Shown here piece after piece: positions 1 through 33,040 of a DNA stretch of 33,040 nucleotides (its first letter is position 1; each line of letters opens with the position of its first letter). The stretch lies in NCBI GenBank assembly GCA_910592345.1, contig CAJVPI010000366.1:1-33040 (forward strand), in the 5' to 3' direction. The position numbers were made by a program, and so were the translations under genes. The stretch is from Paraglomus brasilianum. Its lineage: Eukaryota. Below the pieces are notes generated by a model that saw nothing but the letters and a program-made list of their open reading frames with translations, did not search any database and had not been told where the DNA came from.

Positions 1-45
1 TCTATTCTTAGCAACTATTTCAATTATGACTTTTGCAGCACTGCT

Positions 46-100
46 GCAGTGGTGCAGCAGTGATACAGCAGTGGTGCGGCAGTGGTGCGGCAGTGGTGCT
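46..100. repeat. Five tandem 11-bp units (consensus GCAGTGGTGCR), probably the subterminal repeats of a transposon end
   Basis: Units at 46-56, 57-67, 68-78, 79-89 and 90-100. The array lies just past the point where the upstream NTPase reading frame breaks off. Confidence 0.75.
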
Positions 101-199
101 GTACTACCGCGATATAAATTCCCATATGACTTGTGTTACTGCACCATCAGAGAAATGCAGAAATTTAGGAGAGAATACATCACTGTTTATAACGTAGCA

Positions 200-2467
200 T
201 CACAGAAGCTTAACTCTAGAAAGTCCATCTGGATTAAGAAGTTCATGAAGAAATGCCATAACTGGTTGGCGAGCAGAGAATAAAACCCTTTTGTTGGTGT
301 GTCTCTCAGAGCAAATGAGGCAGCGCCAAGCTCCCAAAAGCAACAACTTCACTGCCAACTCCCCTTGATCACCTGCATTGAGAATGCCCCCAGATTTGTA
401 CACTGCTTCTAATTCCTTTAGCACCACAATTTCCACACCTTTTTCTGATAACAGTTCCATTGAGGCTTCAGGCAGTAAAGGCTCTGATGGGTAAGTAATA
501 AGGTGCCGCTCACATTCATCATCAACAGCTACCAGTGTAGCCATATGTGATTTTACAAGTTCAGGTGCAACACTTGATGTTGGAGAAACATAAAGTGCAG
601 CTGTGCAAGCAAGCAAAGCAAGGGCAACTCTTTGTCTGATAGTATCTTCCTGGATTTCACTCCACTTAAGTACTCCCCCAGTAAGCTTGGATTTTGCAAG
701 ATGTAATATTTCATCAAATCTGCCTTGGTCAGTTTCAGCAGTTTGACCTGACCATTGAGAGCCCCAGAGTGGCCTACCAAACCGAACAATATCATAAGCT
801 GGATTGATTTTTTCCAGATGGGGGATAGAATTACTACATTCAAAAATACTCAATAAGTCATGATCATATGGCAATAATAAGTAATGAATCATAATATGTT
901 ATCCAATTAGCATACTGTAAACAATCCATTGTTGCTATATTAATATAGATGAATGGTTTATGAAGATCCCGATTTGTATCTCTTGTCTGAAAACCAGTGT
1001 CTGATGAATATTTAAGAGAAAACAAAATGCATGAAGATATTAATATTACATACCGAAGGATCATGTTCTTTTGAAGGTACCAAGTTCGCAACTGATGAAT
1101 TAGTATCAGTGAAGATACCTATAGCCACATGCTTGCATTCCCATAGTGCCCGACGAATGGCTCTGAAAGCCTGATTCTTCTCTTGAGAACCAGTACCTGT
1201 AATCATCCCATAATAATAAGTCAATGATTAAAATTGAAGAATATTGAAAATAAGAACAGACCTTTACCAAGAAGAGCAGATGCCTCATCAAAGTAAAGGA
1301 TTATCTTCTCATTTACACTCCTTAAACATTTGTTATTATCACGATTTTGACTGACAGAGTTCCAAAACTCATGCTGTGTTTGCTAAGAGGGAAGTCAGTA
1401 ACCTCGAAATGACAGTTAGCAACAAACTAAATATTAATATATTTAACCAGGTTGTTCAGCAAGTTTTCTTGCCAATTTTTTCCTGACAATATGTCCTGAT
1501 CATAGACCAAATCCATGACAAGGCAATCCTTTCAGCATATGGGAAATCAGAAGACCATAGATCTTTCAACAACTCCTTACTCTGCGGAGTTGCAGGTGGG
1601 TATCCAGTTGAGCCCTCCTTGCGGAGACATATATATATAAGGGGATGTGTTTTAGCTAGCTCAAGGGCAGCTCTGGTTTTTCCATATCCTGAGGACTGTA
1701 CAATAGCCAAATAGTTGTAAAATTCATTACCACCATTGGCAACTGCATGAATTTGCTGGTCCAGCTTGGCCAAATAGTTCACATCTTGTTGAAACGGGAC
1801 TTTGAAAGCTTTATCAAGAACTGAAGAAGAGAAGAGAAAAAAAAGCAACTGTTAGTCTCTGTGTTGTTTAGGAGTAGCTATGTAGACCAAGAACAAACCC
1901 GTGCTGGCTGTCACCGGAAAGCGTGAACTGCTCGTTGCTAACAAGACAGAAACCAAAAAGTTAGTAATGGAGTAAGAATTAGTTAACTTCGCAGAAAGCA
2001 TTACATGCTATAATTCGAACTATTCTCCCTCTGTTGACCCCATGGCTACTCTACAAACCCCCGTTGCCCTCTATTAACCCATAATGTCTCTTGTCTCCTT
2101 TGAAACGGGTTAATGTATAAACTAGCTCTGCTACGATGCAGCTGTGCCCCAACTGCTTCTCTCGCAATGGCTACTCTACGAACCCCCGTTGCCCTCTGTT
2201 AACCCATAATGTCTCTTGTCTCCTTTGAAACGGGTTAATGTATAAGCTAGCTCTGCTACGACGCAGCTCTGCCCAACTAATGACACCCCAACTGCTTCTC
2301 TCGCAATAGCGTTGATAACTTTCTAACTGTCCTCCCAATAAACGTGTATTCATTGCTTGCATACCTTGTTGCTCTAGATATGCCTTAATAATATCGTCAT
2401 CTGTAGCATTTCTGTTCCCCTTTAAAACCTGACGAAAAAACCAATCAGGAACGTCATCTAGGTCCAT
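200..2467 (-). pseudogene. Crinkler-type (CR-ATPase-like) P-loop NTPase gene, intron-containing, 3'-truncated, probable pseudogene
   Basis: Walker A YLAIVQSSGYGKT (~1675-1715), LIYICLR-GSTGYPPAT, Walker B KIILYFDEA (~1283-1310), FRAIRRAL, FTDTNSSVANL, RFGRPLW, TYPSEPLL and GDQGELAVKLLLL are spread across ORFs 1456-1848, 1012-1224 and 200-892, separated by GT-AG introns. There is an in-frame stop at 1456, a 5' tandem duplication and CpG depletion. The exact N-terminal exon structure is unresolved. Confidence 0.7.
2042..2308. repeat. Tandem direct duplication of about 125-140 bp in the 5' part of the NTPase locus
   Basis: GGCTACTCTAC..CCCCCGTTGCCCTCT..CCCATAATGTCTCTTGTCTCCTTTGAAACGGGTTAATG..CCCCAACTGCTTCTCTCGCAAT occurs at ~2044-2168 and ~2169-2308. 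The copies differ by a few substitutions and one short indel. Confidence 0.9.
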
Positions 2468-4103
2468 GTCAAATTGTGAGAGACGGAAGAACGTGTGCGC
2501 GTTTATATCTTGCTGCGCATCTCACGTTGTGGAACAATTGCATCAAATCATATTGTCTGATTGTTGCCCCTGTGATTGATGCTTTAACATACCTCTGTTA
2601 TTATTTATTTTCGACTAGCTCGTACGAATAGTACGAGTACCTACATTCTTTGTTGTCTCTCCATTGTCACACGATATAGTAATAAGTTCTAATCATACTA
2701 ACTAGTCACTTAGTTAATTTTTCAGCCGCATTATCACATAGTCCAAATGTTCAGTTTTGTTGCAGTCTACCCAAAATATAATGAAAATCAATATGGCATC
2801 AGATTAATATCACATTAGGTAATTATTATTATATCAAATGCAATAAATAATTCCGGCATTTCATCAAAACTCTTAAACCGTTTGAGTTCCTCCGTTGCCT
2901 ACACGATTTTTGATAGCGAAATATGCAACAAGAAGAAAAAAGTAAGGTCGATATGCTATAAGGCGCATTCTAATTAATTGTGAAAGAATAAATTATTAAT
3001 TTTATATCGATAAAATCTTTGAATAACAAGTAAATAAAGAATTCCAAAACCTTTTGTTACGCACTGTATACCTACAAGTCAATATTTTTTAGAAAACTCA
3101 TTTCAGACATCAAATGGATGAAACATGAACATTTGCAAGCCGGACAACCTTGTGTACGCGTGTTCTGGGACAAGAAACAGCTTTACTTAGTATAAGGTAA
3201 TTGCTTTGCTAAGCAGTACCCGAGAAACAAAGGTGGAAACAAGCGATTACAGAGCGAAAACAGCAAAAAAAACGAGCGATTATGAGTAAAAGACCGCAGA
3301 TAAACACACATTATTACGACCAAGTAACTACATTTTTTTCAGTGAACAGTCCATTAATCAGCAAGATCTTAGTGAAGACTTATGTTGACGAATATTATTA
3401 CTTAAATCAATTTATTTGAGGTTCGTTTTTAAAAAAATTTTATTTGATATTTACAATCTACTTAATGTCCAAAAATAAATTAAATGTTTCGGACTTAGAT
3501 CTGCGAAATGACTATCATCCTGAACTACTCTATCTCAGTACTGCAGAAATCACTTATCAAATCGCTGTTGCCCTCCTCTTTAATAGCGGTTGGGTCGTTT
3601 TTGAAAGATTTCAAACTGTGCCAGCAGTTTGTTCTTCGGCTCTTCCGCTCCCAGCTCTAGACTACACTCTAAGTCCTCTACTCTATTAAAGTTCAACTAG
3701 TTATAAAATAACTAATTTAATAGAATGAGCTAACAAATGTGTAAATCAAAGTCACATCACTCTACTTAAAATGTCTATGTTACTACTTTCACCGCCCCCA
3801 AAAATTGCCGCAACTTTTTCAGTAAGAAAGTTTTAAATCGCGTTGTGGTAACAGGTCGGTAGTTGGTCGGGATCGTTCGGTTATTGAAGAAGTTGCAGTC
3901 CTATAGCATTAGAATTGGCGTTGGCGAATACATTGAGTAGACTTAATAAGTTGGGTCCAGAAATATTTGGGCAGCGAGCTTGCTTGCGAACCGTGTGACC
4001 ATCGTACATAATCTCAAAATCTTGGGATTGGTAACCTTGCTCCCTGAGTCCAGCCACGGGTATCGATATATTGCTCAGTGTAACACATATCGCGATTTTA
4101 TAT

Positions 4104-4190
4104 GTGTCCGACTTGTCGAATTTTTCCCGAGTTAAGCCAAATTTGGCTTATTATTATCGAGTGTCCGACTTATCGAGATTGACTATGTAT
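4104..4190. mobile_element. Degenerate right end of a Tc1/mariner-pogo-type MITE
   Basis: Repeated subterminal GTGTCCGACTT (~4104, ~4161), ending ...GTCCGACTTATCGAGATTGACTATGTA, which resembles pogo-type right termini. No matching left end was found. Confidence 0.35.
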
Positions 4191-4869
4191 TCATTTCATT
4201 TCCTAAAGATGGAAGTGGCAACAAAGAATTGTGGACTACTTATACTCGTACTAGCTATTCATGGTTATTATTATGGATCGACCAAAAATCCGCTATATAT
4301 AGCTAAAGATCGACCTAAAAGTGGGGGGTCGTTCTTACAGTAGCGCTAATCCGGGATAAATGCTTTGTATACGTTCAACCAGAAAATTTTCCAAATACCC
4401 AAATGTTTTTACTCAAAATATATCATGTCAAGCGCGATTTTCGGTCATGAAAGTTCAAAAATTCTTACGCACCATCAGAATACATTCGTGTAATTTTTAA
4501 ACAGATTACTGTGTGATCGCTATTACAGAATGCGAACGATCATGCAGTTGATTGATATCTATGCACGTTAGTTTTATTGCCAAGTATAATAATAATTTTC
4601 TTCTGATTCGACCCAAGAATACATAAAAAAGATCTGACAACAAAACAAAAATATCATGCAAATTAATTAGAAACATGTGGAGATATGGATTTTTGAAGTT
4701 CGTGTTCGAAATAACGGCATGCGGTTTTGAGACATTTGATTGAGCTGAAACTTTACTTATACACTATACGCAGATAAATTTTCAAAGCATTTACTCTTGT
4801 CTCGAATCAGAAGGGATAAGATACTTATGGCCGCTAATGTATATAATTATGCTCATTCAAAGAGCGTCT

Positions 4870-5057
4870 GAGGCATCCTGGCCCCTGTCAAATCAATCAT
4901 AGACACAATTAGGCTGTACCCCTCCTCTTACTGTTTTTTTTAGATAGCAAATTTTCTTAACTTTCAGTTCTTATTAAACTCAAACATGTAATACTTACGA
5001 TGTGAAAAAAGCAGCTCTAGAGATCTACCTTAACTGTACTTAATAAAGGACACAAAA
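4870..5057 (+). mobile_element. 5'-truncated non-LTR retrotransposon (LINE/SINE) 3' tail with a 13-bp TSD
   Basis: TCAAAGAGCGTCT flanks the insert at 4857-4869 and 5058-5070. The 3' end CAGCTCTAGAG.TC.ACCTTA.CTGT.CTTAATAAAGGACACAAAA is shared with the copy at 32570-32627. Confidence 0.7.
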
Positions 5058-5990
5058 TCAAAGAGCGTCTTGAGTAATATCGCTCTAACACTAAAGTAAT
5101 AAGTATAAGTATGCGTTTGTCATAAACAGATATTGCTACCCAATTACCACTAAAAGAACCTTAAATTTCATACATGGTACATTCACAAGTTTATCACTAA
5201 ATTGGCCTTGGGAATTTAGCTCTTTCAATCGAGGGCTCAAATCGCTAATATAGTTAGTGATTTAATTGTTTCCAAATAACCGATTGGCTAGTTGCTCCAT
5301 AATAGATTCACTTGCGTGACTTAGTTGACTACATTCTGAACTCTCAATATTTTATCTCATGCTGATTACCATTCATTTGATCGTTTCTCAAATACTATCG
5401 AGATCTAACTAATAACCTTGAGCTAGAAGAATTGCATGCTTATTCATTTGTTAAAGAGATTTTAAGGAATCGCAAGGTACCCTGTTGGCCGTTTTTTCGA
5501 GTTGATTAAAAATTTCAATTTCTTCATTAGTCGCGCGTCCCTCTTCTTGATCAATTAGAGCTGTACCGTTTTAGAAATAATATCACATTTACACAGTTGT
5601 TCAGACGCTTGCTTCTGTAAAATAATTCTCATCTTTCATATTATGAGAATTGCTACATGACATTTCTTTGGGGAATTCTGGTCAGTTTATAGTCGTTGTA
5701 TTGAGTTTATTAACATGTGTTCACATTTATAGACATCTCTGGTGAATATAGCTTGCAAAACTGCACAAGAAACGTATCAGCCAAGTCGAAATGTGTACAA
5801 CAAACCAACCAACTTGTTATTTCAACCAACACAACACTATATTCCCAAATATTCAACTCTAAATAGAAATTTTATGTATGTTGTACAGAATAAAGTCAAT
5901 GATAGATCAATGTACAATAAACTTAAATTAATTATTGAAGCACTGGATATGAATTTTATACATGACAAGTGAAAAAAAGTTCGCGTATTA

Positions 5991-8900
5991 TTAGAGACCG
6001 GTTGGTTTCTTAAGTGTCGTATCATATGCGCGGATAATTCTCGTCTCCTATTTAAGGGAAAATTCAGTGTGTTAATTGATAAACGCGTTGTAACTAAGAA
6101 AGACTGTAGCCACATTTTTATAACGTAGGTTCGATACATTACTTGTCCTGATTCGTTCTGTGAGAAAGCAAATCCACGATTTCGTCGCAGTCTCTGTACC
6201 GCACGCACTTTCCGAATTGCCTTTTGGAATTGCTCCATACGTGGTCTGTAATCTGGTATGTTGTATTTCTGTATCTCTTGTACGGTATGGTATGATCTTG
6301 TCGAATACATACGTTTAGCGCTAGATATTGAAGACAGAGCATTTAATATATATGGTTAATACGAATCGTCTTAGCAGAGAATATAATACTACCGATACTT
6401 ACTATTTCCATACGTAATCTCTAAGCAGACAGATTGTGGGTAATAATAACACAGTCAAGTAGAATACAGGAGTGCCGAAAAGCATGGGTACAATCCCCTC
6501 GTACTCCTCCGAGACGCCGAGTTTTGGTGCGATCATCGCGTATATCGGAAGGAAAACTAACCAGAAGATGAACGACCCAGGTATTGCAATATACGTATAC
6601 TTTGTCCATAGGCTAAATTGATAGAAGATTAATTATAATTATTCTAACCATATTAATAATAGATAGACACATATATCTCGTGAAACATACTCGGTAACGA
6701 GGGCGGCCTTGCCCAAGACGGTTAAAAGAACGGCCGTGTATAATGTCGTACCCCATACCCAATGTCCAGCAAGTAGTCCGTTAGGCAACATCAGATCATT
6801 ACTGAAAATGTATATTGAGCAGAAATACAAAACCTGAAAACAGTCGCCGTTGTAATAAATTAGCAACAATCATATGCAAGCAAAACGTTCGTTCCAAAGA
6901 TTTCCTTACCAGGGAGTGATAAAATGCGTTTACAGTCCATCCCCAGAAGCTTTTCACATTGAACTAGAAAGAATAAGAATTAATATCATTACATATAAAC
7001 ACGATTTCTTGTGAATAATTATATACTTACAAATTCGCCCGTCTGGCCAACCTGGTACATCTGAGGATATCTGTCTAACATTCTTGCACTGACATATTGA
7101 TCGAATACGCCAATGACAATAGGCGGCAATACAGTAAAGAGCACATTATAGTAACTGATCGTCCATGATTCATATATAACTTGACCAGAGAAACTATTGT
7201 GGAATGCAAACTGGATGAAAACAAAGGAAAGTTAAAAACGGATGTCAATACCAATATCAAAGCAATTTCCTGATAACTGCACAAGTTAATTACTCCAACT
7301 CAACCGGTACCCATGGTATGGTACCCTAACCATATAATTATTTTTCTTTCACAACTTACCCAAAACTGAGTCATATACAATGTTATGTTCTTGTAAAAAG
7401 AGTACAGAATCAATTTGCTCAGTCTCTGATAGCTCCAGGCTCCATGCACTAACAACAGTTTCTTCAAGTATCTGAACTGACTAATAGCTACGTCCGCAGA
7501 TCTTGCAGCTTGTAGCCCCTCGAGACCGCTGATACCAACACCAACGTGAGCAGCCTGAATCATAGACACATCATTCGCACCATCGCCAATTGCAAGAAGG
7601 ATTGCTTTGAGATGTCGTTTGACCAACTTGACAACTAAAGCTTTTTGCAGGGGTGATACACGACAGCAGATAACTGCCTTGCACAAAGTGGCAAGTTCAA
7701 GGAAGGATTTTTCAAGATCTTTTTCCAAGGCAAATTCCAACGTGCGACCATCGATTACAAGAGCTAGAGGCTATAGGAAATATCGCATCGGGAAAAGTTG
7801 ATCAATAAACGTCAGATAAATATAAACGTATATAAATGTACTAAAATAAATACCTCGGTATCAGCGTTAGCCCGTCCTTTAATCGCTAGTATTTTCTTCT
7901 CCAAGAACTGCTGTGTAGCAAGTCTATTCTCTTCATTCACTATAATCAATGACATATCCTCTGAAATCAATTTACAACTTAAACCGATATTAATGGCGGT
8001 TTCCTGCCTATCGCCTGTCAGAACCCAAATCTTAATTCCCGCTTGCTGCAGTGTATGAATAGTCTCTGGCACACCGTCTTGCAATTTATCTTCAATAGCC
8101 GTAGCTCCCAATAAGAACAGATTCTTCTCAATCATCTCTGCTGCTTTATCGAGCTCTTCCTGTCTATTGACCAAGGTAGTTGATGCTTTATCATATACCC
8201 CTGACCATACTTTGTATTCTTCTTCGGATATTTCTCTCATTGCGATACAAAGCGTACGTAGACCTTCGGTGGCATAGTCCTCGAGATGTTGAAGTGTCTG
8301 TTCAACAAAAGGATTGTCTTCACTTAGACGTTCGAGGATGACGGTATCGGCACCTTTGCAATAGAGTTTAATTTTTCCATCAGAGCAGCGGACGACTGTT
8401 GACATGCGCTTGCGAGTACTGTTGAATTCGCAGATGTTGAGGATTTCATAATCATATGCAGTGCCATTCGCTGTTATGCTAACTGATTTCGGACGACGTG
8501 TCTTTTACATGATACCACGAAATTAGAGAATAGAAGCTTTTATATTGAATGTGACGCATTGTTTATAGATAAACTCACCGTGAAAGTGTACTTTAGATTG
8601 GCAGCACCTTTTACTAAGGCACCCTCATCGGGAGACGACGCTTGGTATACGATTTCTAGAATAATGTATATAGTGGTTTTATTTTTAATACATTTTCATT
8701 TTCTTATCGGCTCGTTTTTCTCAATATGCATACCTCCAGTTTCGTTCTTTTCGTCTTTTTCGGGAATAACCGTATGACAAACAGCCAACAATGTCAAAAA
8801 CTCGTTAATCACGTTCGCAGTAGGATGGTTCTTTAAGTTTTCACACAATCGATTGAAGTCGTACATCCCGACTTCAGCTCCGTCAACAATACGAGCTTTT

Positions 8901-11633
8901 TTACTTTCTTCGACAACATCGGCATAGGCTATGCCTGCGATCGAACACTGCCGGAATTCCATTTCATTACACGTGAGAGTTCCTGTCTTGTCTGAGAATA
9001 TGTACTCGATCTACGTATTAATAGCCACGAAACAGTTAGCGTATTGCCCTATTCACTTATCTAAAAAAATAAAGGATGACAGAACATGAGCTCAACAATC
9101 ATTTAATTGCAAAATGTTTACCTGGCCCAATTCTTCTACTAAGCTACTTGTTCTACATAGCGCTGGTGTGTCTGTTTTCTCATAATACATGTCTAAATCG
9201 TTGTTTATTAAAGACGCTTGTTGAAATTTAACGACTTCCATTGTAACAATTAAACTGGCGAGTAAAAAAGATAAGGTTAGTTAATCTCACTCATACTCAT
9301 ATAATAAGAGAATAAATTCCTTGGATTACCTTATAGGAATTAAATTATTAAATAGAATCAAAAAAGTCAGAATATTAAACCCAAATTGTCCAAGGACAGT
9401 TTGATCAGTCAGCAGGAAGAGATATGACATCTCGCTGTTAAAATTCACCTATATTATAAATGAATAACTAATAAGCACTCTCGCTTCGCTTTTGTCTCGA
9501 CTTGATATTCATATATATGACAACGACACTTACGACTCTAATAACACTTCCAATAGAGCATGCCAAACTCATAGCTAGCAATATACAAAACAAGAAGATA
9601 ATCTGGACATTGACTGTTTTTTCTACATTAGTTCTTTTGATTGGTGTTGCACTGTTTAATAGAACATTCGAATAGTAAGTAGTTTGAACGAGGAACATGG
9701 AAACAACAATAGCATATCAACAGACCTTGCATTTCTCATTAACTTAGTCTCATGACCAGTGAATACTACTAGTCCATATACCCAATTGGTATTTCTTAAT
9801 TGAGCACCCTGAAAAATATCCATAAATTAGTTTCTTGTTTATAACGTAAAAATGGTGCTATGCATTCCGCTCACAGCTTTCGGAATTTTGCTCCTATTAT
9901 CTAAAAGACGCTTCCTTTGCACATACTCTAAGTAATATCTGTGTAGGATCCAAAGGAATCTTTTTCTGTCCACTTTGTGTTGACAAGTATAACGTCCCCT
10001 CGTATGTGTACAAACTGTTATTAGGTTGCTCGGATTTTAAGTAGCCTGCAGTTGGGGTCGTATTGTTTTGTAAAGGTTAGATAGAGTCGGATAAAGGTAT
10101 TAGGAAGAAATTATATTGTGCTTATTACCGTTTAGGCGACTGATTTCTAACGCAGAAGTAGATTCTGCTGTCTCTGGTGGTGCTTGCTTGATTTTTAAAT
10201 TAGTTTCTCTAAAGATATAACAGAGAATTGTCATTAAAAAGTCGGTGCCAAACAACCAGCACGCTTCTCTTTCCCGTAAACCCATATCCCCCAATTATCC
10301 CCATCCTTCTACTAACCCATCTAGATTACTTGTCTCAATATAACACAATCCTTCTGGTTCGGAACTACTCAATAAAACCAAATCTGCTGGAAAAAATTCT
10401 CCGTTTTCGACGCGTACTATATCTCCCACTTTTACGTTATTCCATTCTTTTGCAAGAAATTGCGAGCCTTGTAATGCTTGGCATTCGCGAGAGTTTACTT
10501 CCGAGTCTGATTTATGACGTTTCTTTGGTAAAAATAAATTGTAGTAACATAGAATAGCATATTAGATTAATAAAAGTTATAGACGACGGAATGTGAGATG
10601 TGCAAGTACCATATATAAACCATTGATAACGATTTGATACGAATTGTAGTAACGTAAACGAGAAAATGTAAAAGAATGCCTACATAGTCTTCCAATATTT
10701 CCTTGAATGCAGTTGCCGAAAGCACTACGATCAATGGTCCTAGAGTAGTATATCTGTTCGTCGGTGATACGTTTTTAATTTGCTTTGTAAGAAAAAAAGA
10801 GTATCTAGTTAATTGAATTACAAGACTTGGTTTACAATCCAGCACGCCCGATTTGTAAATATACCTGAATTGAAGCTTATTGGTCGATGAAAAATCGGCA
10901 ACGGAGACCGAGAAGCAGGAATGGAATGCAGATTAAAGAGGGTGATAGGCACAATTAATAATAGTCAAGTCATTCTCACAGAGTTTACTAATACTCTTGT
11001 AGAATTCAATTCGAATGCAACCAACAGTACAATACCTGTGAACAAGAAGAACAAATTTGCGTATTTTGAAAATTGTTCGTATAAGAACTTTGGTAAGAAT
11101 GTCACAAAATTGTATTTAGCTGTTGATATTTTATTATGAATAAACTTTTGTGGTGCGTTTCTTGTTGGATCGTTTATGTACACTGTTCTTCCGACATTAT
11201 CGTCCCCATTACCCCCATTGCCGCTATTGCCACCAGATTTGCCGCCCATGAGTCCTTGTATTTCAGTCACGTTAGGCGAGGTACTAGCAGCGTGTTCGGT
11301 AAGTGGCAAGTTAGCATCACTCATATTAGATATCTGGCGCATAAGACCCGATTGGTCAGAATAGAATTGTTCGTGCTCTTCTTCGTCGTCAGGAGCGTCG
11401 TTGTAGTATGGGTTAAGGGAGGCCAAAGTAAGGGAATTACGATCGCCTTCACTCTGTTGATAATACTGTGGTCTGAAAGACGTTGGTGCAACAGCCGGCT
11501 GCAGGCTCTGCAGAGGAAACGTTGCTTGTGAAGTGGTTGAAGAAATTTGAGTTGTAGAAGGATAGTCGTCTTCGTCAATGAGATTTTGGTGAGATGAGGG
11601 TTCAAGTGGAGTCCTGTGGTATGTACCCGACAT
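5991..11633 (-). CDS. DRS2: P4-type ATPase, aminophospholipid translocase (flippase), Drs2/ATP8A family; about 20 exons
   Basis: ATG at 11633 (MSGTYHRT). Motifs: [53 protein letters not shown] phosphorylation site (~8975-9005), [54 protein letters not shown] and the C-terminal RNRGFAFSQ. The last exon 5991-6047 reads [18 protein letters not shown]. Introns are GT-AG. Confidence 0.95.
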
Positions 11634-14452
11634 AACTGCTTGTGTGCAAAAATAGGAAAAGAGAAGTGGTCGGGCAAAAGACGCAGAAATATTGACTGTG
11701 TTACGGCAAAATTGATAACGTTGACTGCTGATTTGATTGTGTTGACAGAAGATTAATTGGGGCAGCGGGGCTTTGCTCCAGTTATTGGGCAACGTTAGAC
11801 AATTCGGCTTAGAGTACAAAATTTGAGGGGTGTGTCAAAATTGGGATCATTCACATCCTTCAACTCCAACTATAATCAGTCTTGTAAAACCATGAATAGA
11901 ATTATTTTGTTATTATCAGTCTGATATTAATATAGCCAATTTTATCCGCTTTATTTGTTATCCCAAACTTATTGTTTGTTTTTTCTTTGTTGTCAAGAAA
12001 TTGGGTTCTAACATAAAGTCAGCTTGACTAGAATTAGCCACAATTCGTTTCATGAATAGTGGGTTTTTTAATAACCCAAAAAGATTCTAGTGGACACCTT
12101 TGGTTTATTAAAAAGAATTACTCATTGTCCATGACCATGTATACATTATATTATATTAGCGATCCTGAGAGAAACAACTGCTATTTGCCAAGTTTATTAC
12201 AGTTAATTTCTCGGAATTCAGTAACCTCACTGGGAAATTAGAATGAGGGAGAGAAACAATTGGCGGATGGATTAGGTGTAAGAAAAACTACTTGTAAGCA
12301 TTAACCGCATGTTCGCACGCTACTTCAGTATTCGTACTTGTAATTTCGATGACAACCACGAGGTCAGGATTAATTTTAACTTTAAAATATTCCCGGGAAT
12401 CCTCCAACTCCAGTTGTAGTTAGATACATACTCTGTGTATCAATGCTTTACATAACTCAATCTCGTACAAATATTCACTTATTACACTCTGCATAACCTG
12501 TTATAATGCCACAAGCCACTAGTCTCATACTTTTATACAGTACCGTCTCAAAGTCACCTGTTATCCTTTGCATTGTAATTAATGCCTGAATTTAACGCAA
12601 TCGGGGAGAGTTGAAATATCGTGCTAGTTGATGAGGCTGAAAATTTAGTCCAATACAGCCCGTAAATTTAATATTGCATTTCCAAGATGGCGAAAGAAGA
12701 GGATAAATTATGTTGCAGACGAGAGAAAGGTAAAAGGGTTTGATTAGTTTTTTATATTCATTCTATTACAAATGCATAATTTTAAACCTGGTAACATTAC
12801 CGCAGAATATGCTCACACGAACATGGAAAGAACGGCCGTTTAAAAATAACCAAGAATGTTATTGCTTTTTTACGTGGTCGAATAATAATAATAATAATGT
12901 TATTATTACATGTTATTGCAAACTAATGATGTGGCCAAATAAGCCACTTTTGGCATTTAAGCCACATCATGTAAACGCTTATCAGCGATTTTACAAGATA
13001 GCGACTTTGCGCCACACGGCTTCATTAGCATCGCCAGTCCCAGAACAGATACATAATTATACTTTGCTTCGAGTGCTCTCCCTATGGCTGTGTTCAGCGG
13101 GACGTCAAAGCTTTGGCAGCTCGTTTTTGCAAATGCTACAACAAAAGGAGACAACATTAGACGAGGCCGAGAATTCCTCGAAACCCGGTTGACCGGATCA
13201 GAAGAGAGGCTTATGGCCAACCCGCCACTTGTCCTATCCACAATTAATTGAAACCCCAATTAAAACTCGTTACTATACATACCGGTAAACATTTAACAAA
13301 TACGTCTGGAACTTTATAACGTCAGCGTGTAGACGGACTGGTCATCACCAACTTGGCATTATCCATTCATCTTCTTTGAAATTGCCAACAGGACCCGAGT
13401 TAAACATGTCCTCTATTCAAAACACCAGAGCATTTACATCGGCGTCAACTAGCTAGCATACGAAATATTCTTGATAAAAATGGTGCATTAGTAAGACAGA
13501 ACTCGGGATGTCCAAGTATAAATAGAAAATCGAGTTAGAAGTGCTTATACGAAAGAAAACGTCCGTCACCTTTTCTGACAGAAATATAATGTAAGTCTTT
13601 TTGACTTCACTTCTCAACAAATGTGTAATAGTAGCTTACAGTATACTGTATGTTAGTCCTACTCTTTACGAGTGTAATAAATTATCAGAATACCAATATG
13701 TATTTACAGCACATAATAAGCATAGATTATCATCGACATCAAAGTAAACCAATACTTTGTTAATCTAGATGAAAAGCAAAGCTCGTCGCATGGCGTAATA
13801 ATATTCCCGTATGTGGGTAGTGTCACTACATATTGCTCATGGAATATTCGCCGATATAATAACAAATCTTCAATATTTTCCACGTAAAGATTTTGTAATA
13901 ATTTATTCCTATGTTCCAGTGTCCAGTTTGTCTTCTTAAAGACTTTGATGAGCCTGTAATAATATATGCTTCTTTTGTTAGTACGCATCACCGCGTACCT
14001 GCGAGTTGGACGCGCACGTAAATATTCACGCCCCTTTTTATTTCCTGCATAAATTGTTGTTGCTGTAAACTTGTGAGTTAGACGCGCATGTAAATACTTG
14101 ACCTCAAATTCTCTAGCAACATTACATATTAATATGCTGACAAATTATCTATTAAAGATTTTTCGGTTGGTTGTTTTTATTACTACAGGATATCATACTT
14201 ACCTAATTGATATTAGTTTGTGTAACTTATCAGCGCGTCTGTTCATTGTGTCCATAGAAAAACCTTTTACGTACTGACACAACCACAACATCAAGGACCA
14301 TTTACGTAGCTCACAATATAATCAATTACCTCATCGGAATTTTATATACTGTTTGCGACCAATTCTTAGTGGCCTATTAACAGTTACTGTATCTCTATTA
14401 ATTGATGGCAAAATTATATACATATCGACGCCACACAATTGATTGCTACGCA

Positions 14453-14566
14453 TGTTGTGTCCGAGTTCAGGACCTACCTCAGTTCAGAATGTCCAGAACT
14501 CAGTTCCAAACCCAGAATTCAGTTGTCTCGGTCCAGAACTGAGACAGGTCTCCAACTGAGATACAA
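14453..14566. mobile_element. Short MITE-like element with imperfect inverted termini (TGTTGT start), copy 1
   Basis: The left arm TGTTGTGTCCGAGTTCAGGACCTACCTCAGTTC resembles the reverse complement of the right arm GAACTGAGACAGGTCTCCAACTGAGATACAA. The core TCAGTTGTCTCGGTCCAGA.CTGAGACAGGTC is shared with 15076-15107. Confidence 0.6.
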
Positions 14567-15039
14567 AGTACTTCTAAACCGTCAATCACGGAGGTACTGT
14601 GGAAGTGAGATTTAGCCTGGTATACATAGGAAGCGAACGTCAAGTAATTAAGACCTTATGTAGAAAATACGGCTAATAACTCTTGGGGCGCCGTAGGATT
14701 AAGGCTTGTGCATCCAAGCAATATTCGCAATCATAGTACGAGAGTAAGAGTACCAATGAGAAAAAGATCCCTAATTAATGGAGTTAAAAAATGGTAAGTG
14801 AATTAATTTGCCATAACATGAGGAGTTGGACGGCAGTATCTTATATTAAGCTTAGTTGACCACTCATCTTACTATTTATCATAGCATAACTGATATCAAC
14901 TCTGCAGCAATTGGCTTGATGAAATTTTCCTAGCAAGTAAGGAAACAATGTTTTTACAAGTTTCTTGAGGACTAGACCTTTTATCAATAATGGGGAAAAA
15001 AGAAAAGGCACGTTAATTATAAAGTTGGTTGTGAGAATC

Positions 15040-15135
15040 TGTCTCGGTTCAGAACCCAGCCACTCAGTCCAGAGCTCAGTTGTCTCGGTCCAGAGCTGAG
15101 ACAGGTCCCAAACTGAGACAGGGTGAGGTACAACA
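15040..15135. mobile_element. Second, partial copy of the same MITE-like element (ends ACAACA)
   Basis: A 32-bp core matches 14519-14550 with one mismatch. The copy ends ...GAGGTACAACA, complementary to the TGTTGT start of copy 1. Confidence 0.55.
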
Positions 15136-17914
15136 CTTACAAGTTGCAAGATCGGCTAATGTACTGAGAAAGCATAACTGCAAATGTTCTAATTCTTTTT
15201 CAACAAAACAAATATATTAAAAGTCAGAAATCGCTGTTTTTAGTTAAAACTTCAGATTGGCCAAATATTTGTGAAATTGCAAGCCAATAAATTTAATAGC
15301 TGCGATATCGTAAGCAATGGTTTAACTGTAAAAAGCAGACTTGCGTCTTTATTCTACATCACAATGCATCTCTTTTTTACTAGACATTTCCGCAGAATAA
15401 CACTCCTAATACTGTATATTAATATGTTAATTGGCCGTTAACTATAATTACATGTTCTTCCGTAGAGCAATCATCAATTACCATCTTTTTTACGGAACAA
15501 TTTCAATCGTAGAGTCTGTTATGTAAGTGTGTTTTAATGCGTAATAACTCATTCTGACATTATAGCTAACATTCGAGTCTTATATGTTCTGGGCGTGTAA
15601 TCTTTCTTACTCTATGATTGCCAAACGGTTTGATTATTCTGCAGAATAAAAATAACAAAGCTGTATGTAGCTATAAATCAATTAGTCAGTGAATTTGGAA
15701 GATAAATAAAAGCGCATTTTGAAAAAAAGACGATTACAAAGACACGAAATTACGTACGCTGCATATTCACCCCTTCAAAAATCACATCGCTTTCTTTTAC
15801 GTACAAAAAATACTAATTATAGTATAGACGAAACAAGGCCAATTTTTTTTTTACAAGTCAAGATTATCCGAATATGCAAATTAGACAAAGCAATAGTAAT
15901 GGTTTCTTCTGCAGTGAGTGATTCTATGCTGATGTAATTAAAAGACGAGGATAAATTAGCATTTCTAAATTCGTTTCCTCATTAAAAGAAGCTTGATTTT
16001 TTTTATCCAACAGAAACATGACACATATTCGAAGTTTCTTGCAAGACGACGCAAAGACATCATGCGACACCCATCGAACCTTATGACCTGACCTGTGCTT
16101 GTCTATGACTTTCCCAAACAGATATATTAGCGTACATATTTGGGAGTCAGACTCGCATAAGACAATGTGTCAGGTGTTGTGGCAGTGTGTTTGCTTAGGT
16201 ATAACTATATCCCAACTCGCACATTGTCGGGCAAAACGTGCATTCGTGTACCAATTACCGTTGTGCTAAAAACGTCACGTCACCAAAGAACAATCGTGGA
16301 CAGTAAACAAATCCAATATAGTAAATCTATCCATTGTGTCATTCACAAATTACAATCCGAACAACAATGTCTTTACTCGACATTGTGATGTTCAATGTAT
16401 TGACATATTCAGGCAGTCGTTCCCAACATTGAGATGCGTGCGTGCGTAGTCAGGTGAACATAATAAAGCGGGGGTTCAATGATTGTAATGGAAAGTGATG
16501 TAAACAAAGATCGGATTAAACCAATTAAACCGTGGTCGATCAAAGGAATATGGTAAGCCTAATTAACATTGTTTTTCAGTTTTATGTCGCGTGGAAAGAA
16601 ATTAATTCGCTCGCTTATGGATATGCAGTCTTTTATTAATATTGTCCGGTTATTCCGTCGGATATCGTTCAATTAGATACTATATTAATATCAAACATGG
16701 TCTATTATTAATTGTAATGTTATTATTAAATGCAGATAAAATTATAGCAATAACGATTACATATAATATTATCCATAACTAGAAAGTCATGTTCCTTAAC
16801 AATTGCTTCTCTACTAGTTCTATTACTATTCGCTTCAACTATCGTGGCAGCGTCAGCAGAAAAGACACAAATATAAATAGGCTGCATCAAGAGTCTCTCT
16901 CTCTCCACCCTTGAATGCCATATGATTGATGGATAAAATGTTGGATAAAGTAATTGCATCGTATGATTGATTGTCTACAGTGATCATGTTACAAACATCC
17001 ACGTTTTATCCATTCATACTCTTCCTTCCTTTATATCAACCCTATGCCTTTCTCTCTTTCTTTTTTTTTTTTTTTTTTTTACTTTTCTTTACCACAACGA
17101 TCATCGCACATATTTTGATGCGGAGAAAGCAACGACAATCAGAATTAAAGACGCTTAAAATTGTAAGTAAAGAGTATTGTAATACAATATCCGATCACAA
17201 TATCGAAATATTGCTCTTAAATAATAATTTATTGATTGTAAACTTATTTGTAATAAAACGCTCGAGATAGAATAAGCATAAACCCAAACTTCACGAAAAT
17301 AAACGAATAGGCTAATATATACCGATTACTAATAATGAATTACTACAATTTTCAATAGAAAACTTCTCTTGTTGTAAATAAAACGGGCAGCAGTGATACC
17401 ACCAACTCAAGGAGAGATCTACTTGACAAAAAGAACTTATTCCTCTATATCAACTATGCATGTTTCCTGCACTCGAGAAAATAAACTCTCACTCTCAACA
17501 ATAATGATATAGGATATACCTGCAACGCATATTTTTCATATCATTTCTCGTTAGAGTTTAGAGTCGAAAAGTTGAATAGAGGAATTAATGTCAAAAAATG
17601 TAAGTATAATTAATATGACATAAAGAAAATTCATTATATAAATTCAGAAAAAAAGATGTATTTTTTTTAGATAAACGTGAACGTGGGGGGAAAAGAGCTG
17701 TTAATATGATATAATGACATAGAAATCTCGACAAATTCATTACTAAAATTGGCATATTTTCATAATTCACTCTTTCTATAGTTCGCATATTGGTCGGCCG
17801 TGTTGGACAGCCCTCAAAAATTTCATTCGATCAAATAATATTTGCATTCACAGTTTTATTCTACTTGGATCACCCCTTGTTATAGTCACCCTCTTTAGTC
17901 ATTTGCTCCCGATA

Positions 17915-18559
17915 TCAAGATGACGTTTCTTCATAGAATGAATGAGTCATTATTAATGCAGGGGTTGCAGCAAAGTGGAGCACACTAACATCCTTCCAAA
18001 AGAACTCCCGTGTACGAGACATATCTCTGTTATCGCTGGTGCTATACTCTAAAACGTAGCCCAACGGGGAATTTATAGAGTGCTTGGTGGTTAGCCTCAA
18101 TAAATCTCTATGTTCTTTGGATGATGGTTGTACTCCGCTCGCATAGCATTTCCTGCGGATGGCCAATGCCAATTTAGATTTCCTATACAACCTGAAAGTT
18201 TGTTTGGCCGTCTTTATCTCAAATACTATTCTCCCTTCATCAGTCATTCCTTTCATATTCATGCTTATCGGCTTATCGTGGTAAGACACAGTCCTTGCTA
18301 TTCCACAGACGATCATTTGTATACAAGTAGGTCGTGATTCGAAATAGTTGCGAGTGATAGTGTAAGTAATTCGTTGGCAAATTAATTTCCATCTTTTATT
18401 CACTCTTCGCAGAATCCAGAGCTTATTGGGTGGGTTTATGTAAGAGAGAATAGCAAAGAGAAGTTCGTTAGGAAAATGATCGAGAGAGTAGGGTGTATGG
18501 GAAGGGGTTTCGAGGGTGACTGTTTGGAACCTTGTAGCTAACGAGTGAATGCATTCCAT
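17915..18559 (-). CDS. F-box domain protein, single exon, about 214 aa
   Basis: First ATG at 18559 (MECIHSL). F-box motif LDHFPNELLFAILSYINPPNKLWILRRVNKRWKLIC. Open frame to the stop at 17915. Confidence 0.75.
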   Translation of the reverse strand: MECIHSLATRFQTVTLETPSHTPYSLDHFPNELLFAILSYINPPNKLWILRRVNKRWKLICQRITYTITRNYFESRPTCIQMIVCGIARTVSYHDKPISMNMKGMTDEGRIVFEIKTAKQTFRLYRKSKLALAIRRKCYASGVQPSSKEHRDLLRLTTKHSINSPLGYVLEYSTSDNRDMSRTREFFWKDVSVLHFAATPALIMTHSFYEETSS

Positions 18560-18870
18560 AATTGTTTGGGGGGGGAGGTAAAGAGAAAGAGCAACCGACT
18601 GTTCCATCAATTCACATTTTTGTAGCACTGCATGCCGAGTCAATTGGAAAATCCAAAATTAGAATGCATGATATAACGATAATATCTAATAGAAATTCTA
18701 TTGTTCTTTTAATAATACAGGTACTCTTATTCGAAGTCTCAAGGGTCAATACTATAAGTTCTTTTTGTATGCATTTATTAAGCAATACATAAAAAATAAT
18801 AAAAGCTATTTATGGAAATGTTTACGAAAGATCTGCTCATTTAATGTCACATGCTGATCAGCACCCAATA

Positions 18871-19020
18871 CAGTGGACTCTTCCCCAAGTGCAGCTTCTC
18901 TAAGTGCAAGCATTATATTTTCCCTCCCTAAATGGAGCTTATAAGACCATTAGGTATTTCACTCTCTATAAATGCAGGTTTTATATAAATCTAGGTCGTG
19001 TCTGATTTGGCCATATGGTC
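18871..19020 (+). mobile_element. Tc1/mariner-pogo-type MITE, copy 1 (left TIR intact)
   Basis: TA|CAGTGGACTCTTCCCCAAGTGC. The internal TTTCCCTCCCTAAA..TGGAGCTTATAAGACCATTA.GTATTTCACTCTCTATAAATG..GGTCGTGTCTGATTTGGCCATATGGTC is shared with 25940-26050. Confidence 0.75.
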
Positions 19021-19642
19021 TCGTGCGTGTGCGCTTAGTATTAGGGTATATGCCTAGCGGTTTTTCGAAGCTAGACCGATGTTACGTTTGTGTCAAAACA
19101 AAGGCGATATCATGTACCACAAGGATCTTATAGGGATTTCCAAAATAGTAAAAATTCTACCGGGTAACACTCCCGATATATAAGCATGGCCTAAAAAATG
19201 TCACGATAGATCCCCACTGAAGATAATCAGAGATCTTCTTGATAAGAAACAGCTTTTAATTGGTTTAGGAGAAGTTAATATTAATGTTAATAGTCGATCG
19301 TAACCAATATTTGAACTATAGATATCAACTGATAAATGCTCATTTGACATCAATTCTTTCAGAACTAATAATCTATTGTAGTTGGTGCTCGTTTAATTGG
19401 ATTAAACCCGGTAAAGAACTTAATAGTCGTGCTATCTACATATCAATTATTAGTTTGACAGCGACTATATTACTAATGGTAACTAAATTGTCACGCTCCT
19501 AATAAAATATACAAAATGACATTTTCTTGGCCAACTCTATGAGTCCAACTGTAATGATACAAACTTTACCCATGGTCAAGAAACGAACATCACAAAACCA
19601 GCATTAATTTGAATTAAGTAGGATACCATGGGTGAACACATA

Positions 19643-19760
19643 CGGTCGAACCTCCATAAAGGAACAGGCCTCTCATAAAAACATTTTATCATGGGACGAA
19701 TCTGACTTATTAGTAAATGAATAAACTCTATAAGAGAACACCTCTATGATAAAACATAAT
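19643..19760. mobile_element. Possible degenerate pogo-type MITE left end
   Basis: TA|CGGTCGAACCTCCATAAAGGAAC followed by related subterminal units (CCTCTCATAAAAAC, CTCTATAAGAGAAC, CCTCTATGATAAAAC). No right TIR was found. Confidence 0.3.
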
Positions 19761-20687
19761 TTGGCTGTCTGACTGTGTAGTAATAGTCATTGGCGACAAC
19801 GATAGAAAGAGAACGCGAACCACAGCATTCTGGTTTTGAAGAAGCATTGACGGACGCTATGATGCCCACTTAACCAAGCCTTTCGTAATACCAATTTTTT
19901 CTGCTGATAAACCTAATTTTGCGACTGTGTTCGTCAAGCCATTATAACCTTACTTGATTGTTTGAGCATCAGAACTTTGTACTCTAACAGCCAAAGTCGT
20001 ATCACTACAACCTGGTCTAGATCAGATTCTTGCATTAGACATTGAAAAGCATACCATTTGGATATACTAATACAGTACATTGATCAATATGGGCAAGGTA
20101 GTATGTAATCAATAAAGATATCAGTTCGGAAATCATACATAAGAGTTAATATTAACCTTCCTTTTAATTGGGGTACAAACTTGAAAATTATGTACTGAGC
20201 AAAACAATCACTATGGGTACAGTATATACGGGATAAGATAATGACAATAATTACAATGAAAATGTTCTAATATTTATAATAAGTATGCAGAGTATACTCG
20301 GCAGTCTGTGTGTGTTTTGATCCCCGGATATATATACAAATGTATTGTTTATTCGTTGCTTATTTGAATAATTTATATTCTATAATAATAAGATGATTTA
20401 GAACTTTGTTCGCCAAAAGCAAAGAACATATAATTTTTGGTATAATCGGTTATATTAGTTATTTAGCAAACTAAAGGTGTGTTGACAAAATGTGTTCAAG
20501 ACAGCGCTGACTGCTGGCATTTATTGAAAAAAGTATGTATTTGGCATGTCAAAAAGTCTATATGCATAGGAACGCCTTTAATCATGAGAAATTATAGGAT
20601 GTCAAATAGTATACCGAATATTTCGATCGTACTGAGAGGATTTCATAAATCATGACCTTACTATACTTAGAGCATATCTTATAATAA

Positions 20688-20813
20688 TGTTCTGACCCAA
20701 ATCGCAATCCGACCCAATTCGAAATATTCCGATAACATCACGTAAAAAATTGGTGTGATATTTAGATAATGTGCCTATTTCGAATTGGGTCAAATTGCGA
20801 TTAGGTCAGAACA
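20688..20813. mobile_element. 126-bp MITE with about 38-bp TIRs and TGT...ACA ends
   Basis: Left arm TGTTCTGACCCAAATCGCAATCCGACCCAATTCGAAATA versus reverse complement of the right arm TGTTCTGACCTAATCGCAATTTGACCCAATTCGAAATA. Flanks ATAA / AGAA could be a 4-bp TSD with one mismatch. Confidence 0.8.
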
Positions 20814-22984
20814 AGAATACCCCTTTAAGTTAGAGACGCTACTCAATGTTAGGATTTCATGAAAAAATTTTTCAATGAACAATGCAGATACATCATGTGG
20901 TAATTAATCGAATATAATAAACGCGCGCGTACACGGTTATATTTTAATCTCCCAAAATTTTCTTTTATCTCACATCCCCGTCTCTAGTTATAGTATCGAC
21001 CTCTCTCCAGGAATCAGAGAAATTGGATAATAATTTACAAACTACTGAGACTATTGAACAGAGGTATAGTATATTGATGAACACTTCTCCAACTTACAAA
21101 CATATTATTTATTCGTAAAATCTCCTTGTTTATAACGTCTTGGTTTTTAGAATTTTGGAACTGCCATTATACTAAATAGCCAAGTCTCAATTAGTATTCG
21201 GACCATTTACGTGATGTCGGCGAAGATCGTGTACACCATTCGTTTACAAAAGAGATTACAACATTGCGCAAGCTGTTTGCAGATGAACATCCAGCTCAAC
21301 TATGTCTTAAACAATTGGAGAGCCAGATAAAGGTGATGTACTAAGTAAGAAAAAATGCCTTGTGTTTGTTGTGGTGAGCGCTTGAGCGGGAAGTTCTCGT
21401 TGGGGTCAGAGAGATGTTCAGCAAAAAATGGTTAGAAATCTCTTCGTTTGTCCAGTTAATGCTTCAGTGCAAAAAAGGCCGTTTGCTTGTGAGCAAAGTG
21501 CATCCTCGTCTGACTAAAATATAACTCTCGGTTTTTCTTCTTCTTTATATGTTGTGCTTTGATATTGTTCTACTTCCTCTTTTTTTTCATTGATTATCTC
21601 GGATGCGTCGATATCAACAAGAAGTAACTAATGCAACAAAACTGCTTGTCAAAAAGGCGACTATAAAAAAGGATCTAGTTTTTTTATTTTGAAATATTTT
21701 TTGGCAGTTCAACAATAAATCTGTCTCGTGAAAATATTTTCAGGATCCTGCGATATCGGCACTTTTCATGAAGAAACGAAATTAGTTAGCGTAAGCTATT
21801 AGCCGATGAAGACCATTCTGATTCTAATCATAGAAAAGCAGGTTGTTTAAAAAGGTTTCGAACCGATCTATATGAAGGAAAACTTGGTTTTACAAACTAG
21901 AAATTCGTTGGTCAAAGCTCACAAAGAAAAATTAAGAGACTATTTAGCATTTATTAACAACGGTTGCGTAATAAATTTCATTAATCATTTGGGATACCCA
22001 TAATAAAGAAGCAAAGTGTTGGCTATTTAACTTATTCTTCTCTTCTATTTTACTTTTTGCCAACTCATATACTCTCTCTTTTTTTTACAAGAAGGCCTAG
22101 TAGACTAACGGATATAATCCCTCTTTATTATCTTTATTTTCGTGCCATATACTCCCCACGTAAAATCCGGTCGTTGAAAGGGACTCGATTTCATGAAGTG
22201 TGCGCCTTCGGTGCCTTTGCTTTTTGCCAGCTGTGGTGTTACTCACCGCGCCTTAGTAATTCTGCTTCTTCTGATGATAAAGTTACTGTATGTTTTCTGG
22301 TAGGTCATGGTAATGCTCGGATAAAATCCTGACCAAGTTGGTAAGCACCAGGAAATTAATTAGTATATCTCTCTTCCAAGCTTCAGCGCCTAGGAGATAA
22401 CAAACCGGCATATGAATCAAAAACACAATGGAAGCCACTTCTTTATAATCGTTTATTACATTTCTTCTAACCATGAGACGCTGACAATATGTAGAATGGT
22501 TTTTTTGCTTTGTTCGTAGTATTTTCTCATGTCTTGTAGGCATATCTATTTCACTACCAAAGTTTTGGTGCGCGCTATATTTTAAATCGTTATCTTGATG
22601 TCATTTAGTTTATCTGGTTATACAACTAATTTCGTTTAATAGCCTGTTGAAGGCGTTATGATTTATGAATTATCCAGCGTAGTCTCAATCGACAAGTCGA
22701 ATACTTTGTCATGTTCTCTTTCCAGTATTTTCTCCAACACAATGATAATAGTAATAATAGTCAGCCTGGACTGAGCAGGCCAAGAATTTTAAGTGATGCT
22801 ATTCAGTATTATGTTATCCCCCAGAGTATCAATTTTATAACGCTTCTATCTAGTACACATAGTTCTCCTTTGCAAACCGAGATTTATTCCAGTGGTCTGG
22901 GTAAAAGACTTAACAATAAACAAATACATATAAACTATATTCATTACTTCTACTAGCGAGCCAACTTAAAAAATTTCATTCGCG

Positions 22985-25826
22985 CTATCCATTCATTAAA
23001 TTATTTGAATTGTACATGTTCAGTCCAGGCACAAAGTCATCTACATTGCTCAACGTATTATTAGCATTGAACATATTCAGTCCGGGCACAAAATCGTCTG
23101 CAGGACCAGAAAAATTTGAATCAACTATTGCACATATCTAAAGCACAAGACAAAGTCCTCGAAAAATACAAACCTTCTTCAACATCCACGTCCTTCAATC
23201 CCATTTCTTCTGCTTTCTGTTTACCCACATGGAATTTGTCTTGAACCATGTCACCGGGACGAGGTCTTGTCCAGAATCGTGTTGTATGGTCATTGGAACC
23301 AGATACAAGAACATGGCCTATTGGATGCCAATCGAGTGACCATACGTTGGATTCATGCGCAAATTCTACAGAGTCTACAACTGTGTTTTGTCTGATCGGA
23401 AATGGCGAAAGTGAGTTGTTCAGTCGCAATATCATGGCTGCATAAGGGGTGTTATATATATCGAACCACATACCCTACGATCCAGAACATAAGCGAGCCT
23501 TCTGAACCCCCCGTGACCAACAACCGCTCATGAAACGGATGCCATGCGATGGCTACAGTTGTTCTTGAACATTAGAAATTTATCGCGTTCGGAAAGAAAC
23601 GGACGACGCTGCAAAAAAAAAGTACTTACAACACACTTCCTTCTTGTGTCCTCTAAACGTCTGCAAATCTTTCATCATACGGATATCGTACACTTTCACT
23701 AGTTGATCCCTTGCCGCGGTTCCCAGCCAATTTCCATTCTTGTTCCACTGAAGCCCAAGAATAGGATTCTTGTGGCCATGCCTAATTATTATGATGCAAA
23801 AGTGTGGATGAGCGGAACTGGCCCTGATATTTGATAACCGTCACTTTACAGCAACCGACAATCTCCTACTACTTACAACGTATCCACATTCTTTCCAGAT
23901 TTAGGATCCCAGAACTTTATCAGATTGTCCTTTGATCCTGAGGCTAGTAAAGACTTGTACGGATGCCAATCTACGGCTTTTACATCCCAGCCATGTCCTA
24001 AAATTATCGGAGGTGAACAATTATTGTAGCGCAACAGTGTCATATAAAACGCGTTTTTAATTCAGTACCTGAAAGAGCTCCTTCCTCAACGCCTTCCGTG
24101 AAATCCCAGATTTTGATCATTCCGTCGTCAGAGCAAGTTGCAAATTTAGTATCGGTTGGGGAGAACCTGTATAGATAAGGAAGACGTTCCTTTAGGTGTC
24201 TCGGATCCGTTTAATTGATAAGCAATGCATCATGTATGATGGTACTTTTACGCACGATAAATCTCGTATCGCCTCTTTATGCCCTTCAATCATCTTCAGG
24301 TTGTTCATGTTGGATTGCCAGTATTTGATGATACCTTTGTGGTCGGCGGTGACCATCCAATTGTCGTCGTGGGACCATTTCATAGCTCGCACTGCTGATT
24401 CGTGGGCCTTTGCAGTTGAGCGGATTATTTTTATTGTTTTCATAATTGGTTGTCGTCATGCGAAAACAAAAGAAGAGAGTAAATAGAAAACGTGAATGAC
24501 GGTTTTTGATGTTTCTTGTTGAGGTTGTAGTGGTGTATCTAGAACTTGTGTTATCTGGAAGAATGTCTTTGTGCGTCTGTCATCCGGGTTCCTTATATAA
24601 TAGATATCTTATAGAGCACACAATGGATCTTGTTGTAAGGCAGTGACCATAGAGATGTGGACCGAATGTAAAAACGCAAATTATGCACAGAAACACAAGA
24701 AATCGAATCCAGCAGTCGTTTTGATGTGACCTTTTATTAATTTTGCTCCGAAGAATCCCTTACATACGAAATTAAAATACCGAATCTGCACTAATGTAGC
24801 CTCTATTTTCAAATTCTGCTGATCTGGATATAGCAAGGAAAACAAGAAAACGGACAAAAGCCCTTCTATATACCACACCGATGTTAATAAAGGCATTAAA
24901 TCGAATACCTGTAATATTGTCTCGAAATTAAATGTTAGTCCATTCCACAATGTGAATTCACCGCTAGACAAACCAGTGATCAGACGTCTTCCTTCTGGAG
25001 TCCACTAAAGCACCAAAAGGATATTAGAAACTGTAACCAGATAGAAAAAAGAAATACATAATGCATATGACTATTGCTGGAAAGAACATACTCGAACAAC
25101 ATTGACGGGATATCGATTTTTATTGGTAGAGGTATGTACGAATTTAGTCGCAACTGCGTTCACAGGATTATGGAGGTAAGCAGATGGCGGAAGAAGCTGA
25201 TACAAGATAAAAGTAAAATATCATAATAATCTTAAATAAGCATGGTTTTTTGTGGTAGTCATAAAATTAAACGCTGGGAAAATCTGTATGGATAGACTTA
25301 CATCAATTACAAAATTAGGATTCGGCCGAAGGAACCTCATATTGTTATGACCGCGACTCCATACCCTTTCCTGGTATAAGAAGTAAATAAATAGTGAAAT
25401 TGAGTTAATTACGGTGTTTCTCATTACAAGAAAAGCGGGAAATTTAAAAATGCAATTATAAAAAAGAGCCACGCGAAATTAAATTCAATACTAGTGATCT
25501 GAGAAGCCTTCCTCGTTTTCTACCTGTATGTATTTTCCGATCGAGCAATTAAAATCCACAGTACGTCGTTGTATTGCTTTTCTCATACGCTTTCCATCAA
25601 ACACCATTCTCTGAGCACTGTTGTATCCAAACCCGTTACGTCCTCCATACCGTCTGTTATAACCCCCACTCCGATCTGCTGCCCCTCCTAATCCAGGACC
25701 AGTTCCGTTTGTTTCCTCTTCTTTTCGTGCTGGAGAGGCATTACCAGTTGGGAAAGTTTCCTCCCATGGAATTGGTATGGAAGCTGTCCCTGTTGGAGTT
25801 GGAGTAGAAGTAGAAGCAGTAGCCAT
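22985..25826 (-). CDS. PFS2: Polyadenylation factor subunit 2 (Pfs2/WDR33), WD40 protein; about 11 exons
   Basis: ATG at 25826 (MATASTST). Motifs: [131 protein letters not shown]. The last exon ends ...NNLMNG* with TAG at 22985-22987. Confidence 0.95.
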
Positions 25827-25932
25827 CGTTCGTTTACAGTTGGAAAAAGTGCGGGGGACAAATAAGTATCTCAAATTTTCGCATTCACGTGATCAATCGG
25901 CCAATGCGCGTAGCGTAATATACTCCCGCAGT

Positions 25933-26072
25933 CACTATAATTTCCCTCCCTAAATTAAAATGGAGCTTATAAGACCATTAAGTATTTCACTCTCTATAAA
26001 TGTCAGATTCTTTATTAATGCAGGTCGTGTCTGATTTGGCCATATGGTCCCGCACTTAGGGAGAGTCCACTG
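25933..26072 (+). mobile_element. Same MITE family as 18871, copy 2 (right TIR intact), in the PFS2 promoter
   Basis: Ends GCACTTAGGGAGAGTCCACTG|TA, a near-exact reverse complement of the copy-1 left TIR. Internal sequence is shared with 18918-19020. Confidence 0.75.
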
Positions 26073-28064
26073 TACAAGGCGAAAAGCACTCATTGGCACC
26101 CTTGTTTATAGTCCCTACGGTTATACTCACTATCTGCCTATTTTTATAGTCTCGTTGCATTTACAAAGTCTCGAATCACGTACCTATTTAATTTTGTGAT
26201 TATCTTCAAAGAAATTATAATAATAATTCATACCAAAATGCCAAAACTGATATTCGTAAGCGAAAGGCGATTTCTTTAGAAACGAAAAGCAGTATGTCTA
26301 TACAAATGTGATGTTTGGCCTAAACGTCAACTGTGATGCTTCTAGCAATGCTAGACAAGAATCGTTTGATAATGTAGATACTTTGCCCCAAGTTTGCCAA
26401 ATTACCTAAAGATTGTTCTCTCCAACTGCTCATCAGCAGCAAAAAGCGGGTGTTGTAACAGCATGTAATCCCAAAAATCTCAATACACCACATTCTATTA
26501 CACAAATAAAGTTGACGTCGAAAAACCAACGGCTGAACAAATAAGCAACAACATTCGAACCGATGATAAAATTAATGAATTCGACATAATTGTGAATGCC
26601 GTGAATAAATGGCAAGACGAGATTACTGGGGGGAAAAAAATGCTAAAATCGAGAATCTGGTAAGACTGCTTATATTGTCGCTATTTAATAATGGTGTCGC
26701 TTGAGAAAAGTTGCGGATTACGATTGATATGATTTTGGATTCCATGCAATTCTACAATCAACGCTCAACCAACTTACCAGCATACTTAGTGGCAGAGATC
26801 AAACTCCCTCAATATTCAGCGAACGCATTAAATTTTTGAAATACTTGTTAGACGGCAACAGTCTAATTATGAGTGTACTCGCGAACAAATCGATCATATA
26901 AAATCAAAGTATTCATTATTTCGACACACTCTTTCTCAGACAGTCAAGGATTTAGACGTGAGAAGAAAAGAGTTGACAAAGACTTGCAACAGTTGAAATG
27001 CAGTACGAGCCAATTTCCTAGCGTGTTATGATAATCTAAACAACAGACGCGTATTTATAATTTATTCACTTTTACTGATTAGAATTCGACGTCCTTAACA
27101 TGACACGCGAACCACTGACAAAATAAAAAGCGTTTTGACTACCCATAATTATTGACATAACGGACCAAAATAAGAAATTACTAGATGAAAGTTAATGATG
27201 CTTTGAGTGATTGAATGCTATCTTCAAAAGTTGAGGAAGAGAAAAAACAGAGTATTATTATCGTGGGATAAATTCGATAATCTCCCGTATATGAAATATA
27301 GTAAACGCGTTTCTAAAATAACGGTTAAATATCTTAACTTGCCACTCAGATAATTGCGGGACAAGAAGGCAATTACCCTTCGTTGATATACGGATTTAAC
27401 GGTTTCTCAATTATATCAACTAATTTAGAGTAAATGCGATATTTGTTTATTAACAATAATATATGAATAAAAGGAATATTAGGAATCAAATTCACACTGC
27501 GCCGCTTACATACTTTTCGATCGGACTAATTGAGCTATTTTTAGCATCTATTTCTAACATTCTATCGATTGTTTTCAGTATACATTTTCGACTTTTGCAG
27601 TGCTGCTATACAGCACTGTCGATTACACATATATTATCAATTTCGTACTCCGAAATGTTTGTACCCTAATACAGCTGCGCTCGCTGGTGTTATTGCCGAT
27701 CGGAATGATTGCTGCGGCATCGTCGGAGGAATACGTCACTGATTTGCAATTGCATGAGCTAAAGTAAAGGTGTTTCAGGACAATTTCAGAGTCAGATAAT
27801 GGGGAAGAGGAGTTGGTGATTATGATGCCTGTGTATGTGGGTCATGCATTCTTAACACAGATCCCTTGCAAATTAAAATTGGAAAATTGATCAACCTGAC
27901 ATGCACCTCCCTTCTGTGCTTCTGAGAAATGTTCTGCCTGTTTGTACCATCTGGTACCAGCAGCAAAGCTTGAGCAATTTGCATGCTGGGTATCTGCCAA
28001 GTCAGAAAATGCAGCCAGCTCTCATTGTGAATCAAGTAGAGTTTGGACAGCACAGGAGCAGCAG

Positions 28065-28140
28065 GCTCTAGAATCAAATTCTTCTCTGACTTCTTTGGAT
28101 TTGAATGGTAACAATATTGGAGGCACAGGAGCAGCAGCTT
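28065..28140 (+). pseudogene. Isolated ribonuclease-inhibitor-type LRR fragment (NLRC3-like repeat)
   Basis: Translation ALESNSSLTSLDLNGNNIGGTGAAA fits the RI-like LRR consensus. It is a single repeat in a CpG-free tract with stops nearby. Confidence 0.55.
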
Positions 28141-28336
28141 GTTATTACTACTAAAATTGTTGTCCATAATTTGCCAGACTTTAGACAATGACTCTCATCT
28201 GTCTTTCAGATTCCAGGGCCAAAAACCTTTTCTTGCACTGAAAAAGAAGCATCTGAAAACGGTTTAAACTCTGAAAGGTGGGACTGGATGGCACATGCAA
28301 TTACTTGTTCCCTCGCCCGTGGAGTGGTCTTCACTT

Positions 28337-28723
28337 TCAGAGAGCACGTAGTGAGATTTCCATTGAACTTACGCGACGTTGGATGCAAATACTCGCCGGT
28401 AGTTCCCGTGCACGACGGCTTTGGATGCGGTCCGGTTCGTTGTGTTGCTCCAGTAATTTTTGTTGCTTATCCAAATAACTAAGATAATCAGGCCAACCCA
28501 AATCCGGAGCGCCACGGAAGAAGTCTTCCACCGTTTCGATATATGTTATTTCCTGCAAAATAGACGAAGTCGCGCCAGATAAAGTCCAGGTCTTATCTGA
28601 GGGTTCAAACTCCAGAAACGGCAGTTTGTCTCCTGGCCGCATCCATTGACGTAGGCCGTAACAAATAGCAATATTTCTGCATCGATGGGGGGGGCACTCT
28701 ACCTGAACATCCATTTTCGTCAA
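28337..28723 (-). other. Unidentified ORF or gene fragment (hypothetical protein)
   Basis: 128-codon, GC- and CpG-richer ORF with protein-like composition (VEDFFRGAPDLGWPDYLSYLDKQQKLL). No family recognised. Confidence 0.3.
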
Positions 28724-29163
28724 GGAAAAGTCGGTGCACGCAAAATTTTAATGGTGAATTCAATAATGGTGAATTCAACCATGTTTATAAAAAATATATT
28801 TGTTTTTTAAAAATAATAAATGTTTGCTTTAAAACAAAGCCGTTTTATTAAAAGACTTTTTCTTCTCGACTGAGAAAAATGTGTGATGCCCGCCGCGGGT
28901 GATTTGTCTGGAAACACGTGATATAATTGATCGAGCTATCAACAGCGTTTATTGTTGAGAATCTTCTATACTGTTCTATAACATTGTAATCGATTGTCTG
29001 CAGATATTGATGTCATAAATATATATAATCTAATTTAAAGGTTTATCGAGACAATTCGCTGCAAGTTGTGGGACACGAAGCGGAATAATTTTTCGCATCA
29101 TGCTATGACGAAACTTTTACGAACAATGTTATCTGTATGCCAAATCACATCTTGTGTTGATTA

Positions 29164-30061
29164 CAGTCAACCCTCCATATAAGCACACCCTCCATATAAG
29201 CATACCCTCCATATAAGCACACCCTCCACATAAGCACACCATGCCTTATTCCCGAGATTGGGAATTAGCATTTGCACGGTTTTTTCGTTTCCTCGGATAT
29301 GCACGCCCGTGATTTTCATGTGATTTGCACAACATACCAGGTTACATAAAGGTTTGAAATGGTCAAAATAATGATGATCAGTCCATACAAAGAAGCGCCT
29401 TATAGTAATAGATATTATAATATTATTAACGGATTTCTTTATGAAGCATGATTGTAGACGTTATTCTACCCTTTCGCCTTTATGTAGGAATAAGGAACTG
29501 TTCGTGACAGAGAAACAGAAATAAATAGAAAAATTATTTAATGTCTTTGTTAATAGTAGAAGTTAATCTTTATCGTCATTAAAATAGATATTGAATTAAC
29601 GAAATCGTTATATCGACTTTGTAATAGCGCGTTATCGTTTAATAGCGCACGGCATCAATGTGAATAAAGAATAACTGAATTTTATTTAAAATGTAAAACT
29701 CCCTTGTTTAATGGTCAACGTTGACAATAGTGATGTTGATGATAGCATTGAGCTACTGATTGTAAACTGCAGCGATGCTGCAAGCAGCTTGGAGGTTATT
29801 CGCTCCTTTCTGCAACAGCAAGAAGATTCTAAAGACCTGTTGAAACATATTAATGTACTAGATCGTTACATTAGTTTAAAATCAATGAATGTAATGAAAC
29901 AAATGACAATAGACAAGTTTTTCAATAATAGCTAATAAATATCTGTTAATGAATTACGTGCAACCAATCAAATTCTAAACCTCTATTCAAGCATCCTAAT
30001 CCCTCTATTCAAACATGCTCTGCCCCATTCCCGAGGGCGTGCTTATATGGAGGGTTGACTG
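29164..30061 (+). mobile_element. 898-bp non-autonomous pogo/Tigger-type (Tc1/mariner superfamily) DNA transposon
   Basis: TA TSD at 29162-29163 and 30062-30063. Perfect 23-bp TIR CAGTCAACCCTCCATATAAGCAC. Four tandem 17-bp units at 29170-29237. Internal ORF 29711-29935 resembles a transposase C-terminus ending KQMTIDKFF. Confidence 0.9.
29711..29935 (+). pseudogene. C-terminal remnant of a pogo-like transposase
   Basis: DDSIEL..SDAASSLEVIRSFLQQQ...MKQMTIDKFFNNS*. The Qxx(I/L)xxFF PIP-box-like tail is typical of pogo/Tigger transposases. No DDE domain is present. Confidence 0.6.
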
Positions 30062-30077
30062 TATCTAGCGAAATACA

Positions 30078-30305
30078 CAGTGGCTCTCGATATAATGACC
30101 CCTCGACAATATGATATTGGCTAATATGATGCTTTTCCCCCGGCTCAGCCCAGTTATAATAAAATTGGACTCGATATACTTATAATCTTGCGATATAACG
30201 TTATAATGATGTTGTTGTGCTTATATAAATAAATGATCTCGATATAACGAAGTTCGTAAATCATCACCATAATTGGTAAGCATTTTATCGAGCAGAACAT
30301 CATAT
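30078..30305 (+). mobile_element. Left end of a second pogo-like element, interrupted at about 30305
   Basis: CAGTGGCTCTCGATATAATGAC start with repeated CTCGATATA/CGATATAACG subterminal motifs (~30086, ~30170, ~30190, ~30238). No right end in the window. Confidence 0.45.
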
Positions 30306-30520
30306 GGGGCATGCTGCAACAAAACCAGACAAAGCAAACATTTGATTATGTGACATAATGAGAGGCTGATTATGATGTGGCTGTAAAATTGACCAGTGCG
30401 ACTGATGACATTTTGAAAAGTAATAATGGTACTCATTCATAACTTATGGATTTGTTAAGTTGAATGATGAATATAAACCATAACAGGATTAATATAGGAT
30501 TATCTCTATATAAAAAATAT
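30306..30520 (+). mobile_element. Terminal segment of an unclassified repeat or DNA transposon, copy 1
   Basis: AT|GGGGCATGCTGCAACAAAACCAGACAAAG ... GAATATAAACCATAACAGGA.TAATATAGG.TTATCTCTATATA is shared with 32842-33040. The sequence upstream of each copy is unrelated. Confidence 0.7.
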
Positions 30521-30694
30521 TAATATAAAATTAATTTACATTAAATCCACCATGGAACCAAAGAATTACAGCATCATTAGAAGTATTTTAAAAAAGAACA
30601 AGGTGAAAAAATTGCGCCTTACGTTTTAAAATCAATGATACCAAAATTCTTGAGATAAAAAAAAGATCATTAATTAAATTTACCAATATTTAAA

Positions 30695-31216
30695 TTACTT
30701 CCTTAACTTTGATCAAGGTCATCTCTTATTTTCTTTAACCTCAATTTGAGCAATGTGTTGGATTTGTTGTTTTCTTAAAAATTCAACCTCACTTTCAAGT
30801 CTTTGAATTTTATCTAACAATTCTTGCCTTTGCTTATCATGCCAGTCCTTTGAAACATCCAAGGCATCCTAATTTCTTCCTTGGCACTGTCTAATTGCTG
30901 TTTTAAATCCTTGTTTTGCTGCTCCAATCTACCAACATAACTTTGCCCCATTATCTTAGCTGCTGAAAGGGTTTTAACTAGTTTATTTTTTCTTAAATTA
31001 CAAAAGCAATTTACCCTGTTTCTCATAGCTCACAATCATTACAATGTGGCAAGGTGCCATTATCAATATCTCCTTTACATTCAACACAAATATAGGCATA
31101 TCATTATAGCCACTAGTTTTGGTATTGTAGGCTACCATTTCATGAGTGGTTGAGTTTTTATTACAGTGCCAGCTGTCTCCTCTTCCCAACTGACTGATCT
31201 GATATTCTAATTTCAT
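30695..31216 (-). pseudogene. Decayed Mollicute (MRE)-type gene 2: Cys-rich N-terminus plus coiled coil, genetic code 4
   Basis: ATG at 31216, 1 nt after the upstream TAA. Frameshifted translation MKLEYQISQLGRGDSWHCNK...ICVECKGDIDNGTLPHCNDCELW(TGA)...YVGRLEQQNKDLKQQL...LESEVEFLRKQQIQHIAQIEVKENKRW(TGA)PW(TGA)SKLRK*. No introns. Confidence 0.7.
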
Positions 31217-31217
31217 G

Positions 31218-32005
31218 TTACTTGCTCTTTTGTAAGATATAAGCATTAAATTTCTCCTTAACTATTTCCCTAGTTTGGTTCACTTTACTTTTTATTTTAC
31301 TACCCAACAGTTTAAACTTATTAGTTTTTTTTTTGTAAAACTGGTAATTCTTGAAGTTGTTTACATGCCACATAGTTTTGTCATGCCATAAAATTTTTAG
31401 TAATTTTATCCTTGCAGAAGCTTTGTCCAAATCATCTTCTTTGCTTTGATAGTCTCTGTAAACAAACTAACTTTGGGTTCTCATCTTTTTAATCTACTTA
31501 CTTCTAAGGCCTTTTCAGCTTCTTCTCGCTCCATTTCCACTTCATCTTCTAATTCTTCTACTCTGAATTAATTCCTTTTGCTTAGTTTCTAACTCTTTTT
31601 GCTTGGTTTCTAATTCTACAACCTTTGGTTCTAACTCAGCATTCCTTTCTTCAAGTTCTTTACACTTTGGAGAAAGAAAATTAAAACCATACTCATAATT
31701 TCATGCTTCATCAGCAAGACTTTTAATAATATTTTCAGGAGTAAATTCATCACTGAAAACAGCTTTTCTTTCCCATTCTCTTCCTGATAACTTACTCAGC
31801 CTTTTTCAGGTCAAATAAAATTTTCTAAGGTTCTTAAACTTTCGTATTTATATTCTCCACTTTGCTTAAGACTTTGAACAGTATTCCAAATTCTTAGTTT
31901 GAAGTTTTCTTCTTTATAGGCTAATTCCTTCTTTAACTTTACGTTTTCTTCTAATACTAATAGGTTTTTATTTCTTTGCTCGAGTTCGTTTATGATGTTT
32001 ACTAT
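31218..32005 (-). pseudogene. Decayed Mollicute (MRE)-type gene 1: coiled-coil protein, genetic code 4
   Basis: (ATA)VNIINELEQRNKNLL...LENFIW(TGA)PEKGW(TGA)VSYQ...KSLADEAW(TGA)NYEYGFNFLSPKCKELEERNAELE...RVEELEDEVEMEREEAEKALE...KTNKFKLLGSKIKSKVNQTREIVKEKFNAYILQKSK*. Several frameshifts, no introns. Confidence 0.7.
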
Positions 32006-32029
32006 TACTTTTTTTTTTATTTTTTATTT

Positions 32030-32370
32030 GCACTCCGCATGCTTCGAAAACTACGATTTACACCTAGTGGCAGCGTCCCTTCGGATACACACTACTAAGC
32101 ACCCTCACGAAAAACAATTACAAGTGTGGCCACGGAGAGCTTTCAAGATTTGTTTTTAATTTAGTGACTCGAATTTTTTTTGTAACTTACAGTTTATTTA
32201 CGGGCCTTTAAGAGCAATTATCTATCTAGGATTTAGTGTCACGATCCGGTAAACGGAAGTGCCGTCAGTGTAAAAGCCTAAACGAAAGGTCACCTAACTG
32301 TCAGTCTGGTTAAACTCTTAGTAGGAGGCGCTATGCTCCGTGCGAAGAAAGTTAAATTCTTACGAGTCAC
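32030..32370 (-). ncRNA. Candidate structured RNA or 5' leader (two domains), family not recognised
   Basis: Domain A is closed by GTGACTCG/CGAGTCAC (32164-32171/32363-32370) with nested helices. Domain B is closed by minus-strand CUCCGUG/UGCGGAG (32131-32137/32033-32039) with a hairpin at 32063-32099. Non-Watson-Crick pairs are G-U on the minus strand. Confidence 0.45.
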
Positions 32371-32433
32371 GTGTCATTTCGCTCTCCCGTGACATTTGCC
32401 TCGACAAATGCATCATACAGTAACGTAATAATC

Positions 32434-32840
32434 TAAGCGTTGGTGTCCCTATTGCAGTGCGTGAAAATTTATGTCGTGAAATTATATCAAAATATCTTGG
32501 ATCGCCATCTAAGATACGCCGACCTGATTTTCTTAAAATATCAGAGCATTCAAAAGGATTAGAATTGATGTGATAAAAACAGCTCTAGAGGTCCACCTTA
32601 GCTGTGCTTAATAAAGGACACACAAAATCAAGAGGATTAGAACTTGATATTTATTACCCGGAATACGGTTTTGCAATCCAATCGAAGTACAAGGGCAACA
32701 GCATGAGAAATATATCGAATTCTTTCATAGAGACCCAAAAAATTTCATTAACCAGCAAGAACGGGATCAACTCAAGAAAGAATTATGTGAAGAAAACTGG
32801 ATCGTTTTAAGATATGTCTGGTATTACGAAGACCCATATA
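32434..32840 (+). pseudogene. Disrupted zinc-ribbon plus Vsr/DUF559-like (restriction-endonuclease-fold) nuclease gene
   Basis: KRWCPYCS..RENLCREIISKYLGSPSKIRRPDFLK..KGLELDIYYPEYGFAIEVQGQQHEKYIEFFHRDPKNFINQQERDQLKKELCEENWIVLRYVWYYEDPY. Interrupted by a retroelement tail, a 5-bp CAATC duplication and the repeat at 32842. Confidence 0.7.
32570..32627 (+). mobile_element. 58-bp 3' tail of the same non-LTR retrotransposon as 4870-5057, with an about 20-bp TSD
   Basis: Flanked by TCAAAAGGATTAGAATTGAT (32550-32569) and TCAAGAGGATTAGAACTTGAT (32628-32648). Removing the insert and one TSD restores the KGLELD frame. Confidence 0.75.
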
Positions 32841-32841
32841 T

Positions 32842-33040
32842 GGGGCATGCTGCAACAAAACCAGACAAAGTGAACATTCTATAAATGAGGGACTGATTGT
32901 GATGTGAGTGCAAAATTGATCAGGGTGACTGATGACGTTTTGCCTTGTTAATTTTAATGCTCCCTTTATCATACCAAAATGTGAGGAATATAAACCATAA
33001 CAGGAGTAATATAGGGTTATCTCTATATATAAAAATATAA
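32842..33040 (+). mobile_element. Terminal segment of the unclassified repeat, copy 2 (runs off the window)
   Basis: Direct, diverged copy of 30306-30520. It interrupts the nuclease pseudogene just after the codons EDPY. Confidence 0.7.

What the first reader, a model, noticed from the sequence alone, without database searches (positions are those of the whole stretch)
30575..32370. Endobacterial (Mollicute, code-4) DNA embedded in fungal chromosomal sequence
Seen: two intronless minus-strand frames abut like an operon (TAA-C-ATG, 31220-31214). They are repeatedly interrupted by in-frame TGA in Trp-like contexts (31811, 31796, 31701, 31481, 31023, 30719, 30713; e.g. FIW-PEKGW and KRW-PW-SKLRK), while their true ends are TAA. 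A short convergent + strand gene end may lie at ~30587-30658 (FKKEQGEKIAPYVLKSMIPKFLR*). Known: Mycoplasma-related endobacteria of Glomeromycotina (Ca. Moeniiplasma) read UGA as Trp. From memory, C-termini such as AQIEVK..KWPW and AYILQK are typical of their coiled-coil protein families. Inference: a bacterium-to-host transfer that has since decayed (frameshifts, ATG to ATA). The decay and the fungal transposons on both sides argue against simple contamination.
Basis: partly seen in the sequence, partly recalled or inferred. Interest (0 to 1): 0.88.

Follow-up and report, generated by a model that had tools for sequence, protein, structure and literature searches.

The report
Dead endobacterial gene pair in fungus
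Two broken genes written in the mycoplasma genetic code are joined on one side to repeat DNA that is likely fungal, and likely record a recent leak of DNA from bacteria living inside the fungus into its chromosome, a known kind of event whose other join is still unproven here.

Summary
The code-4 reading holds. Two abutting minus-strand genes (A 32005-31218, B 31216-30695) have close metagenome relatives. Six of seven in-frame TGAs sit on Trp columns, there is no premature TAA/TAG, and a relative uses TGA there too. Both genes are dead: 8 frameshifts and ATG to ATA. Variant contigs in the same sample lack 5 of those frameshifts, so a donor-like allele is close by. MRE origin is inferred; no named MRE genome was hit.

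Exact contigs of one run cross the right side into fungal-type repeat DNA at even depth (131-207x). The left junction, likely 30659-30675 rather than 30575, is not shown. Depth flips between two runs across the left repeat, so the link to the DRS2/PFS2 side is doubtful. No independent sample bridges a junction. Decay alone does not prove a nuclear location, since MRE genomes are pseudogene-rich.

Best reading: a recent, dead endosymbiont-to-nucleus insertion (0.6). Rivals: chimera (0.2), host DNA inside an MRE chromosome (0.15). The scan noted five similar cases on other genomes (unchecked notes). New member of a known kind.

The parts
31218..32005 (-). Gene A, pseudogene of a code-4 coiled-coil protein (relatives 244-262 aa); start ATA; frameshifts near 31760, 31568, 31443, 31396, 31330; in-frame TGA at 31811, 31796, 31701, 31481, 31381
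   Evidence: 3' half 385 identities, 11 mismatches, 18 gap columns against L002, 5' half 248/80/28
30695..31216 (-). Gene B, pseudogene of a Cys-rich (likely zinc-binding) domain plus long helix (relatives about 180-198 aa); 8 codons lost near 31160; frameshifts near 31098, 31030, 30869; TGA at 30719 and 30713
   Evidence: model of relative P0051, pLDDT 73.8, pTM 0.40, helix 105-183
32006..32360 (.). Non-coding DNA upstream of gene A holding two segments (about 32042-32150 and 32211-32355) that have variants in other contexts; origin not determined; the right junction lies somewhere in 32023-32366
   Evidence: homology to L002 ends at 32022; variant contigs and loose ends; no Rfam match, no unusual fold
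32304..32396 (.). Exact 93-nt contig of run X1 (147x) linking the upstream DNA to the fungal-type flank; neighbours 32211-32333 (170x) and 32367-32622 (166x) overlap it by 30 nt
   Evidence: table 8
30659..30694 (.). Likely left junction zone between the repeat and the 3' end of gene B
   Evidence: a variant contig of X3 matches only from 30675 rightwards (table 7); the repeat's frame ends at 30658
30302..30658 (+).
   Evidence: paralogue R2 74.5% over 220 nt; many contigs start at 30296-30304 with other left flanks; summed depth 10^4 in all four runs of the sample
32411..32837 (+). Broken nuclease-like gene, 3 of 3 Trp codons TGG, interrupted by a 78-bp insert (32550-32627) that resembles 4999-5061 of the window
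   Evidence: PHROGs homing/HNH endonuclease E 2e-7 to 1e-5; a soil contig skips the 78 bp; 88% match to 4999-5061; codons
32838..33040 (+). Repeat R2, second copy of the R family, cut by the window end

Best explanation
A 1.4-1.7 kb piece of DNA in the mycoplasma code, holding two now-broken genes and likely derived from a Mollicutes-related endobacterium, is joined on its right side to repeat DNA that is likely fungal, and is likely a recent dead insertion in the fungal nucleus. Shown: code 4, conserved gene pair, 8 frameshifts, near-identical alleles without 5 of them in the same sample, exact contigs across the right side in one run. Inferred: DNA released from endobacteria in the shared cytoplasm was captured at a chromosome break by end-joining, since no integrase, terminal repeats or target duplication bracket the piece. 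Gene A would stop at its first TGA (about codon 65 of 262) on host ribosomes. Gene B would have lost only its last 8 residues and was killed by frameshifts. The piece does nothing now. Whether it lies next to the DRS2/PFS2-like genes as assembled is about even odds.
For: TGA=Trp in the window and in relative L002 (5 TGA, 1 TGG, no TAA/TAG in its first 210 codons). Of 112 gene B family proteins with the C-terminal motif, 81 read through Trp, 30 end exactly before it, 1 differs. The A-B order is conserved: P0009, P0177 and P0237 run from A into B. GC of the genes is 0.31, inside the 29-33% of MRE assemblies (PMC11423566). One family member is annotated in an AM-fungal assembly on a 1,453-nt contig. 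Run X1 holds exact contigs 31218-32131, 32121-32240, 32211-32333, 32304-32396, 32367-32622 and 32596-32800+ at 131-207x. Run X3 holds the genes at 12-13x and 32349-32609 at 11.7x. The right flank carries a 78-bp element also found at 4999-5061 and ends in the high-copy R repeat. Variants at about 6,000x in X4 lack the indels at 31097, 31325, 31393, 31442 and 31569 (table 4). The assembled sequence has no N.
Against: X1-X4 are one sample and may be the source of the window, so they are not independent. Exact contigs flip in depth across R1: left flank X1 about 3x and X2 50-68x; genes X1 207-257x and X2 5x. That fits a mis-join inside R1 or uneven amplification; contig depth is a coarse measure. 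Neither of the 2 soil runs laid shows a listed contig across a junction (267 pieces not shown). No named MRE genome was matched; the one species-genome scan returned only a 36% coiled-coil hit in Methylophilus. No sign of host methylation decay: 0 of 11 GC-to-AT differences lie at CpG, among the 18 listed differences I examined. A soil contig (31668-31947, 2 substitutions, no gap) shares the frameshift near 31760, so some decay may predate transfer. The fungal identity of the right flank was not shown by a named fungal hit.
Confidence: 0.6

Rival explanations
1. Artefact: endobacterial DNA co-sequenced with the fungus was joined to fungal repeats by amplification chimeras or by the assembler.
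For: Very uneven depth among four small runs of one sample, as whole-genome amplification gives (inference). Reciprocal depth flip across R1. MRE sequence was found in 19 of 389 Mucoromycota assemblies (PMC11423566). Intact-type alleles are abundant in the same sample.
Against: The right side is crossed by exact contigs at even depth in X1, and X3 has a contig starting at 32349 at the depth of its gene contigs. A gap-free assembly needs read support for a join between unrelated sequences (inference). Two joins would need two events. The window allele carries 8 frameshifts and differs from the abundant alleles.
Confidence: 0.2
2. Reverse direction: the right-hand block is an MRE chromosome segment that took up host DNA (the nuclease-like fragment and repeat), and it was mis-joined into the fungal contig inside R1.
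For: Fungus-to-MRE transfer is the documented direction (PMC10507103, PMC10386755, PMC5982333 passages). MRE genomes are pseudogene-rich and hypermutable (PMC4916391). The verified right flank is only about 470 bp before the repeat and the window end. TGG use in the flank (3 of 3) against 3 of 10 in the genes is not significant (p 0.07).
Against: The assembly puts host-type repeat DNA on both sides. The flank holds a nested 78-bp element also present in intron-bearing fungal surroundings. In X1 the intact-type 3' half of gene A has depth 0 at the listed sites while the broken allele is at 207x.
Confidence: 0.15
3. Mitochondrial origin: a NUMT or mitochondrial-plasmid fragment, since fungal mitochondria also read TGA as Trp.
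For: Code 4 does not tell the two apart (established knowledge).
Against: No Pfam hit to a mitochondrial family. Several divergent alleles occur in one sample, whereas AM-fungal mitochondrial genomes are described as homogeneous within isolates (PMC3787672, start of abstract). The pair is operon-like with K/E-rich coiled coils.
Confidence: 0.05

Closest known systems
Nuclear insertions of endosymbiont or organelle DNA (Wolbachia-to-host transfers, NUMTs; recalled, no paper read)
   Same: Short donor fragment in repeat-rich host DNA, donor genetic code kept, no sign of function, decay by indels.
   Different: The donor is likely a Mollicute inside a fungus; only one junction is supported; the decay may partly predate transfer.
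MRE-to-fungus transfer reported for Diversispora epigaea (Sun et al. 2019, doi 10.1111/nph.15472; not held, not read; known to me only from recall and from earlier scan notes)
   Same: Same donor group and direction, if the notes are right.
   Different: Here the evidence is the TGA=Trp signature of a dead fragment plus contig continuity, not a gene tree.
Fungus-to-MRE gene transfer (PMC10507103 passages; Naito 2015 and Torres-Cortes 2015 as cited there, not held)
   Same: Same partners, and fungal-type DNA beside code-4 genes.
   Different: Opposite direction; those are intact host-derived genes flanked by bacterial genes.
MRE contamination of Mucoromycota assemblies (PMC11423566)
   Same: Code-4 DNA inside a fungal assembly from a sample that also holds intact-type alleles.
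   Different: That study retrieved whole MRE contigs; here the piece is inside a fungal contig and one side is crossed by exact contigs.

Membership tests
MRE (Ca. Moeniiplasma-type) DNA | UGA read as Trp (table 4) | tested here: met
   table 4 is used for MRE annotation (PMC10507103 passage)
MRE (Ca. Moeniiplasma-type) DNA | GC of about 29-33% | tested here: met
   0.31 for 30675-32022; range from PMC11423566; not discriminating in an AT-rich host
MRE (Ca. Moeniiplasma-type) DNA | Intronless, operon-like gene order conserved in relatives | tested here: met
   P0009, P0177, P0237 run from A into B
MRE (Ca. Moeniiplasma-type) DNA | Homologue in a named MRE genome | tested here: inconclusive
   none named; one member annotated in Funneliformis caledonium on a 1,453-nt contig; Atlas taxa not recorded
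MRE (Ca. Moeniiplasma-type) DNA | Marker-gene phylogeny within Mycoplasmatales | not testable with these tools
   no core gene in the piece; no own genome held
Nuclear insertion of endosymbiont DNA | Right junction supported by reads or contigs | tested here: met
   X1 exact contigs 31218-32800+ at 131-207x; one sample only; the overlap at 32121-32131 is 11 nt among the listed pieces
Nuclear insertion of endosymbiont DNA | Left junction supported | tested here: inconclusive
   not shown by the contigs laid; see Tried and rejected
Nuclear insertion of endosymbiont DNA | Depth equal to the neighbouring single-copy host DNA | tested here: inconclusive
   equal to the right flank in X1 and X3; not equal to the left flank in X1 and X2; contig depth of likely amplified material is a poor measure
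Nuclear insertion of endosymbiont DNA | Present in an independent sample or in a cured host | tested here: inconclusive
   2 soil runs hold near-identical gene pieces but no listed junction contig; cured host not testable
Transposon cargo or integrated mobile element | Terminal repeats or target duplication around the piece, or an integrase/transposase in it | tested here: not met
   no inverted repeat of 25 nt or more brackets it; R1 and R2 are only 74.5% alike; PHROGs integrase hits are weak (E 5e-4 to 2e-3) and span the helix region

The most novel reading that the evidence does not exclude
Endobacterial DNA is leaking into nuclei of this fungus now: the insertion is so recent that a donor-like allele lives in the same sample, it may be present in only some nuclei (the depth flip), and the R repeats that flank it act as the landing site or carrier.
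Probability: 0.12. Interest if true: 0.72.

Novelty: new member of a known kind. Interest (0 to 1): 0.42.

Why it matters
Published work mostly documents fungus-to-MRE transfer. A dead MRE fragment in the nucleus would be direct evidence of traffic the other way. Here the 3' half of gene A is about 97% identical to a metagenome relative at aligned positions, and alleles without 5 of the 8 frameshifts occur in the same sample, so the event would be young and its decay measurable. The TGA=Trp signature also gives a simple screen for such pieces. The genes have no known function and are dead, and the scan already holds similar notes, so this adds an instance rather than a mechanism.

Tried and rejected
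CGA-to-TGA decay of a fungal gene: rejected, relatives have W. Cover of the left junction: at 98% likeness none of the 4 runs laid (X1, X2, X5, X6) covers 30646-30736; the tool filters and simplifies contigs, so this hole is no evidence either way. X3 and X4 were laid only at 92%. No RNA holder listed. Of 24 runs listed, 6 were laid; the small shares of the others were not used. No own genome is held, and no Mycoplasmatales genome could be reached for a search. Phage or plasmid origin: no hit for A or B in viral contigs, for B in phage records, for A in plasmids; an upstream 19-mer is absent from viral contigs. The N-terminal piece of A found nothing in the word-indexed search but 16 hits in the full scan, 2 of them long coiled-coil proteins. 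Family and fold: no Pfam hit above cut-off for 8 relatives; no PDB or viral fold match at E 0.001; Atlas gave unnamed clusters. Structured RNA upstream of A: no Rfam match, z-scores -0.87 to 0.72. Identity of R1: no relative in viral contigs or in earlier notes; I recall similar peptides from AM-fungal repeat families, untested. The nuclease-like fragment was not tested against fungal proteins. Methylation signature: none. Literature: 8 searches listed no paper on code-4 MRE fragments in fungal nuclei; three key papers were not held, so this does not show absence from print. No supplements were read; those of PMC11423566 and of Sun et al. 2019 may bear on novelty.

Full report
Setting. The window is fungal. 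It holds an intron-split phospholipid-translocating ATPase gene, a WD40 gene and an F-box frame (GT donor sites seen at two exon ends). No whole genome is held. The stretch 30.5-32 kb stands out by strand skew and by GC of 0.28-0.32.

The two genes. Read in table 4, the minus strand gives pieces of two proteins in shifting frames. The C-terminal piece of gene A found 5 relatives among 138 candidates, four of 251-262 aa. The N-terminal piece found none in the word-indexed search and 16 in the full scan, 2 of them long coiled-coil proteins. The last piece of gene B found 36 relatives among 48 candidates. A frameshift-aware alignment of 5 relatives of A and 8 of B puts A at 32005-31218 with start ATA and five frameshifts. 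It puts B at 31216-30695 with three frameshifts and 8 codons lost. Neither path has a premature TAA or TAG.

The code. Seven TGAs are in frame. Four in A align to W in 5 of 5 relatives, one (31701) in 1 of 5. The two in B align to W in 6 of 8, and the other two relatives end just before them. The metagenome contig L002 encodes a relative with 5 TGA and 1 TGG and no other stop in its first 210 codons. Among 112 gene B family proteins with the C-terminal motif, 81 read through W, 30 stop exactly before it and 1 differs, as expected when TGA=Trp genes are called with either table. Decay of CGA in a fungal gene is refuted.

The donor. No hit names an MRE genome. Sources are metagenomes, plus one member annotated in a Funneliformis caledonium assembly on a 1,453-nt contig. 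The one scan of species genomes gave only a 36% coiled-coil match in Methylophilus. MRE origin is therefore inferred from code 4, GC 0.31, the conserved operon-like pair and the fungal setting. MRE are annotated with table 4 (PMC10507103, passages) and have 29-33% GC (PMC11423566, parts 1 and 2 of 3 read). A mitochondrial source also uses code 4 but fits poorly with several divergent alleles in one sample. The proteins have no known family or fold. B is predicted as a small Cys-rich beta domain followed by one long helix.

Reads. The four best holders are small runs of one sample, kept as contigs. They may be the source of the window and are not independent. Their very uneven depth suggests amplified DNA (inference). 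At 92% likeness, variants at about 6,000x in X4 lack the indels at 31097, 31325, 31393, 31442 and 31569, four of these also at about 270-870x in X2 (table 4; 15 rows not shown). So alleles close to the intact gene are in the sample, although they differ from the window in the 5' half of A (table 5). The window's own broken allele is real DNA: X1 has it letter for letter over 914 nt.

Right junction. At 98% likeness X1 gives six exact contigs from 31218 to beyond 32800 at 207, 131, 170, 147, 166 and 175x, with overlaps of 11, 30, 30, 30 and 27 nt among the listed pieces. Homology to L002 ends at 32022, and the flank from about 32367 is shared with other loci (loose end at 32396). The junction therefore lies in 32023-32366, and X1 covers that whole span at even depth. 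X3 has the genes at 12-13x and 32349-32609 at 11.7x. The flank is a broken nuclease-like gene with TGG at 3 of 3 Trp codons. It holds a 78-bp insert that a soil contig lacks and that resembles 4999-5061 of the window, and it ends in repeat R2. Its fungal nature is likely but was not shown by a named fungal hit.

Left junction and locus. Repeat R1 begins at about 30302, as R2 does at 32838. A variant contig matches the gene B side only from 30675. The junction is thus likely at 30659-30675, and the contigs laid do not show it. Exact contigs left of R1 have about 3x in X1 and 50-68x in X2; those right of it have 207-257x in X1 and 5x in X2. A flip in two runs at a high-copy repeat fits a mis-join between two copies of the repeat, though uneven amplification could also give it. 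The link to the DRS2/PFS2 side is therefore not established. The two soil runs laid hold near-identical gene pieces (up to 280 nt with 2 differences) but no listed junction contig.

Decay. Eight frameshifts in 1.3 kb with few substitutions is heavy, but not diagnostic. MRE lack mismatch repair, and 21-30% of their non-orphan ORFs are putative pseudogenes (PMC4916391, passages). L002 is itself frameshifted. The soil contig 31668-31947 has no gap across the frameshift near 31760, so that lesion either predates transfer or the soil holds the same nuclear copy. There is no CpG-decay signal: 0 of 11 GC-to-AT differences among the 18 examined.

Mechanism. Most likely (0.6), endobacterial DNA freed in the shared cytoplasm was captured at a break in repeat-rich nuclear DNA by end-joining. 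This step is inferred from the lack of an integrase, terminal repeats or a target duplication. On host ribosomes A would stop near codon 65. B has TGG at its two internal Trp codons and would have been nearly full length until frameshifts killed it. Rivals are an amplification or assembly chimera (0.2), host DNA inside an MRE chromosome (0.15) and a mitochondrial source (0.05).

Known and new. It works like a NUMT or a Wolbachia insertion (recalled). The passages I read describe fungus-to-MRE transfer (PMC10507103, PMC10386755, PMC13315312, PMC5982333). PMC5982333 says the bacterial donors it found for Rhizophagus irregularis were not MRE. PMC10463477 warns that such sequences may be mis-assembled (passages). 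PMC7732545 passages added nothing. Sun et al. 2019 is said by earlier scan notes to report MRE-to-fungus transfer; it was not held and I did not read it. Five earlier notes of this scan describe like cases on other genomes; they are unchecked leads, and none is a look-alike of this sequence. Verdict: new member of a known kind, interest 0.42. Its merit is its apparent youth and one supported junction.

Noticed in passing
window 31228 (run X3): A variant at about 8,500x lacks one base just before the stop of gene A; database proteins P0009, P0177 and P0237 likewise run from A into B, so fused forms recur in the family.
   Followed up: partly
window 32057-32150: In runs X2 and X4 contigs go back from 32150 to 32057 (depth 2,400-3,700), so this roughly 100-bp unit is likely tandem in other copies; it is at 43-57x in soil run X6 against 4-11x for the gene pieces. 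Nature unknown.
   Followed up: partly
protein clusters of genes A and B: Every listed member lies on a short contig, the longest 4,449 nt, and relative L002 has a different upstream region. The pair may be a multi-copy or mobile module in its host.
   Followed up: no
window 32681-32839: The nuclease-like fragment has relatives in 116 of 138 candidate stretches of viral contigs; the 80 kept are 44-61% identical.
   Followed up: partly
window 29162-30063: Element with 31-nt inverted ends, 17-bp subterminal tandem repeats and a short coding remnant at 29690-29935; looks like a pogo/Tc1-type relic (label recalled).
   Followed up: no
window 28063-28140: Very high-copy short repeat (summed depth up to 347,733 in X4).
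   Followed up: no
   Followed up: partly
window 17915-18658: Single long frame with an F-box domain.
   Followed up: no
window 200-1851: Minus-strand fragments with a P-loop-like motif and no Pfam hit.
   Followed up: no
window 18911-19023 / 25933-26052; 14512-14561 / 15069-15118; 2042-2310; 20688-20813: Further direct repeats and one imperfect palindrome.
   Followed up: no
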